Shown here: positions 1 to 64,000 of the stretch, piece after piece | Position numbering within the stretch: the first letter of the stretch is position 1 | Layout of the letters: each line of letters starts with the position of its first letter | From: an uncultured Actinomycetes bacterium | GTDB taxonomy: Bacteria > Actinomycetota > UBA4738 > HRBIN12 | DNA length: 64,000 nucleotides | Reading direction: 5' to 3' | Assembly: GCA_963704885.1 (NCBI GenBank) | Contig: CAVPIB010000001.1 | Coordinates: 480,001 to 544,000, forward strand | The notes under the pieces: model-generated | What the model was told of the DNA's origin: nothing | Database searches by the model: none | The model's input: only the letters and a program-made list of their open reading frames with translations | Made by a program: the position numbers and the translations under genes

Positions 1-1
1 C

Positions 2-577
2 GACTGGCGCCGTGGGTTCAAGTTCTCGACCTACGCCACATGGTGGATCCGCCAAGGCATCACCCGGGCGATCGCCGATCGTTCGCGGTCGATCCGCCTG
101 CCGGTCCACATCCACGACCGGCTCCGCAAGCTGAACCGCACGCGGTTCCAGTTCGCCCAGTCGATGGGCCGCGAGCCCAGCCGTGACGAGCTGGCGAAGG
201 CGCTCGACACCACCGTGGAGGAGATCGACGACCTGACCGAGATGGGACGTCGCGAGCCGCTGTCCCTGCAGTCGCCCGTTGGCGAGGACACGGAGCTCGG
301 CGACCTGATCGAGGAAGTCGACTCCGATGCCGCGTTCAACGAGGTCGAGGACGCCCTGCTCCGCGAGGAGATCGGCGATGCGGTAGATCGCGTGCTGGAC
401 GAGCGCGAGCGCCACGTCGTGGCCCTGCGCTACGGTCTGGAGAACGGCCAGCCTCTCTCGCTCCGCGAGACCGGCAAGGTGCTCGGCCTCTCCGGCGAGC
501 GTGTCCGTCTGATCGAGCGCGAGGCGCTACGCAAGCTGCGCGACTCCAACCTGATCACGGCGGTGGCGCTGGGCTGA
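2..577 (+). CDS. Sigma-70 family RNA polymerase sigma factor (RpoD/SigA-like), 5' truncated by window edge
   Basis: Frame from nt 2 reads [33 protein letters not shown] (regions 2.3-2.4); region 4 [27 protein letters not shown]. Confidence 0.95.
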
Positions 578-600
578 CGCGGACCGTCAACCGAGGTACG

Positions 601-628
601 GAGGGCCGGCCCTAACGGGTCGGCCCTC
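601..628 (+). terminator. GC-rich hairpin, probable terminator after the sigma gene
   Basis: GAGGGCCGGCCC-TAAC-GGGTCGGCCCTC 12-bp stem just downstream of the stop. Confidence 0.65.
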
Positions 629-745
629 CCCGTTGGTCCCAGGACTCGTCGAGCCATCGGACATCTACGGTCACGCGATCGGCGGGACCATCGGCCGTTC
701 TTCCTCTCCGCTCTCGGCCTATCGTGGAGGAGGGAGGTGAGGATC

Positions 746-973
746 ATGACGACCTCCGAGGTTCACGGACACTCCGTATGTCCTGCCTGCGGGACGGATC
801 TCTTGGTTCCCGAGCGAGAGGACCTAGGCTTCGTCTGCAAAGGGTGTGGGGTTCACCTGGTGCGACGCGGGCGGCGGATCCACCTGGAGTGGGATCACCG
901 CGATCTGGCAAGTCCCGGACCACACGAGCGACCCCATCTCTATGTGGAAGAGCGGCCCGTCCAGGTGCGCTGA
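746..973 (+). CDS. Small zinc-ribbon protein
   Basis: RBS GGAGGTG before ATG; CPACG and CKGCG pairs; 75 aa. Confidence 0.65.
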   Translation: MTTSEVHGHSVCPACGTDLLVPEREDLGFVCKGCGVHLVRRGRRIHLEWDHRDLASPGPHERPHLYVEERPVQVR

Positions 974-977
974 GCCG

Positions 978-1646
978 ATGAGCGACACCGTCGTCGAGAT
1001 CGGCGCGCACCGGCTGGAGGGCGACTTTTCGGTGCCGGACGGGACGGCAGGTCTCGTGATCTTCGCCCACGGCAGCGGGAGTAGCCATCTGAGCGTCCGG
1101 AATCGAGCGGTCGCCTCGTCGCTCAACGAGTTGGGCCTCGCGACGTTGCTGTTCGATCTGCTTGAGCCTGAGGAGTCCGACGACCGAAGCCTGGTCTTCG
1201 ATATCCGTCTGCTCGCGGATCGCCTATTGGCAGCGACAACGTGGGCGCGGAGTCAAGGGGACATCGGTGGGCTGCCGCTCGGATACTTCGGCGCCAGCAC
1301 CGGTGCCGCCGCAGCGTTGATGGCGGCCGCTGAGGAGCCGGCGGCGGTAGGTGCCGTCGTCTCTCGGGGCGGTCGCCCCGATCTCGTCTCCGCCCGTGAG
1401 CTCTTGCGCGTACAAGCCCCGACGCTCCTGATCGTGGGAGGGCATGACCAGGTCGTGCTAGGCCTCAACCGCGAGGTCGAAGGGGTCATGCGTTGCGTCC
1501 GTCGCCTCGAGGTGGTGCCGGGTGCGACCCATCTGTTCGAGGAACCCGGGGCGCTCGATCGGGTCCTGCACCTCGCGAGGGCCTGGTTCCTCCGGTACCT
1601 GGTCGTGCAGGGGACCGACGGTCGGGAGCTAAGCGCGAGCGTCTAG
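978..1646 (+). CDS. Dienelactone hydrolase-like alpha/beta hydrolase
   Basis: VIFAHGSGSS, GYFGASTG, VSRGGRPD and GATHLFEEPG motifs. Confidence 0.9.
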   Translation: MSDTVVEIGAHRLEGDFSVPDGTAGLVIFAHGSGSSHLSVRNRAVASSLNELGLATLLFDLLEPEESDDRSLVFDIRLLADRLLAATTWARSQGDIGGLPLGYFGASTGAAAALMAAAEEPAAVGAVVSRGGRPDLVSARELLRVQAPTLLIVGGHDQVVLGLNREVEGVMRCVRRLEVVPGATHLFEEPGALDRVLHLARAWFLRYLVVQGTDGRELSASV

Positions 1647-1694
1647 CCGCCGCCTATGCGTGGCTCGCGGGAGCGAGCGGCGGCGATCGGTAGC

Positions 1695-2366
1695 TCACCC
1701 CGCGGCGGCCATCCGGCGGGCACGGACGACCTGGTCGGCGATCGCGCCGCGAACGCATTCGGAGAACGTCTCGATGTCGGTGACGAGCTCGGGATCTCCG
1801 TACGGGTCGATCGGCTCGCCGAACACGAACGCCAACCGGGGTCGCCACGGCCGCCCGAACCGGAGCCCGGACTTCGGCCAGCGGACCTGCGAGCCCCACA
1901 GTCCCACCGGGATGACGGGCGCTCCGGTGGGGAGCGCCAACCTCGCGACCCCCCGCCTCGCCCGCTGCAGGCCGGCTTCCGGATCGTCGTTCACTCGTCC
2001 CTCGGGCGCGATCGCCGCGATCGCGCCAGCCTCGACGGTCCGGATCGCCTCGTCGAGCGCATGGGCGTCGCCCTGACCACGCCGGATCGGGATCTGATCG
2101 AACGACCGCAACGCCCACCCGAAGAAGAACTTGCTGAACACCTCCGAGGCGACCAGGAACCGCGACTCGCGTCTCGTGCGCCGAGCGACCTCGATCGCCA
2201 GCGCGGGTCCATCGATCACGCTCACGTGGTTGAAGGCGAGGATCGCCGGGCCCGATGCCGGGATGTTCGAGATCCCCTCAACCCGAACGCGGAACGCGGC
2301 GCGCAGTAGGAGCATGCTGATCCACGAACCCACAGACCACCATGGCGTCAGCTCCGATGTGCGCAT
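1695..2366 (-). CDS. Lysophospholipid (1-acyl-sn-glycerol-3-phosphate) acyltransferase family
   Basis: NHVSVID (HX4D) and APEG motifs. Confidence 0.9.
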   Translation of the reverse strand: MRTSELTPWWSVGSWISMLLLRAAFRVRVEGISNIPASGPAILAFNHVSVIDGPALAIEVARRTRRESRFLVASEVFSKFFFGWALRSFDQIPIRRGQGDAHALDEAIRTVEAGAIAAIAPEGRVNDDPEAGLQRARRGVARLALPTGAPVIPVGLWGSQVRWPKSGLRFGRPWRPRLAFVFGEPIDPYGDPELVTDIETFSECVRGAIADQVVRARRMAAAG

Positions 2367-2390
2367 CGCGGCGGATGTTACCGGAGCGAC

Positions 2391-3494
2391 TCAGTCGAAC
2401 ACGACGACCGAACGGACGACCTCGCCGGCGAGCATCGCCCGGAAGGCTTCGTCGATTTCGGTGAGCGAGAGGCGCCGCGAGACCATGTCGTCCAGGTTCA
2501 GTCGGCCGTCCAGGTACCAGGCGGCCATCTGCGGGAAGTCCTCGCTCGGGATCGGGTCGCCGCCGTCGGTGATCAGCAGGCTGGTCTTGCGCGGATAGGC
2601 GGCCCGATCGGAGCCGTTCCACGGCAGGATGAGATCGCTCGGGATCGGAGGAACCCCTATCGCGACGGCGGTGCCCGCGTAGCCGAGCATCTCCACAGCC
2701 TGGCGGACGCACGCGGGAACACCCGTCGCCTCGAACGCGAAATCCACGCCCTCGCCGTTCGTGAGCGACCAGACGGCGTCAACGGGGTCGGACGCGGACG
2801 CATCCACGACGTCGGTAGCGCCGAAACGTCTTGCCCAGGCGAGCTTGTTCGCCGCGATGTCGACGGCGATCACCCGTTCCGCACCGGCGATCTTCGCTCC
2901 CTGCAGGGCGGCAAGGCCGATGCCGCCCAGGCCGATGACCGCCACGGTCGCGCCCGGCCAGACCTTGGCGGTTTGTACGGCTGCGCCCACACCGGTGGAC
3001 ACGCCGCACCCCAGCAAACACGCGCTCTCGAGCGGGATCCCGGCGGGCAGCGGGATCGCCTGTGCGGCGTGAACGACGGTGTGGGTGGCGAGCGTGCCGC
3101 ACGCGAGCACGCCGAACAGTTGGGCTCCGTCGCGTTCGCGATGGATCCGAGGTGGCTGCGTCCAGGCGTGCGAGCACCGTCGGGGGATGCCTCTCAGGCA
3201 CGGCCGACACGTCCCGCAGGGCACGGCCCACGACAGGACGACGGCGTCGCCGGGCGCTACGTTCTCAACGTCGGCTCCGACCTCCTCCACGATCCCCGCG
3301 CCTTCGTGCCCGAGCAGGAGCGGGAACGGCGACCCCCAGTTCCCGTTATCACGCGCCCACAGGTCGCTGTGGCAGACGCCGCTGGCCACGATCCGGACCA
3401 GGACCTCGCCCGCTTCGGGCGGATCGATCCGAAGCGGCTCGATGACCACCGTTCCGCCTGCCTCGTTCACGATCGCACCGATGGCTCCTTGCAT
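2391..3494 (-). CDS. Zinc-dependent alcohol dehydrogenase (class III / hydroxymethyl-mycothiol dehydrogenase-like)
   Basis: GVCHSD, GHEGAG, CGTCRPC...C and GLGGIG motifs. Confidence 0.92.
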   Translation of the reverse strand: MQGAIGAIVNEAGGTVVIEPLRIDPPEAGEVLVRIVASGVCHSDLWARDNGNWGSPFPLLLGHEGAGIVEEVGADVENVAPGDAVVLSWAVPCGTCRPCLRGIPRRCSHAWTQPPRIHRERDGAQLFGVLACGTLATHTVVHAAQAIPLPAGIPLESACLLGCGVSTGVGAAVQTAKVWPGATVAVIGLGGIGLAALQGAKIAGAERVIAVDIAANKLAWARRFGATDVVDASASDPVDAVWSLTNGEGVDFAFEATGVPACVRQAVEMLGYAGTAVAIGVPPIPSDLILPWNGSDRAAYPRKTSLLITDGGDPIPSEDFPQMAAWYLDGRLNLDDMVSRRLSLTEIDEAFRAMLAGEVVRSVVVFD

Positions 3495-3549
3495 GACACC
3501 CTCTCGTGGCCGGGTCGTGCGGTTGACGGGTCATGCTACCGTCCGCCCC

Positions 3550-4710
3550 GTGGACGCCAAGGGGCTCCGTCAGTTCGCGTCCGGTCGTTACGACGACTTC
3601 GTCGCTGTGCTCGAGCAGATGGTGAACGTGGACTGCGGCTCCTACTCACCCAACGGGGTGAACGTCATCGCCGACCTGTGCGAGGCGCGTTTCCGCGATC
3701 ACGGTTGGGAGGTCGAACGGCGGCCGCATGTGCCGATCGACGGGGAGCCGCAGCTCGGCGACCTGGTGATCGGCCGGCTGCGCGGAGCCAGCGGTCCAAA
3801 CGTCCTGCTCGTTGGTCATATGGACACGGTGTTCGACGACGGAACCGTGGCTGAGCGTCCCTTCTCCATCGAGGGTGACACGGCACACGGGCCGGGCGTC
3901 TCCGACATGAAGGGCGGCCTGCTCACAGGGTTCTTCGCGGTGGAGGCACTGCAGGAGGCGGGATTCGACAGGTTCGGGACGATCACCTACGTCTGCAACC
4001 CGGACGAGGAGATCGGCTCGCCGTTCTCCGGCCCGGTGATCAGGGAGCTCGCGCCGCAGCACGACGCGGCGTTCGTCCTGGAGGGAGCGCGTGCGAACGG
4101 CGACATCGTGTCGTCGCGAAAGGGCATCACGGACTATCGGATCGTGTTCCATGGACGTGCCGCCCACGCCGGCGTGGAGCCCGAGAAGGGCCGGAACGCG
4201 GTGTTGCAGGCGGCCCACGCGATCCTCGCGCTGCAGGCGCTGAACGGCCGCTGGCCGGGCGTGACCGTGAACGTCGGTGTCGTCCACGGTGGCACGCGAA
4301 CGAACGTCGTAGCCGAGCGTTGCGAGCTCCACGTCGACCTGCGCTCGCCAGAGCTCCGAACGCTCGAGGAGGCCGAGTCCGAGATCGAGCGTATCTGCGC
4401 GGAGCAGGCCATCCCTGACGTCACCGCCGAGATCCTGGGCAACGGCTGGCATCGCCCGATGGAGAAGGAGGAGGGCGCGGTCCGCCTGGTGCAGATCGCG
4501 AAGGATGTCGCTGCCGAGCTTGGGTTCGAGCTCCGGGACGCGGCCACCGGGGGGGCGTCAGACGCGAACACCACGTCGGCAGCGGGCACTCCGACGATCG
4601 ACGGACTCGGTCCGGTCGGCGGCGACGATCACGCGCCCGCGGAGTGGCTGGACCTCACCAGCGTGGTTCCCAGGGTGGCGCTACTGGCCGGGATCATCTC
4701 CCGGACCTGA
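3550..4710 (+). CDS. M20 family metallopeptidase (glutamate carboxypeptidase-like)
   Basis: GHMDTV, GPGVSDMKGG, DEEIGS, GGASDAN and DHAPAE motifs; GTG start inferred. Confidence 0.92.
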   Translation: MDAKGLRQFASGRYDDFVAVLEQMVNVDCGSYSPNGVNVIADLCEARFRDHGWEVERRPHVPIDGEPQLGDLVIGRLRGASGPNVLLVGHMDTVFDDGTVAERPFSIEGDTAHGPGVSDMKGGLLTGFFAVEALQEAGFDRFGTITYVCNPDEEIGSPFSGPVIRELAPQHDAAFVLEGARANGDIVSSRKGITDYRIVFHGRAAHAGVEPEKGRNAVLQAAHAILALQALNGRWPGVTVNVGVVHGGTRTNVVAERCELHVDLRSPELRTLEEAESEIERICAEQAIPDVTAEILGNGWHRPMEKEEGAVRLVQIAKDVAAELGFELRDAATGGASDANTTSAAGTPTIDGLGPVGGDDHAPAEWLDLTSVVPRVALLAGIISRT

Positions 4711-4746
4711 GGCACCAACTCGCTACGAGAGGACGAACGCCGCTCG

Positions 4747-6138
4747 TCAGCGACCCGCGATCAGATCGATCGTCGTTCGAGCCACCATCTCGTGACGCAT
4801 CCGAAGATCGGCGTACGCGACGACGTCCGAGTCGAACGGTCGCTCGTGCTCCTGGACGGGATCGAGTCGGTCTGGGTCGAGGTCCAGGCCGATCGCGCGT
4901 CCGGCGATGATCGCGGCACCCGCCGATGCGGCCGCTCCATGTCGCCGGGCGATCACCGGCCGGTTCGAGACGCCCGCGAGGATCCGGCGCCAAAGCGGTA
5001 GCGAGGCGCCACTTCCGGCGAGCGTCAGCTCCGCCGCGTCGGGCGCGGTTCGTTCCAGGCAGCGTGCAGCGTCGAACGCCAGGCCCTCGACGAGCGCCCG
5101 GGTCAGGTGGGCGGGCGTGTGCGCGTGCGAGAGGCCGGAGAAGGTGAGCCCGGCGCGAGGTTCCCACCAAGGGGCCCGCGCCCCGCCGAGCCACGCGAGA
5201 GCCAGGAGTCCGCCCGCCCCTGCGTCAACGTCGTCGGCCTCGGAGAGCAGTTCCTTCACGGGACGTCCAGTCAACCCCTCCAGCCAAGTGAGCGCGGAGC
5301 CAGCCGCTGCCAGATCCGACTCCATCACGTAGCCGCCTAAGGCACCCCGTGTGACGACCACGCCGGGAACCGGAGGCGGAACGTGCCCGACGGGCACGGC
5401 TACTCCTGCGGTGATCCCCCACGACACCATGGGCCTGGAGATGGTGGCAGCGACCCCCAGGACCTCGCACGCCCGGTCCCCACCGCCGGCGATCACGCGT
5501 GTCCCCGGCAAGATACCGAGCGCGACCGAGGGCTCCGGAAGGCTCTCGCCGACAACGGTCTTCGACGCGACGACCTCAGGCAGCAGATGCCCCCCTTCGA
5601 GGGCGGCGCCGTCGAGCGCGAGCAAGCCGGTGCGGGAGGCGACCGAGGCGTCGGTTACGGCGCGTCCGGTCAACCGGAAGGCGACCAGGTCGCGAGGCCC
5701 CAAGATCCATCGCTGGCCCTCCAGGCGCTCGGCGTCGTGGGACCACATCCAGGCGAGCTTGGCCGCAACGGTTCCCGCATCGGGCACGACCCCGGTGAGC
5801 ACCTGGAAGTCATCTCCAAGTGCGGCCGCCTCGTCGATTGCTCGCCGGTCCCACCAGACGATCGCCGGCCCGAGGGGCTCGCCCGCTGCCGTCACCGGCA
5901 CGAAGGTCTCGCGCTGGGTCGAGAACGCGATCGCCTCGACCTCCATCCGGTCTTTCCCAGGGAGCTGGGCGCAGGCCGCGACGGTCGATGTCCACCACGT
6001 CTCCGGATCTTGTTCCGCCCAGCCGGGTCGTGGTTGCACGACATCCACCGGCACGTGGGAGATCGCGACCAGGCCGTGCTCAGACCAAAGCGCCGCCTTC
6101 GTGGCGCTCGAGCCTAGATCGATGGTTAGGAGGTTCAT
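4747..6138 (-). CDS. FGGY family carbohydrate kinase (xylulokinase-like)
   Basis: IDLGSSATKA, WAEQDPETWW, WWDRRA and GGGDRA motifs. Confidence 0.9.
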   Translation of the reverse strand: MNLLTIDLGSSATKAALWSEHGLVAISHVPVDVVQPRPGWAEQDPETWWTSTVAACAQLPGKDRMEVEAIAFSTQRETFVPVTAAGEPLGPAIVWWDRRAIDEAAALGDDFQVLTGVVPDAGTVAAKLAWMWSHDAERLEGQRWILGPRDLVAFRLTGRAVTDASVASRTGLLALDGAALEGGHLLPEVVASKTVVGESLPEPSVALGILPGTRVIAGGGDRACEVLGVAATISRPMVSWGITAGVAVPVGHVPPPVPGVVVTRGALGGYVMESDLAAAGSALTWLEGLTGRPVKELLSEADDVDAGAGGLLALAWLGGARAPWWEPRAGLTFSGLSHAHTPAHLTRALVEGLAFDAARCLERTAPDAAELTLAGSGASLPLWRRILAGVSNRPVIARRHGAAASAGAAIIAGRAIGLDLDPDRLDPVQEHERPFDSDVVAYADLRMRHEMVARTTIDLIAGR

Positions 6139-6189
6139 GTTGCCCGAACACCCCCACCCGCGAGTTCCATGGGATCGGTCCAACCCATC

Positions 6190-7707
6190 CTAGGGCGAGC
6201 GGGTTGCCATCACGTGCAGGGGGCGCCCGAACACCTGATGGAATCGATCGGCGACCCCGCGTGGGCGCCAGCTGGAGGGGAGCGGCCCCTCGACGACGAA
6301 CGCCGATGGATGCCAGGTGCAAGATACGGTCGCCGGACGCGAAGAGGGGATGCGCCGTTTCAGCTCGTCGGCAAGGGCGAGCACGGTCGCGGCCCGTAGC
6401 ACGGCCGGCCGGTCGGCGTCGGCGATGAGTCGTCGATACGGACCGAGCCGGATGTCGTCGTCGGCCTGGCGGAGGATCGCCGACAAGATCCCGAGGGCTT
6501 CATGCGTGAAGCCGCCGAGGTCCGCGGCGGTGACGACCATCGCCGCATGTTCGAAGCGGTCGTAGTAGTCGATGGCCCTTCCGACGTCGAGAACCGTAGA
6601 CGCGTGCACCAGCATCTCCCGAACGGCATCTCGTGCCTCAGGGTCCAACGTCTCGTGCAGGCGCGTGGCGATCGTGGTGCGTCGCTCGGCCGCCGCCGCA
6701 TCCCATGTCGCGAACCGTGCCGAAAGCGTTGCGACAGAGATGGTCCGCACCCAGCGCGGAGATGGGACGGTCCAGTCGTCGCCACCCAACGCTAGCCCCT
6801 CGCGCACTCCGCGGCTCGACACCACGATGCCTTGAGCACCGAGGGCCCTCATCACCTCCAGCAGCACGAGCCCACCGCCCAAGACCGAGTCGGCGCGGTC
6901 GGGGTTCAGGCCGGGCGTCTGAGCCCGGCGCTTCATCGTTCGTCCTGCCAGCTCATCGATGAGCGTCTCCAGACGGTCGACGGGGAGCCGGTAGCCGTGC
7001 AACAGACGGAGGGGATGCTCGGATCGGTGCATATCGATCTTGGCCAGGTTGCGGACGGTGCCACCTATGCCAACCAGAACATCGCCTTCGCCGAGACGCC
7101 CGATCTCGGCCGGCAACGACTCGGCTACGAACCGGCGTAGGCGCTTGAGTTGCGACGTCGAAGGGGGGTTGCTGCTCAGGAATCGATCGCTCATCCGTAG
7201 CGACCCCATACCGAACACCCATGTCCGCTCCAGGCGTCGGTCTCGGAACCGGGAGATCTCCGCGCTGCCCCCACCCAGGTCGAGCGTCGCGCCATCGGTA
7301 ACCGCAAGGTCGTGCACTGCGCCGACGAAGCCGAGGCGCGCCTCCGCCTCCCCGTCGATGATCTCCAACGTCATGCCGATCGCCTTGGCTCGATCGAGCA
7401 GGGTTTGTCCGTCGATCGCGTCTCGGACCGCCGACGTGGCGATCGCCAGGATCCGGTCCGCTCCGGCGCCGTCGGCCACCGCCCGGAAGTCCCTCAGTGT
7501 CTCCATGGTCTTGTCGATCGCCTCGGCGCCCAACTCGTTCCCGTCGCGGAGGGCGCGCGCAAGCCGAAGTGGGGAACGAACATCTTCCAGCACGTCCAGG
7601 TGCTCGCCCTGGCTGAGCCGGAAGACGATCATCCGCGCGGAGTTGGAGCCGACGTCCAGGACCGCGAAGGGGCGATCGTCCGTCGATGTGGGGTCGTGCT
7701 CGGCCAC
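6190..7707 (-). CDS. ppx: Ppx/GppA family exopolyphosphatase
   Basis: LDVGSNSAR, ATSAVRDA, DLGGGSAE and GIGGTVRN motifs plus HD-like C-terminus; start uncertain (7707 or 7758). Confidence 0.9.
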   Translation of the reverse strand: MAEHDPTSTDDRPFAVLDVGSNSARMIVFRLSQGEHLDVLEDVRSPLRLARALRDGNELGAEAIDKTMETLRDFRAVADGAGADRILAIATSAVRDAIDGQTLLDRAKAIGMTLEIIDGEAEARLGFVGAVHDLAVTDGATLDLGGGSAEISRFRDRRLERTWVFGMGSLRMSDRFLSSNPPSTSQLKRLRRFVAESLPAEIGRLGEGDVLVGIGGTVRNLAKIDMHRSEHPLRLLHGYRLPVDRLETLIDELAGRTMKRRAQTPGLNPDRADSVLGGGLVLLEVMRALGAQGIVVSSRGVREGLALGGDDWTVPSPRWVRTISVATLSARFATWDAAAAERRTTIATRLHETLDPEARDAVREMLVHASTVLDVGRAIDYYDRFEHAAMVVTAADLGGFTHEALGILSAILRQADDDIRLGPYRRLIADADRPAVLRAATVLALADELKRRIPSSRPATVSCTWHPSAFVVEGPLPSSWRPRGVADRFHQVFGRPLHVMATRSP

Positions 7708-7933
7708 GTCGCGATGCTCGCACGGGGGGAGCGATCCGTGCGGTAGGCGACGGTTCACGGTTGGCGTGAGCGCTCCGGTCTCCCTCTTAGTCTCGGGACC
7801 ACTGCGCCTGCCGTCGCTCCTGCTGTACCGTCGCGCGATCAGACCTGGATCGGTCGGAACGCTCGCGCCCGATCAGATCGAGCCCACTCTAGGGCTGGAG
7901 GATGGGATGGGCCACTAGGCCAGGAGGGGAGAA

Positions 7934-9544
7934 GTGGGACGAAGGACGCCGTTGATGCGTGCCATGCGAGAGCTGGCCCAGGTGCACTCCTCGCTACCGG
8001 GCGAACGCCCGGTTTCGCTCGATGAGGCGATCGAGCTGTCCGGTCGACCCGTCACCCGACGCCAGCTCCTCAAGGGAGCCGGTGTCGCTGGGGCGGCCGC
8101 CGTGGTCGCGGGCCCTGCGCTCGCGGCTCTGGGACGTCCCGCCCGTCGTTCGCCTCACGAACCCCGCGTCGTGATCGTGGGCGCGGGGCTCGCCGGACTC
8201 TCGTGCGCGTTCAAGCTGCACATCAACGGCGTCGCTGCCGATCTCTACGAGTCGCGCGAACGTGTCGGCGGACGCTGCTGGACGTCCCGGGCGTTCGCCT
8301 ACGGCCAGGTTGCGGAGCACGGCGGCGAGTTCATCGACACGCGCCATGTCCAGCTCCGCCGTTTGGTATCCACGCTCGGCTTGAAGCTGGACGATCTGTG
8401 GGCCGCCTACGATGAGCTTGAGGAGACGACGGGCCTGTTGGTCCTTGACGGCGAGCGGCAGGACCGTAAGGAGGTCTTCGCGGACATCGATCTTGTGGTC
8501 CGCCGGCTGGCCCGAGACGCGAAGAGGATCGGGCCTTACCGATGGGGACAGGCCGGGCCCGAGGCGAAGGCTTTCGATCGCATGACGATGCGCGAGTGGA
8601 TGGACGCGAATGTCCCAGGCGGCAGCTCGTCGCTGCTGGGCCGCGCCCTCGACGTCGGTCTCACCGGGTTCTGGGGGATCGATCCCGAAGACACCTCCGC
8701 GATCACGTTGATCGATACCTACATCACGTCATACCCGGGAGGCCCGGCCGACGAGCGCTATCACGTCCACGGGGGCAACGATCAGGTGCCGACCCTGCTG
8801 GCGGACATGCTTCCGGCCGGATCTCTGCACCTGGAGGCTCCGCTCTTGGCGATGTGGGAACGGGTCGACGGTTCATACGCGCTCCGCTTCGGCGGCTCGG
8901 CCGAGACGGTCGTAGCGGATCAGGTCGTTCTATGTCTGCCGTTCACAGCCCTTCGCGACGCGGACCTCCAAGGAGCCGGGCTGGACGCCAAGCGCCTGAA
9001 GTCGATCCGCGAGCTGGGCATGGGAACGAACTCGAAGGTGCTGCTGCAGTTCCGCGAGCGGCTCCATTCGTTCCAGGACTGGAGCGGGACCTTCAACACC
9101 GATGCGCCGAAGACGGACGGCTGGGACAGCTCGATCGGCCAGAGCGGACGTGGCGGCTTGCTCACCATCTACTCGGGCGGCAAGACCGGGGCTGGATATC
9201 CGGTCGACGAGGCTCACGCGATCGCCCCCACCCAGGTGGTGGATCAGGCGCTCGGCTTCTTGGACGCGTGGCTCCCGGGGATCGGTGCGGCGTTCAACGG
9301 CCGGTCCTGGCTGGATTCGTGGATCGACGACCCATGGGTCAAGGGCTCATACGCCGCGTTCCTGCCGGGTCAATGGACCAGCCTGTTCGGCTATCTGGGC
9401 CGCTCCGGACGCAACGTTCACTTCGCAGGAGAGCACACGTCCACGTACAGCCAGGGCTATCTGAACGGTGGGGTGGAGACCGGCCTGCGGGCGGCGCGAG
9501 AGATCCTCCACGCGGCCGGCAGGAGCACGCTGACGATCGCCTAG
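7934..9544 (+). CDS. Flavin monoamine oxidase family protein with twin-arginine motif
   Basis: TRRQLLKGA plus hydrophobic stretch; GAGLAG, RVGGR, FAGEHTS..QGYLNGGVETG; RBS GGAGG. Confidence 0.9.
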   Translation: MGRRTPLMRAMRELAQVHSSLPGERPVSLDEAIELSGRPVTRRQLLKGAGVAGAAAVVAGPALAALGRPARRSPHEPRVVIVGAGLAGLSCAFKLHINGVAADLYESRERVGGRCWTSRAFAYGQVAEHGGEFIDTRHVQLRRLVSTLGLKLDDLWAAYDELEETTGLLVLDGERQDRKEVFADIDLVVRRLARDAKRIGPYRWGQAGPEAKAFDRMTMREWMDANVPGGSSSLLGRALDVGLTGFWGIDPEDTSAITLIDTYITSYPGGPADERYHVHGGNDQVPTLLADMLPAGSLHLEAPLLAMWERVDGSYALRFGGSAETVVADQVVLCLPFTALRDADLQGAGLDAKRLKSIRELGMGTNSKVLLQFRERLHSFQDWSGTFNTDAPKTDGWDSSIGQSGRGGLLTIYSGGKTGAGYPVDEAHAIAPTQVVDQALGFLDAWLPGIGAAFNGRSWLDSWIDDPWVKGSYAAFLPGQWTSLFGYLGRSGRNVHFAGEHTSTYSQGYLNGGVETGLRAAREILHAAGRSTLTIA

Positions 9545-9548
9545 CGCG

Positions 9549-9845
9549 TCAGGCCGGAGGGAGCTCGGGCATGGCAGGCTGAGCGACGCCATCCTGTGCT
9601 CGCTCCCAGTCGCGTATCAGCTCCGCGAGCTTCACGACTATGACCGCTCCTCCACCGACCTCGATCATCTTCCCCAGAGGCGAACGCCGGAGCCACGGCA
9701 GCCGCATGACGATCGGCACGGACAGGATCAGGCCGGTGGCCAAGCGTTGTCGCAGCCGCCGTCCAGCGGGCGAATCGAGGAATGCGAGCAGCTCCTCCAC
9801 CGTCGAGTCGACTCGATCGGCGATCTCTTGTAACTGTTCGTTCAT
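9549..9845 (-). CDS. Hypothetical small protein
   Basis: ~98-aa ORF directly downstream of the epimerase gene, protein-like composition with a hydrophobic segment. Confidence 0.65.
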   Translation of the reverse strand: MNEQLQEIADRVDSTVEELLAFLDSPAGRRLRQRLATGLILSVPIVMRLPWLRRSPLGKMIEVGGGAVIVVKLAELIRDWERAQDGVAQPAMPELPPA

Positions 9846-9854
9846 CACTGCAGC

Positions 9855-10442
9855 CTACCCATCGTCCTCGATCACGAGTATCGATCCGGGAGGCGCGTCA
9901 AGCGCGGGCACAGTCAGGCGGGCCGCCTCGTCAACATGGATCTTTGGCGGAGCCGGCTCCTCGTGTTCGAAGTACGTTCTCGGCCCGTAGAACCGGCCGT
10001 AGCGAACAACGACTCCGCCGACCTCGAGCACGGCTCGTTCGTGTTCACGAACCGCCGCGCCGGCGTCGCCGTCGAGCTCCCATGCGACGCTCTGCGCGAC
10101 GATCTTGGACGCCCCGCAGGCCCGAGCAGCGGCGAGTAGGTTGTGCGTCCCTTCACGACGGATCCGCGCGTTAGCGGCTTCGAACTTCGGGATCGAAGCG
10201 ACATCGTCGGGCAGATCGGTCAGCTGATGGACGATCGCGTCCGGCGCGAAGGCCACGACCGCTTCTCGGAGCGCATCGGCATCGAACACATCGCAGACCA
10301 CGGGTTCGGCGCCGATCGTCGCGAGTCCGTCGGCCTTGTCCTGCGAGCGCGTCATGCCGGCCACGACGTGGCCCGCATCGACCAGGAGCGGCACCAGACG
10401 CACGCCGATCACCCCGCTTGCGCCGGCAAGGAAGATCGGCAT
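9855..10442 (-). CDS. NAD(P)-dependent epimerase/dehydratase family protein
   Basis: IFLAGASGVIG Rossmann motif, IVHQLTDL, RYGRFYGP; RBS AAGGAG. Confidence 0.9.
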   Translation of the reverse strand: MPIFLAGASGVIGVRLVPLLVDAGHVVAGMTRSQDKADGLATIGAEPVVCDVFDADALREAVVAFAPDAIVHQLTDLPDDVASIPKFEAANARIRREGTHNLLAAARACGASKIVAQSVAWELDGDAGAAVREHERAVLEVGGVVVRYGRFYGPRTYFEHEEPAPPKIHVDEAARLTVPALDAPPGSILVIEDDG

Positions 10443-10472
10443 GGCTATCGCTCCTTAGATGTCGAAAGCTAT

Positions 10473-10567
10473 TGGCGGAGGCGGACGGGAATCGAACCCG
10501 CCTGGGAGCTTGCGCCCCCACGTCGGTGTTGAAGACCGCGGGGCCCACCAGGAACCCTGACGCCTCC
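10473..10567 (-). tRNA. selC: tRNA-Sec (anticodon UCA)
   Basis: 95 nt, GGAGGCGT...CCGCCTCC-G-CCA; 6-bp D stem; anticodon loop CTTCAAC; long variable arm TGGGGGC-GCAA-GCTCCCA; T arm GCGGG-TTCGATT-CCCGT. Confidence 0.95.
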
Positions 10568-10752
10568 GCACGGGAGCCTACCGGTCTGCCGAACACCGAA
10601 CTCGTGCCCCGCACCCCGAGTGTCCGCGCGCGGCTTACCGGTTCCTTTGCCGAACCTTGACCGGGGGGTGAGAGCGGCCGCTCCAGACTGGGCGTAGTAC
10701 CGGTGACGTGTGGGTAGTCCGATCGATCGCACGTCGGAGGGAGGGAGCACAG

Positions 10753-11136
10753 ATGCGAAAGCAGATGGTCGTCGTCGCCCTGTTCATGGGTATCTCGACC
10801 TGGCTGGTCGCCCCGGTGGCCCACGCGGGCGGCCAGGAGGTGATCCGACGCGGGAGCTGCAGCGCGCAGAGCGACTGGAAGCTGAAGGTCAAGCCCGACA
10901 ACTCTCGGCTCGAGCTCGAGTTCGAAGTGGATCAGAACGTGGTCGGAGAGGTATGGCGGGTGCGGATCAAGCAGAACGGCGCCCGGATCTTCGCAGGCAC
11001 GCGAACCACGCGGGGACCGAGCGGATCGTTCGAGGTGAGGCGCCGTCCGGCGGACGGTGCCGGGGTGGATCGGTTCGTCGCGCGAGCGACGAACCTGTCG
11101 AACGGCGAGAAGTGCGTGGGTCGGATCTCGATCTGA
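10753..11136 (+). CDS. Secreted hypothetical protein
   Basis: RBS GGAGGGAG; Sec signal peptide ending AHA; two Cys; followed by a strong hairpin. Confidence 0.8.
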   Translation: MRKQMVVVALFMGISTWLVAPVAHAGGQEVIRRGSCSAQSDWKLKVKPDNSRLELEFEVDQNVVGEVWRVRIKQNGARIFAGTRTTRGPSGSFEVRRRPADGAGVDRFVARATNLSNGEKCVGRISI

Positions 11137-11155
11137 GAGATGCCGGCTCAGCGAT

Positions 11156-11182
11156 GAGGCCGGGGCCTTCGGCCCCGGCCTC
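11156..11182 (+). terminator. Terminator hairpin
   Basis: GAGGCCGGGGC-CTTCG-GCCCCGGCCTC perfect 11-bp stem. Confidence 0.75.
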
Positions 11183-11198
11183 CCTCACGTCCATCACG

Positions 11199-11249
11199 TT
11201 GCCCACTAGTCCGCTATGGACTAGACTTCGCTGGTCCGCATCAGACTAG
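11199..11249 (+). promoter_or_regulatory. padR promoter with tandem palindromic operators
   Basis: TTGCCC-N17-TAGACT overlapped by CTAGTC-N7-GACTAG (11206-11224), with a second copy CTGGTC-N7-GACTAG (11231-11249). Confidence 0.65.
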
Positions 11250-11266
11250 TGGGGAGATCACGACGG

Positions 11267-11815
11267 ATGAGCGTATCGAAGGTCGAGGTCGTGGTGTTGG
11301 GGCTCCTAGCAGAGGAGCCGATGTACGGGTACGACCTGCTGGAGCGGTTCCGGACCAGGAGCATGGGGTTCTGGGTCGAGGTCGGGAAGGCCTCGGTCTA
11401 CCAGGTCCTCCGCCGGCTGGAGCGCGAGGGGCTGATCGGCGGCCGTTCGCAGGATGGGCCCGAGGGCCCGGATCGCCGTGTATATCGGATCACCAAGGCA
11501 GGCAGGGATCGGTTGACCACAGGGCTCTCGGACCGGTTCGGCATGCTGGAGCCGTACGAGACCGGTGCCGGCCTGGCGCTGGGATTCGTACATCTCCTGT
11601 CGGCCACGGAGGCCCGCAAGGCGGCCGACGCGCGCGAGACGGCCGTTCGAGACCTACTCGACGCCGTAAGAACCGAACGTTCGCGGACGGCAGCCGATCG
11701 CGGCGCCGGACGTACGGTCTCGACCTCGATGCTCGATCGGCAAGAGGCCTTAGCCAAGGCCGAGCTCGCATGGATCAAGGGGTTCCGGACCGACCTGGGC
11801 CGCATCCGCCGGTAG
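11267..11815 (+). CDS. PadR family transcriptional regulator
   Basis: VLGLLAEEPMYGYDL...SVYQVLRRLEREGLI...PDRRVYRITKAG. Confidence 0.92.
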   Translation: MSVSKVEVVVLGLLAEEPMYGYDLLERFRTRSMGFWVEVGKASVYQVLRRLEREGLIGGRSQDGPEGPDRRVYRITKAGRDRLTTGLSDRFGMLEPYETGAGLALGFVHLLSATEARKAADARETAVRDLLDAVRTERSRTAADRGAGRTVSTSMLDRQEALAKAELAWIKGFRTDLGRIRR

Positions 11816-11895
11816 CGACGTTTCTGTGAACATCAAGGGAACCGGCGGTTCAGCCGAGGGTCATGTCGGGACACCACCGTAGGATGGATGCAACC

Positions 11896-12708
11896 ATGGA
11901 AGCCGCGTTCTTCGATCTGGACAAGACGATCATCTCTCGATCGTCCTCGCTCGCGCTCTCTCGTCCCCTGTATCGGGCCGGCATGGTCTCGCGTGGACAG
12001 CTCCTGCGCGGAGCCTACGCGCAGCTGGTCTACCTACTGGTGGGAGCCGACGAGGACAAGATGGAGCGCCTGAAGGAGGGCATGCTCTCCCTCACGAAGG
12101 GGTGGGATCGCTCGCAGGTCGAGCGCCTCGTGCAGGACGTGCTTCTAGACGTGATCGATCCGTACGTCTATCAGGAGGCTCTGGATCTGATCGACCTGCA
12201 CCGAAGCGAGGGTCGCCGGATCTACATCGTCTCGTCGTCTCCGGAGGAGATCGTCCGGCCTCTGGCCCGTCACTTCGGTGTCAGCGGAGTGATCGCCACA
12301 CGCGCCGAGGTCGGCGACGACGGTCGATACACCGGCGGACTGGAGTTCTACGCCTACGGTGCTCAGAAGGCCGAAGCGATCCAGGGGCTCGCCGTCAGGG
12401 CGGGTATCGATCTCTCGGGTTCGTTCGCTTACAGCGACAGCATCACCGACCTCCCCATGCTCGAGGCCGTCGGCAACCCTGTGGCGGTGAACGCCGACAA
12501 GGAGCTCCGCAAGATCGCGGAGGAGCGCGACTGGCAGATCCGCGACTTCCGTCGCCCCGTTCGGCTCCGCTCCCGTATCGCCTCGACCGCGTCGCAGCCC
12601 AAGACTCAGGTCGCGGCCGGCGTGCTGGCCGCCGGCGCGGTGGCCGCGGTCCTGGTGTGGGTGGCGCTCCGGTCGCGCGGCGGAACACGAGGCCGCGGAC
12701 GAGCCTGA
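11896..12708 (+). CDS. HAD-IB family hydrolase (Rv3661-like)
   Basis: AAFFDLDKTII, IVSSS, AYSDSITDLPML and VAVNAD motifs; C-terminal TM helix. Confidence 0.92.
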   Translation: MEAAFFDLDKTIISRSSSLALSRPLYRAGMVSRGQLLRGAYAQLVYLLVGADEDKMERLKEGMLSLTKGWDRSQVERLVQDVLLDVIDPYVYQEALDLIDLHRSEGRRIYIVSSSPEEIVRPLARHFGVSGVIATRAEVGDDGRYTGGLEFYAYGAQKAEAIQGLAVRAGIDLSGSFAYSDSITDLPMLEAVGNPVAVNADKELRKIAEERDWQIRDFRRPVRLRSRIASTASQPKTQVAAGVLAAGAVAAVLVWVALRSRGGTRGRGRA

Positions 12709-12730
12709 GCCCGCACCAGGCTTGCCCGCG

Positions 12731-12759
12731 TTGCGTCGATCCCGGGTCGGGTGTACGGT
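12731..12759 (+). promoter_or_regulatory. Sigma-A-type promoter of the Ms1-like RNA
   Basis: TTGCGT (12731-12736)-N17-TACGGT (12754-12759). Confidence 0.6.
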
Positions 12760-12764
12760 CGAGT

Positions 12765-12902
12765 TGTCTCTTCGGAGGCATCGGGGGGAGCAGAACCCAC
12801 GCGCGAGTCAAGCCGCGGGAGGCATGCTCAGGACCCGGGGGCGCGTAGCCGCCCGGCTCCCGAGCAAGTGCAGACGATGCGCTTGATACCTGCTCCCCTC
12901 GA
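12765..12902 (+). ncRNA. Ms1-like (6S-shaped) RNA
   Basis: 5' TGTCTC-TTCG-GAGGCA hairpin; 13-bp closing stem 12781-12793/12890-12902; ACCCACGCG, GCCGCGG and GCGCTTGATACC motifs resembling Ms1; located directly downstream of an Rv3661-like HAD gene. Confidence 0.75.
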
Positions 12903-12919
12903 CTATGGCCTGGCGCGGA

Positions 12920-14146
12920 TCACGCTTGGGCGGCGACGGGGCGTAGGTACTCGAAGTGCATCCCGTCGGGCACGATCCAGTCGCCACCCCATGCGAACCC
13001 CCACCGATCCATGACCGCGACGAGTCGTGGATCCTGGGCCGGCGGCGTCCCGAACCGATTCGTGTCGGCGTTCACGTCGAAGGCGATCCCCCAGGCGTGA
13101 TGCGAGATCGACGCCGACGGAGATAGCAGAACGAATCGGGACGAGAAGCAGCCGTCGTAGACGTGGATCGCGGACGCCAAGCCCTCGGCGACGACCTCTT
13201 CCATGGCGCCTCGCAGCTGCGGGATGAGCTTGCGGTTGCAGGACACTCGCCCGATCGCGGGTAGCACCGCAGTCACGATGTGCGCCTGCACCCAGGCCGG
13301 GTCTATCTCGATGTATCCGGCGTCTCCCGGCTGTGGACGCCCCGCCCACTCGCTGAACCGACGCTTGATGAGCGCGGGCGGGAGCACGGCGTCGCCTTGT
13401 CGTAGGTACTTCGTCTGGCCCGGGGCGCGAACCTGTACCACCGGGTACTGCAGATCGGACGGGAGCAGCGCCCGGAACCGGTTCTCGAGTTGGGTGTCGG
13501 ACGGCTGTAGGCCTGTCTCTGGCTGGAAGAGCACGTACCGGTTCTGGTGAACACCGATCGCGGCGCCGGTGGCCCGTGTCACCACGACCTCCGCCGCCCC
13601 CACCAGCTCATCGGGGAGGATGCCGATGACCGTGACGCTCGCCCCTCCCAAGAACGTCATAACGCCACCTGGTCCCAGGTGCCTGAGCTTGGATGACGTC
13701 AGTCCCAAGATCGCCTGGCCGTCCTGGAGGTTGGCAACGATAGGCCTGGTCTCGGGAGGAAGGAATCGCGCGTAGGCGGCCTGATCGATAGCCGCCGCGT
13801 CGATGGGGATCATGTAGGGGGCGGGGGGTTCGTCGACCAGGTTGCCGCCCTTGTCGAGCGAGCTGGTCATCCAGACGTTGTCCTGGGCGACCACGGCCAC
13901 CCCGGCGACGGTTGGGAGGGCGGCGACCTTCACCCCGAAGCCCACCGGGAGACCGCCGGGTACCCAGGCGAGGTACGCATCGACTCGCGGCCCCTCGGGG
14001 GGAGGCGCCGAAGGAGTTCCGGTGGATGGGGTGGGCGTGCTTGCTTCACCGTCAGCCTCCGCTCGCTGGATGAGCGTCACCAGCACCGAACCCGCAGCTG
14101 CGACGGCCACGAACGCTGAGATCCCGGCGATGAGCGCTCGCCGCAC
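12920..14146 (-). CDS. M15 family metallopeptidase (D,D-carboxypeptidase / L,D-endopeptidase-like), exported
   Basis: N-terminal signal/TM segment; SHHAWGIAFDVN and WGGDW..DGMHFE motifs. Confidence 0.88.
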   Translation of the reverse strand: MRRALIAGISAFVAVAAAGSVLVTLIQRAEADGEASTPTPSTGTPSAPPPEGPRVDAYLAWVPGGLPVGFGVKVAALPTVAGVAVVAQDNVWMTSSLDKGGNLVDEPPAPYMIPIDAAAIDQAAYARFLPPETRPIVANLQDGQAILGLTSSKLRHLGPGGVMTFLGGASVTVIGILPDELVGAAEVVVTRATGAAIGVHQNRYVLFQPETGLQPSDTQLENRFRALLPSDLQYPVVQVRAPGQTKYLRQGDAVLPPALIKRRFSEWAGRPQPGDAGYIEIDPAWVQAHIVTAVLPAIGRVSCNRKLIPQLRGAMEEVVAEGLASAIHVYDGCFSSRFVLLSPSASISHHAWGIAFDVNADTNRFGTPPAQDPRLVAVMDRWGFAWGGDWIVPDGMHFEYLRPVAAQA

Positions 14147-14236
14147 GTGTCTACCCCTCAGTTCTCTCGGCCGGAGGTGAGTCTAGGTCTCGCGACCGTC
14201 GCGTGCGAGGGAACGCGCGGCCGCGCGACTACGCGT

Positions 14237-14488
14237 CTATGCGAACGCTGCCGGGTGTTCCAACCGATCGGCCAGGCGTTCGGCCCGTTCCGCGGCATCC
14301 TGGGGTCGACCGGCGGACACGGCACCGGCGATCGCGAGCAGCTCACGTTCGACATCCAGGAGCAAGCGGCCGGGCGAACGCCGGACGAGCGGTTCGAGGC
14401 GGACGACCGCTCCGTCCAACCTGGCCATGGCGGCGGGCAGCCGGTCGTGGCGCGCCCGGTAGCGGTCGAGAGATATGACCTGACCCAT
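14237..14488 (-). CDS. Hypothetical small helical protein
   Basis: 83-aa ORF starting MGQVISLDRYR that fills the gap between two minus-strand genes. Confidence 0.65.
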   Translation of the reverse strand: MGQVISLDRYRARHDRLPAAMARLDGAVVRLEPLVRRSPGRLLLDVERELLAIAGAVSAGRPQDAAERAERLADRLEHPAAFA

Positions 14489-14524
14489 GTCGCCAGGCTA
14501 GCCCGGGGGTCTGACACGGCCGGG

Positions 14525-17281
14525 CTACGGCGTCGTTGGTGCGTTCGGATCCACGGTCCACGAGCGCAACACGACGATCGAAGCGTTCCCGGCTCGATCC
14601 TGGGCGATCACCCTGAACGAGTGAGGTCCGTCCGCAAGGTCGACGTAGAGCGCCGGAGATGCGCACGGTGTGAACTCGGCTCCGTCGAGCGAACAGGAGA
14701 GCGAGCCGGGCTCGCTCTGCCAGATCTCGAATGACGCCGTGCGGTCGACGGTGACCGCTCCTTCCTCGGGTGTCCCGGTGAGGATCAGCCCGGGTGGGAT
14801 CGTGTCCACGGTCCAGTGATAGGTGACCGCGTGCGACCGATTCATGGCGGCATCGAGCGCCCAGACCTTGAGCGAGTGCCGGCCGTCGAGGAGAGGTCCG
14901 AATATGTTGTCGTCGTCGCAGGGCATGAGCACCATGCCGTCGAGGGTGCAGAGGAAGAGCGCGGGATCGGTGCGGGACCACAACCGGAAGGTCGCGATGG
15001 TGGAGGGCGTGAATCGTTCCGGGTGGCGGGCCAACCGCACCTTCGGCGCTCCCACGTCGACCGTCCACGTGAAGTACGTCTCACCCCGGTTCCCGAGCCC
15101 GTCTTGGGCGGCAACACGAAGTACGTGCGGACCCTTGGCCAGGCCCGACGCCGATATCCGCCCGGCCGAGCAGTCGGATGCCCGGCCACCATCCAGGCGG
15201 CAGGAGATCGCTCCGGCCACCCCTTCCGTGGGCACGAAGCGCAGGTCCGCATCGCTCGACGAGGTGAAGCTGCGGGGGCCCCGCGCCAAGGCGAATCCCG
15301 GACCCGTCGTGTCGACCCGGAAGAGCCACCCGGCGGGGGGTTGGCTCTTCGCCTGCGTGGCCGGATCGACGGCGCGGACCTCGAAGTACCAGGCTCCCTC
15401 GGCCAGTTCGGCATAGTTAACACCGGTCGTCCGATCGCAGCCCGACCAGTCGCCCGCCGGCCCACCGACCGCGGAAAGTCGGCACTCGAACGTCGCCCCT
15501 GCGGCCCCGCTCGCGAAGGTGAATGAGGCGTTCTCGCCCGTCTGGGCGACGGGCGGATGGGAGACGATCGAGACCGCGGGTCCGCTGGAGGTCACCGTGA
15601 AACTCCTGGCCGCCGGCGTCGGATCGACCAGGCCGCCGAGATCGGTGCCTACGACCTCGAAGGTGTAGTCGCCGTCGGCCAGACCTCCGATCGCGTCTGA
15701 CTGGCCGTTGCAATGATGCCAAGGGTCGGCTACGCCATCGTGGACGAGCCGACATCGATACGTGGAGAACCGAGAGGGCGAGAAGAAGGTGAAAGCGGCC
15801 AGTCGAGTGGGCTGCGCACCGGAGGGCCAGGGCCCGGTCACGATCGTCGTGTCGATCGTAGGAGCCGACAGGTGGGCGAGCTTGGCTCTCAGCGAGGCCG
15901 CGATCGACGCGGAGCCCGGAGTTCCGATGAGGTTCAGGAGTTCGTTCGGGTCGGCCTTCAGATCGAACAGCTCACGCTCCCCGCTGTCGTACCGCACGAG
16001 CTTGTAGCGAGGGGTGACCACGCCCGCGAAGGCCGCCGCCCTGGTCTGGTGCGCGAAGAACGAGATCCCGGAGCAGGGGACCGAGCCGGAGCTGGCGCCC
16101 TGACAATGCTCGATCAGGAGCGCGGATCGCACGCTCGCCGCCGAACCGTTAAGCAACGGGACCAGCGAGCGGCCGTCCGCAGACCAGGGGATCCCGGCCA
16201 GCGCCGCGAACGTGGGTGTGAGGTCGATGTTCGAGACGAGCGCACGCGATGTGCGCGCCTGCTCCGCCTGTAGCATCGCCGGGTAGCGGACGACCATCGG
16301 CACCCGCACGGACTCCTCGTAGGCATCGGTCTTGCCGAACCGGCGGTGCTCGCCGAACAGGAACCCGTTGTCGGATAGGTAGACCACCAGCGTGTCGCGC
16401 GACCGATCGCCCAAGCCCGCCAGGATGTGTGCGACCCCGTCGTCGAGCGCTCGCACCGAGTGCGCCATCCTGGTGAAGCGAAGGTCCGAGCTGGCAACCG
16501 CCTCGGGCGTCAAGGGGACTCGACGTGCGTACACAGGGCTCTTCGACGTGAGCGTGTTCTGATCGAACGACGGACCCCTTGGTGGTGTGACCGGCATGCC
16601 GTTGTAGCGCGGGTCGTCCGCGGGCATGTGCGGGGTGGTGGGGGCGTATATAGCGAAGAACGGCTGTTCGGCGGGGGTGGTCTGCACGAAATCGACGACC
16701 CGTTCGGCCAGGATGTCCGATTGGTAGCCCTGGGATCGGTGCCAGGTCCCGTTCTCGTTGATCCACGGATCGACCATGGAGTAGTTCGCGGGCGCTGGCG
16801 CGCCCACGCAATGCCATCCGTCGAACTCGGGACGAGGACCGCACGACTCCCAACTGTTCAGGTACTTGCCCGCCAGCAAGGTTCGGTAACCGGAGTCATG
16901 CAGGGCCTGCACGATCGTCGGGCGTTCCAGTGGAACCGCGTTCGTGTCGACACCGGTGTGATGCTCGTACAGCCCGGTCAGCATCTGCGAACGCGACGGA
17001 CAACAAAGGGGAGTGTTCACGTACGCGCGCTTGAACAGCATCCCCTGGTCGACCAGATCACCGAAGACGGTTGGCATCAGCTCTCGCGAGAAGTCCGACC
17101 ACGCCTGGTCATCGCTCACCAGGAGCAGGATGTTCGGGCGCTCCTGCGGTGGGGATGATGCCCGGACCTCGGTGGGGCGTGTGCCTATCGACAGCGTGGC
17201 GGCGAGCGCCAACACGGTGCAGGCAACGATGGTCACGCGTCCTACGCCGCTCGCTCCGTGCACCCGTCTCCCCCGTCGCAC
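14525..17281 (-). CDS. Exported sulfatase with C-terminal Ig-like repeats
   Basis: PNILLLVSDDQ, CCPSR (CXPXR), GKYLN and YLSDNG motifs; repeats of the FECRL..W..C / WTVDT type; start uncertain. Confidence 0.9.
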   Translation of the reverse strand: MRRGRRVHGASGVGRVTIVACTVLALAATLSIGTRPTEVRASSPPQERPNILLLVSDDQAWSDFSRELMPTVFGDLVDQGMLFKRAYVNTPLCCPSRSQMLTGLYEHHTGVDTNAVPLERPTIVQALHDSGYRTLLAGKYLNSWESCGPRPEFDGWHCVGAPAPANYSMVDPWINENGTWHRSQGYQSDILAERVVDFVQTTPAEQPFFAIYAPTTPHMPADDPRYNGMPVTPPRGPSFDQNTLTSKSPVYARRVPLTPEAVASSDLRFTRMAHSVRALDDGVAHILAGLGDRSRDTLVVYLSDNGFLFGEHRRFGKTDAYEESVRVPMVVRYPAMLQAEQARTSRALVSNIDLTPTFAALAGIPWSADGRSLVPLLNGSAASVRSALLIEHCQGASSGSVPCSGISFFAHQTRAAAFAGVVTPRYKLVRYDSGERELFDLKADPNELLNLIGTPGSASIAASLRAKLAHLSAPTIDTTIVTGPWPSGAQPTRLAAFTFFSPSRFSTYRCRLVHDGVADPWHHCNGQSDAIGGLADGDYTFEVVGTDLGGLVDPTPAARSFTVTSSGPAVSIVSHPPVAQTGENASFTFASGAAGATFECRLSAVGGPAGDWSGCDRTTGVNYAELAEGAWYFEVRAVDPATQAKSQPPAGWLFRVDTTGPGFALARGPRSFTSSSDADLRFVPTEGVAGAISCRLDGGRASDCSAGRISASGLAKGPHVLRVAAQDGLGNRGETYFTWTVDVGAPKVRLARHPERFTPSTIATFRLWSRTDPALFLCTLDGMVLMPCDDDNIFGPLLDGRHSLKVWALDAAMNRSHAVTYHWTVDTIPPGLILTGTPEEGAVTVDRTASFEIWQSEPGSLSCSLDGAEFTPCASPALYVDLADGPHSFRVIAQDRAGNASIVVLRSWTVDPNAPTTP

Positions 17282-17398
17282 CTGCCGCGAGTCTCGGATG
17301 CCGTTCGGGCGTCCGTCAACCGCGACGGGGCGAAAAGACTCCCGACGACCAGAACGGAACGGCTGCGGGAGGCCTTCGCACCTGGCAGGTCGCAAGAC

Positions 17399-18468
17399 TC
17401 AGTAGGAGACGCGGACCGAGGTGACGGGGGCCAGACGTTCGTGGATGGTTGACCAGCTGGCCCCCGCGTCCACCGAGCCGAAGACGTCGCCTGAGGTGGC
17501 GCCGAAGTAGAGGCCGAGAGGCGAGCCACCGTCGTGGTCGAAGGCTTGGCGGAGGATCGTGAGGTAGGTATCGCTCGCGGGCAGGCCGTCGCCGTGGCCG
17601 GTCCACGTGGCGCCCGCGTCTCGCGTCTGGTACACGCGCAGCTGTCCATCGGGGGTGACTCGGTCGGTATCGGCTGTGAGCGGGATCACGTAGGCGCTAT
17701 CCGGATCCGCCGGGTCGACGACCATCGGGAACCCGAACCCCGACGGCAACCCTTCCGCGATGTCGTTCCACGTCGATCCGGCGTCGTTGGACCGGTACAC
17801 ACTCCCGTGGAACTGCATGAACAGTCGCTCTGGTCGCAGCCGGGCGCGGTGCATGTTGTGGACGCAGAGCGCGTGCGTGCCTTCGCGCTGCTCCTCGGGG
17901 AGATAACCCGGGACGAGGCCCGCGTACCCGGTTCGCCAGGTGTCCCCGGCGTCCTCGGATATCCAGACACCAGCTGCAGAGATACCCACGGCCAGACGGT
18001 TGGGGTCGCCCGGCCACGGGCAGATGGAGTGCAGCGCCAGCCCGCCCAAGCCCGGCCCCCAGTCCGGGCGGGTCGGCACGTTCCACAGGCTCCGGTTCAG
18101 CTCCCAGGTCTCCCCCGAATCGGTGCTCACGAACAGGGCCGCCGGATCGACGCCCGCGTAGAGCACGCCGTCGGACTCGCCGGGCTTGACGATCCAGATG
18201 CGCTCGACGGCGACGTCGGGGATGTCCTGAGGGAAGGCCGGGCCTTTCGCCTGCTCCCACTCGCCGGTGGGATCGTCGGCATACATCACTCGAGGTCCGT
18301 AGAACCCCGAGGTCACGGAGGCGAAGTATCGACCGGTAGCGCGGGTCGCGCGTCGCGAACTCAACGACGTCGCCGGGGAACGCTCGCTCGGCGATGTCGA
18401 ACGGCTCGCCCTACCTCGCCCCTGAGGACGAACAGGCCCTTCTTGGTTCCCACGAGCAGTTCGGTCAC
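17399..18468 (-). CDS. BNR/Asp-box repeat beta-propeller protein (two +1 frameshifts at ~18411 and ~18338, likely artefacts)
   Basis: N-terminus VTELLVGTKKGLFVL overlaps the MoaD stop (GTGA); Asp-boxes STDSGETW, SEDAGDTW, SNDAGSTW and TRDAGATW. Confidence 0.85.
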
Positions 18469-18734
18469 GACCCTCCTCCTCCTGCGATCGATGGCAACAC
18501 GTGGATGCGACCCTGCGGCGCCACAGGCGTGTCCTCGCGACCGCGTTCACCGTCCACGAACACGTTCACGTGGCGGCGGATGCGGCCATGCTCGTCGAGC
18601 ACCCAGCCCTCCAGCCGGGGGTAGGAGCGCTCGAGCTCGAGCAGGACGGCGCCGATCGACTCGCCGGGCACTTCGATCTGGGATCGGCCGTCGGCTCGAT
18701 CCTTGAGTGGCGCCCGGAGCGTCACCACCGCCAT
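18465..18734 (-). CDS. MoaD/ThiS family ubiquitin-like protein
   Basis: RRHVNVFVDGE and IHVLPSIAGG(GGS). Confidence 0.88.
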   Translation of the reverse strand: MAVVTLRAPLKDRADGRSQIEVPGESIGAVLLELERSYPRLEGWVLDEHGRIRRHVNVFVDGERGREDTPVAPQGRIHVLPSIAGGGGS

Positions 18735-18886
18735 CGGTCGAGTCTAGGTCCCCACGCCGACGCCCACTTGCGCCTTCTTGCGGTGAGGACTTCGCGTGTC
18801 GGTGCCCGGGGGTAGGGTGCATCGGTCGTTGAACCCGCGCGATCCTCCCTCATGCCGGCCTGAGCCGGCCCAGAGAGGGGGAGCCT

Positions 18887-19966
18887 GTGGACCAGGTAGC
18901 CAGGGTCGTGTTGGGGATGGAGCAGCACGATGTCGCCGAAGAGGTGATGCATTTCCTGGACCGGAGCGGCCATGCCCGAGTCGTGGCCACGGCTGCCGAC
19001 GATCGTCAACTCCTGGAGGCGGTGCGACAGCTGGATCCCGACGCGGTGATCGCGCAGGCCCTCGTGGCCGGCGACGCGGTCAAGGCCCGCGCGTTCCTGG
19101 CACTCGAGCCGCGCGAATCGATCGCCGCGCTTCGCGCGGCGATCAAGGGCGGTGCCCGCGGGTTCTTCGTGTGGCCGGCCGATCGCGAGGCGTTGTCAGG
19201 CGCGGTCGCTGCGATCCTTTCTGCGCCGCTCGCCCTCGAGCGTCGTGCCACCGTCGTGGCCGTGCACGCCGCGCGGGGTGGCGCCGGCGCTACCTTCGTG
19301 ACCACCCACCTGGCGCAGGCGTTCGCCAGGCGCGGTCAAGCCTGCATCGTGGTCGACGCCGATCCGCTCAGCGGCGAGATCGGAGCGGCGCTAGGGGCGC
19401 CCGAGGAGGACGTCCATAGCCTGGGAGACCTGCTCCCGCTCGCGCACGAGTTGGCGGCGGGCCACCTGGAAGACGCCCTGTGGACGCACTCCGCCGGGTT
19501 CCGCGTGCTCCTCGCGCCCCCCGTCAACGAGGCCGTGGTCGTCGACGCTACCCATCTTCGCCCCGTGGTGGACGTGGCGGCGGCCACCGCGGACGTCGTC
19601 CTACTACACCTCCCTCGCGCGGTCGATGGGTTGGTACGGGCGGGCGTCGAGACCGCCGACCGCGTGGTCGAGGTGCTCACGCTTGACATGCTCTCGTTCC
19701 GGGCGACGAAACGCGCTCTGGACCTGCTTCGGCCCATCCATCTGGAAGGACGGCTGGGGTTCGTGGTGAACCGTGCGTCCCGAGCCGAGATCACCGTGCG
19801 TGACGTCGAACGGGTGTTCGGGTGTGAGCCGATCGCCGTCGTGTCCACCGACCGAGCCGTGGGGCGCATGCAGGATCACGGTCGTCTGATCTCGCCGCGG
19901 GGGCGAACGGGGCGAGCTTTCAACCGACTTGCTGAGCGGTTGACGGTAGGTGTTGCTTTGGAGTGA
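18887..19966 (+). CDS. cpaE: CpaE/Ssd-like pilus assembly MinD-type ATPase with N-terminal receiver-like domain
   Basis: Deviant Walker A ARGGAGAT; VDAD; VVNR; RBS GGGGGAG. Confidence 0.8.
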   Translation: MDQVARVVLGMEQHDVAEEVMHFLDRSGHARVVATAADDRQLLEAVRQLDPDAVIAQALVAGDAVKARAFLALEPRESIAALRAAIKGGARGFFVWPADREALSGAVAAILSAPLALERRATVVAVHAARGGAGATFVTTHLAQAFARRGQACIVVDADPLSGEIGAALGAPEEDVHSLGDLLPLAHELAAGHLEDALWTHSAGFRVLLAPPVNEAVVVDATHLRPVVDVAAATADVVLLHLPRAVDGLVRAGVETADRVVEVLTLDMLSFRATKRALDLLRPIHLEGRLGFVVNRASRAEITVRDVERVFGCEPIAVVSTDRAVGRMQDHGRLISPRGRTGRAFNRLAERLTVGVALE

Positions 19967-20088
19967 ATCGTTACCCGGCTTGTCCCCTATACCGGGTGAG
20001 AATCACTCGTGCTCCATTCGAGGGCCTCTGTTGTTGCATGCGCCGGTGACGGCCGCCCCGTGTTCGGCGGGCCAAACCATCTGGCGTC

Positions 20089-23000
20089 GTGGGTCCGGGC
20101 GTGTTGAGGCTGCGGGTATCCCGGTGGGCGCGGCTGGGGGCCGCCTATCTGGTGATCGCCGGGGTGGTCATGCTGCCGGGCGCATCCCGCGCCGCGGAGG
20201 CTCCTCCTGCCGGCAACTTGTTCGCACTCCAGACGAACGGCCCGAACGGCCTGGTGACACTGGGGGACTGGTACACATCTACGACCGCGGGGGCGGGAGC
20301 GGGGTACCACTACGTCCGGTTCACGGTTCCGTGCGGGTGGCCGGCAAGCCTACCGGTCTACGTCGACCTGTTCAGCCCCGAGATGAACCAGGTGTCGGGC
20401 GCGGCTGCCCAGTCAGAAGAGCCCAACGGGGCGTACGACTCCACGCAGTTCGAGCTGTACGGGCCGGGCGCCACTATCGGGCCAGGCTACGCATCCCCCG
20501 GCCCAGGAACGGGCATCCCCGGCACCCAGACGACCTTCCAGCCTGGCGCGGCGGGCGTCCCGGAGGCGTGGATGCGCTATGCCACGCTCGCCGCGCCGGT
20601 GACGTGCGGCAGCTACCTCGTGCGTTCTGAGGTGCTGACGGTAGATCCATTGAACCCCGCCGGCACCGGAAACGACCAGAACGGATGGCGTATCCGGGTC
20701 GGTACAGACTCGGACCTCGATCCCACGAACGCCCCGCCGGTGAACTACGACGACCCCGACGGCCTTGTTGGGACGAACGACGAGCTCACGCTCGGTGTGG
20801 ACCAAGCGACCTTCCAGCAGGACAGTGGTGGGCTCGCGTGTCAGACGTTCTTCGAGTACGTGAGTCCTGGTCAGGCGTCGGTCATCTTCCACAACTTCGA
20901 CATGGACGGCAACACCCGCGTCCGATACTACGCACCGTCCGATACGAGCTACGTTCCGGACGCGACCTCCGGCGGTGTGCTCGGCACCTTGTCGAGCAAC
21001 GGCCTATGGAACGGCGGGACGCTAGCCACGCGGGTCGGGGACACCATCTTGGGTCCCGAGTCAGGCTGGTGGCGGGTCGTGACTTGTATCTCGTCGCAGA
21101 ACCAGTTCATCCAGGAGGGTGAGGCGGGAAGAGCGGCCTATTACACGCAGCCGCCGACGCCCAATCTGACGATGGCCAAGAGCGACGGGTTCGCGACCAT
21201 CTCGCCCGGACAGGCCGTCACCTACACGATCGACGTAAACAACACATCCACGGGAGCCACAGCCGGGGCTGCGAACGCCGTTGTGATCCAGGACACGCTG
21301 CCCTCGGAGTTCACCTACGGGGGATGTGCCATCCCTACACCGGCTCAGGGCACTTGGTCCTGCTCGGAGGCAGCGGGTGTAGTGACCTTCACGCAGACCG
21401 GTTGGATCAACGCCGGTGCCTCCGCGCAGCTCACGGTGACCGCCACGTTGAACCAGGGAGCGTCCGGGAGCAAGACCAACACCGCGGTCGCCAACTACCA
21501 AGACCAGATCGGGAACCCGTTCGCTCCCGTTACTGCCACGGACGTGGATACGGTAGTCGCGTCTTCCGACCTTGCCATAACCAAGACCGACGGGTTGGCC
21601 TCGGTCATCGCCGGCGCCTCCACCACCTACACGATCACGGTGATCAACAACGGACCCTCGACCGTTCCCGCCGGGGTGGTCATCTCCGATGCGATCCCGG
21701 CCGGGACCTCGGGATCTGAGTCAGAGGCCGACTGCGCGATCGCCGCCGGGGTGTTCACCTGCACCACGACCGCCGCCCTAGCGCCTTCGGGATCGGTCTC
21801 CTACCAGCTCACCCTCACCCTGGATCCGGACTACCCCGGCGCCTCGCTCTCGAACACCGCCTCGATCACGTCTTCTCCTTACCCCGATCCGGTTCCGGGC
21901 AACGACTCGGCCACCGACACCGACACCGTCACGACCTCGGCCGACCTTGCGATCACCAAGTCCGACGGGGTGGCCTCGGTCATCGCCGGCACCTCCACCA
22001 CCTACACGATCACGGTGACCAACAACGGACCATCGACCGTTCCCGCCGGGGTGGTCATCTCCGATCCGATCCCGGCGGGGACCTCGGGATCTGAGTCAGA
22101 GGCCGACTGCGCGATCTCGGCGGGGACGTTCGCCTGCACCACGACCGTGGCGCTGGCGCCATCGGCCTCGGTCTCTTATCAGCTCACCTTGACCCTGTCC
22201 GCCAGCTACGCGCTGCCGACCCTTGCCAACACCGCCTCGATCACGTCTTCTCCCGTCCCCGATCCGGATGCATCCAACGACTCGGCGACCGACACCGACA
22301 CCGTCACGACCTCGGCGGACCTTTCGATCACCAAGACCGATTCAGCCGACCCGGTCGATCCCGGAACCTCCTTCTTCTACACGCTCACCGTCGTGAACAA
22401 CGGTCCGTCGGATGCCTCGGGTCTGACCGTCACCGACACCGTCCCGGCCGGGTTCACGATCTCCTCGGTGACCTCCGGTCTGGGTAGCTGCGGCAACCTG
22501 GGTAACCTCGCCACCTGCACCCTGGCCTCGCTTGCCCTGTCGGACACCTGGACGATCACGATCAACGTCGACGTGGACCTTTCGACCGGTGGCGGTCTCT
22601 ACACAGACACGGCCACCGTGTCGGCGACCACCTCTGACCCGGTGCCTGGGAACAACACCGATACCGAGGGCACGGTCGTCACCCCCGCTGGGGACCTTTC
22701 GATCACCAAGACCGACGGGGTGGCCTCCGTCATCGCCGGCACCTCCACCACCTTCACGATCACGGTGACCAACAACGGCCCTTCGACCGTTCCCGCCGGG
22801 GTGGTCATCTCCGATGCGATCCCGGCCAACACCACAGGTTCTGAACTAGATGCCGACTGCGTCATCGCGGCCGGGGTGTTCACCTGCACCACGACCGCGG
22901 CCATGCTGTCCGGAGGATCAGTCTCCTACCAGCTCACCCTCACCCTGGATCCGGACTACCCCGCCCCCACCTTGGTCAACACGGCATCCGTGTCCTCATC

Positions 23001-26000
23001 TCCGATCCCCGATCCGTTCCCGGCCAACGACACGGACACCGACACCGACACGGTCACGGGCTCGGCCGACCTTGCCATAACCAAGTCCGACGGGTTGGCC
23101 TCGGTCATCGCCGGCGCCTCCACCACCTACACGATCACGGTGATCAACAACGGGCCCTCGACCGTTCCCGCCGGGGTGGTCATCTCCGATCCGATCCCGG
23201 CCGGGACCTCGGGATCTGAGTCAGAGGCCGACTGCGCGATCGCCGCCGGGGTGTTCACCTGCACCACGACCGCCGCCCTAGCGCCTTCGGGATCGGTCTC
23301 CTACCAGCTCACCCTCACCCTGGATCCGGACTACCCCGGCGCCTCGCTCTCGAACACCGCCTCGATCACGTCTTCTCCTTACCCCGATCCGGTTCCGGGC
23401 AACGACTCGGCCACCGACACCGACACCGTCACGACCTCGGCCGACCTTGCGATCACCAAGTCCGACGGGGTGGCCTCGGTCATCGCCGGCACCTCCACCA
23501 CCTACACGATCACGGTGACCAACAACGGACCATCGACCGTTCCCGCCGGGGTGGTCATCTCCGATGCGATCCCGGCGGGGACCTCGGGATCTGAGTCAGA
23601 GGCCGACTGCGCGATCTCGGCGGGGACGTTCGCCTGCACCACGACCGTGGCGCTGGCGCCATCGGCCTCGGTCTCTTATCAGCTCACCTTGACCCTGTCC
23701 GCCAGCTACGCGCTGCCGACCCTTGCCAACACCGCCTCGATCACGTCTTCTCCCGTCCCCGATCCGGATGCATCCAACGACTCGGCGACCGACACCGACA
23801 CCGTCACGACCTCGGCCGACCTTTCGATCACCAAGACCGATTCCGCCGACCCGGTCGATCCCGGAACCTCCTTCTTCTACACGCTCACCGTCGTGAACAA
23901 CGGTCCGTCGGATGCCTCGGGTCTGACCGTCACCGACACCGTCCCGGCCGGGTTCACGATCTCCTCGGTGACCTCCGGTCTGGGTAGCTGCGGCAACCTG
24001 GGTAACCTCGCCACCTGCACCCTGGCCTCGCTTGCCCTGTCGGACACCTGGACGATCACGATCAACGTCGACGTGGACCTTTCGACCGGTGGCGGTCTCT
24101 ACACAGACACGGCCACCGTGTCGGCGACCACCTCTGACCCGGTGCCTGGGAACAACACCGATACCGAGGGCACGGTCGTCACCCCCGCTGGGGACCTTTC
24201 GATCACCAAGACCGACGGGGTGGCCTCCGTCATCGCCGGCACCTCCACCACCTTCACGATCACGGTGACCAACAACGGCCCTTCGACCGTTCCCGCCGGG
24301 GTGGTCATCTCCGATGCGATCCCGGCCAACACCACAGGTTCTGAACTAGATGCCGACTGCGTCATCGCGGCCGGGGTGTTCACCTGCACCACGACCGCGG
24401 CCATGCTGTCCGGAGGATCAGTCTCCTACCAGCTCACCCTCACCCTGGATCCGGACTACCCCGCCCCCACCTTGGTCAACACGGCATCCGTGTCCTCATC
24501 TCCGATCCCCGATCCGTTCCCGGCCAACGACACGGACACCGACACCGACACGGTCACGGGCTCGGCCGACCTGGCGATAACCAAGTCAGACGCCTCGGAC
24601 CCGGTCGCCGCTGGCGATGACGTCACGTACACCCTTTCCGTCACGAACAATGGCCCCTCGGATGCCGCCGCCGCGGTCGTGACCGACACGCTGCCTGGGT
24701 CCGTCGTGTTACGTGTCCGCGACACCGAGTCCGGGCTCTTGCTCGCAGGCGGCGGGGGTCGTTACCTGCCCGCTGGGAACCCTCGCGTTCGGCGCGACCG
24801 CAACCATCACGATAGTGGTGACCACCACGATCGACGGCGTCATCACCGACGTCGCGTCGGTGACATCAAGCACGCCGGATCCCGTGCCGGGCAACAACTC
24901 CGACTCCGAGGACACGACGGTTGATGCCTCGGCCGACCTCTCGATCGCCAAGACGGACGGCGTAGCGACGTTAACGCCGGGCACCTCCACCACGTACACG
25001 ATCACGCTCACCAACAACGGACCCTCGACCGAGCCGGCGGGTGTCGTGATCTCGGACCCGATCCCGGCCGGGACCTCGGGGTCTGAGTCGGAGGCCGACT
25101 GCGCTATCGCCGCCGGCGTGTTCACGTGCACCACCTCGTCGGTCCTCGTGTCGGGGGGCTCGGTCTCCTACCAGCTCACGGTGGTGGTCCCCGGCGCATA
25201 CGCGTTGCCGACGCTTACGAACACGGCCGCGATCACGTCGACTCCGATCCCGGATCCGGACGCGTCGAACGACTCGGCCACCGACGTTGACGCGATCTCG
25301 ACCTCGGCCGACCTCTCGATCGTGAAGACCGACGCGGTCGATCCGGTGATCGTGGGCGACGACATCACATACACGCTCACCGTCACGAACGCCGGTCCAT
25401 CGGATGCCGTCGGGGTCGTGGTGACCGACACGCTGCCGGGCACCATGGTCTATGTCTCATCGACCCCGAGCCAAGGTTCGTGCGTTGAGCTCGGCGGCGT
25501 CGTCACTTGCGCCCTCGGCCCGATCGCCGTCACGGCCGTAGCGACGGTGACCATAGTCGTTACCACGACGATCGACGGGGTGTTCACCGATGTAGCAGCG
25601 GTGTCGGCCACGACGACGGATCCGGTGCCCGGGAACGACTCAGACTCGGAGGACACGACGGTCGCTCTGCCATCGGCCGACCTGTCGGTCGCAAAGACCG
25701 ACGGTGTAGCCACGGTCGATCCAGGCACCTCCACCACCTACACGATCACCGTCACGAACAACGGGCCTTCCGTGGAGCCTGCGGGCGTAGTCGTCTCCGA
25801 CCCCGTTCCGCCGGGGACGACACCGTCCGAATCCGAGGCCGACTGCGCGATCGTGCTCGGCGTGTTCACATGCACCACCTCGGCCCCTCTCGGCATCGGC
25901 GCTTCGGTGTCCTATCAACTCACCCTCGCGTTGCCGATCTCCTATGCGTCCGCAACCCTGACCAACACGGCCTCGATCACGTCGGCGCCGCTCGCCGACC

Positions 26001-27791
26001 CCGATCCGTCGAACGATTCGGCGACCGACGTCGACGCCGTCACGTCGGCGGCAGACCTCTCGATCGTGAAGGCGGATGCACCCGATCCGGTCGCGGTGGG
26101 TTCGGTCCTCACGTACACGCTCACGATCACCAACAACGGGCCTGCGGACGCGACCGGCGTGACGGTCACCGATACCCTCCCGGGGACGGTCACTTTCGGG
26201 ACCGCGACGCCCAGCCAAGGGTCATGCGTGCAGGCCGCGGGGGTGGTGACCTGTTCGCTGGGCACGATCTTCGTGTCGGCGAGCGCCATCGTGACGATCA
26301 TCGCGACGCCCACAGCTCCGGGAACGATCTCGAACGTGGCGACAGTAACCGCTACGACGCTCGACCCCGTGCCCGGCAACAACAGCGACACCGAGGACAC
26401 GCTGGTCGCCGCGTCTGCCGATCTGTCGATCACGAAGACCGACGGCGTGGCCACGGTACAGGCGGGCGCTGCCACCACATACACCATCACCTTGACGAAC
26501 AACGGGCCCTCCGACGCGCCGGCGGGAGTCGTGGTGACCGATCCGATCCCGGCCGACACCACGGCCGCAGAGAACGAAGCCAACTGCGCCATCGTTGGGA
26601 CCACGCTCATCTGTACGACGACCGACGTTACTCCCGGTCGGCGGGTCGGTGAGCTACCAGCTGACGCTCACACTCGACGCGGATTACCCGTCGACCACGC
26701 TCGTGAACACGGCCACGATCACCGCGTCGCCCATCGGAGACACGAACTCGGCGAACGACGCCGCGAGCGACATCGATGCTGTCACTCCTATCGTGGCCGA
26801 GCTCTCTATCGCCAAGATCGACTCGACAGACCCCGTGCTGCCGGGGAGCGCCTTCACGTACACGATCACCGTGTCCAACGCCGGTCCTGACGCTGCTCGC
26901 AGCGTTGTGGTGACCGACACCGTTCCGGCGCCGTTCGTGGTCACGGGGGTCTCGACCGGGACCGGCGCCTGCATCACCACGGGGAACCTGTTGACCTGCG
27001 CGCTCGATCCGTTGCGCGGCCGGGGCCACATGGATCATCACGGTGCAGGTGACCGTTCCCGACGATGCGCCGGCCGGCACGTTCACGGATACGGCGACCG
27101 TGACCGGGATCGGCGACGTCGATCCATCGAACAACGCCGCCAGCCAGCCCACCACGATCGGTGAGCTGGTCGGCTCCTCCGATCTCTCCTTGGCGAAATC
27201 CGTGGACGATCGCGACGCCCCAGGAGGGTGACACCATCACCTACAGCGTCACGGTCTCGAACGCCGGCCCGGACGACGCCACCGGCGTCCAGGTGACCGA
27301 TGTCCTTCCGGCGGGTCTGACGTTCGTGTCTGCCTCGGCCAGCCAAGGCACGTACGAGCAAGGGACCGGCGTCTGGAACGTCGGCGGTCTCGCGGTGGGG
27401 GAAACGGCCACGCTAGACCATCCAGGTGCGGATCGATACCGGAACCGCGGGGACGACCATCACGAACGTGGCCGGCGTCTCAGGAGCCGATCAGGCGGAC
27501 CCGAACCCCGGCGATGAAGCGGACACAGCCCCGATCGACGTGGACAACTCTGGGGGTTCGGATGGGGGAGGCACCGGCAATGACACCGCGTTCACCGGCT
27601 TGCCCGGCGGTCCAGGCCCCATCGTCTGGCTGATCGTGCTCTCGGTGCTCGGCCTGATGGCTCTTGCGACCAGCCGTCGTGGCTCGTTCCGCCGTGGCCG
27701 GCTTTCCACGGTGGTCGCCTCCGATCACTCTTCGGCCGGTTCGCCGCCGCCCGGCCGGTTCCTGGCGACGTCCTTCTTCTTCGAACGGTGA
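20089..27791 (+). CDS. Giant surface protein (~2560 aa) with 17 DUF11-type repeats and a C-terminal sorting-like signal; five +1 frameshifts (24706, 26627, 27012, 27208, 27413)
   Basis: Signal peptide; DL(S/A)I(T)K...[11 protein letters not shown]...DP.PGN(N/D) repeats continue across the frame changes; ends TAFTG + TM helix + RRGSFRR. Confidence 0.88.
21568..24567 (+). repeat. Near-exact 1500-bp tandem duplication (2 x four 375-bp domains)
   Basis: 21568-23067 matches 23068-24567 with about six substitutions by eye; identical spurious ORFs recur at +1500. Confidence 0.95.
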
Positions 27792-27836
27792 CAACTGGCC
27801 GGTTCGGGAAGAGGGCGCTGTAGAACTGCACGCGCC

Positions 27837-27971
27837 GAGTCTTGGTGGAAAGGGGGTAATGGGCTGTTGCAGCGGGCCGGGATGTGGCCCCTGCTCTGGG
27901 TGATGGCCGTGTCGACCAAGCTCTTCTCGCTCGCCCCGCAAGCTGCCGAGGCGGAGTCGACCGACACGTGA
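27837..27971 (+). pseudogene. Possible 3' remnant of a membrane protein gene (DUF998-like tail)
   Basis: Frame reads WWKGGNGLLQRAGMWPLLWVMAVSTKL with no convincing upstream gene body. Confidence 0.3.
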
Positions 27972-28134
27972 GCTTGGGATCGCGGAGTCACCTCGACCCC
28001 CACGAAGCTGGACCCGATCGCCCACCGTCCTCGAGTAGTCTCACCCCCCATCTAGCCCGGATCGATCCTGGTCTTCCTCTCGGGGATCGGGGATAGGGGT
28101 CGTGTGAGAGTGACCGAAGGAGGTCTGAACCGCG

Positions 28135-30603
28135 GTGTCCGATAACGGGTCGATACCCGCTCGCGCACGAGTCGTCGTCATCGGCGGCGGCGTGATCGGC
28201 TGCAGCATCGCGTATCACCTCACGAAGATCGGCGTGACCGACGTGGTGCTGCTGGAGCGCAAAGAGCTCACGGCGGGAACGACGTGGCACGCCGCCGGGC
28301 TGATCACGTCGGCGGGGATGCCGACCGAGACGTTCCAGTGGATGTCGCGCTACACCACGGAGCTCCTTCCCAGGCTCACGGAGGAGACAGGCCAGGAAAC
28401 CGGGTTCCGAACGATCGGCCACCTCCACCTCGCGTGCACGCCTCAGCGGTTGGAGACCGTCACCCGCGAGGCTCTGTTCGCCAAGGGCCACGGGATCCCT
28501 GTCGAGATGGTGGACGCTGCGGAGGTCAAGCGTCTGTGGCCGGAGGCGATGGTCGACGACATCCTCGCCGCGGCCTGGGTGCCGGACGAGGGTCGCGCGA
28601 ACCCCGCCGACGTCACGCAGGCGTACGCCAAGGGCACGCGGGCGCGCGGCGCGCGGATCGTCGAAGGTGTCACCGTCACCGGCATCGTCCAGGCGAACGG
28701 CCGCGTGACGGGGGTCGATACCGACCACGGCACGATCGAGTGCGAGACGGTCGTGAACGCGGCCGGGATGTGGGGCCGGCAGCTCGGCGAACTGGCCGGC
28801 GTCGCCCTGCCGCTGCAGGCCGCCGAGCACTACTACCTGATCACCGAACCGGTGACGTGGGCGCATCCGGACCTCCCCGTCGTGGAGGACCCCGACCGCT
28901 ACGGCTACTACAGGGAGGAGGCGGGCGGCATCCTCGTCGGTCTCTTCGAGCCCGAGGGGGCGCCGTGGTCGCTCGACGAGATCCCGCAGGACCTTGGGTT
29001 CGCGGTTCTGCCGCCGGACTGGGAGCGGATGAGCGGGTACCTGTCCGATGCGATGGACCGGTTCCCCGCGCTGCATGGGGCGGGGATCAAGACGTTCTTC
29101 TGCGGCCCGGAGTCGTTCACGCCCGACAACGGTCCGCTGATCGGCGAAGCGCCGGAGCTCCGAGGCTTCTTCGCGGCGTGCGGCCTGAACTCGCTCGGCA
29201 TCCTGCTCTCGGGCGGCGTCGGCTCGCTGGTCGCGCAGTGGATCGTGGACGACGACCCTCCGGTAGACGTCACGGGCATCTCGCCCGACCGGAACATGCC
29301 CTTCATGAAGAACCGGTCGTTCCGGCGGGAGCGGACCGTGGAGCTGCTGGGGGCGTTGTTCGGCGACTCCGGCTTCCCGACGTGGAAGCCGCGCTACGGG
29401 CGCAACGTTCGCCGCTCCGTCATCCACGACCGGCTCGCTGCTCGCGGCGCCGACTTCATGGTGCTCTCGGGGTACGAGGTGCCGGAGTGGTTCGCCCACG
29501 AAGGCGTCTCGCACGAACGTCCGCAAACCTGGGGGCGCGATCAGGCGTTCGAGGCGACGGGCGTCGAGCATCGCGCGGTGCGAGAGGCGGTGGGCGTCAT
29601 GGACATGTCGTTCATGGCGAAGATCCTCGTCGAGGGGCCGGGCGCGGAGGCGCTACTGAACAAGGTGAGCGTCTCGAACGTGAGCGTCCCACTCGGCAAG
29701 ATCGTGTACACGCAGTGGCTCACCCCGAAGGGCGGGATCTGGACCGACGTGACGGTGACCCGTCTGCGCGATGACGCGTACCTGGTGATCGGCGCAGACG
29801 TCCTTCATCGCCGGATGATCGCCTGGCTGGAGCGCCACGCGGAGGGGGGTCCCTACGTGGCGATCGTCGACGTGTCATCGTCCAGGACGCTCCTCACGGT
29901 GCAGGGACCACGATCGCGGGAGTTGCTCTCGCGGCTGACGACGTCCGATCTGTCCAACGAGGCATTCCCTTACATGACGGCGAAGGAGATCGATGTCCAC
30001 CACGGCGTCGCCCTGGCCTTACGCGTGACCTACCTCGGCGAGCTCGGTTGGGAGCTGCACATCCCGACCGACTACGCCTTGACGGTCTACGACGCGCTCG
30101 TCGAAGCGGGCCGGGATCTGGGCCTCCGCGACGCCGGGCTCGGCGCGTTGAACTCGCTCAGGCTCGAGAAGGCGTACCGGGACTACGCGCTGGACGTCTT
30201 CAACGACGACACGCTGATCGACGTCGGGCTCGATTTCACGGTCGGCTGGGACAAGCCCGGCGGGTTCATCGGCCGGGACGCGCTCGTCGCGCAGCGCGAC
30301 GAGGGCGTCAGGCGCTCGCGGATGGTCCAGGTGCTCGTGCGCGACCCCGAGCCGCTCCTCTACGGCGACGAGCAGATGTACCGCGACGGCGTGCACGTCG
30401 GGGAGAATCGCGTGGGCGCCTACGGACATACCTTGGGCGGAAGCGTGGGCCTGGCGATGGTCGAGTCGGAGGAGGACATCACCGACGAGTTCCTGACCAG
30501 CGGGAGATGGGAGCTCGACATCGTGGGTCGGTGCTACCCCATCGACCTTTCGCTCACGCCGATGTACGACCCGAAGCGCGAGCGGATCAAGGCCGATGGG
30601 TGA
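28135..30603 (+). CDS. GcvT-family FAD-dependent oxidoreductase (sarcosine/dimethylglycine dehydrogenase-like)
   Basis: GGGVIG, GTTWHAAGL, GPESFTPD, TYLGELGWEL and LRLEKAY motifs. Confidence 0.95.
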   Translation: MSDNGSIPARARVVVIGGGVIGCSIAYHLTKIGVTDVVLLERKELTAGTTWHAAGLITSAGMPTETFQWMSRYTTELLPRLTEETGQETGFRTIGHLHLACTPQRLETVTREALFAKGHGIPVEMVDAAEVKRLWPEAMVDDILAAAWVPDEGRANPADVTQAYAKGTRARGARIVEGVTVTGIVQANGRVTGVDTDHGTIECETVVNAAGMWGRQLGELAGVALPLQAAEHYYLITEPVTWAHPDLPVVEDPDRYGYYREEAGGILVGLFEPEGAPWSLDEIPQDLGFAVLPPDWERMSGYLSDAMDRFPALHGAGIKTFFCGPESFTPDNGPLIGEAPELRGFFAACGLNSLGILLSGGVGSLVAQWIVDDDPPVDVTGISPDRNMPFMKNRSFRRERTVELLGALFGDSGFPTWKPRYGRNVRRSVIHDRLAARGADFMVLSGYEVPEWFAHEGVSHERPQTWGRDQAFEATGVEHRAVREAVGVMDMSFMAKILVEGPGAEALLNKVSVSNVSVPLGKIVYTQWLTPKGGIWTDVTVTRLRDDAYLVIGADVLHRRMIAWLERHAEGGPYVAIVDVSSSRTLLTVQGPRSRELLSRLTTSDLSNEAFPYMTAKEIDVHHGVALALRVTYLGELGWELHIPTDYALTVYDALVEAGRDLGLRDAGLGALNSLRLEKAYRDYALDVFNDDTLIDVGLDFTVGWDKPGGFIGRDALVAQRDEGVRRSRMVQVLVRDPEPLLYGDEQMYRDGVHVGENRVGAYGHTLGGSVGLAMVESEEDITDEFLTSGRWELDIVGRCYPIDLSLTPMYDPKRERIKADG

Positions 30604-31759
30604 TCCGCATCGAAACACGGGTTCGGAGGTCACTCGCAGATCGTTCCTGGCGCGTGCGGGGCTAACCGCGGCCGGTCTCGCGGCGGCAGGCACGCTGGTC
30701 GGCGTTCTCGCTTCGACGAAGTCCGCGAGCGGTGCGACCTGGCGGGTGCCGAAGGAAGACTCTCCGCTCGCGCGCATGTGGATGGCCTGGCCCTCGAACG
30801 TCAACATCTGGGGGACCAGGCTCCTGAGAGGGATCCAGACCGACATCGCGACGCTCGCGAAGGAGGTCGCGAAGCACACGCCGGTCATCATGTGCGCGAC
30901 GGATCCGAGTGCGGCCACGACGGCCCGCGGCATGTGCGGGCCTACGGTGACGGTGATCAGCTCGATCCCCGTTGACGATTGCTGGATGCGCGACACAGGT
31001 CCGTTGTTCCGCATCGATGGCGTCGGCGGCCGGGACGCGTTCGGCCTGAACTTCAACGGATGGGGCAACGAGCAGGCGCACGTCAAGGATGTGCTCGTCG
31101 CGGGGCGTATTGCCGCATACGCGGGAGTCTCGCCGTTCACCTCGGCGAGCATCGTGGGCGAGGGCGGTGCCGTGGAGTACGACGGCGACGGCACGCTGAT
31201 GGCCACGGAGAGTTCGCTGGTCAACGCTAACCGTAACCCCGGCAAGACGAAGGCGCAGGTCGAGGCCGAGCTTCTCAGTAAGTACGGGGCGACCAAGATG
31301 ATCTGGTTCCCAGGACTCGTAGGCAAAGACATCACCGACGACCACATCGATGGCACCGCTCGCTTCGTCCGCCCGGGGGTCGTGATCAACCAACTCTCGC
31401 CACCTGGCCGCACAGATATCTGGGCGCAGGATGAGCGGCAGATCGACCTGATCCTCCGCAGCTCCACCGACGCCAAAGGCCGGCAGCTGCAGCTCTACAC
31501 CGTGTACGGACCGGACTCGCTCCCCCGGGTGCCCCGAGACAAGCGGCGTTCGTTCTTCGATGGGTACGTGAACTTCTGCATCGCGGGTGATGCGGTGATC
31601 ACGGCGCAGTTCGGGGACGCAGAGAAGGATGCCGCCGCGAAGGCCACGATCGAGGCCGCGTTCCCCGGGAAGACCTGCGTGCAGCTCGATCTGGACCATC
31701 TGCACGGCGATGGCGGCGGGGGTGCCCACTGCGTCACGATGCAGGAACCTCTGCCCTGA
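30596..31759 (+). CDS. Agmatine/peptidylarginine deiminase family protein with Tat signal
   Basis: TRRSFL plus hydrophobic helix; DDCWMRDTGP, FNGWG, EGGA, DDHIDG and GGGAHCVT motifs. Confidence 0.92.
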   Translation: MGDPHRNTGSEVTRRSFLARAGLTAAGLAAAGTLVGVLASTKSASGATWRVPKEDSPLARMWMAWPSNVNIWGTRLLRGIQTDIATLAKEVAKHTPVIMCATDPSAATTARGMCGPTVTVISSIPVDDCWMRDTGPLFRIDGVGGRDAFGLNFNGWGNEQAHVKDVLVAGRIAAYAGVSPFTSASIVGEGGAVEYDGDGTLMATESSLVNANRNPGKTKAQVEAELLSKYGATKMIWFPGLVGKDITDDHIDGTARFVRPGVVINQLSPPGRTDIWAQDERQIDLILRSSTDAKGRQLQLYTVYGPDSLPRVPRDKRRSFFDGYVNFCIAGDAVITAQFGDAEKDAAAKATIEAAFPGKTCVQLDLDHLHGDGGGGAHCVTMQEPLP

Positions 31760-31803
31760 CGGACCTTCCTCGAGGAGCTTGCCGCCCCGGACCGGGGGGA
31801 GTC

Positions 31804-32769
31804 CTACCCATTCTGAAGCCGCCGGATCTCTTCAGTCACGGCCGGAACCACCGCGCGCAGGTCGCCGATCACGGCGTAGTCGGCGTGCGCCAGGATCGGC
31901 GCCTCGGGATCCGTGTTGATGGCCAGGATCTTCTTCGCCGCCTTGCATCCCACGATGTGCTGGATGGCGCCGCTGATGCCGCAGGCGATGTACAGGTCGG
32001 GCGCGATCCGCATGCCGGTCTGCCCGATCTGCTCCGCGTGCGGCCGCCAGCCCTGGCTCGTCACGGCGCGCGAGACACCTACGGCGCCCCCTAGTGCCGC
32101 GGCCAGTTCGTCCAGGCTTCGGAACCCCTCCGCGCTTCCCACGCCTCGGCCGCCGCCCACCACAACGCGCGCATCGCCTAGTGAGATCCGATCGCTCTGC
32201 GGTGCCTCGCGCCGGCTGACCATGACCCGCAGGTCGTCTTCCGATAGCGAGGGCGCGATCGTGCTGACGACCGGATCCCCACCAGGTGCTTCCTCGGGCA
32301 GCAGGGCGTGGGGCGCGACCGTGAGCAGTTTCACGCTCCCGGACAGGCGAGCCTCCTCCAGGAGGCTTCCCCCCCAGCGCTGGCGCGTGACGAGGTACTC
32401 GTCGCCCGGCTCGACCTCGATGCAGTTCGCGGCGAGCGGCTGCGCGGTCTTCGCCGCGACGTACGCCATGACCTCGTTCCCTCGGTCGCTGCCTGTGGCC
32501 AGAAGGGCTTGCGGTGACGACTCACCCATGACGTCCAGGATGCCCTGCGCCCATCCTGCCGGTGCGAAGTCCGAGAGGCGCTCGTCCCACACGGTGTGCA
32601 CGGTCCCCACCCCGAAGGCCTTCATCTGGCCGGCCATGGCGTCCGTTCCGATCGCGACGGCCTCGAGCGGCACGCCCACCGACGCCGCCAGACCTCGTCC
32701 GAACGTCAGAGCTTCCAGCGACAGCGTGTCCGCCACGCCGCCCTCGTGGTCCACCCAGACCAGGATCAT
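31804..32769 (-). CDS. etfA: Electron transfer flavoprotein alpha subunit
   Basis: VVGGGRG, QIGQTG, YIACGISGAIQH and AINTD motifs; ATGA overlap with etfB. Confidence 0.95.
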   Translation of the reverse strand: MILVWVDHEGGVADTLSLEALTFGRGLAASVGVPLEAVAIGTDAMAGQMKAFGVGTVHTVWDERLSDFAPAGWAQGILDVMGESSPQALLATGSDRGNEVMAYVAAKTAQPLAANCIEVEPGDEYLVTRQRWGGSLLEEARLSGSVKLLTVAPHALLPEEAPGGDPVVSTIAPSLSEDDLRVMVSRREAPQSDRISLGDARVVVGGGRGVGSAEGFRSLDELAAALGGAVGVSRAVTSQGWRPHAEQIGQTGMRIAPDLYIACGISGAIQHIVGCKAAKKILAINTDPEAPILAHADYAVIGDLRAVVPAVTEEIRRLQNG

Positions 32770-33539
32770 CGCTCGACCAATCCGAGCCGCGTCAAGACCT
32801 CGACGACCGCCGCGGCGGCATCTGGGCCCTCGCCCAGGATCTCGACCGAGCCCTCCTGCTCCAGGGGAAGCTTCAGCCGAACCCGCTCGAGCCCGGCGGG
32901 CACCGGGGTCGGCGCGATGCGTTCGATCTCTTTCTTCTTGGCGCGCATGCGTCCCGGGACCGAGGGATAGCGCGGGAGGTTGATGCCCTCCTTGACGGTG
33001 AAGACCGCCGGAAGCGCAACCTCGAAGATCTCCCATCCGCCCGCGGCGGCCTCTCGCCGCGCCGTGGCTCTGCCGTTCGAGACCTCTAGCCCTTTGATCC
33101 CCGATACGCACGGCAGGCCGAGCGTATGCGCGACCCTGATCGCCACCTGGTAGTCGCCCGTGTCGGCGGCCTCGTTGCCGAACATCAAGACGTCGAACCC
33201 GCGGCCCGCCTCCCGCTCGGCGCGGACCGTCTCCACGATAGCGCCCGCTGTGGCCGTCGGGTCCCACTCGGACCCGTCCGTCTCCAGCAGGATCGCGCGA
33301 TCCACACCCGTCGCTACCGCATCGCGGAGCTGCTCGGCCGCCACCTCCGGTCCCAGCGTCAGGACCGTGGCGCTCCCGCCGTGGGCCTCGACCAGGCGGA
33401 CGGCCTCTTCGACGGCGCACTCCTCGTGCGGGCTGACGGTGAACCCCAGGAACTTGGTGTCGATCGCCTGCTGGTCCTCGGTGAGGGTGATGCGGCCGCC
33501 CGTCGCCGGGACGCGTTTGACGCAGACCAGTATCTCCAC
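32766..33539 (-). CDS. etfB: Electron transfer flavoprotein beta subunit
   Basis: ILVCVKRVP, FGNEAADTG and INLPRYPS motifs. Confidence 0.95.
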   Translation of the reverse strand: MEILVCVKRVPATGGRITLTEDQQAIDTKFLGFTVSPHEECAVEEAVRLVEAHGGSATVLTLGPEVAAEQLRDAVATGVDRAILLETDGSEWDPTATAGAIVETVRAEREAGRGFDVLMFGNEAADTGDYQVAIRVAHTLGLPCVSGIKGLEVSNGRATARREAAAGGWEIFEVALPAVFTVKEGINLPRYPSVPGRMRAKKKEIERIAPTPVPAGLERVRLKLPLEQEGSVEILGEGPDAAAAVVEVLTRLGLVER

Positions 33540-33542
33540 GTC

Positions 33543-36059
33543 TTAGCCCTTCATCCGGGCGTTCTCAGGATCGAACAGCGGTGTGCTCCCCGCCACCGCG
33601 ACCGTCACCGGATAGCGTTCGCCGAAGTATTCGACGGCGAGCTCGACGCCCTCGCGTGCGTGCTCCGGCGGGAGGTAGCTCATGAGCAGATGTTTGCCGA
33701 CCGAGGGGCCTGACCCGGCGCTGGTGACGAACGAGCGCGTCCCGGTCGCGTCGGCGATCGGGTCGCCGTCGCGGGTGACGATGGGCTCGCGACCCATCAT
33801 GTAGCGGGCGACGCCGGAGGCAGACGTCGGATCGTCCACCGTCAGGGTGCAGAGCACCCGTACCGGATCCTCCGTTCGCTGCTTCAGGTAGGCGTCCTTG
33901 CCCACGAAGTCGTCGTCCTTGACGGTCGCCCGCGCCATACCGGCCTGGACCAGGTCGTGCTCCAGGTCCAGCTCGTTGCCGTGCGCTCGGTACCCTTTCT
34001 CCAGGCGTGCGGTCACCGCGTAGGCGCCGATCCCGACCGGGGCCATGTCGTGCGTCCGACCCGCCTCCCACAGCAGGTCCCACACCCGCGCTCCCTGCTC
34101 CATGGGGACGTAGATCTCCCAACCCAGCTCTCCCACGTAGGAGATGCGCGACGCAAGCGCCCGCACCGGCCCGAGCGTGATCCAGCGGCAGGTGGCGAAC
34201 CCGAAAGCATCGTCGGACATGTCGTCTTCGGTCACCGAGCCGACCACGTCGCGGGCGCGCGGACCCCACACACCCACCGTGCAGAGCGCCGACGTCGCGT
34301 CGAACAGCTGCGCCGAGCCGTCGTGGGGCAGATGGTCCAAGATCCACTTCCGATCGGCCATCCCGCCGTGGCCGCCCGTCACCACTCGGAACGACCGCTC
34401 ACCCAAGCGCATGATCGTGAGGTCCGCCTTGATGCCGCCCGCGTCGTTCAGGAAGGGCGTGTACACCACGCGGCCGACGGGCACGTCCATCCGGGCGACG
34501 GCGAGCCTCTGCAGGGTAGCCAGCGCGCCTGGACCTTCTACGTCGAAGATGGCGAACGCCGACAGGTCGACCATCCCGACCCGGTCACGCATGGCCAGGT
34601 GCTCGGCGTTGATGATCGGGGACCACCATCGCGACTCCCATTCCGCCTCGCGCGGCATCACGCGGTCGCCGTACTCATCCAGAAGCGAGGCGTTGGAGCC
34701 GTACCAGTACGGCCGCTCCCAGCCGACCGCCTCGTAGAACACGGCGTCCAGCTCGCGCTCCCGCGCGTTGAACGGACTCAGCCGCACGTCGCGGTTCGAT
34801 GCCCATTGCTCCATGGGGTGGACGATGCCGTACGTCTTGTTGAATCCCTCGGCCGAGCGCGACTCGATGTGGGCTCGCGTCCGCTGATGCGGGTAGAAGC
34901 GAGCGATGTCCGATCCGTGCGGGTCGATCTCGGGCTTGCCGTCCGTCATCCACTCGGCGACCATGCTGGCGATCCCCGGCGCCTCCTTGATCCAGATGGC
35001 GGCGGCGGACCAGAGACCTCCGACCTCGGGCGTCTCGCCCAGGATCGGCATCCCGTCGGGCGTCAGGGACAACAGGCCGTTGATCCCGTAGCGGATGCCG
35101 ACCCTCTCGTCGCCCAAGATGTCGGGCACGAGCTCGAGCGCCTGCTCCATCTGCGGATCGAAGTCGTCCTGCGTCAAAGGGAGCTCGGTGGGGGAGAGCG
35201 CCGACTCCTCGATCGAGGGGATGTCGTCGGCGTCCATCAGGATCGGCCGGTGCGCGTAGGAGCCGACCTCCAGGTCGCCTCCGTGCTGGCGCTCGTACAT
35301 GTTGGTGTCCATGTCACGGACGATCGGGTAGGAGATCTCGCCGACCGTGTCGGCGAACAGCGGCACGGGCCCGACGCTGATCATCTGGTGGACGGCGGGC
35401 GTGAGCGGGATGGAGGCGCCGGCCATCTTGGCGATGCGCGGGCTCCAGATCCCGCAACACACCACGACGGTCTCGGCCCGGATGTCACCCTCGGTCGTGC
35501 GAACGCCGCGCACGCGCCCGCCTTCGACGTCGACGCCGGTGATCTCGGCGCCGGCCACCACGGTCAGTGCACCGAGCTCGGTCGCTTTCTCGCGCATCAG
35601 CGTGCCGGCACGCAGCGAGTCCACCACGCCGACGCCCGGCGTGTGGAAGCCGCCCAGGATCACGCCCTCCTCCACGTAGGGCACCAGCTCCTTCACCTGC
35701 GCGGGCGTGAGCAGTTCGGAGTCGATCCCCCACGAGCGGCTGGACGCCATCCGCCGCTTCAGCTCCTCCATCCGCTCGGGGGTGCGCGCCACCTCGATGC
35801 CGCCGCTCTGGGTGAAGACGCCGAGGTGCTGGTACTGGTGGACGCTGTCCAGCGTGAGGTCTGTCATCTCCTTGGAGTGATCCACCAGGAAGATGAAGTT
35901 GGAGGCGTGTCCGGTGGAGCCGCCCGGGTTGGGGAGCGGCCCCTTGTCCAGGAGCACGATGTCCTTCCATCCGTGCAGGGCCAGTTGGTAGGCGATGCTG
36001 TTACCGACGATGCCGGCGCCGATCACGACGACACCAGCTTCGGAAGGCGTTGGGCTCAT
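33543..36059 (-). CDS. GcvT-family dimethylglycine dehydrogenase/oxidase-like flavoprotein
   Basis: GAGIVG, GGSTGHA, SLTPDG, RISYVGELGWE and RLEKGYR motifs. Confidence 0.95.
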   Translation of the reverse strand: MSPTPSEAGVVVIGAGIVGNSIAYQLALHGWKDIVLLDKGPLPNPGGSTGHASNFIFLVDHSKEMTDLTLDSVHQYQHLGVFTQSGGIEVARTPERMEELKRRMASSRSWGIDSELLTPAQVKELVPYVEEGVILGGFHTPGVGVVDSLRAGTLMREKATELGALTVVAGAEITGVDVEGGRVRGVRTTEGDIRAETVVVCCGIWSPRIAKMAGASIPLTPAVHQMISVGPVPLFADTVGEISYPIVRDMDTNMYERQHGGDLEVGSYAHRPILMDADDIPSIEESALSPTELPLTQDDFDPQMEQALELVPDILGDERVGIRYGINGLLSLTPDGMPILGETPEVGGLWSAAAIWIKEAPGIASMVAEWMTDGKPEIDPHGSDIARFYPHQRTRAHIESRSAEGFNKTYGIVHPMEQWASNRDVRLSPFNARERELDAVFYEAVGWERPYWYGSNASLLDEYGDRVMPREAEWESRWWSPIINAEHLAMRDRVGMVDLSAFAIFDVEGPGALATLQRLAVARMDVPVGRVVYTPFLNDAGGIKADLTIMRLGERSFRVVTGGHGGMADRKWILDHLPHDGSAQLFDATSALCTVGVWGPRARDVVGSVTEDDMSDDAFGFATCRWITLGPVRALASRISYVGELGWEIYVPMEQGARVWDLLWEAGRTHDMAPVGIGAYAVTARLEKGYRAHGNELDLEHDLVQAGMARATVKDDDFVGKDAYLKQRTEDPVRVLCTLTVDDPTSASGVARYMMGREPIVTRDGDPIADATGTRSFVTSAGSGPSVGKHLLMSYLPPEHAREGVELAVEYFGERYPVTVAVAGSTPLFDPENARMKG

Positions 36060-36126
36060 GCGGCCGGGCTCCTCTCGGGTTCCAGGGACGCATGATGACG
36101 GACCGCGCCGCCGGTTGTCTCGTCGC

Positions 36127-36396
36127 TCAGGCGGTCGGGTCGGCCGACTTCGACGCTTTGGCGATCACGCTGATCGCGACCGACCCCTGCCGCTCCTCGG
36201 GGATCAGTCGACGCATCAATCCCACGATCTCGTCGGTGAAGAGTGGGTACAGCTGCGCGTCGGCTATCCCATACGGTTGATGCGCACCGATCCAGATATC
36301 GGAGAAGCCGATCCTGTCCATCTTCCGGGCGAAGACACGCTCTGCTATGGCGTCAGACACTCATCCGGCCCAGGCGGCATCACTCGTCAAGAACAT
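36127..36396 (-). CDS. Candidate selenoprotein (in-frame UGA at 36361-36363) resembling the C-terminal part of arsenite methyltransferase-like proteins; may be 5'-truncated
   Basis: MFLTSDAAWAG-TGA-VSDAIAERVFARKMDRIGFSDI...; matches the ArsM-type WAGC(I/V)xGA...GFxDI context with UGA in place of Cys; SECIS-like hairpin downstream. Confidence 0.7.
36315..36342 (-). promoter_or_regulatory. Bacterial SECIS-like hairpin
   Basis: mRNA GUCUUC-GCCCG-GAAGAU stem-loop; apical loop starts with G and lies ~30 nt 3' of the UGA. Confidence 0.6.
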
Positions 36397-36439
36397 CGAC
36401 GCGGCGTTCTCCCATCCGCTCCGGTGGAACGAGCGCCGT

Positions 36440-36570
36440 GGGCACGACCGTCTCTGGATCCTCGACGTTGGAGGCACTCAGCTCACCGTCGATGCATCCT
36501 TCTTCCCCGGAGGAGTGACTCGGATCGGGCGGAGCTCCTGCATATCGCGGAGTCCGTCACGACCGAGTGA
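36440..36570 (+). pseudogene. 3' remnant of an actinobacterial exported-protein gene
   Basis: HDRLWILDVGGTQLTVDASFFPG followed, after a frame change, by SDRAELLHIAESVTTE*; no 5' part present. Confidence 0.45.
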
Positions 36571-36652
36571 GGCGCCGACTCTCGACGCGAGCCCCCTGAC
36601 ACTCCAGAGTCCCTCGTGAACCGTTCGGTGGCGTTGAAGCGACAGGTGGGAT

Positions 36653-37189
36653 ATGAGGGACGAGCACGACGACGACCCATCGGATGATCGCCTCGTCGTT
36701 GCGATCGGCGGCGGTGATGGCGACGCGCTGCGAACGCTCTACGAGCGCCACGCGCCCTGGCTGATCCTGCGCCTCTCGCGCCGGTGCGCCGATCCCGCGA
36801 TCGTCGAGGAGGTCGTCCAGGACACGTTCCTCGCCGTGTGGCGAGGCGCCCGCCGCTACCGCGGTCAGGGTGAGGTGGCCGCCTGGATCTGGGGGATCGG
36901 GATCCGCCGTCTGATCGACCATCTGCGCCGGCGTTCGATGCTCTCGGCGTTCCGCGAGCGGTCGCGGATGGAGCCCTCAGCCGAGGAAATGGTCCTGCTC
37001 GGGATCGAGCACGGCGACGTGGGAAGCGCGATGAACCGGCTCTCACCGGAGCTGCGCGCGGTCCTGCAAGCCACGATCTTGGACGGCCTGACCACCCGCG
37101 AGGCGGCGCGCCTCCTGGGGATCCCACAAGGCACCGTGAAGACCCGATTGATGAGAGCTCGGCGAGAACTCCGGGAGGCACTGGCATGA
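36653..37189 (+). CDS. ECF RNA polymerase sigma factor
   Basis: EEVVQDTFLAVW, WIWGIGIRRLID and LGIPQGTVKTRLMRAR motifs. Confidence 0.93.
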   Translation: MRDEHDDDPSDDRLVVAIGGGDGDALRTLYERHAPWLILRLSRRCADPAIVEEVVQDTFLAVWRGARRYRGQGEVAAWIWGIGIRRLIDHLRRRSMLSAFRERSRMEPSAEEMVLLGIEHGDVGSAMNRLSPELRAVLQATILDGLTTREAARLLGIPQGTVKTRLMRARRELREALA

Positions 37190-38004
37190 ACTGGCACGTT
37201 CACGACGACACCCTCGACGCGTACACCAGCGGGCGGATCGACGACGCATCGGCACTCTCGGTCGAAGCGCATGTCCTTTCCTGTGCCGCGTGCCGGCACA
37301 CCCTCGCGGGGGGCGTCGATCCTGTCCGCCGGGACCGGATCTGGAACGAGATCGAGGACGCGATCGACGCACCACGGGCCGGCATCGCGGAACGCGTGCT
37401 GATCGCGTTCGGCGTGCGCGCCCACGTGGCGCGACTGGTCGTTACGGCACCGTCCCTTGGTTCGGCCTGGCTGCTGGCCGTGGCGGCGAGCCTGATCTTC
37501 GCTGCGATCGCATCGCGGGCCATCGCGGACGACCCGATGCCGTTCCTGATCCTGGCACCACTGGTGCCCGTCGTGGGTGTCGGCTCAGCGTTCGGGCGGA
37601 CCGGGGACCCTGCGTGGGAGATCGGGCTGGCAACGCCGACCGGTGGCCTCCGGCTGCTGCTCTTCCGCACAGCCGGGGTGCTCGCGGCCTCCATGCTGTT
37701 CGCGGGACTCGCCGCGGTCGCGCTGCCGGAGCCGGGCTGGAGCGCGGCGGCCTGGCTCCTGCCGGCGCTCGCCTTCACGATGCTCACCCTCGCCTTGTCG
37801 ACCACGGCGATGTCGGCGACCACCGCGGCCACGGTCGTGGGGGCAGGCTGGCTCGCCACGGTCGCCGTGATCGAACGCCTCGCGACCGAGCCGCTCGCCT
37901 CGTACGGGGCGGCCGCCCAGGTTTCCTTCGCCGTCCTCGCCGTCGTGTCGGTGGCGGTGGTGGCGGCTCGCCATGCGGCTTTCGAACGACCAACACAGAT
38001 CTGA
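37186..38004 (+). CDS. zf-HC2 membrane anti-sigma-like protein
   Basis: HVLSCAAC (HxxxCxxC) followed by ~6 TM helices; ATGA overlap with the sigma gene. Confidence 0.88.
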   Translation: MNWHVHDDTLDAYTSGRIDDASALSVEAHVLSCAACRHTLAGGVDPVRRDRIWNEIEDAIDAPRAGIAERVLIAFGVRAHVARLVVTAPSLGSAWLLAVAASLIFAAIASRAIADDPMPFLILAPLVPVVGVGSAFGRTGDPAWEIGLATPTGGLRLLLFRTAGVLAASMLFAGLAAVALPEPGWSAAAWLLPALAFTMLTLALSTTAMSATTAATVVGAGWLATVAVIERLATEPLASYGAAAQVSFAVLAVVSVAVVAARHAAFERPTQI

Positions 38005-38016
38005 AGGGAGCACGTG

Positions 38017-38886
38017 ATGGATGCGATGAACATCGAGATGACGGAGATCGAGAAGCGGTTCGGAGCGGTGCGCGCGCTCGACCACGTCTCGTTCTCTGCA
38101 GGACCCGGCGTGACGGGGCTGCTCGGCCCCAACGGCGCGGGCAAGACCACGCTGCTGCGATTGGTCGCCACCGTGCTGGCGCCCGACGGTGGCACGATCC
38201 GGCTCCTCGACCGGGATCCGGCGCGATCCGGCGATCGGGTCGAGATCCGGCGCCGCCTCGGCTACATGCCGCAGGAGCCCGGCTTCTACCAGCGGTTCAC
38301 CGCGTTCGAGTTCGTGGACTACGTGGCGATCCTGAAGGAGATGACCGACCGCACGGTCCGTCACGACGAGGTGCGCCGGGTCCTGGGCCAGGTCGGGCTC
38401 GGCGATGTCGCCCGTCGGAAGATCAAGACGCTCTCCGGTGGGATGCGGCGGCGACTCGCGCTCGCGCAGGCGTTGCTCGGCGATGCCGACCTCCTCCTGC
38501 TGGATGAACCCACCGCCGGCCTCGACCCCGAGCAACGCCTGCGCTTCCGGGAAGTGGTGTCCCAGCTCCCCAACCGCCCAACCGTGCTGCTGTCGACGCA
38601 CCAGACCGAAGACATCACGGCGCTCTGCGAACGGGTCATCGTCCTCGCTGGCGGACATATGCGGTTCGACGGCGCGCCGAACGATCTCGCCCGGACGGCC
38701 GGCGGACATGTCTGGGTCGGCGACGAGCGGGATCCCGAAGCCGTCCTGTCGTGGCGGATGGGCGACGGGCGGCACCGCCACATCGGCGATCCGCCCCCCG
38801 GGGCCTCGATGGTGGACCCGACGATCGACGACGCCTACCTGCTGCTGGCGGGGAATGAACGGCAGCTCGAGGGAGCGGCGGCATGA
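38017..38886 (+). CDS. ABC transporter ATP-binding protein
   Basis: GPNGAGKT, LSGGM, LLLLDEP and STH motifs. Confidence 0.95.
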   Translation: MDAMNIEMTEIEKRFGAVRALDHVSFSAGPGVTGLLGPNGAGKTTLLRLVATVLAPDGGTIRLLDRDPARSGDRVEIRRRLGYMPQEPGFYQRFTAFEFVDYVAILKEMTDRTVRHDEVRRVLGQVGLGDVARRKIKTLSGGMRRRLALAQALLGDADLLLLDEPTAGLDPEQRLRFREVVSQLPNRPTVLLSTHQTEDITALCERVIVLAGGHMRFDGAPNDLARTAGGHVWVGDERDPEAVLSWRMGDGRHRHIGDPPPGASMVDPTIDDAYLLLAGNERQLEGAAA

Positions 38887-39680
38887 GGGCGGCGACGAGC
38901 TCACCGACCCCGCGCGTCGTCGCCGCGCTGGCTCGCGCGGAGGGCCGCGAGGCGATCGGCCACCCCGTTCTGATCGTCGGCGTGGTGTTCGTCCTCATCG
39001 GAAGCGTCCCCTTCCTGGTGTCGGTCTTCACGCGAACGGGTGTCTCGTGGGGCGACGACGGATGGACCGTCGGTGTGGGCTTCATGTTGTACGGGATCCT
39101 GACAATGGTTGCCGCGAACCAGGCCGCGCTCCGGGACCGCCGGCAGCACACGCGGGAGCAACACGCGACGCTCCCGGTGCCCATGCCGACGCGGACGAGC
39201 GGCCTGCTCGCCGCGCTGATATGGCCCACCGCGGTCGCGGCCGCGCTCCTTGCGGTGGTCGGCGGCATCGCGACCGCGGGTGGCGTCGGTCTCGAGAGCG
39301 CTCAAGCGGTCGCGGCGGCGGAGCGTGTTTCCGGCGTGCTGCTCCTGGGGGCCATCGGGATCGCGATCGCCTTCTGGATCCCGAACGTCTTCGTCGCACC
39401 CTTGCTGGCGTGGGCGTTCTTCCTCGTGCACCCGGGTGACCCGGCGCAGGCTTGGCACAGCCTCTGGCCCTTCGCCACCCTCGAGAGCACGGGACTGGCG
39501 ATGTGGCACTTCGCCTACGTGGCCGGCCTCACGGTGGCGTTCGCGCTGATCGCGCTCGCGGGGACGAGCCGGCTCCGTTCGCTCGTGGTTCCCGCGCTCG
39601 CCGCAACCGCCGTGATCGCGGCATCGGTCGCAGTTCTGCTGGTTCGAACCTGCCCAGAGCTCCGCCCGTGTCTGCTGTGA
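38883..39680 (+). CDS. ABC transporter permease-like membrane protein
   Basis: Multiple TM helices; ATGA-coupled to the ATPase gene. Confidence 0.75.
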   Translation: MRAATSSPTPRVVAALARAEGREAIGHPVLIVGVVFVLIGSVPFLVSVFTRTGVSWGDDGWTVGVGFMLYGILTMVAANQAALRDRRQHTREQHATLPVPMPTRTSGLLAALIWPTAVAAALLAVVGGIATAGGVGLESAQAVAAAERVSGVLLLGAIGIAIAFWIPNVFVAPLLAWAFFLVHPGDPAQAWHSLWPFATLESTGLAMWHFAYVAGLTVAFALIALAGTSRLRSLVVPALAATAVIAASVAVLLVRTCPELRPCLL

Positions 39681-40288
39681 GCATGACCGGAGCCCGGGAG
39701 GGCTGGCGCTATCACGCCCGAACGATCCCGGCCCTCCCTCCGGCGGTGGTCACCGCGGTGGCGGTCATGGTCGTCGCGCTTCAACACGGGCAGGCGGCGG
39801 CATTCCCCTTGCAGGTGGTCTCGATCGCGCTCGCCAGCGGCGTCGGTGCCACGCTGGACGATCCGGCGTTCGAGATCATGGCGGCCTCGCCGACCTCGCT
39901 CCTGCGTCGACGCGTGCAGCGTTTCTCCGTCGTCGGGCCGCCGGCCGTGACGCTGTGGGCACTGCTGCTCCTGTGGCAAGGCACGGCAGGAAGCGAGGAG
40001 ACGTGGGCCCTCGTCGCGATGTTCGCCGGATTGATGGGCCTGAGCCTGGGGATCGCCGGCTTCGCAACCCGCCGGTCTAGCCGCGGTCATGGCGGGCTCG
40101 TGGTGGCCCCGACGCTCTTCATCGCCGTGGTCATCTCCACCACGCTGCCACCGCGATGGAGGCCGCTCCCGCTCGGTGACATCCCTGGCGGGTGGACGCC
40201 GATCTATCGGCGGTGGGCCGCGGCCGCGATCGCGGGAGTCCTGGCGTTCCTGCTGTCGTCGCGGGATCCGGCGGTGGGGGTTCGGTAG
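39677..40288 (+). CDS. ABC transporter-associated membrane protein
   Basis: GTGA overlap; hydrophobic; LDDPAFEIMAASP motif. Confidence 0.75.
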   Translation: MSMTGAREGWRYHARTIPALPPAVVTAVAVMVVALQHGQAAAFPLQVVSIALASGVGATLDDPAFEIMAASPTSLLRRRVQRFSVVGPPAVTLWALLLLWQGTAGSEETWALVAMFAGLMGLSLGIAGFATRRSSRGHGGLVVAPTLFIAVVISTTLPPRWRPLPLGDIPGGWTPIYRRWAAAAIAGVLAFLLSSRDPAVGVR

Positions 40289-40748
40289 GGCCTACCGAGA
40301 GAACGCACCGAGCGTCTCGTCGAGCGTTGAGCTGAGGAGGTCGAGGCGTTCCTCGTGCGTCGAGCCCAGTGGCAGGCTCGACGCCGCTCTCCGGGCGAGG
40401 CCTTCTCCCGATCGGCTTCTTCGCCTTCCCATGGCGCGTGGTCACCGCTCGGCTCGCGATTCGGATCTGGCTTGAGTGCAATAGGTTGGCGATCGGCAGA
40501 CATGACGAGTTGGTCACTGCCCAGGTTGGGGCATCAAACCTCCCAGGTAGTCCCCCGGCAGCAGCCCGATACGTCCCCCGGCGTGGCCCCCAGAATCGGT
40601 CGCCTTGGGGATGGATGCGAACGGTGCCCCGGGCTACTGTTCGCTCCTGCCGCTCGACGGGGCACCTGACTGGCCGAGCGGCGCCCCCTCTGCTTCGTTC
40701 CCCCGTGCTTCGTCTTCCCCTCGTGCTGCTTGAAGGGAGGACGGTTTC

Positions 40749-42012
40749 GTGGTCATGACGCACGACACGATGCGGCGGCAACTGCGTGAGCAGCTCCGCG
40801 AACGCGTCGATGCGCGCGGGCTGGCCACAGCGCCGCGCACCGAGCGCCGGCTTCGCGTCCGCGAGGAGGCGCTCTCGCTGCTGCGAGCGAGCGGCGCGAT
40901 CCTCCCGCAGCGCGAGCTGACACGCATGGTCAACGAGGTCTCAGACGAGGTCGTCGGGTTCGGTCCGATCGAGTTCCTGTTGAAGGACCCGAGCGTGACC
41001 GAGGTCATGGTCAATGGACCCGACGACGTGTACGTGGAGCGGGAGGGGCGGATCGAAAGGGCGCCGGATGGCTCTATTCGAGGGGGAGGAGGCCGTCCTG
41101 CATCTGATCGAGCGGATCGTGGGACCCCTGGGTCTTCGGGTCGACGAATCATCGCCTTGGGCGGATGCGCGACTTCCGGAGGGCAGCCGGGTCCATGCGA
41201 TCATCCCGCCTCTCTCGCTCCGCGGTCCCGTGCTCACCATCCGCAAGTTCTCTCCGGTCCCGATCACGGCGGAGGACCTGGTCGCCGGTGGGAGCATCGG
41301 GCCGCGCATGCTGGCGTTCCTATCCGCCTGCGTCCGCGGACGGACGAACGTGATCGTCTCCGGTGGCGCGGGAACGGGCAAGACCACCATGCTCGGCGTC
41401 CTTTCGGCGTTCATCCCCGATGAGGAACGCTTGGTCACGATCGAGGACGCCGCGGAGCTTCGGCTGGCGAAACCGCACGTCATCTCTTTGGAGGCACGCC
41501 CCGCGAACGTCGAGGGCAAGGGCGAGGTCACCGTCCGCGATCTGGTCCGCAACGCCCTCAGGATGCGGCCCGACCGCATCATCGTCGGTGAGGTCCGTGG
41601 CGGCGAGGCGTTGGACATGCTGCAGGCCATGAACACAGGACACGAAGGCTCGCTCTCGACCGCCCACGCGAACTCCACCCGACATCTGCTCTGGCGGCTG
41701 GAGACCATGGCGATGATGTCGGACGTCAACCTCCCCGCGGCGCACATCCGAAATCAGGTGTGTGCCGCCGTCGATGTCATAGTCCATCTCGCGCGTCTGC
41801 GTGGCGGCCGCAGGGTCGTGTGGGAGGTGGCCGCGGTCGAAGGGACCCGTCGCGCAGAGCCGGTGGTCACGCCGCTCTTCCGGTTCCGGTCGCGGATGGG
41901 AGAGGCCGGCGGCTTCGAAGCGACCGGTTCGATCCCTCAGCTGTCGTCGGCACTCGCGGATCGAGGAGAGCTCGTGCCGGACGGCTTGTTCGAGGCGGGC
42001 CTCGACCGATGA
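40749..42012 (+). CDS. tadA: Tad pilus secretion ATPase TadA/CpaF (+1 frameshift at ~41070)
   Basis: GFGPIEFLLKDPSVTEVMVNG, then SGGAGTGKTT, TIEDAAEL, LRMRPDRIIVGEVRG and AMNTGH in the next frame. Confidence 0.93.
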
Positions 42013-42827
42013 TCGTGGCCCCGGTCCTGGTCGCGATCGCAGGCCTTCTGGCAGCGCTGGCGATCCGCGCCGCCGATCGGGCGCTCATCCTCGACCGCTA
42101 CGGGCGACTTGCTGTGGAACCTCGGCATCGACCCAGGCACTTGACGCCGCCGGGATCGGAGTGGAGGTGGTGGCCGCTCATCGGGTTCGCCGTCGGATGG
42201 GTGCTCGGCGGGGTGGTCACGGCCGGGTCGGCGGCGGTCGGGGTTGCCGTGGGCGCCGCGAGCGTCCGGCGTCGGCGCACCGCCCGTCTGGCCGTGACGG
42301 TCGACGCGCAGCTGGCAGATGCCGTGCGCTCGCTCGCGGCGGGCATGCGTGCGGGACTCTCCGTGGAGCAGGCGCTCGCCTACGCGGCGACGGAGGGTGA
42401 ACCACCCCTCGGAGACGCCTTCCAGCGGATCGTCGACGGCGTCGGGCTGGGTGGCACGCTCGACGCCGCGCTTGAGGCGTGGGCGACCGAGGTCGGAACC
42501 GACGACGCCCGGCTCGTGGTCGGTGTGCTCGGACTTCACCGGCGGACGGGAGGCGATCTCCCGCGGGTGCTCGACCAGGTCGCCATAACCCTACGAGAAC
42601 GAACCTCTGCTGCGCGGGAGGTTCGAGCGCTCACGGCCCAAGCCCGGCTCTCGGGCGCGATCCTCGGCCTCCTCCCAGTAGGCTTCTTCGCCTTCCTGTG
42701 GCTGACCTCGCGCTCCGAGATCGAAGGGGCGTTCCGGTCGCCGATAGGGATCACAGCCCTTCTGATAGGCGTGGTGCTCGAAACCGCGGCGTTCTTCTGG
42801 ATCCGCAAGTTGCTCGAGGTCGCATGA
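42009..42827 (+). CDS. tadB: TadB (T2SS F family) membrane protein
   Basis: QLADAVRSLAAGMRAG...TGGDL...VRALTAQARLS; ATGA-coupled to tadA. Confidence 0.9.
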   Translation: MIVAPVLVAIAGLLAALAIRAADRALILDRYGRLAVEPRHRPRHLTPPGSEWRWWPLIGFAVGWVLGGVVTAGSAAVGVAVGAASVRRRRTARLAVTVDAQLADAVRSLAAGMRAGLSVEQALAYAATEGEPPLGDAFQRIVDGVGLGGTLDAALEAWATEVGTDDARLVVGVLGLHRRTGGDLPRVLDQVAITLRERTSAAREVRALTAQARLSGAILGLLPVGFFAFLWLTSRSEIEGAFRSPIGITALLIGVVLETAAFFWIRKLLEVA

Positions 42828-43588
42828 GGTTGCTTCCGTGGATGGCGCCGCTCATCGCGACGGCGGCGATGGTCGCGGGGCTCGGCGCCGCGGCGGTACG
42901 AGCAGGCTCCGGTCCGCTCGAGGGGTTGCTGCTCCCCTCAGCCGCTGGAGCCACCCGCGGGGGTCGATGGGGCGCGCGAAAGGCGCTCGGCCCCGCCGCG
43001 AAGCGACGCCTCGGGGGCATCGTCGGTCTGGTCTTTGGGCTCGCCCTCCCGTTCCCGGGAGTCTTGCTCGCGCCGATCCTGTGTGGGGTCGGTTACCGCA
43101 TCCCGTCCATCCTCGAGGGGCGCGCCCAGCGTCGGCGACGAGCGGCCATGGACGCGCAGGTCCCGCAGCTCCTTGATCTTCTCGCCGCCGCGTCCTCGGC
43201 GGGGCTGTCGGGGCAGCTCTCACTGCGGCGAGCCGTGGAGGCGCTGGGTGGTCCGCTCGCTGCCGAGCTCAGCGGCGTCCTGGACGCCGTCGACCTGGGA
43301 TCGCCCTGGCGAGAGGAGCTCGCGCTAACCGCCGCACGACTCGGGATCCCCGACCTACGGCGAACGGTCGCCGCGTTGTCGCGAACCGAGACCCTGGGAG
43401 CCTCGCTCGCAGACTCGACCGCCGAACTCGCCGCATCGGTCCGGGAAGCGCGCCGGGCGGCCATCACGGAGCGGGCGCGAACCGCCCCCGTGAAGATGCT
43501 CTTCCCGTTGGTGTTCCTCGTCCTCCCCGCGTTCCTCCTCCTAACGGTGGTCCCAGTGTTGCTCACCACCGTGCAGTCCATCAGCTGA
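42824..43588 (+). CDS. tadC: TadC (T2SS F family) membrane protein
   Basis: PQLLDLLAA...AGLS and APVKMLFPLVFLVLPA motifs. Confidence 0.9.
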   Translation: MRLLPWMAPLIATAAMVAGLGAAAVRAGSGPLEGLLLPSAAGATRGGRWGARKALGPAAKRRLGGIVGLVFGLALPFPGVLLAPILCGVGYRIPSILEGRAQRRRRAAMDAQVPQLLDLLAAASSAGLSGQLSLRRAVEALGGPLAAELSGVLDAVDLGSPWREELALTAARLGIPDLRRTVAALSRTETLGASLADSTAELAASVREARRAAITERARTAPVKMLFPLVFLVLPAFLLLTVVPVLLTTVQSIS

Positions 43589-43602
43589 GAGGAGGTGAAC
43601 GA

Positions 43603-43809
43603 ATGCTGTTGCTCTACTCCTTGTTGTTCCGTGCGCGGGCAAGGCTCTCGCGACAGGAAGGGCAGACGACCGCTGAGTACGCGCTCGTGATCCTGGCCGC
43701 CGCCGCCGTGGCCGTCGTGCTGATCGCGTGGGCGCACTCGTCGGGCAAGCTCCCGGCGTTCTTCGACCACATCATCGACAACGTCACCGGGAATGCCGAC
43801 GCGGCCTGA
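43603..43809 (+). CDS. Flp-type (type IVc) pilin, DUF4244-like
   Basis: G|QTTAEYAL prepilin motif plus hydrophobic helix; RBS GGAGG. Confidence 0.9.
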   Translation: MLLLYSLLFRARARLSRQEGQTTAEYALVILAAAAVAVVLIAWAHSSGKLPAFFDHIIDNVTGNADAA

Positions 43810-44185
43810 TCGCGGGCAGACCGGGAGCGCGGTCGTGGAGTTCGCCATGGTGCTGCCGCTCGTCCTGGTCGTCGCGCTCGCACTCGTCCAGGTTGGGGTG
43901 CTGGTGAGGGACCAGCTGATGGTGGAGGCTGCGGCGCGCGCTGGAGCGCGCGCCGCAGCGGTGGAGGCCGATCCCGCGGCGATCGGGGCGGCGGCCCTGG
44001 CCGCCGCCCCTGACCTGGACCCGGCGGCCACCACCGTTCTGGTTGATCGCACGGGCGGTCAAGGGGATCCGGTGACAGTGGCGATCGGCTACGACGAGTT
44101 CGTCAACGTTCCTCTGATCGGTTGGCTGTTCGGGGCGTCGATCCATATGGATGCGCGAGCCACCGATCGCCAGGAGTTCGCGTGA
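43793..44185 (+). CDS. tadE: TadE-like minor pilin
   Basis: G|SAVVEFAMVLP...AARAGARAA. Confidence 0.9.
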   Translation: MPTRPDRGQTGSAVVEFAMVLPLVLVVALALVQVGVLVRDQLMVEAAARAGARAAAVEADPAAIGAAALAAAPDLDPAATTVLVDRTGGQGDPVTVAIGYDEFVNVPLIGWLFGASIHMDARATDRQEFA

Positions 44186-44578
44186 GGCGGGAGCGCGGAT
44201 CCGTGTCCGTGGTGACCGCGGCCGTCGTCTTGCTGGCGCTCGTCCTGTCCTTGGGTGTCGCCGACGTAGCGCACGTGTTGGTGGCGCGCAGCCGGGCTCG
44301 GACCGCGGCGGACGCGGCCGCGCTGGCGGTGGCTCAGGATCTGGTCATCCCGTCGGGGGCGGAACTCGGCCGACATCGCCGCCGACTACGCGGCACGCAA
44401 CGGAGCCCAGTTGTCTTCGTGCGTCTGCGAGCCGGGCTCCCTCGAGGCCACGGTCACGGTGTCGATCGATGTCGATGGATTCCTGCTGGTCGCGGGGCCA
44501 CGCACGGTCCAGGCTCGTGCCCGTGCCGTCGTGGACCTTCCCGAGCCGGCCGCTCAGGTTCCCTCGTCGGGCTCCTGA
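44182..44578 (+). CDS. Rv3654c-like TadE/TadG minor pilin (+1 frameshift at ~44365)
   Basis: ERGSVSV..RARTAADAAALA, continuing as YAARNGAQLSSCVC...ARARA in the shifted frame. Confidence 0.82.
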
Positions 44579-44637
44579 CGGCCTTCTTCGCGTTCGGACT
44601 GAAGGTTCGCGCCCGAGTGGCCGAAGACGTCTGTGGG

Positions 44638-47124
44638 ATGAGGGTTCGCAGGGGTCGCATCACATTGGTCTCCGCCGCGCTGCTTTGCGGCCTGTTGCCG
44701 ATGGCAACCGTGGGGCCCAGCGCATCGGCGGCAGGCACTCCCGAGAGGTCTGCAAACGCCAAGCGCCCCAACATCTTGCTGCTGATCAGCGATGACCAGG
44801 CGTGGTCCGTGTTCAACCCAACGCTGATGCCCACCGTCTACTCTGAGCTGGTTGACAAGGGCGTCTTGTTCAAGCGGGCGTACGTGAACACGTCGCTCTG
44901 CTGCCCCTCGCGGGCGCAGATCATGACGGGTCTGTACGAGCACAACACCGGCGTGGACGCGAACGAGATCCAACTGGAGCGGCCCACCTTGCCGATGGCC
45001 CTGCAGGACGCCGGCTACCGCACCATGCTCTCGGGCAAGTACCTGAACAGTTGGCCGTGCCAGCCGCGCGCCGAGTTCGACCGCTGGGTCTGCACCAGCA
45101 CCCCGAACCCGTCAACCACGGCGCTCACCAACCCATGGGTCAACGTCGACGGCGCGTGGGCGCAGTACCACGGCTATCAGCCCGATGTACTGGCCTCCTA
45201 TGTCACGGACTTCATCCAGGACACACCGGCGGACCAGCCGTTCTTCGTGATGTACTCGCCGACCAGCCCGCATCTGCCGGCCGACGACCCGCGCTACGAC
45301 TGGATGACGGTCAAGCCTCCTCGCGGCAAGACGTTCGACGCGAACACCATGAACCGCGGCACACCTCAGTACGCGCGCCGGCCCTCCCTCAGCTCCGCCG
45401 AGATCGCCACCTCCGACGAGAAGTACCAGCCTATGGCTCGTGCGACCCGTTCGCTGGACGACGCCGTCGGCACCATGTTGGCCTCGCTCGGCGACCGTTC
45501 CCGCGACACGCTGGTCATCTACTTCTCGGACAACGGATTCCTGTATGGAGAACACCGCCGTTTCGGCAAGAACGACCCGTGGGAGGAGTCGGTCAAGGTC
45601 CCTATGGTCGTCCGCTACCCGGCGGTGCTGCCCGAGGATCAGTCCTTCGTTACCAACGCCTTGGTGCAGAACGTGGACATCGCGCCCACGATCGCCGACC
45701 TGGCCGGCCTGTCCTGGGGAGCGGACGGGAAGTCGTTCCTGCCGATCCTGAAGGGCACGAAGCATGCCGTGCGCCCCGCAGCCTTGATCGAGCATTGTCG
45801 CGGCGTCTCTCAGGGGACGCTCGGTTGCTCCGGTCTGACTTTCGACGGAGGCAGGGTCAACACGCCGGGATTCGAGGGCATCGTCACGCCCCGCTATAAG
45901 TACATCGAGTTCGACGACGGCTCCGTCCAGTTGCTGGACCTGAAACAGGATCCGGAGGAGCTACACGGCCTTCCCCTGAACACTCGCGCGTCCAACGGCC
46001 GCTCGACTCGGGCATCCAGCCTGCAACGGCAGCTCTCGACTCGCCTGAGGAACCTGATGCGTCCCCCGCTGAAGACAACGATCGCCACTGGTCCTGGACC
46101 CTCGCTCTCTGCGCGCGTGGCCGCCTTCACCTACTTCTCGCCGTCGCGGTTCTCCAACTACCGGTGCCGCTTGGTCCGCGACGGCACACCCGATCCCTGG
46201 CGGGCCTGTCCCGGCGAGTTCTACGCCGTGGGCGATCTGGCCGATGGGCACTACGTCTTCCAGGTGGAGGGGATATCCGAGAGCGGGCGCATCGACAAGA
46301 CGCCGGCCTCTCGTGAGTTCGACGTGGCCACCGTGGGCGGTCCCGACGTCCAGATCACTTCCCATCCGGTCCTCTCCCAGGCATCGTCGACCGCCGCGTT
46401 CACCTACGCAAGCAGCCTGGCCGGGGCCGAGTTCCAGTGCCGACTGGCGCTGTGGGGAACCGAGAAGCCTTGGGCCCCATGCGATCCTGCGGGGACCTCG
46501 TTCGGCGGGCTGGCGGACGGAGGCTACCGCTTCGAGGTCGTGGCGCGGGATCCGGTCACCGGCGAGCTCAGCGATCCGGCAGCCGGATGGTTCTTCCGTG
46601 TGGACACCACAGGGCCCACGGTCGTCTTCTCTTCCGCTCCCTCCAACTCCACCCGCCGGGAAAGCGCCGCCTTCCGCTTCGCTCCTACGGAGGTCATGAG
46701 CGGCGGTTTCAAGTGCACCGTCGATCACAAGTCGGTCGGGTGCTCGAAGGGACATCTCGTGTTGAAGAAGGTCAAGAACGGAACCCATTCGTTGGAGGTC
46801 TCCGCCACCGACAGGTTGGGCAACGTCAGCCTCACGGCCTACGAGTGGACCGTCGACCGCTCGGCGCCGAAGGTGCAGATCCTGTCCGGTCCCTCGCACG
46901 TCACGAGCGACCCCGACGCGCGGTTCGATCTGTGGTCCAACTCCAACCCGGGCCTGTTCGTGTGTCAGCTGGACGACCTGCCGATCATGCCGTGCTTCAC
47001 GGCGCCAGAGCTGAACGGGCTGGCAGACGGTGCCCACCAGCTGGTGGTCTGGGCCTACGACGTAGCGATGAACCGGTCCCAACCCGCGGACTACCACTGG
47101 ACCGTCAACACCGTCGGGTTCTAG
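44638..47124 (+). CDS. Exported sulfatase with C-terminal Ig-like repeats (paralog of 14525-17281)
   Basis: Signal peptide; PNILLLISDDQ, CCPSR, GKYLN and YFSDNG motifs; same domain order as the paralog. Confidence 0.92.
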   Translation: MRVRRGRITLVSAALLCGLLPMATVGPSASAAGTPERSANAKRPNILLLISDDQAWSVFNPTLMPTVYSELVDKGVLFKRAYVNTSLCCPSRAQIMTGLYEHNTGVDANEIQLERPTLPMALQDAGYRTMLSGKYLNSWPCQPRAEFDRWVCTSTPNPSTTALTNPWVNVDGAWAQYHGYQPDVLASYVTDFIQDTPADQPFFVMYSPTSPHLPADDPRYDWMTVKPPRGKTFDANTMNRGTPQYARRPSLSSAEIATSDEKYQPMARATRSLDDAVGTMLASLGDRSRDTLVIYFSDNGFLYGEHRRFGKNDPWEESVKVPMVVRYPAVLPEDQSFVTNALVQNVDIAPTIADLAGLSWGADGKSFLPILKGTKHAVRPAALIEHCRGVSQGTLGCSGLTFDGGRVNTPGFEGIVTPRYKYIEFDDGSVQLLDLKQDPEELHGLPLNTRASNGRSTRASSLQRQLSTRLRNLMRPPLKTTIATGPGPSLSARVAAFTYFSPSRFSNYRCRLVRDGTPDPWRACPGEFYAVGDLADGHYVFQVEGISESGRIDKTPASREFDVATVGGPDVQITSHPVLSQASSTAAFTYASSLAGAEFQCRLALWGTEKPWAPCDPAGTSFGGLADGGYRFEVVARDPVTGELSDPAAGWFFRVDTTGPTVVFSSAPSNSTRRESAAFRFAPTEVMSGGFKCTVDHKSVGCSKGHLVLKKVKNGTHSLEVSATDRLGNVSLTAYEWTVDRSAPKVQILSGPSHVTSDPDARFDLWSNSNPGLFVCQLDDLPIMPCFTAPELNGLADGAHQLVVWAYDVAMNRSQPADYHWTVNTVGF

Positions 47125-47125
47125 C

Positions 47126-47548
47126 TCACTCCAGCTCTTCGCTCCGCGGGTCGCGAACCACGGCCGGCCTGTAGTCGGGGGCGCTCCTTGCCACCAGGAA
47201 CTCGATCGCGCCCCACAGCCCTTTCGATCGTGGATAGAAGAGCAGCGGCATCACCACGAAGATCGCGGCGCTCGCCCCGAGCAACGGGACCACGGGCACG
47301 TCCGGGACGGTGAGGATCAACACGAAGACCAGTACGCATATCCACACCACCACCCCGACCGAGTAGTTGATCGCCATGGCGCCCAGGAAGCCGCCCTCCT
47401 GCTGCTCGAAACGCAGGTCGCACCTGGGGCAGCGGTCCCTCAGCCGCAGTCGCGAGACGAAGATGCGTCGGTCACCACAGCGGGGACAGCGCTTGCGCAG
47501 TCCCCGGAGCAACACCGTCGCAGCGCCTGCCTCCGGCAGGCGCTGCAC
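47126..47548 (-). CDS. DUF983 family membrane protein
   Basis: CPRCG...CPRC plus two TM helices and PRSKGLW. Confidence 0.85.
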   Translation of the reverse strand: MQRLPEAGAATVLLRGLRKRCPRCGDRRIFVSRLRLRDRCPRCDLRFEQQEGGFLGAMAINYSVGVVVWICVLVFVLILTVPDVPVVPLLGASAAIFVVMPLLFYPRSKGLWGAIEFLVARSAPDYRPAVVRDPRSEELE

Positions 47549-47591
47549 CCCGGCCCCTGGCCTGGCGGGCGGGTCCAGCGCGCCGTAAGGG

Positions 47592-48287
47592 TTACTCGTG
47601 GTGTACCGCCCAGAACTTCTCGACCGGGGTGTGCGCCCGCCATACGCCCTTCGAGCCGACCGGCGTGACCAACACGTCTCCTGCCCCGGCGCGGAGGGTG
47701 TCGGAGCCGTCCTGCTCGATGTCGATGTCGCCTTCGATCAAGCAGGCCACCTCGTTGTATGCCAGCTCGAACCCACCGGTCTCGGGGACGCGCTTCCAGA
47801 CGCCGGTCGAGAACCTGCCGTCGGCGTTGCGCCACGCGTACCACTCCTGGCCGGGTGGGTTCGTGTCGCCGGGCGGGTTCTCCAAGGTGACCCATTCCAC
47901 CGGATCGTCGCGTCCGATCACGCGCACGGCGGTGTCGCCGACGGTGGCGCCCGAGTAGATCGCGTAGAACTTCGTAAGCGTCTGGTTGATGTGCCATGTC
48001 CCCTTCGAGCCGTTCGGGGTGACCAGCACGTCGCCCGGTCCTACCTCGAGCGTGCCGCCGTCGGTCTCGATCCCGGCCGCGCCCTCCAGGATGTAAGCGA
48101 CCTCGTCGTAGGGCCGTTCGAACGACCACGTATCGGGCTCGCGTTCCCAGAAGCCGCATGTGAAAGACCCATCCGCAGACGTGAAGGCAGAGCGCTCACG
48201 ACCCCCCGACGGTATCTGACCGGGGGGATCGACGAGCGGTGTCCAAGTCGTTCGATCGGTGCTGCCGACCAGGCTGATCCCGTCCAT
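47592..48287 (-). CDS. Tandem cupin (DUF861/cupin_3-like) protein
   Basis: Two GxW...E..Y/C.LEG...GDVLVTP.GSKG.W units. Confidence 0.88.
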   Translation of the reverse strand: MDGISLVGSTDRTTWTPLVDPPGQIPSGGRERSAFTSADGSFTCGFWEREPDTWSFERPYDEVAYILEGAAGIETDGGTLEVGPGDVLVTPNGSKGTWHINQTLTKFYAIYSGATVGDTAVRVIGRDDPVEWVTLENPPGDTNPPGQEWYAWRNADGRFSTGVWKRVPETGGFELAYNEVACLIEGDIDIEQDGSDTLRAGAGDVLVTPVGSKGVWRAHTPVEKFWAVHHE

Positions 48288-48407
48288 GACCGCTCCCTCG
48301 CTCGTTCATCCCCGCAGCGCGTCTCGGGTGAGGCCCACGAGCCTACCCAACGTCGTACGACCGACGGCGGGTCCCTGCGTCGGGGACCCGGGGTAGACTT
48401 GCCCACC

Positions 48408-48812
48408 ATGGCAGCCAAGCGCACGCCGCTCCGCAAGAGCCGTCGCTCCGAGCTCGGGGTGATCGACTACACGCTGGCCAAACGGGCGCTGCTCCGCGAC
48501 GCGCGTGTCGGGGTGCTGGGACTCACGGATATCTGCGACGCGCATCCTGAGCTCATGCGCGCCGCGCGGCACGTGGGCGAGCCCACGCGCAACGACTGCC
48601 CGGTCTGCGGCAAGGAGAAGCTCGTCCTGTTGGCGTACGTGTACGGCGAGGGACTCAAGGCCGACAGCGGTCGGGTCTGGTCGATCGAGACGGGGCTGAA
48701 GCTCGCTGCCGCCCACCCTGGGGCGTGCTGCTACGTGGTCGAGGTTTGCCGGACCTGCCACTGGAACCACCTGCGCGAGGCGTTCACGGCTCGACGCACG
48801 GCAGCCGTCTGA
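48408..48812 (+). CDS. DUF5318 family protein (Rv0049-like)
   Basis: [27 protein letters not shown] and [14 protein letters not shown]; TAGACT -10 box 8 nt before ATG (probably leaderless). Confidence 0.9.
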
Positions 48813-48889
48813 CTCGCACTTCGGTTCGGCACAGGAACGCCACCCGACCGGCGCGGTTCTATCGTGGGGTCCCGATAGAATCTCCAGTC

Positions 48890-51103
48890 GTGTCTGTCGA
48901 CACCAGTCCCAAGGCGAAGAGGGGTCGTACCTATACCCCCAGACACACTCACCTGAAGAACGGCAAGCCGAAGAAGGGCTTCTTCCGCCGGTTCTGGTGG
49001 GTGCTGATCGCCTTGCCCGTGCTGGTCGTGGTAGCCGGCGCCGGAGCCCTCGTCTACACCTACACCCAGATCGAGCTGCCTAAGACACTGCCTCCGATCC
49101 AGTCCACGTATCTGTACGACCGCAACGGCACCTTGCTCGTGGCCCTCCACGGCGCGGTCGACCGGACGATCATCTCGTTCGACCAGATGCCGCAGAACCT
49201 GCGCGACGCGGTCATCGCCGTGGAGGACCACGACTTCTACAACCATCCGGGGATCGACCCGGTGGGGATCATCCGCGCCGCCTGGACCGACCTGGTCAAG
49301 CACGAGACCGTCCAAGGTGGCTCCACGATCACCCAGCAGTTGGTGAAGACCGTCTATGCCGGGAGCTACGTGGAGCTGCCCGATGGCACGGTCGAGTACA
49401 CGCAGCCGCCGCGAACCGTCAAGGAGAAGATCCGCGAGGCGTTGCTGGCGGTCAAGCTGGAGAAGACGCTCACCAAGGATCAGATCCTGACCCGCTACCT
49501 GAACACGATCTATCTAGGGCACGGTGCATACGGCGCCCAGGCGGCAGCCCAGACCTACTGGGGGATCGACGCGAGCGATCTGAGCGTCAAGCAGTCCGCC
49601 ACGCTGGCCGGGTTGATCTCGTCGCCGTCGCTCTACGATCCGATCAACAACCCGGATGGGTCCAAGCTCCGTCGCGATTACGCGCTCGACCAGATGGTCC
49701 GCTACGGCTACCTGGATCGAACGCAGGCGGACCACATCCAGGAGGGGAAGGTGCTCACCCATCCGAGGAAGGAGGTGATCAACACACCGGCGAACTCCGA
49801 GTACTTCGTGGACTTCACCAAGCGGTACCTGATCCACAAGTACGGCGGAGCCAACGTCTTCGGCGGCGGATACCGGGTGACGACGTCGCTCGACCTGGGG
49901 TTGCAGCGCGCGGCGGAGGCTGCGGTGGCGTCCCACCTCCCGAGCCCCGACGACCCCGAGGGCGCCCTGGTGGCGATCGACCCCAGCAACGGACAGATCC
50001 TCGCCATGGTGGGCGGGCGCGACTTCCAGAAGTCCCAGGTGAACCTGGCCGTGTCGGGTCTGCGGCTGGGCGCTACCTATTTCGGCGGCACGGGTCGCCA
50101 ATCCGGCTCGTCGTTCAAGGCGTTCACCCTGGCGGCCGCCATGAACGAGGGCTATAACCTCAACGCCTACTGGCAGGGGCCGGCCTCCATAACCATCCCC
50201 AGCACCGACTGCTACACGGACGGCGCCCCTTGGCAGCTGTCGAACGCCTCGGACTCGGAGGCGGGGACGTTCAGCCTGCTGTCAGCGACCGCGCACTCGG
50301 TGAACACGGTGTTCGCGCAGGTGGCCGCGCAACTCGGGCCTCAGAAGGTGGTGGACATGGCGCGTCTGCTCGGCATCCGGAGCACGCTGCAGCCGGTCTG
50401 CTCCATCACGCTCGGCGTGGAGGCCGTTAACCCGCTGGAGATGACCAACGCGTACGCCACGCTGGCAGAGCGCGGCGTACGTCATTACGCGACCCCGCTC
50501 GTCCAACTCACCAACCGCAACGGCCGCGAGATCGACGACGTGAACTCGCGCCCCAAGCAGGTCCTGGCCACGAACGACGCCGACCTGGTCACCACCGCGT
50601 TGCAGGCCGTGATAACGGGCGGCACGGGGGGCGCCGCCTACATCGGCCGGCCCGCTGCCGGCAAGACCGGAACCGCCCAGGAGTACGTCGACGCCTGGTT
50701 CTGCGGCTACACGCCGCAGCTAGCCACATGTGTGTGGGTGGGCTACCCGGAGGGTGAGATCCCCATGACGAGCGTCCAGGGTGTCTCGCCGGTCTTCGGC
50801 GGCACGATCCCCGCCGCCATCTGGCGGGACTTCATGACGGTCGCCATGGAAGGCCAACCGGTGGAGTCGTTCGCCGTGCCGTCGTACGAGGGCCACACGA
50901 TCGGACCGCAGACGCCGGTGCCCTCCCCGACGCCGAGCCCCAGCCCGACGCCCTCGGAGTCACCGTCGCCCGAGCCGACGCCCTCGGAGTCACCGTCGCC
51001 CGAGCCGACGCCCTCGGACTCGCCGTCGCCGGAGCCGACGGAGAGCCCGACCCCGACGCCCAGTCCGACCCCGACGCCGATCAGGGGGCGTCGTTCACGC
51101 TGA
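48890..51103 (+). CDS. ponA: Class A penicillin-binding protein (PonA/PBP1A) with Pro/Ser/Thr tail
   Basis: EDHDFYNH and [12 protein letters not shown] (transglycosylase); SSFK, SVN and KTG (transpeptidase). Confidence 0.95.
50945..51040 (+). repeat. 30-bp tandem repeat (~3 copies) encoding [10 protein letters not shown]
   Basis: CCGACGCCCTCGGAGTCACCGTCGCCCGAG twice exactly, plus a variant third copy. Confidence 0.9.
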
Positions 51104-53201
51104 GCTCACGCCCTACAGGCGTGGCGTCCAGCGGCAAGGTCGCCACGATCGTCGTCCCGCGACCTATCAGCGACCGCACCACGAACGTCCCGCTCGCGAG
51201 CTCCACGCGCTCGCGCATGGATGCGAGTCCCACTCGGCCCATCTGCAAGAACTCCCTGGCCCGGCCGCTCTCGAAGCCGACGCCGTCATCGGCGATCTCC
51301 ACTCGTAGCTGCAACTGATCCGTCTCGACGCTCAGCGTGACGCGTTCGGCTTGCGCGTGCTTCGCGGCGTTGGAAAGCGCCTCCTGCACCACGCGGTAGG
51401 CGAGCGTCTCCAGATCGTCGGGGATCTCCGATCCCAGCGCGCCGGAGAACTCCGTGCCCACACCGTGGTCGGTTCCGAAGCGGAGCAACGTCTCTCGCAG
51501 CGCCGGGATCAGACCACGCTCCTCCAGGAGCGGCGGGCGGAGCCCCGACATGAGTGCCCGAAGACCGTCGGCCTCGCTCGCGAGCTCCTTACGGATCTTC
51601 TTCATGACCTCGATGCCGCGATCGATCTCGCCGGCGTCGATCATCAGGAGCGCAGCCTCGAGCGAGAGCGACGCCGCCGACACGCCCTGTACCGGCCCGT
51701 CGTGCAGGTCACGCGCGATGCGGTTCCGCTCGGCCTCGATCGCGCTGTTCGTCCGTCGCAACAGACGCGTGCGATCCTCGTCGCGATCCTGCAGGAACTT
51801 GAAGAGCGAACGGATCGTTTGGTCCGCGATCCGGCCCGCGGTGACGTCGCGGACCAGGAGCAGCCGGCGTGGCGGCGTCATGGGGACGTCGGAGATCCGC
51901 GACTCCAGGTAGAGCGGTTGCCCCTCGGGCCGCTGGATCGTCCCCTGCCCAGTGCTCGGCAGCGAGGCGAAGGAATCGTCGGAACCGCTCACCGACGCGG
52001 CGAGCGCGGTCCACGGATGCCCTTCGATGGCCTCGCGTTCGATGTGAACCATGCCGCAGAACGCGTCGTTCGCCCGCAGGATCACGTCTCGATGATCCAG
52101 CTCTACGATCCCGTCCACGGCCGCCTCGAAGACCAGACGCAGGTGATCCTCGGATTGGCGCAGCGTCTCATTCGTCTCCCGGACGCGCTCGAGCGCCATG
52201 TCGGCTTCGGAGAGCGCAAGCTCCTTCTCGCCCAGGGCGCGGCGCGCGGCCGTGTGCGCCTGGGTGCTGCGGATCTGGTTCGCCAGGATGCGTGCCGCAA
52301 CGCCCAAACCCAACAGGGCGATGATCGTGTTGGACTGCAGGTTCGACAGGCGGCGGGATTCATCCAGGCTGGCCACGGCTGCGAGCGCTGCGCACGCCGA
52401 GATGACGGACAAACTGGTGAGGATCGGCCGCGCCAGCCGCGCCGGATGGAGGTTCGATCGTCGAGGTTCGCGGAGCGGCAGCAGGAGCATCGCCGCCGCG
52501 AGCGTCGGCCCCACCAACATGAACGTGATGTCGATCGCGGGGTGCGCCCCATCGAACTGCCCATGCGTCCACTCCCACCCCATGGCGACGGTCGCCGCCG
52601 AGGCTGCGGCCAGGATGACCCACTGGGCCAGGTGCGCCGGCGCCGGATCCCACAGAGCCAGCACGCCGAAGGAGGAGAACATCACGGCGGCCAGGATCGC
52701 GAACGTACCGGCTGACAGCGAGCCGACCCCGTCGGCCCCGGGAGCGCGGATGATCAGGTAGCAGATGGCGGTGAGCGAGGCGGCTATCAACGCCGTGTCG
52801 ATGGCGATCTCGCGTCGATCCTCTCTGGGGAAGTGCGCCATGAACTCGTCGCGGACGGCTCCGAGGATGGGCACCAGGAAGAGCAGGAACAGCAGATCGA
52901 GGAGCCCCGTTGTCACGGGCTGTCCGCGGATGTCCAGAGCGAACAGTGTTGCCCCGGCGAGGGCTAGGAGCGCGGCCGCGGTGGCCAGGTAGGTGGCCGT
53001 TCGCCACATGCCTGACCGCCTGCGTGTGGCCACGATCACGATGCACGCGGCCAGGCTCGTCAGGAACACCAGGCCCTCGCCGGCGAACTCCTTCGCGTGT
53101 GGCGTCTGGGTCAGCGTGTAGCCGGTTACGGCCGCACCTGCTACCAGCAGGAGAAGGAGGGCAGCCGTTCGCGGCCGCCGGAGGGCGGGGGCATCGCTCA
53201 T
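51081..53201 (-). CDS. Membrane sensor histidine kinase (multi-TM, PAS, HisKA_3, HATPase)
   Basis: [32 protein letters not shown] and GLASMRER motifs. Confidence 0.93.
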
Positions 53202-53325
53202 GTGCCCTCCATCTTGCAGGTTCGGACCTCTCGGCTCCATCACCCACCCGTCGGACATGCATGACCGGACGGCCTAGCCCGCGGCGGGCCGGAGGGGGAG
53301 ACCAGTGGGCCTTCTCGAAGCGTCG

Positions 53326-53961
53326 TTACTCGATCAGGCGGCGGCGAAGAGCCTCGGCCACGGCGGCGGTTCGGTCCGACGCACCGAGCTTCTCGAAGAT
53401 GTGCTCGAGGTGTGTCTTGACCGTGTCGGGGGAGATGTAGAGGCGCTCGGCGATGTCGCGGTTGGTGTGGCCGAACGCCAGCAGCTGCAGGACTTCGATC
53501 TCGCGTGCGGTCAGGGTCTCGGCGCGGCGATCGCGCTCCTTCGCGGTGGAGAGCTCTTCGGCGAGTGCCACCACCAGCTGGGGGTCGATCACCATGTTGC
53601 CGCCGGCCACCAGCCGCACGGTCTGGATCAGGTGCTCGGCGTCGCGCGCCTTGAGCACGTAGCCACGGGCGCCGGAGCGCACCGCCTCCACCACGAACTG
53701 ACGGTCGTCGTAAGCGGTGAGCATGATCACGCCGACGTTCGGGAAGCGATCGCGGATCTCGCGGGCAGCCTCCAGGCCATCCATCTCCGGCATCCGGATG
53801 TCCACGAGGGCGATGTCGGGTCCCTCGTCCTCGATCAGCTTCAGGAGCTCTCGGCCGTCGGAGGCCTCCCCGACGACCTCGATGCCTTCCGCCATGTCGA
53901 GGTAACGCCTCAGTCCTTGGCGCACCAGCGAATGGTCGTCGGCGATGGCTACCTTGATCAT
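53326..53961 (-). CDS. NarL/LuxR family response regulator
   Basis: IADDH, DIRMPEMDG and LTAREIEVL...TVKTH motifs. Confidence 0.95.
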   Translation of the reverse strand: MIKVAIADDHSLVRQGLRRYLDMAEGIEVVGEASDGRELLKLIEDEGPDIALVDIRMPEMDGLEAAREIRDRFPNVGVIMLTAYDDRQFVVEAVRSGARGYVLKARDAEHLIQTVRLVAGGNMVIDPQLVVALAEELSTAKERDRRAETLTAREIEVLQLLAFGHTNRDIAERLYISPDTVKTHLEHIFEKLGASDRTAAVAEALRRRLIE

Positions 53962-54031
53962 GCCCCGTCCTCCGTCCGCGTTCGGACCCCCATCGCGGCC
54001 CGCCCCATCCTAAACGGTCCCGGACCCCGGT

Positions 54032-55201
54032 TCAGAAGATGTACCACCAGTTCATGAACAGGGTCGCCGACAGGCCGAGCCCCGCCGCGAAGCAGGCTAC
54101 GACCGCCGTCGACGGAAGCCGGTGCCGTTCGGTGGCGTCGGCGATCACCCAGAACGCGGGGAAGATCACCGCAACGAACCGCGGCACCGAGAGCAGCGGC
54201 CTGGGCTCGAACGGGTAGGAGAGCGGGATCAGCAGACACCCCAGCGCGTAGATCAGGTAGGGCAGCGGCAGCCGGCGCCAGCCGACCGCCAACGCGACGA
54301 TCACCACGCCGGCGACCAGCAGGTCGATGATCCAGTACGCGGGGTCAACGACGCCGAAGCCCCCGAAAGCCATCAGCGTTGCGCGCCAGAGCGACACCAG
54401 TGGGAACGCGACGACACGCTGCCAGTTCTCCTGGGCGCGAAGCGGGGCGAGTGCCTCGCCGTGGGCGATGCCCCACCAGGCGAAGTACGCGATCGGCCCG
54501 AGCGCCACGGCGATCGCCGATGCCACCCGAGGACCCAGCCGCCCCCCGTTGGCGCGGTATCGGTCGAACGCCATGATCAGGAGCGCCGGGACGAGCACGA
54601 TGCCGATGCTCCTCGTCAGCGCCGCAAGCGCCCCGGCAAGTGCGGCGCTCGGCCATCGGTCGAGCCTCGCCTGCCGGAAGGCGAGCAGCGACAGCAACAG
54701 GAACAACGATTCGCTGTAGGGCGCCAGGAAGAAGAACGCCGATGGGAACACCGCCAGGTAGACGATCGTGCGCCGCGCGACCGCCTCGGAGAACTCGCGG
54801 ACGGTGAGGTCGTAAAGGACGAGCAGCGAGCCGAAGAACGCGGCGTTCGACACGAGGGTCGCGGCCAGCAGCGGATGACCGCCCACGGTCCACGACACCA
54901 CCCGCACCACGAGCGGGTATAGCGGGAAGAACGCGGCGCTCCCGTCGGTCGCCTCGTACCCGGATGTAGCGATCCGCAGGAACCACAGGGCATCCTGCCT
55001 CTCCATGGCGGTGAACACGCCGCCCCATCCCTGGTCGATCGATCCAGCCAGCCACCCGGGGACGTCGACGCCCTCGCGGGCCGGGATCACGCCCATCGCG
55101 ATCGCGGCCAAGATCACCAGCCCCACCCGCAGAGCGATGAACGTGATGAGGCAGGGACGGAGCCCGTCGCGCAGGCGCGGCTCAGCGACCACGTCGGTCA
55201 T
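54032..55201 (-). CDS. PIG-V-like (GT-C) mannosyltransferase family protein
   Basis: RQDALWFLRIA, AFFPLYP, YSESLF and TRSIG motifs; multi-TM. Confidence 0.88.
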   Translation of the reverse strand: MTDVVAEPRLRDGLRPCLITFIALRVGLVILAAIAMGVIPAREGVDVPGWLAGSIDQGWGGVFTAMERQDALWFLRIATSGYEATDGSAAFFPLYPLVVRVVSWTVGGHPLLAATLVSNAAFFGSLLVLYDLTVREFSEAVARRTIVYLAVFPSAFFFLAPYSESLFLLLSLLAFRQARLDRWPSAALAGALAALTRSIGIVLVPALLIMAFDRYRANGGRLGPRVASAIAVALGPIAYFAWWGIAHGEALAPLRAQENWQRVVAFPLVSLWRATLMAFGGFGVVDPAYWIIDLLVAGVVIVALAVGWRRLPLPYLIYALGCLLIPLSYPFEPRPLLSVPRFVAVIFPAFWVIADATERHRLPSTAVVACFAAGLGLSATLFMNWWYIF

Positions 55202-56442
55202 GTAGGCCCCTCAGCCGCGGCCGACGTGGCGGGCTCGGCCGCGGGAAGCTCCACCCAGCCGAGCCTCGGCGCCGGTCGGCGTACCCACGTGACCAGGCAC
55301 CACACCAGGATCAGCGTCCGCACCGCGATCGCGATCTCGAAAGCACCGAACGGCAGTCCACCGAAGCCGGAGAGCTGTCCGAAGAACGAGAATCGCGTGA
55401 TGAAGACGGCGACGTCGGCGGCCTCGAACACCACGTACTGCCGCAGATCGATGGACCCGAGGGCGAATAGCGGCAGGAGCCAAAGGCCGTACTGCGGCGA
55501 GTAGACCTTGTTGGAGAGCAGGAAGAGCACCAGCATGGGAAACGCCAGCGCCCATCGGGAGAAGTCAGGCTCCCGCCGCGCCTTCCATACCCATATGCCG
55601 GCGAACGACGCGATGAAGATCACCAGCGAGAAGGCATTGATGCGCGCCGTTTGTCCGCAGACGGCCGATAGGTGGAAGTGCTCACATCCGATGTACCAGA
55701 GGCTGTCCCAATCCGCCGGTCGCTCGGAGTTGAAGCGGAAGAACTCCCACCAGCTGGACGGGGACGCCGCGGCGAAAGGCACGTTCACCAGCAGCCACGT
55801 CCCCGCGGCGGACCAGCCGATCCTGATCGCGCCGTCCGGTTCGCGGTCGTGGAGGCGTGCCGCTATCAGCGGGATCAACAGCAGCGCCGGGTAGAACTTG
55901 GAGGCGGCTCCCAGGCCGAGCAGGACGCCGGCCCAGCCGTCGCGTCGCCGGGCGAACGCCAGCAACCCGCCCGTGGCAAGCGCCACCGCGAACAGGTCCC
56001 AGTTCATGAATCCGTAGATGATCAGCGTGGGGGCGAGCGCGAACCACAGCGGCTTGCCACCGAGCATGTATAGGCATGTGGCGATCGCGGCGGCACAGAC
56101 CCACAGCAAGAGCACGTTAGCCATGAAGAAGCCGGTCGTGGCCTCGCCACCGATCCACCCGGCTGCCCGCATGAGATACATGGTGAGGACCGGGTACTCG
56201 TCGCACTGCCCATCCGCCTCCGAGCACGGCTGCAGGAACGGCAACCGCCCGCCCGCGAGCTGCTCAGTGTCGAGCAGCGGCACGATGTCTGAGTAGCAGA
56301 GCCGGGTGTACTGGCGCCCGTCCGCCCAGTCGCCCGCCGCGCACGGCGCCTTCAGCGCGACGCCGGCGACGAGCGACCCCAGCAGGCACATCAGCACCAT
56401 GAGCAGGCTGACCGGCCGCGACGCGCGCTCCACGCGGGGCAT
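55198..56442 (-). CDS. Glycosyltransferase family 87 (DUF2029, Rv0051-like)
   Basis: CYSDIVPL, EYPVLT, NWDL and NKVYSPQY motifs. Confidence 0.9.
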   Translation of the reverse strand: MPRVERASRPVSLLMVLMCLLGSLVAGVALKAPCAAGDWADGRQYTRLCYSDIVPLLDTEQLAGGRLPFLQPCSEADGQCDEYPVLTMYLMRAAGWIGGEATTGFFMANVLLLWVCAAAIATCLYMLGGKPLWFALAPTLIIYGFMNWDLFAVALATGGLLAFARRRDGWAGVLLGLGAASKFYPALLLIPLIAARLHDREPDGAIRIGWSAAGTWLLVNVPFAAASPSSWWEFFRFNSERPADWDSLWYIGCEHFHLSAVCGQTARINAFSLVIFIASFAGIWVWKARREPDFSRWALAFPMLVLFLLSNKVYSPQYGLWLLPLFALGSIDLRQYVVFEAADVAVFITRFSFFGQLSGFGGLPFGAFEIAIAVRTLILVWCLVTWVRRPAPRLGWVELPAAEPATSAAAEGPT

Positions 56443-56499
56443 CGTAGCCCGGCCCAGCCGCGTGGACCGTGCGAGCTAACACTCGTAGAGTGGTTGGTC

Positions 56500-57210
56500 G
56501 TGAGATACCGGGTGGAACAACTCGCGTCCGTGTGCGGCGTCTCCGTCGACACGGTCCGCTACTACCAGACGCTCGGGCTGCTTCCCGCGCCGGTCCGTGA
56601 GGGCCGAGTGGCCTGGTACGGCGCAGAGCACGCCGAGCGGATCCGAGAGATACGGTCTCTGCAGAGTAAGGGTCTGACGCTTGCCGCCATCCGCAGGGTG
56701 GTGCAGGGGGAGCTGGGACCGGCGGATGCGGATCTGGCGGCAGCGGTGGCCTCCGCGCGAGGAGTCGATGGCGACGAGTTCCTGACGCTGGAGCAGTTCG
56801 CCGATCGGAGCGGCGTGCCGGCCTCGTTGATCCAGGCGGTCGAACGCGAAGGGATCAGGTTGGGCCGTCCCGTGGATGGCGAGGAGCGGTACACGGAAGC
56901 CGACATCTCTCTCGTGCGGACCGCGCTGCGCCTGCTGGAGTTCGGGCTCCCGCTCGTCGATCTGTTGGCGCTGGCCCGCGATGCCGACGAGGCGATGCGA
57001 GGGCTCGCCGAGCGGGCGGTCGAGCTGTTCGACGAGCACGTGCGTAAGCCGATCCGCGACACGGCCGGCTCGGACCCGGCGGCGGCCGAGCAGATGGTGA
57101 CGGCGTTCGATCAGCTGCTGCCCGCAGTAACCGACCTCGTGTCGCATCATTTCCGGCGGGTGTTGTTGGAGGCGGCGGAGGAGCAGATCGAGGTCGGGTC
57201 GGCCCCGTGA
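56500..57210 (+). CDS. MerR family transcriptional regulator (two HTH units)
   Basis: VSVDTVRYYQTLGLL; second HTH LTLEQFADRSGVP. Confidence 0.9.
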   Translation: MRYRVEQLASVCGVSVDTVRYYQTLGLLPAPVREGRVAWYGAEHAERIREIRSLQSKGLTLAAIRRVVQGELGPADADLAAAVASARGVDGDEFLTLEQFADRSGVPASLIQAVEREGIRLGRPVDGEERYTEADISLVRTALRLLEFGLPLVDLLALARDADEAMRGLAERAVELFDEHVRKPIRDTAGSDPAAAEQMVTAFDQLLPAVTDLVSHHFRRVLLEAAEEQIEVGSAP

Positions 57211-57905
57211 CCCGATCCTCCGAGTTGCCGCTGCCGGAGGGCGAGGAGAAGGCTCTCGCGGTTCGATCGTTGTTCGACAAGATCTCGGGGCGCTACGACC
57301 TGGTGAACCGCGTCATGACCTTCGGCATGGATCGAGGGTGGCGGCGTCGGGCCGTCCGGTCGCTGCGGCTGCCGGGTGGGGCGCTCGTGCTGGATCTGGC
57401 ATGCGGTACGGGAGACCTCTGTACCGAGTTGCAGCGCAACGGCTATCGAGTTGTGGGGTACGACTTCTCTCACGGGATGCTGGTCGCCGCGACCACATCC
57501 GCGCTGCTCGTGGAGGCAGACGTCCTGCGCCTGCCGGTGCGTGATGGCGCGGCCGACGGTGTCACGTGCGGGTTCGCGTTGCGCAACGTGGTGGATCTCG
57601 GCGCGTTCTTCACCGAGCTCGCCCGGGTCGTGCGCCCGGGTGGCCGGATCTCGCTTCTGGACGCGAGCGAGCCCGAGAACCGTGTGATGCGCGCCGGACA
57701 CGGCGTGTACTTCCGCCAGGTCGTGCCTCGGATCGGTGGTCTGCTGTCAGACGCCGGCGCGTACGCCTATCTCCCGAGGTCCATGGCATACCTCCCGCCG
57801 CCCGCTGAGATGGTGGCGATGCTCGTGGCATCGGGGTTCCCCGACGCCGAGCGGGTACAGCTGTCGGGTGGGATCACGCAGCTGCTGGTCGGGACCCGAC
57901 GGTGA
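57207..57905 (+). CDS. menG: Demethylmenaquinone methyltransferase (UbiE/MenG)
   Basis: FDKISGRYDLVNRVMTFG, VLDLACGTGD and GFALRNV motifs. Confidence 0.9.
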   Translation: MTRSSELPLPEGEEKALAVRSLFDKISGRYDLVNRVMTFGMDRGWRRRAVRSLRLPGGALVLDLACGTGDLCTELQRNGYRVVGYDFSHGMLVAATTSALLVEADVLRLPVRDGAADGVTCGFALRNVVDLGAFFTELARVVRPGGRISLLDASEPENRVMRAGHGVYFRQVVPRIGGLLSDAGAYAYLPRSMAYLPPPAEMVAMLVASGFPDAERVQLSGGITQLLVGTRR

Positions 57906-59154
57906 CCGACCCACTCGACCGGGTGCGCGCCGAGCGCCTTGGTCCCGCGTTCGATCTCCTTGCGGGTTATGGGCCCGGCGGCTTCTACATGGAGCGAGCT
58001 GGTATCGGAGTGGCGGGCACACCGTTCCCCGGAACACGACCGTGGACCATGCGGCTGGCGGATACGGAAGCCACGACGGTGGGGGAGATCTTCTCTGAGA
58101 TAGACCTTGGCGGTCTCGACCCGTCCGCTCCTCCCCCGCTCCTCGTCGGGTCGGTGCCGTTCGATCCCGCGCTGGGTGGCAGGTTCATGTTCCCCGCCCG
58201 GACGGTTCGGCGCGACAGGGAAGGCGAGACGTGGTCGCTCGAGTTGGTGCGCCTGGGGGCAGCTCGGCCCGAAGAACACCCGGGCGGTGCGCCGTCGGCG
58301 TCGCCGAGCGAGCCCTTCTCAGGGATGCAGCTCTTCAACGAACCCTCCGTGGAGCTGTATCGAGGAGGCCGTGGCCGGTGCGGTGCAGGAGATCCACCAA
58401 GGCACGCTCCGCAAAGTGGTGCTGGCGCGTACTCTGCGCGTCGAGGCGGGACGCGCGCTCGACCCCACGCAACTGCTGCAGCGTCTGCGAGCGGTCGAGC
58501 CCGAGTGCTACGCCTTCGCCATGGACCTGGATGAGGGTCGAACGATCGTGGGCGCAAGTCCCGAGCTGCTGGTCTCGCGGTCGGGTCTCGAGGTGCGTGC
58601 CAATCCGCTGGCCGGGTCGGCCCCACGCGCGGGTGATCCGGATCAAGATCGCGCGAACGCGGAAGCGCTGGGTTCGTCCGCGAAGGACCGCCAGGAGCAC
58701 GCGATCGTGGTCGAGGCCGTGTTCCGTGCGCTGCAACCGCTCTGCGACGACCTTCGCCACGACCCGGAGCCCACGCTGCTTCCCACCGCCAACGTCTGGC
58801 ATCTGTCCACCAGGTTCCGTGGAACGCTGCGGGATCCGGCGGTCTCGTCTCTGGACCTGGTGCGAGCGCTCCATCCAACCCCGGCCGTGTGCGGCGATCC
58901 GCGGGACCGCGCGATGCGGATGATCCGCGACCTGGAACCGGTGCCACGTGACCATTACGCGGGCGCGGTCGGGTGGATGGACGCGAACGGCGACGGGGTG
59001 TGGGCACTCGCGCTCCGCTGTGCCGAGCTGCGACGGCGAGACGGCGCGGCTCTTCGCAGGCGCCGGGATCGTGGCCGACTCCGAGCCGGCGCTCGAGCTG
59101 GAAGAGACCGAGCGCAAGTTCAGGGCGTTCCTGGATTCGCTCCGCTGGGGGTAG
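57902..59154 (+). CDS. menF: Isochorismate synthase (two +1 frameshifts at ~58358 and ~59028)
   Basis: KVVLAR, GASPELLV, PLAGS, LHPTPAVCG, ALRCAE and FAGAGIV...ETERK across three frames. Confidence 0.88.
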
Positions 59155-59159
59155 GTCGC

Positions 59160-60209
59160 ATGCCGACGCCGGCGACGACGATCGAGGTCGAGGGCCGCGA
59201 CATCCGCGTCTCGAACCCGGACAAGGTGCTGTTCCCGGCGATCGGCGTCACGAAGATGGAGCTGGTCGAGTACTACCTGACGGTGGCCGACGCGGCGCTG
59301 ATCGGGTGCCGCGACCGCCCGACGATCATGCATCGGTTCCCCAACGGCGTGGACGGCGAGCCCTTCTATCAGAAGCGCGTACCGACCCAGCGGCCACCGT
59401 GGGTGCAGACCGCGACGATCACGTTCCCGAGCGGCCGACACGCCGAGATGGTCGCGCCGGAGGACGTCGCACACCTGGCGTGGATGGCGAACCTCGCTTG
59501 CCTCGACCTGAACCCCTGGCCGGTGCGGCGCGACGACGTCGATCACCCGGACGAGCTGCGGGTGGACCTGGATCCGACGCCGGATGTGCCGTGGGACGAC
59601 GTTCGCCGGATCACGCTCGTCGTCCGGGACGTGCTGGAGGAGCACGGAGCCGTCGGGTTCCCCGCGACGTCGGGCAAGCGTGGGATGCACCTTGTGGTGC
59701 CGATCGTGCGCGAGCACGGGTTCACCATGGTGCGAAAGGCGGCGCTGGCGCTGGCGCGCGAGGTCACGCGGCGCGCGCCCGGTGTCGCGACCGCGGCGTG
59801 GTGGAAGGAAGAACGGCAGGGCGTCTTCGTGGACTACAACCAGAACGCGCGCGATCGAACCGTCGCATCCGTGTACTCGGTGCGTCCGGTGCCGGATGCG
59901 CGTGTGGCGACGCCTCTCTCGTGGGACGAGGTGCCGGACGTCGACCCGTCGGTCTTCACGATCCGCACGGTCCCCGATCGCCTGGCGTCCATCGGCGACC
60001 CCGGCGCGGACGCGGATCCGGCGGAACGCTCCAGCCTGGCCGGGTTGCTGGAGCTCGCCGCGCGAGACGAGGCCGGCGGGCTGGGCGACGCTCCGTGGCC
60101 GCCGCACTTCCCCAAGGGCGACAGCGAACCGGTGCGAGTGAATCCCTCGCGTGCGCGCAAGGTGGCCGAGTGGGAGGCCTCGCGTCGCAAGGGGAAGGGC
60201 AGCGACTAG
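59160..60209 (+). CDS. LigD-type primase-polymerase domain protein (Prim-PolC-like)
   Basis: SNPDKVLFP, RFPNG, FYQK, RVDLDP, TSGKRGMH and DYNQN motifs. Confidence 0.92.
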   Translation: MPTPATTIEVEGRDIRVSNPDKVLFPAIGVTKMELVEYYLTVADAALIGCRDRPTIMHRFPNGVDGEPFYQKRVPTQRPPWVQTATITFPSGRHAEMVAPEDVAHLAWMANLACLDLNPWPVRRDDVDHPDELRVDLDPTPDVPWDDVRRITLVVRDVLEEHGAVGFPATSGKRGMHLVVPIVREHGFTMVRKAALALAREVTRRAPGVATAAWWKEERQGVFVDYNQNARDRTVASVYSVRPVPDARVATPLSWDEVPDVDPSVFTIRTVPDRLASIGDPGADADPAERSSLAGLLELAARDEAGGLGDAPWPPHFPKGDSEPVRVNPSRARKVAEWEASRRKGKGSD

Positions 60210-61235
60210 CCCGGCGCGAGCTGTTCGAACGTGCAGCTCTTGGGGTCGCGGTCGGTGCGCCACCTGATCACCGACGCCGAGTGGCGGAACCGGCCACCCT
60301 GCAGACGCTCGTACCGCACCTCGCAGACGAGCTTCGGCTCGAGGGTCACCCACTCGGTGTCGCGGCCTCCGCTCCATCGGCTCTGCCCGCCGGGACTGCG
60401 TCCCTCACCGAAGCTCTCACCGCCGACCAGCGGCTCGAGAGTCTCGCGCAGCTCACGCCGCTCCTTCGCCCGGAACGCCGAGGTGTGGCCGACGTACTGC
60501 AGCGCGCCCTCGTCGTCGTACAGGCCCAAGCAGCAGGCTGCCCACGCCGTCTCCGTTGCGCACCAGCCGATAACCGCCGACCACGCAGTCGGCGGTGCGG
60601 TGATGCTTGACCTTGACCATGACGCGCTCGCCCTCGACGTAGCGCCGCTCGGCACGCTTGGCCACGATGCCATCCTGTCCCACGCCGTCGACGTCGGCGA
60701 ACCACCGCTCCGCCGTTTCGGTAACGGCGGTCTGGGGCGTGAGGATCAAGGCGGGGCCCGGATGCAGGCCGCCGGGCGAGTCGGGCGCCAGGTCAGCGCC
60801 GAGCCGTCGGATCAGACCTTCGAGCTCGGCGCGTCGCTCGTCGGTGGTGAGTGGGCGGACGTCACGGCCGTCGAGCTCCAGCAGATCGAAGGCGACGAGC
60901 GTGGCCGGGATCTCTCCGGCGAGCTTGTTCACCCGCGAGGCCGCCGGATGCAGCCGCAGCTGCAGCGTCTCGAAATCCATCGCGCCGCCGACGATCATCA
61001 CGATCTCGCCGTCCATCACGTACGAGGCCGAGGGTTGTGAGGCGAGCAACTCGACCAGCTCCGGGAAGTACCGGCCGAGCGGGCGATCGCCGCGCGAGTC
61101 GATCCGGACCCCGTCCGCGTCGCGCGTGACGATCGCGCGGAACCCGTCCCACTTCGGCTCGTAGCGCCAGCCGTCCCCGACGGGGAGGTCCTCCTCGGCC
61201 TTGGCGAGCATCGGACGGACCCGTCGAGCGGTCAT
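60206..61235 (-). CDS. ligC: ATP-dependent DNA ligase (LigC-like; +1 frameshift at ~60527)
   Basis: PMLAK, EPKWDGFR, DGEIV, RLHPAASRV, then LGLYDDEG...RFRH...WRTDRDP. Confidence 0.9.
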
Positions 61236-61311
61236 CCGGGAAAGCTAGCCCATCCGCTGCATCCGGGGTCAGCGACCGAGTCGGACGGTGTCGCGGAACG
61301 GACGATCGGGA

Positions 61312-61719
61312 TCATGTGTGGCTCGGCGCTCCCTGATGGCTGCGCCGTCGGACGATCCATCGGGCGAAGAGCCACGTCCCCACCGCTCCGAAGACCGCGA
61401 TCGCGCACGCGGGCCACAGACTCTCGTTCCCGTGAACCATGATGCCCAACGCGTTGTGGCACACCGTGAGCGCTTCCACGCCGCTCACCCGGTTGCAGCT
61501 CGGGGCGACCAGCCAGAAGCCTGCGACGAAGGCGATGGTCGATGCCAGCCCCGGGATGAAGACCGAGCGATCGTGACGCCATCGCCCGAAGATCAGCATC
61601 GCCATACCGACGGCGAAGAACGGTGCGCCGATCCCGATGAGGTCGATGAACCCGAAGGCCGCGAAAACGACGGCGAATGACCAGTAGCCCACAGCCCGCG
61701 ATCGAACGTCCGGTTCCAA
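61312..61719 (-). CDS. Hypothetical membrane protein
   Basis: 135-aa ORF with ~4 hydrophobic segments. Confidence 0.65.
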   Translation of the reverse strand: MEPDVRSRAVGYWSFAVVFAAFGFIDLIGIGAPFFAVGMAMLIFGRWRHDRSVFIPGLASTIAFVAGFWLVAPSCNRVSGVEALTVCHNALGIMVHGNESLWPACAIAVFGAVGTWLFARWIVRRRSHQGAPSHT

Positions 61720-61738
61720 AGAAGCCTCCGACTTCGTG

Positions 61739-62098
61739 CTAGTCGTGGGTTGTTGCGTAGTCCGAGGCGCCGAGGAAGTGCAGTGAGACGTACGGCTCGT
61801 CGCCGACCACCCAGCTGTCGTGCCCGGGTGGGATCGCGAACAGATCTCCAGGCTCCATCACGAACTTCCGGCCGTCGTTCATGGAGCACATCGCGCGACC
61901 CGACACGACGAGCCCCAGATGTTCTACCTCGCAGGACGCGGTGCCGGTGATCGCACCGACGTGCTCGGACCACTTCCATCCCGGCTCGTACTTCGCGCGG
62001 CCGATGGTCATGTCGCCGATCCGCACGACCTCGAAGGTCCCCTTCTCGAACGTACGCGTCTCGTCGGGTGAATCGAACCGCTTGACCTCCAGCTCCAT
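61739..62098 (-). CDS. Cupin domain protein
   Basis: PGWKWSEHV, CEVEHLG and IPPGHDSWVVG motifs; RBS GGAGG. Confidence 0.9.
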   Translation of the reverse strand: MELEVKRFDSPDETRTFEKGTFEVVRIGDMTIGRAKYEPGWKWSEHVGAITGTASCEVEHLGLVVSGRAMCSMNDGRKFVMEPGDLFAIPPGHDSWVVGDEPYVSLHFLGASDYATTHD

Positions 62099-62124
62099 CC
62101 GTCCCCTCCTTCGAGGGGTCGAGG

Positions 62125-63903
62125 CTACGCCAGCGCCGCGTCCACCGCCGCCTGAACCTCCATGTGTCGTTCTAGATTCCGGGCTCGGTCGGAGGGCACC
62201 TCGATGATGTGGACACCCCCTGCGGTCGCGGCAGCCTCTACGGCAGGGACCAGATCGGCGGCACTCTCGATCCGGGTGTGGCCCGCGTCGGCCGCGACGC
62301 AGAGCGCACCGAGGTCGAGCCCGTGCGGCGTCGCGAACAGCTCCTCGAACTCGGCCAGATCCCTCTGCGGCAAGAACGAGAACACGCCGCCTCCATCGTT
62401 GTTCGGCACCACGAAGACGGCGGCCAGGCCACGCGACGCGCTCCACAGCAGCGATCCGGCGTCGTGCAGGAGCGTCAGGTCGCCGCAGAGCGCGTACGTC
62501 GGTGTACCGGTCGCGGCCACGCCCAGCACCGTCGACACGAACCCATCGATCCCGCTGGCTCCCCGGTTGGCCAACACGCGGAGACCTTCGCGCGGCGCCA
62601 TCGAGTAGTCGAGGTCACGGATCGGCATGGATGAGCCCACCACGAGGGTGCCGCCCTCCGGGATCATCGCGGCGAGGTCGCGCGCGATGCGGAGCTCGGA
62701 GACGCTGCGATCGGCGTCGAGCACCTCGTCCATCGCGCGCCGCGCGCGCTCGTCGAGATCGTTCCACGTCTCGTTCCATCCGTCCGGTGCGGGTTCGATC
62801 CTGCGCGCCATCAACTCGGTATACGGCGGTGGCGGCACGTCGGAGCCCATCATCATGAACCCCACGGGGTCGCCCTCACGCACGATCGGGCGGCCCGCCA
62901 AACCCGCGGCCAGTCGATCGGGGTCGGCGTGGATCCGCAGCGCTGCTCGATGCTCCGGATCTGGGTCTGGGTGGAACAGATCTACGACGATGAGCCGCCC
63001 GGCTGCGGCCACTAGCGACTGGGTTGCCCGCGTGGTCGGCGTCGCCCCGACCTGTAAGACGACCTCCGGTCGATAGAGGTCGATGAACCCGCGTGATGCG
63101 ATCAGCGCCTGGCCGGCGGCGAGCGCCGTCCCCGGCCGGCGAACCCCCGACGTCGGTTCCGCCAGGACCGGCCAGCCGAGCCGACCCGCGAGCTGCGCGA
63201 TCAGTTCGGGCGCCCTCCACCAGCTGGAGCCGGCGACCACGACACCACGAGCGCCCGAGATCGCCTCGGCCACGCGATCGACATCCTCAGTGGCCGGTTC
63301 GGGATCCCTGTCGGGGCGTTCGGCGCGCCCGGGTTCGCGATCAGCCATATCCAACGGGTCGCCCGAGGGGACGAGCGGCTCCTCGAAAGGACAGTTCAGA
63401 TGGACCGGGCCGGGCTGCGGTCCTCCTGACGCCCTCACGGCCTCTCGGCCCACCCTCCGCCATGAAGCGGCGTCACCCTGAACCGACGGCACGGGAAGTT
63501 CGATGGATGCCCGCGGATACCCGCCGAACAGACCGGATTGATCGATGGTCTGGTTCGCGCCGGTGCCGCGCAGCCGTGGCGGACGGTCTGCGGTCAACAG
63601 ATAGATGGGCACGCGGGCCTGAGAGGCCTCGACCACGGCGGGGAACAGCTCCGCGGCTGCGGTCCCGCTGGTGCAGACGACCGCGACCGGGCGGCGCAGC
63701 GACTTGGCGATCCCGAGCGCGAAGAAGGAGCTCGAACGTTCGTCCAGATGCACGTGCACCTGAACACCTGGAAGGCGCGCCAGAGCCAGCGCGAGCGGGG
63801 TGGAGCGTGAGCCGGGAGAAACGCACGCGTGGCGCATCCCGCCCAAGACCAGCTCGTCCACCAGGGACATCGCGCACGCGAGGGAGATGTCACCCGTGTC
63901 CAT
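62125..63903 (-). CDS. menD: SEPHCHC synthase MenD
   Basis: SPGSRSTPL, DERS, CTSGTA, TADRP, NRGASGIDG and NNDGGG motifs. Confidence 0.96.
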   Translation of the reverse strand: MDTGDISLACAMSLVDELVLGGMRHACVSPGSRSTPLALALARLPGVQVHVHLDERSSSFFALGIAKSLRRPVAVVCTSGTAAAELFPAVVEASQARVPIYLLTADRPPRLRGTGANQTIDQSGLFGGYPRASIELPVPSVQGDAASWRRVGREAVRASGGPQPGPVHLNCPFEEPLVPSGDPLDMADREPGRAERPDRDPEPATEDVDRVAEAISGARGVVVAGSSWWRAPELIAQLAGRLGWPVLAEPTSGVRRPGTALAAGQALIASRGFIDLYRPEVVLQVGATPTTRATQSLVAAAGRLIVVDLFHPDPDPEHRAALRIHADPDRLAAGLAGRPIVREGDPVGFMMMGSDVPPPPYTELMARRIEPAPDGWNETWNDLDERARRAMDEVLDADRSVSELRIARDLAAMIPEGGTLVVGSSMPIRDLDYSMAPREGLRVLANRGASGIDGFVSTVLGVAATGTPTYALCGDLTLLHDAGSLLWSASRGLAAVFVVPNNDGGGVFSFLPQRDLAEFEELFATPHGLDLGALCVAADAGHTRIESAADLVPAVEAAATAGGVHIIEVPSDRARNLERHMEVQAAVDAALA

Positions 63904-63905
63904 CG

Positions 63906-64000
63906 TCACGTCGCCGGGACGCTGTTCACGACGAAGTGCATGTGAGACAGCGCCAGGCCGAGGGTCAGGAGCAGTCCGCAGGCAGCGTGCGTCGCTGCCG
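63906..64000 (-). CDS. 3' end of a membrane protein gene, possibly MenA (partial)
   Basis: AATHAACGLLLTLGLAL...* ends at the menD start; hydrophobic tail; men-operon context. Confidence 0.45.
   Translation of the reverse strand, partial: AATHAACGLLLTLGLALSHMHFVVNSVPAT

Follow-up and report, generated by a model that had tools for sequence, protein, structure and literature searches.

A compact, probably Ms1-like RNA gene downstream of a HAD-IB hydrolase gene in an uncultured class of Actinomycetota

Overview

The window, a 64,000-nucleotide stretch of DNA from an uncultured actinomycete, contains at positions 12731-12902 a free-standing non-coding RNA gene of about 137-140 nt, which has its own promoter and is present in a single copy. 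The RNA is probably a miniaturised homolog of Ms1, and thus kin to M. smegmatis Ms1, M. tuberculosis MTS2823 and S. coelicolor scr3559. The assignment is argued from the synteny with a HAD-IB hydrolase gene, the layout of the promoter, three short elements that are kept in order and paired, and a pair of motifs that is unique in the genome. The RNA is best viewed as a much smaller variant of the known Ms1 family, in lineages for which none had been reported, rather than as a new kind of system.

Only three classes of abundant RNA that bind bacterial RNA polymerase are known, Ms1 among them, and the accepted lower size limit for such RNAs is about 150-160 nt. One of the shortest 6S RNAs is given as about 160 nt and Ms1 as about 300 nt (PMC11077062). 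Ms1 has been predicted in 824 species of 14 orders, all of them named taxa, and the candidates examined from Table S2 of that report span about 210-314 nt (PMC9130861). The same 2022 report describes RNAs shorter than 150 nt as too short for 6S or Ms1 and excludes them, and it judges that an Ms1 would not fit into HAD-linked spacers of 20-100 nt; short intergenic regions behind the HAD gene have been interpreted as loss of Ms1 (PMC9130861). A literature search turned up no compact Ms1, no metagenomic Ms1 homolog and no structure of Ms1 with polymerase.

The locus and its neighbors

The RNA region sits between a HAD hydrolase gene on the forward strand (11863-12708) and a convergent M15-type peptidase gene on the reverse strand (12920-14146). 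The HAD gene, of the type that flanks Ms1, encodes a protein of 281 aa with a hydrophobic C-terminal segment. It matches Pfam HAD (PF12710, E 4.7e-35) and NCBIfam TIGR01490 (176.4 bits, cut-off 98.3), the latter placing it in the HAD-IB subfamily, and its product is 47-51% identical to those of the HAD genes beside canonical Ms1 in families f41 and f27. An upstream HAD-IB hydrolase gene is described as the hallmark neighbor of Ms1, and the Ms1-linked MSMEG_6173 likewise is a HAD-IB protein with a hydrophobic end segment (PMC9130861). The sequence-only reading of this DNA had placed the RNA at the HAD-gene locus of Ms1, and this was correct: the RNA lies directly downstream, on the same strand, of a HAD-IB gene (TIGR01490) of the Rv3661, MSMEG_6173 and SCO3558 type.

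The flanking distances are short. The -35 element starts 22 nt past the HAD stop codon, and 17 nt separate the 3' end of the RNA from the stop codon of the peptidase gene. The latter gene (Pfam Peptidase_M15_4, E 1.5e-13) is a neighbor outside the RNA, and it is found convergent and downstream at 50 of the 80 HAD loci described below (L001-L080).

Several other features of the surroundings were recorded. The last part of the HAD gene, stop codon included, is spanned by an inverted repeat of 11 bp, CCUGGUGUGGG...CCCGCACCAGG (12651-12720, forward strand), which ends 10 nt ahead of the -35 element of the RNA gene; it gave a weak riboswitch look-alike match (E 1.5, far under the cut-off) and may be a terminator-like hairpin that lacks a U-run. 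A tRNA-Sec gene on the reverse strand (10477-10567; Rfam 70.9 bits against a cut-off of 47) makes it appear that the host lineage uses selenocysteine. The dnaA gene is on the same contig (G000:C1:197603-198082, forward strand), 295 kb from the RNA gene, a distance of about 10% of the 3.0 Mb draft genome, which is assembled in 20 contigs; the RNA gene is transcribed away from the dnaA side. Published Ms1 genes lie near the replication origin and are transcribed towards it.

Promoter and transcript ends

The sequence-only reading had proposed a promoter with the elements TTGCGT and TACGGT at a spacing of 17 nt, and both are located as it described. The -35-like element occupies 12731-12736 and the -10 hexamer 12754-12759, 17 nt further on, both on the forward strand. 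Conservation was judged on 88 distinct aligned rows, from which identical copies, two loci cut by contig ends (L053 and L068) and two from unpublished genomes (L098 and L107) had been removed. The G and C of the -35 element are conserved in at least 90% of these rows, and within the -10 hexamer A12755 and the final T12759 are invariant (88/88). A TTGC-like element occurs at the equivalent place upstream of canonical Ms1, and canonical Ms1 promoters carry GTACAAA at an equal distance from the start of the RNA, so that the GTAC core is common to both. The predicted transcription start is a purine at 12766 on the forward strand, 7 nt past the -10 hexamer; Ms1 starts defined by Rfam or by RACE are preceded by a matching spacing.

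A scanner whose consensus is that of E. coli found neither promoter nor terminator between 12500 and 13200. Because of this negative result, the promoter call is based on conservation and on the likeness to canonical Ms1 promoters; the conservation is what would be expected if a primary-sigma promoter served the RNA gene itself. Past the closing helix, the same interval (12500-13200) showed no terminator made of a hairpin and a U-run. Since no terminator follows, trimming presumably removes what lies past the closing helix, and the 3' arm of that helix would then be followed almost at once by the probable mature 3' end.

Secondary structure and covariation

The region 12755-12905 folds with a predicted energy of -79.9 kcal/mol (RNAfold, z = -3.58), and none of 200 shuffled sequences folds as well. 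The forward strand is clearly the relevant one, scoring 143 bits against 30 for the reverse strand. Coding potential was rejected, as 314 of the 347 indel runs are not multiples of three.

All elements of the fold lie on the forward strand. At the 5' side, RNAfold predicts a hairpin with a C(UUCG)G loop (12765-12780), and relatives have hairpins of differing sequence at this place. The low count of pairs for this hairpin in a 66-row alignment (54.8% paired) reflects rows that are out of register; the hairpin is absent in family f2 and in f18. The adjoining closing helix consists of 13 bp between a 5' arm (12781-12793) and a 3' arm (12890-12902). Within it lies junction motif 1, ACCCACGCG (12795-12803), which is nearly invariant in the 66 rows, followed by a small junction hairpin, GCC-GCGGGA-GGC (12811-12824; family consensus UGCC...GGCA), whose three G-C/C-G pairs are kept invariant in 65-66 of 66 rows. 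Next comes the apical stem-loop (12826-12865), which is supported by covariation, and then junction motif 2, GCGCTTGATACC (12879-12890), which complements motif 1 save for one C-U mismatch.

The two long helices of the sequence-only reading are borne out by covariation. In the 66-row alignment, the closing helix is 97.3% paired with both-side changes at 12 of 13 pairs, and the apical stem is 90.6% paired with both-side changes at 14 of 15. None of 500 shuffles reached the observed value of any of the five pairing measures, and slid controls were only 38-51% paired. The 66-row alignment, which includes distant copies, was realigned to the covariance model R1 and is therefore biased in favor of the structure, but earlier MAFFT-based counts agree with it. 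In a 55-row alignment thinned to less than 93% identity, neither any of 500 shuffles nor any slid control did as well as the three-helix structure. Mutual information, computed with no recourse to folding energies, also ranked Watson-Crick pairs of the apical stem and closing helix at the top, led by the column pairs 12833-12858 and 12837-12854 of the apical stem.

The junction behaves differently from the helices. Five of the six pairs between motif 1 and motif 2 are kept in 60-66 of the 66 rows in the window's class; at the outermost position, 63 of the 66 have C opposite A and no pair. Over this class, 86% of cells retain the junction pairing, as against 14-45% when the strands are slid. 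No compensatory change was seen at these pairs, and shuffle controls reached the observed values in 433-500 of 500 runs. The pairs never vary, and covariation therefore neither supports nor contradicts the junction. The same holds for the choice between two interior folds, between which covariation cannot discriminate: form A, the minimum-energy fold of the single sequence with a local-hairpin interior, was set aside for form B, with an Rfam-like junction, because many relatives and the f18 RNAs fold in the latter way by themselves. In form B, the junction consists of ACCCACGCG paired with CGCUUGAUA across a C-U mismatch, the GCC-GCGGGA-GGC hairpin and single-stranded linkers. A possible extension of the apical stem by GCAUG/CGUGC pairing was dropped on inspection of the variants in the alignment.

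The 5' hairpin with its cUUCGg loop, the 13-bp closing helix and the apical stem thus all lie where they had been drawn from the sequence. What had been called a central bubble is more aptly seen as a three-way junction, which motif 1 and motif 2 close by pairing with each other.

Distribution of the RNA

A search with the HAD protein retrieved 80 public loci, all from metagenome-assembled Actinomycetota. BLAST found the intergenic element, directly downstream of the HAD gene, at 78 of these 80 loci. At L018 the RNA (L018:3429-3575, reverse strand) lies about 1.1 kb from the HAD gene and on the opposite strand; L049, one of the two BLAST misses, has little downstream flank. The median length of the unit, counted from its predicted start through the 3' arm of the closing helix, is 141 nt, with extremes of 117 and 153 nt.

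The class sample around the window holds families f1-f8 only, which makes the window's lineage a class in itself; all of its known members are metagenome-assembled genomes. Searched with R1, 119 of the 151 genomes of this class, and 84 of the 101 of high quality, have a single copy of the RNA. By family, the RNA was found in 101 of 115 genomes of f1, 7 of 13 of f8, 5 of 6 of f6, 3 of 3 of f2, 1 of 1 of f5, 1 of 2 of f3 and 0 of 10 of f7. Within f1, R1 found no copy in the three genomes of genus g139, which are the smallest (1.3-1.6 Mb). The genome tallies include genomes flagged as unpublished (G008, G029, G037, G041, G057, G085, G118, G196, G220, G249, G255, G274, G278 and G289).

The RNA also occurs outside this class. 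In a phylum sample of 151 genomes, R1 matched 17, namely the window's own genome (G000), six classmates, 8 of 10 genomes of f18, a separate class of 21 genomes, and 2 of 10 of f16, another small lineage. All eight f18 copies follow the HAD ortholog and share its strand, seven of them within 300 nt; in the f18 genome G064 (G064:C31:38056-38170) it lies 1.9 kb downstream, again on the same strand. The stretch of the f18 sequences that R1 aligns with the 5' hairpin is actually the promoter, and the f18 RNAs begin at the closing helix and measure only about 103 nt, with an apical stem reduced to 6-7 bp. Their folds have z scores between -2.3 and -5.8, and for three of the four RNAs tested no shuffle out of 200 did as well. 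Similarly, the f2 members L102, L104 and L106 have their -10 element just before the closing helix, giving RNAs of about 110 nt. The two f16 copies (L119:1501-1623 and L127:1501-1640, both on the reverse strand) do not adjoin a HAD gene, the former being flanked by a DUF72 gene and a patatin-like phospholipase gene.

No copy was found in the HAD-downstream regions of 13 other families (L138-L150). An unfiltered search of the 800 nt past the HAD gene was also empty in G030 and G036 (f7), G146 and G173 (f18) and G076 (f16), all of which retain the HAD ortholog. The f18 genomes that R1 does not match belong to genus g114. These results suggest that the RNA has been lost, relocated or strongly diverged in f7, g139, g114 and G076.

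Relationship to Ms1

Profile searches did not connect the RNA with Ms1. The Rfam model of Ms1 (RF02566; 304 positions, gathering score 162 bits) gave no match in the window at its gathering score and matched none of the 151 genomes of the window's class; a whole-genome search with it gave nothing at the RNA locus. The Ms1 and 6S affinities that the sequence-only reading had suggested thus found no echo in Rfam, neither model matching between 12600 and 13000 at E up to 10. All of Rfam, applied to the whole window at gathering scores, recovered the tRNA-Sec only, and when 12600-13000 was scanned permissively, nothing came up but chance matches, microRNA-like or riboswitch-like, under the cut-offs. 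In the reverse direction, R1 and R2 gave nothing significant against the canonical Ms1 loci, the best matches being terminator hairpins. An nhmmer search of the same loci with the family profile returned E values of 0.47 or worse, and BLAST with the 141-nt RNA against five whole canonical genomes did not recover the Ms1 loci at E up to 10.

The failure of RF02566 is less telling than it might appear. DNA downstream of HAD orthologs was taken from 20 genomes of other families, and among these RF02566 matched four f41 loci (one of them at 147 bits, the other three exceeding the gathering score) but none of the three f27 loci. The f27 loci come from Streptomyces-sized genomes, carry Streptomyces-type Ms1 and closely match the RACE-verified S. 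coelicolor Ms1 sequence given in the supplement of PMC9130861. Because RF02566 misses Streptomyces-type Ms1, its failure cannot exclude membership in the family. Rfam is reported to detect Ms1 only near the mycobacteria (PMC9130861), and RF02566 is too narrow to define the Ms1 family.

The positive evidence comes from short elements and their arrangement. The exact sequence ACCCACGCG, followed by CGCTTGGTAACC with at most one mismatch, occurs on the HAD strand in all seven canonical-type loci, and both motifs are present in the RACE-verified S. coelicolor sequence (PMC9130861, supplement). The Ms1 motifs to which ACCCACGCG at 12795 and GCGCTTGATACC at 12879 had been likened are therefore real. 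Measured against the junction pattern of ACCCACGCG and CGCUUGGUA(A/G)C, paired and accompanied by a small hairpin, the window RNA has motif 1 exactly and motif 2 with one substitution (G to A). The motifs are spaced by 84 nt in the window, 85-87 nt in f27 and 149-151 nt in f41. Along the 5' strand of the junction, the window RNA is identical to the f41 loci at 26-27 of 35-36 aligned columns and to the f27 loci at 24 of 40.

The Rfam structure of Ms1 pairs the two motifs with each other (CGC-U-uGG with CCa-C-GCG, including a C/U mismatch), places a ugCC-GCgaaAuA-GGca hairpin just after motif 1, then an apical arm, and encloses the junction in a 14-bp helix with a 2x2 internal loop, which a 5' hairpin domain abuts. 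The window RNA has these parts in the same order, and many relatives as well as the f18 RNAs adopt the fold spontaneously. Both RNA genes have their own promoter downstream of a HAD-IB gene on the same strand, with equal spacing to the start; both have a 5' hairpin abutting a long-range helix of about 13-14 bp; in both, ACCCACGCG pairs with CGCUUGgUA across a C-U mismatch; and in both, a UGCC...GGCA hairpin after motif 1 and an apical stem complete a three-way junction.

The differences mostly concern size. The window RNA is about 140 nt long and the Ms1 of RF02566 about 304 nt, with a 5' domain of 16 nt as compared to 66 and an apical arm of about 40 nt as compared to about 100. Motif 2 carries GAUA in place of the GGUA of Ms1, so that the outermost junction pair is lost, and the 3' terminator hairpin and U-run of Ms1 are missing. 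The host also belongs to a separate, uncultured class. S. coelicolor Ms1/scr3559, at about 230 nt, is closer in its layout: it has both motifs at nearly equal spacing, and it too is missed by RF02566. Unlike the window RNA, however, it has about 85 additional 5' nt and a 3' terminator hairpin, and its small junction hairpin differs in sequence. Of the features of the overall Ms1 fold, the junction, closing helix, apical stem and 5' hairpin are present and the 3' hairpin is absent, in an RNA of about 140 nt rather than 230-300.

It is unlikely, but must be considered, that the RNA is a lineage-specific structured sRNA that is unrelated to Ms1 and has some other partner or function, the motifs and the HAD neighbor being due to coincidence or convergence. 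This would explain why no alignment-based method significantly matches canonical Ms1, and why f16 copies occur without an adjoining HAD gene. The frequency of the motif pair bears on this question. The pattern ACCCACGCG-N60-160-CGCNTGRTA occurs once in the window's genome, exactly at the RNA locus, and the reversed control pattern does not occur there at all. Over 151 GC-rich genomes, the pattern matches 26 times and the reversed control still 15 times, a background that would favor coincidence; 12 of the 26 matches, however, are directly downstream of a HAD ortholog, and one more is an f16 copy with no HAD gene beside it. By our own estimate, which assumes about 0.1 chance matches per genome, the pattern should fall by chance within a particular 211-nt spacer, correctly oriented, with a frequency of the order of 1 in 100,000; the R (G or A) of the pattern was chosen with the window in view and is thus partly fitted, at a cost of about a factor of two.

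Coincidence would also have to account for three elements that share their order, pairing scheme and spacing with Streptomyces-type Ms1, next to a flanking gene, strand and promoter layout that are common to both. In addition, R2 aligns the central domain of Streptomyces-type Ms1 collinearly over all 139 positions, in the correct place and on the correct strand, at scores that are below significance (L133, 15.7 bits, E 0.08; L131, 12.1 bits, E 0.4); it gave no core alignment for L132 and the four f41 loci. The proposal of an Ms1 homolog of about half the usual length is thus supported by the motifs, the Rfam pairing layout and the HAD synteny, without a significant profile or BLAST match.

Proposed function

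By analogy with Ms1, the window RNA probably binds RNA polymerase. Transcription from about 12766, driven by the housekeeping-type promoter with its -35 element at 12731 and -10 element at 12754, would yield an RNA that folds into the 5' hairpin, the 13-bp closing helix, the nearly invariant three-way junction and the variable apical stem. Together with the helices on either side, the junction might then imitate an opened nucleic-acid scaffold, by the same analogy, and the RNA would act as a stable decoy in the main channel of the RNA polymerase core, keeping a reserve of polymerase when growth slows. Ms1 itself associates with core polymerase lacking the primary sigma factor and builds up as an abundant transcript in stationary phase. 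In M. smegmatis Ms1, deletion of the internal bubble is reported to cut core-polymerase binding strongly (PMC4191392). Across the three lineages that carry the window RNA, the junction is the only nearly invariant part, with all of the helices drifting by compensatory change. A nearly invariant junction amid drifting helices is what one would expect if the helices served as a scaffold for a surface that contacts protein.

A variant of this model, which we regard as quite improbable, is that the RNA is a relative of Ms1 but acts like 6S RNA, binding the primary-sigma holoenzyme, or both forms of the enzyme as does Corynebacterium CoRP, rather than the core alone. The overall logic of the fold does resemble that of 6S (RF00013), which is thought to imitate opened promoter DNA, in that two helices flank a conserved and partly open center; 6S itself binds the sigma-70-type holoenzyme and serves as template for product RNA. 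CoRP, moreover, shows that the choice of partner varies among actinobacterial RNAs (PMC11077062), and with no RF00013 gene detected in this 97%-complete genome the role of 6S would be unfilled. The RNA has no sequence or profile match to 6S, however, and no 6S family matches the RNA region at E up to 10. Its motifs are those of Ms1, which binds the core in both species tested (PMC4191392, PMC9130861), S. coelicolor Ms1/scr3559 included (PMC9130861). The suggestion that the RNA could inform the relationship between 6S and Ms1 has not been borne out: no link to 6S was found, and nothing in the data bears on an evolutionary connection between the two families.

Finally, the RNA region could in principle be a cis-acting element, which would either belong to the HAD mRNA, forming its 3' UTR or a terminator structure, or regulate the convergent peptidase gene in antisense, as the 22-nt distance from the HAD stop codon to the -35 element with no terminator between, the 17-nt distance to the peptidase stop codon and the presence of that gene at 50 of 80 loci would allow, but this is very improbable given the invariant A and T of the -10 hexamer, the retention of the RNA at 78 of 80 loci as compared to only 50 for the peptidase gene, the copies away from HAD (L018, G064 and f16), and the fact that the most conserved part is an internal junction and not a terminator.

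Implications

If the RNA is an Ms1 homolog, a broader though tentative proposal can be put forward. Among natural RNAs that sequester RNA polymerase, the 140-nt RNA and the f18 RNA of about 103 nt may be the smallest. The functional core of Ms1 might then be a three-way junction of about 100 nt, in which motif 1 and motif 2 form a helix containing the C-U mismatch and are joined by the GCC-GCGGGA-GGC hairpin and a pair of short helices, and the long arms of mycobacterial and Streptomyces Ms1 would have been added later. Ms1-type regulation would, on the same proposal, be older than the split of several Actinomycetota classes.

The natural series of about 103, 140, 230 and 300 nt, with one invariant junction throughout, points to the part of the RNA that would contact polymerase, and it supplies a construct small enough to suit binding assays and structure determination. 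The finding would extend the reach of the Ms1 family to deep, uncultured classes of Actinomycetota, and, with RF02566 being too narrow, genomes that have been scored as lacking Ms1 may merit a second look.

What the first reader, a model, noticed from the sequence alone, without database searches (positions are those of the whole stretch)
36127..36396. Hidden UGA-recoded selenoprotein candidate with SECIS, upstream of a dimethylglycine dehydrogenase-like/ETF operon
Seen: the 77-aa ORF in the track (36127-36360) is preceded in frame by TGA and then ATG-FLTSDAAWAG. This gives an 89-aa product MFLTSDAAWAG-U-VSDAIAERVFARKMDRIGFSDI...LYPLFTDEIVGLMRRLIP. A GUCUUC-GCCCG-GAAGAU hairpin with a G-first loop sits ~30 nt after the UGA, GGGAG precedes the ATG, and selC is in the same window. 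Known: ArsM/AS3MT methyltransferases have a catalytic Cys in a WAGC(I/V)xGA...GFxDI context, and bacterial SECIS elements lie just 3' of the UGA. Inference: Sec replaces that Cys. The SAM-binding domain is absent, so this is either a stand-alone Sec mini-protein, co-oriented 67 nt upstream of a methyl-amine oxidation operon, or the tail of a deleted Sec-ArsM gene.
Basis: partly seen in the sequence, partly recalled or inferred. Interest (0 to 1): 0.85.

Follow-up and report, generated by a model that had tools for sequence, protein, structure and literature searches.

The report
Truncated relic of selenoprotein methyltransferase gene
This is the leftover tail of a selenocysteine-containing ArsM-like methyltransferase gene that has lost its front two-thirds, so it is most likely a dead fragment of an already known selenoprotein family and not a new mini-selenoprotein.

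Summary
The genome also has selA, selB and selD.

The TGA is a true ancestral Sec codon. In 294 genomes of the class, 60 matches were found. 58 carry a TGA, and the other 2 do not cover that column. All 33 loci I read show WAG-U. Cys-form orthologs (WAGC) also exist.

Of 38 relatives' loci examined:
- 29 are intact genes of about 265 aa with a SAM-methyltransferase domain.
- 5 are cut by contig ends.
- 4 are broken in other ways.
- None is a stand-alone mini-gene.

In the window, homology starts within two codons of the ATG. The roughly 185-codon N-terminal part is absent from the locus and from the rest of the genome.

The window copy has also changed at constrained sites. The Gly of the family's UxxG motif is now Asp, and 2 of 7 pairs of the conserved post-UGA hairpin are broken. 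A 93%-identical metagenome contig keeps all three ancestral letters and continues upstream into the intact gene.

Sec-containing arsenite methyltransferase is a published selenoprotein family.

Verdict: a recent 5'-truncated pseudogene relic. Low interest.

The parts
36130..36396 (-). 89-codon open frame. It is the last ~82 codons of a Sec-containing ArsM-like methyltransferase gene plus 2-3 junction codons that supply an ATG.
   Evidence: Translation. It has 51-72% identity to the C-terminal 80-odd residues of ~265-aa genes in relatives. NCBIfam NF008823 matches profile positions 198-240 of 272, at 20.9 bits.
36361..36363 (-). In-frame TGA, the ancestral selenocysteine codon (WAG-U).
   Evidence: All 33 loci read have TGA after WAG. 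58 of 60 class-wide matches report a TGA inside. Cys is at this column in 7 of 7 full-length database homologs and in solved ArsM structures.
36352..36354 (-). GAC (Asp) where the family has the Gly of its UxxG motif.
   Evidence: 32 of 32 other sequences have Gly. A 93%-identical metagenome contig reads GGG here. The UxxG motif is given for this selenoprotein family in PMC13188914.
36328..36346 (-). Degraded copy of the conserved post-UGA hairpin (GGCGGAG-CGUGU-CUUCGCC in relatives), the candidate SECIS.
   Evidence: 7 of 7 pairs are kept in 10 of 11 intact relatives, and one relative has one mismatch. The window has 2 of 7 pairs broken by G>A at 36346 and 36343. The metagenome contig has G at both positions.
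36320..36336 (-).
   Evidence: Present in the window. Only 80.6% of cells pair across 12 sequences, and pair 41/55 is broken in 9 of 12.
36390..36396 (.). Truncation breakpoint. Homology to intact genes ends here, and the ATG lies on it.
   Evidence: Codon-by-codon identity to five relatives falls to chance level upstream of the TTG at 36390-36388. The metagenome contig diverges from the window after 36389.
36127..36129 (-). Terminal TGA stop of the relic frame.
36409..36413 (-). GGGAG, 12 nt upstream of the ATG, in sequence that is not homologous to the ancestral gene.
10473..10567 (-). tRNA-Sec (selC). This is context only, about 26 kb away.

Best explanation
The locus is a 5'-truncated pseudogene.

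An ancestor carried an intact gene of about 265 codons for an ArsM-like SAM-dependent methyltransferase. Its single conserved active-site Cys was encoded as selenocysteine (UGA, motif WAG-U-x-x-G), decoded with the help of a hairpin 15 nt after the UGA (it starts at the 18th base counted from the U).

A deletion or rearrangement with one end at about 36390-36396 removed the first ~185 codons. These held the whole SAM-binding Rossmann domain. In relatives they are preceded by an ECF sigma / zf-HC2 anti-sigma pair. The last ~82 codons were left next to unrelated DNA that happens to supply an in-frame ATG.

The tail has no catalytic domain and is most likely not a working gene. It has started to decay, with the motif Gly changed to Asp, two stem pairs of the hairpin lost, and lowered GC3.

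Shown: the homology, the truncation, the conserved TGA, and the window-specific changes.

Inferred: that the tail is not translated into a useful product, and that the event is recent.
For: 1. The relatives carry full-length genes. Of 38 relatives' loci read, 29 have one uninterrupted frame covering query residues <=5 to >=260 with one TGA, 5 are cut by contig ends, and 4 are broken.
2. In the window, the intact same-genus protein matches only residues 185-266 at this locus. No N-terminal half of this gene lies elsewhere in the genome. The other hits are two distinct paralogs of 49% and 43% identity plus generic methyltransferases. The tail itself has 1 match in the genome at E <= 10.
3. Identity to relatives drops to chance upstream of 36390.
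4. A public-run contig (X2, record 12, 151 nt) is 93% identical over 36304-36389. It then continues with letters that I translated by hand as ...VEEDLPPEI, the sequence intact relatives have before LTSDAAWAGU. At 36353/36352, 36346 and 36343 it has the family consensus (GGG Gly, ATG, GCG), where the window has GAC, ATA, GCA.
5. The Gly is invariant in 32 of 32 other sequences. The two stem Gs are kept in all 11 relatives of alignment A2.
6. The 42 nt after the UGA fold at -7.3 kcal/mol in the window, against -12.5 to -17.7 in five intact relatives.
7. GC3 is 0.79, against 0.84-0.91 in six neighbouring genes. The lowest 89-codon stretch of the neighbouring DMGDH gene has 0.87.
8. The gene is patchy and often lost or broken in this class. 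It is found in 59 of 294 genomes. Only 1 of 12 other genomes of the same genus has it. Other wrecks have different break points: G214, G249, G211 and G190.
9. Same-genus genome G007 matches the window from 36123 onward, just past the relic's stop, but has unrelated DNA where the relic lies.
Against: - The 89-codon frame is still open, begins with ATG and has a GGGAG 12 nt upstream.
- At protein level the tail departs from only 1 of 21 columns that are invariant in the other 32 sequences, and five intact sequences also depart at one.
- At DNA level it departs at 3 of 72 otherwise invariant columns. One of those is the junction codon, and one intact relative (L023) also departs at 3. Decay is therefore slight and rests on few sites.
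- 5 of 7 stem pairs of the hairpin remain.
- The organism can decode Sec.
- The junction itself has no independent support and no expression data exist (both listed under Tried and rejected).
- The intact-allele evidence is a single 151-nt contig at depth 2.4.
Confidence: 0.85

Rival explanations
1. The tail is translated from ATG 36396, with Sec inserted at codon 12. This would give a stand-alone 89-aa selenoprotein made of the C-terminal subdomain of the methyltransferase, with some new role such as binding a metalloid or a thiol.
For: The frame is open, with ATG and GGGAG. The full Sec machinery is present. Protein-level conservation is nearly intact. 5 of 7 hairpin pairs remain.
Against: No second genome has this architecture among 294 searched. 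The only other 5'-truncated copy (G214) breaks 11 codons further upstream and has no start codon there. The motif Gly next to Sec is lost, and two hairpin pairs were lost specifically on this lineage. The ATG lies in non-homologous junction DNA 12 nt from the GGGAG, a long spacing. No sigma-70-type promoter was found (weak evidence for this kind of organism).
Confidence: 0.05
2. Only the 77-aa ORF after the TGA (GTG 36360) is translated, giving a small Sec-free protein.
For: The ORF is listed mechanically, and gene callers would call it.
Against: In intact relatives the same GTG/ATA/CTG codon directly after the UGA is an internal codon of a 265-aa protein. I saw no ribosome-binding motif in the 15 nt before it. 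The ORF would encode a domain fragment without its partner domain.
Confidence: 0.03
3. The truncation is an assembly artefact. The contig joins two places wrongly between about 36390 and 36540, and the real genome has an intact gene.
For: The genome is a 20-contig draft with 4.5% contamination. A close relative with the intact form exists in public runs. The junction itself is not independently confirmed (see Tried and rejected).
Against: The window copy differs from the intact allele at exactly the constrained sites (motif Gly, two stem Gs). This is expected of a copy freed from selection and not of an intact gene. The N-terminal half is nowhere else in the assembly, which is 97% complete.
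Confidence: 0.05

Closest known systems
Selenocysteine-containing arsenite (S-adenosyl)methyltransferase, PRK11873 / NF008823, Sec motif UxxG
   Same: Same superfamily, same Sec position (the Cys of C-x-x-G-A), and Sec/Cys orthologs both exist. The family is in print as a selenoprotein. I read only the following passages: PMC2398784, table row and text. PMC5029168, table row giving 39 organisms and 41 proteins. PMC9312934, table row. PMC13188914, table row giving 'UxxG' and NF008823.
   Different: The window holds only the last third of such a gene, with the motif Gly changed to Asp. The intact relatives score 225.2 bits on NF008823, below its cut-off of 263. They lack the other two ArsM cysteines, having GVGNP and SNGVINL. 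I could not see the papers' supplements, so I cannot say whether this actinobacterial clade is among the organisms they list.
Canonical Cys-type ArsM (solved structures 5evj, 4fr0/4fs8; this genome's own copy at G000:C1:890773-891333)
   Same: Same fold family. The Sec column aligns with the third conserved Cys. The genome's own copy passes NF008823 with 302 bits.
   Different: Canonical ArsM has GCGNP and SNCVINL cysteines and Cys in place of Sec. The relic has no methyltransferase domain at all.
NCBIfam fusion selenoproteins NF041537 (ArsM/AhpD), NF041536 (ArsM/DUF2284), NF047649 (MTase/UXPK-star)
   Same: ArsM-like domain with Sec in UxxG. They hit the intact relative at 154-177 bits.
   Different: All hits are far below their cut-offs (460-575). 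Those are two- or three-Sec fusion proteins, while this family has one Sec and no fused domain.
Earlier scan finding e1-1387921 (another genome)
   Same: An ArsM-like methyltransferase with one in-frame TGA at the conserved Cys, next to a ZAS anti-sigma factor. It was judged an intact selenoprotein of a known kind.
   Different: That gene is intact. The one here is a truncated tail without the sigma/anti-sigma pair.

Membership tests
Sec-containing ArsM-like methyltransferase (NF008823-type, UxxG) | SAM-binding Rossmann methyltransferase domain (Pfam Methyltransf_31/11/25) | tested here: not met
   No Pfam hit for the 89-aa or the 198-aa read-through at E <= 1. Homology covers only residues 185-266 of the intact protein. 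The intact relative has the domain at residues 66-201.
Sec-containing ArsM-like methyltransferase (NF008823-type, UxxG) | UGA (Sec) at the column of the conserved Cys in C(I/V)xGA | tested here: met
Sec-containing ArsM-like methyltransferase (NF008823-type, UxxG) | Gly at position +3 of the UxxG motif | tested here: not met
   The window has Asp, and 32 of 32 other sequences have Gly. The motif is named in PMC13188914.
Sec-containing ArsM-like methyltransferase (NF008823-type, UxxG) | Score at or above the NCBIfam cut-off (263 bits) | tested here: not met
   20.9 bits for the relic and 225.2 bits for an intact same-genus relative.
Sec-containing ArsM-like methyltransferase (NF008823-type, UxxG) | Functional SECIS hairpin just 3' of the UGA | tested here: inconclusive
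   The hairpin conserved in relatives has 5 of 7 pairs left in the window. There is no covariation to prove the structure because the columns are invariant. SelB binding is not testable here.
Canonical arsenite methyltransferase ArsM/AS3MT | The other two conserved cysteines (GCGNP and SNCVINL; their role in As(III) binding is from my recall of the CmArsM literature) | tested here: not met
   The region is absent from the relic. In intact relatives, and in Cys-form orthologs, these columns are Val and Gly.
Bacterial selenoprotein gene in general | Genome encodes selA, selB, selC and selD | tested here: met
   selA 493.2 bits, selB 321.3 bits and selD 372.7 bits (two copies), all over their cut-offs. 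tRNA-Sec.

The most novel reading that the evidence does not exclude
The truncated tail is still translated from its accidental ATG, with Sec inserted at codon 12 through the weakened hairpin. This would make an 89-aa orphan-domain selenoprotein born by gene truncation.
Probability: 0.04. Interest if true: 0.55.

Novelty: already known. Interest (0 to 1): 0.15.

Why it matters
The result matters mainly for annotation. The 77-aa ORF should be marked as the remnant of a selenoprotein gene, not as a gene and not as a new selenoprotein.

It also shows that a real ancestral Sec codon, good homology across the UGA and a nearby hairpin can all be present in a dead fragment. The test that separates a relic from a living gene is whether relatives share the short architecture.

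A side result is that a sizeable actinobacterial clade carries an intact Sec (or Cys) ArsM-like methyltransferase, found in 59 of 294 genomes of the class. Public gene calls cut it at residue 193. It keeps only one of the three ArsM cysteines, so its substrate may not be arsenite. That family was already found by this scan on other DNA and belongs to a published kind.

Tried and rejected
- **Inversion idea.** I asked whether the divergent ECF sigma at 36653-37189 is the inverted partner of the ancestral operon. This was rejected. It is only 26-30% identical to the sigma genes beside intact copies. No N-terminal gene half follows the anti-sigma or lies elsewhere in the genome.
- **Junction and expression.** No RNA holder was listed. 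DNA holders share at most 0.14 of the sampled words. No laid contig covers 36415-36536, so the junction is not independently confirmed.
- **Promoter and terminator scans, 35950-36750.** 0 and 0 found.
- **Covariation in the conserved hairpin.** None was found, because the columns do not vary.
- **Fold energies.** Neither the window's nor the relatives' post-UGA stretches fold better than shuffles (z from -0.74 to +0.81). The hairpin is supported by conservation, including at third codon positions, and not by energy.
- **Earlier notes.** Notes near this place: none.
- The G010 row was given in the wrong orientation and should be ignored.
- **dN/dS.** Not attempted. The closest genome copy is 71-72% identical in protein, so silent sites are saturated.
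- **Not used.** Structure and complex prediction, because they would not separate the readings.
- **Paper supplements.** Not consulted.

Full report
**Observation.**
On the minus strand an ATG at 36396 is followed after eleven codons by TGA (36363-36361). After that comes the 77-codon ORF that the ORF list gives as 36127-36360. The frame upstream of the ATG runs on without homology and meets another TGA 39 codons further up. GGGAG lies 12 nt before the ATG. The hairpin GUCUUC-GCCCG-GAAGAU lies at 36336-36320. The next gene starts 67 nt after the stop. It has the DAO / FAO_M / GCV_T / GCV_T_C order of a dimethylglycine or sarcosine dehydrogenase-type protein and is followed by ETF beta and alpha. 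tRNA-Sec is at 10473-10567. The genome, of which the window is G000:C1:480001-544000, has selA, selB and two selD matches above the curated cut-offs. The observation therefore stands. The hairpin by itself is not above chance.

**What the TGA is.**
The 89-aa product has no Pfam hit. It has a weak NCBIfam hit to arsenite methyltransferase NF008823, profile positions 198-240 of 272 (20.9 bits, E 2e-4).

A six-frame search of 60 relatives found 11 with a homolog, every one with a TGA inside the match. Widening to the class gave 59 of 294 genomes with a match (53 of 288 without the six unpublished genomes) and 60 matches. 58 matches report a TGA, and the 2 without cover only query residues 31-84 and 39-87, so they miss the column. 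In all 33 loci whose sequence I read, the TGA follows W-A-G directly.

A search of the large protein collection with the intact same-genus protein returned two kinds of hit. Some were 193-residue fragments that end in ...AAWAG, which are Sec forms cut short by gene callers. Others were full-length proteins of 264-274 residues. The 7 full-length proteins I aligned all have WAGC(V/I)SGA.

The column aligns with the Cys of VGCIAGAL in this genome's own canonical ArsM. It also aligns with the Cys of ECLaGAL / ECLgGAL in solved ArsM structures 5evj and 4fr0.

**What the locus is.**
In relatives the frame continues upstream of LTSDAAWAGU into a complete methyltransferase of about 265 residues. Its features are M..DLLFQ.EIK, VLDVGSGGGID, VVISNGVINLS, and Pfam Methyltransf_31 at residues 66-201.

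Of 38 relatives' loci read:
- 29 have one uninterrupted full-length frame.
- 5 are cut by a contig end.
- 4 are broken: G211 by a frameshift, G190 by an internal deletion with a frame change, G214 5'-truncated from residue 174, and G249 reduced to the last 50 residues.
- None is a stand-alone short gene with its own start.

In the window, codon-by-codon identity to five relatives is high from the TTG at 36390-36388 downstream and at chance level upstream. The intact same-genus protein matches this locus only over residues 185-266. The rest of the genome holds no N-terminal half of this gene. The two other strong hits there are separate paralogs, described under "In passing" below.

The sigma factor that lies divergently upstream (36653-37189) is only 26-30% identical to the sigma genes that precede intact copies, so a simple inversion does not explain the arrangement. 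Same-genus genome G007 shares the DMGDH gene and its leader from 36123 onward, just past the relic's stop, but has unrelated DNA where the relic is. The locus sits at a rearrangement point and holds only the 3' third of the gene.

**Signs of decay, and their limits.**
Eleven intact relatives share a hairpin GGCGGAG-CGUGU-CUUCGCC that starts at the 18th base counted from the U of the UGA. All 7 pairs are kept in 10 of them, and one relative has one mismatch. The window has 2 of 7 pairs broken by G>A at 36346 and 36343. There is no covariation because the columns do not vary, so the structure is supported only by conservation, including at third codon positions.

Only 80.6% of cells pair, and one pair is broken in 9 of 12 sequences.

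The Gly of the family's UxxG motif, invariant in 32 of 32 other sequences, is Asp in the window. GC3 of the relic is 0.79, against 0.84-0.91 in six neighbouring genes.

The strongest single piece of evidence is a contig from a public sediment-metagenome run (X2, record 12, 151 nt, depth 2.4). It is 93% identical to the window over 36304-36389 and then leaves it. Its continuation translates (by my hand) as ...VEEDLPPEI, exactly what intact relatives have before LTSDAAWAGU. At the three sites above it carries the family consensus (GGG, ATG, GCG). A close relative therefore has the intact gene, and the three changes arose on the window's lineage.

Against a strong claim of decay:
- The frame is still open.
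- Only 1 of 21 invariant protein columns is changed, and five intact sequences also depart at one.
- Only 3 of 72 otherwise invariant DNA columns are changed. One of these is the junction codon, and one intact relative also has 3.

The truncation is therefore recent. The case that the tail is dead rests on the missing catalytic domain, the lack of any recurring short architecture, and a few changes at the most constrained sites.

**How it most likely works.**
The relic most likely does nothing. It has no SAM-binding domain, a damaged Sec motif and a weakened decoding signal.

The ancestral protein would have been a SAM-dependent methyltransferase in which Sec, or Cys in orthologs, binds or attacks the substrate. 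It is encoded behind an ECF sigma factor and a zf-HC2 anti-sigma factor (L047: PF13490 at 44.6 bits, and sigma-70 regions 2 and 4). This fits induction by a stress signal (inference).

Both Sec and Cys forms of this clade have Val and Gly where ArsM has the GCGNP and SNCVINL cysteines. Arsenite may therefore not be the substrate (inference).

**Comparison with what is known.**
Sec-containing arsenite S-adenosylmethyltransferase (PRK11873 / NF008823) is a listed selenoprotein family. I read passages only, as follows:
- The GOS survey lists 8 Sec sequences (PMC2398784).
- A survey of over 5200 genomes lists 39 organisms and 41 proteins (PMC5029168).
- Two reviews give a table row each, one of them with the motif UxxG. 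In both tables the row stands before the block headed "predicted" (PMC9312934; PMC13188914).

NCBIfam also holds three ArsM-fusion selenoprotein models. The intact relatives fall below every curated cut-off (best 225.2 against 263), so they are a near but separately branching clade.

This scan noted the same kind of gene, intact and beside a ZAS anti-sigma factor, on another genome (e1-1387921). My results agree with it. That note names Fomenko et al. 2007, which I did not read. Supplements were not consulted, so I cannot say whether this clade is already in the published lists.

**In passing.**
- The genome keeps a canonical Cys ArsM at C1:890773-891333 (302 bits on NF008823).
- It also keeps an intact Sec paralog at C7:88564-89136 (WTG-U-IAGAL, 256 aa), sitting behind a DsrE/DsrF-like gene.

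**Verdict.**
The Sec-for-Cys inference is right. The "hidden selenoprotein" is a recently truncated relic of a known selenoprotein family.

Confidences:
- Relic: 0.85.
- Translated mini-selenoprotein: about 0.05.
- Sec-free 77-aa product: about 0.03.
- Misassembly: about 0.05.

Interest is low.

The counts, and three rows of the alignments, include unpublished genomes (G292, G062, G192, G200, G242, G086). No conclusion depends on them.

Noticed in passing
G000:C7:88564-89136 (locus L028:1414-2181, minus strand): An intact 256-aa Sec-containing ArsM-like paralog (SNGVINL ... WTG-U-IAGAL) in the same genome. It lies directly behind a 121-aa DsrE/DsrF-like gene (PF02635, 41.7 bits). Its best NCBIfam hits are all below cut-off (NF041537 at 227 bits against a cut-off of 510).
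   Followed up: partly
Loci L016-L026 and L047-L067 (relatives); proteins P0006, P0010, P0011, P0034, P0036, P0043, P0083: The whole clade, in both Sec and Cys forms, has Val and Gly where ArsM has the GCGNP and SNCVINL cysteines. It keeps only the third Cys/Sec, plus conserved Cys in EMC and LCVADL. The substrate may not be arsenite.
   Followed up: partly
L047:160-944 (G132) and the upstream frames in L023 and L024: Intact copies are preceded, in the same orientation, by an ECF-type sigma factor and an 82-aa zf-HC2 (HxxxCxxC) anti-sigma factor whose stop overlaps or abuts the next start. This looks like a stress-regulated three-gene unit.
   Followed up: partly
L069 (G214:C2), L071 (G249:C14), L068 (G211:C1), L073 (G190:C62): There are four other wrecks of the same gene in other genera: 5'-truncated at a different point, reduced to 50 codons, frameshifted, and internally deleted. 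The gene is being lost repeatedly in this class.
   Followed up: partly
Proteins P0004, P0005, P0008, P0009, P0021, P0074, P0111: Public gene calls end the Sec forms at residue 193 (...AAWAG). They name them SAM-dependent methyltransferase, arsenite methyltransferase or methyltransferase domain-containing protein. The selenoprotein is not annotated.
   Followed up: no
Proteins P0036, P0038, P0063 and others of 384-390 aa: Many Cys-form homologs carry a C-terminal cupin domain (PF07883 / PF02311) fused to the methyltransferase.
   Followed up: no
G000:C20:5731-6654 and G000:C14:8433-9356: Two selD matches on small contigs have the same score (372.7 bits). This could be a real duplicate or redundant contigs in the draft, which has 4.54% contamination.
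   Followed up: no
window 9855-12708: tRNA-Sec (10473-10567) lies between an epimerase-like ORF and an ORF without a Pfam hit, followed by PadR and HAD-hydrolase genes. No selenoprotein or sel gene is adjacent. selA and selB lie about 116 kb before the window's first base on the same contig.
   Followed up: partly
window 36137-36326 and 35961-36110 (runs X2, X3, X5): Separate 151-nt contigs from three public metagenome studies match the relic's 3' part and the DMGDH 5' end at about 95-97%. The methyltransferase-DMGDH adjacency may therefore be older than the truncation, but no contig bridges the two.
   Followed up: no
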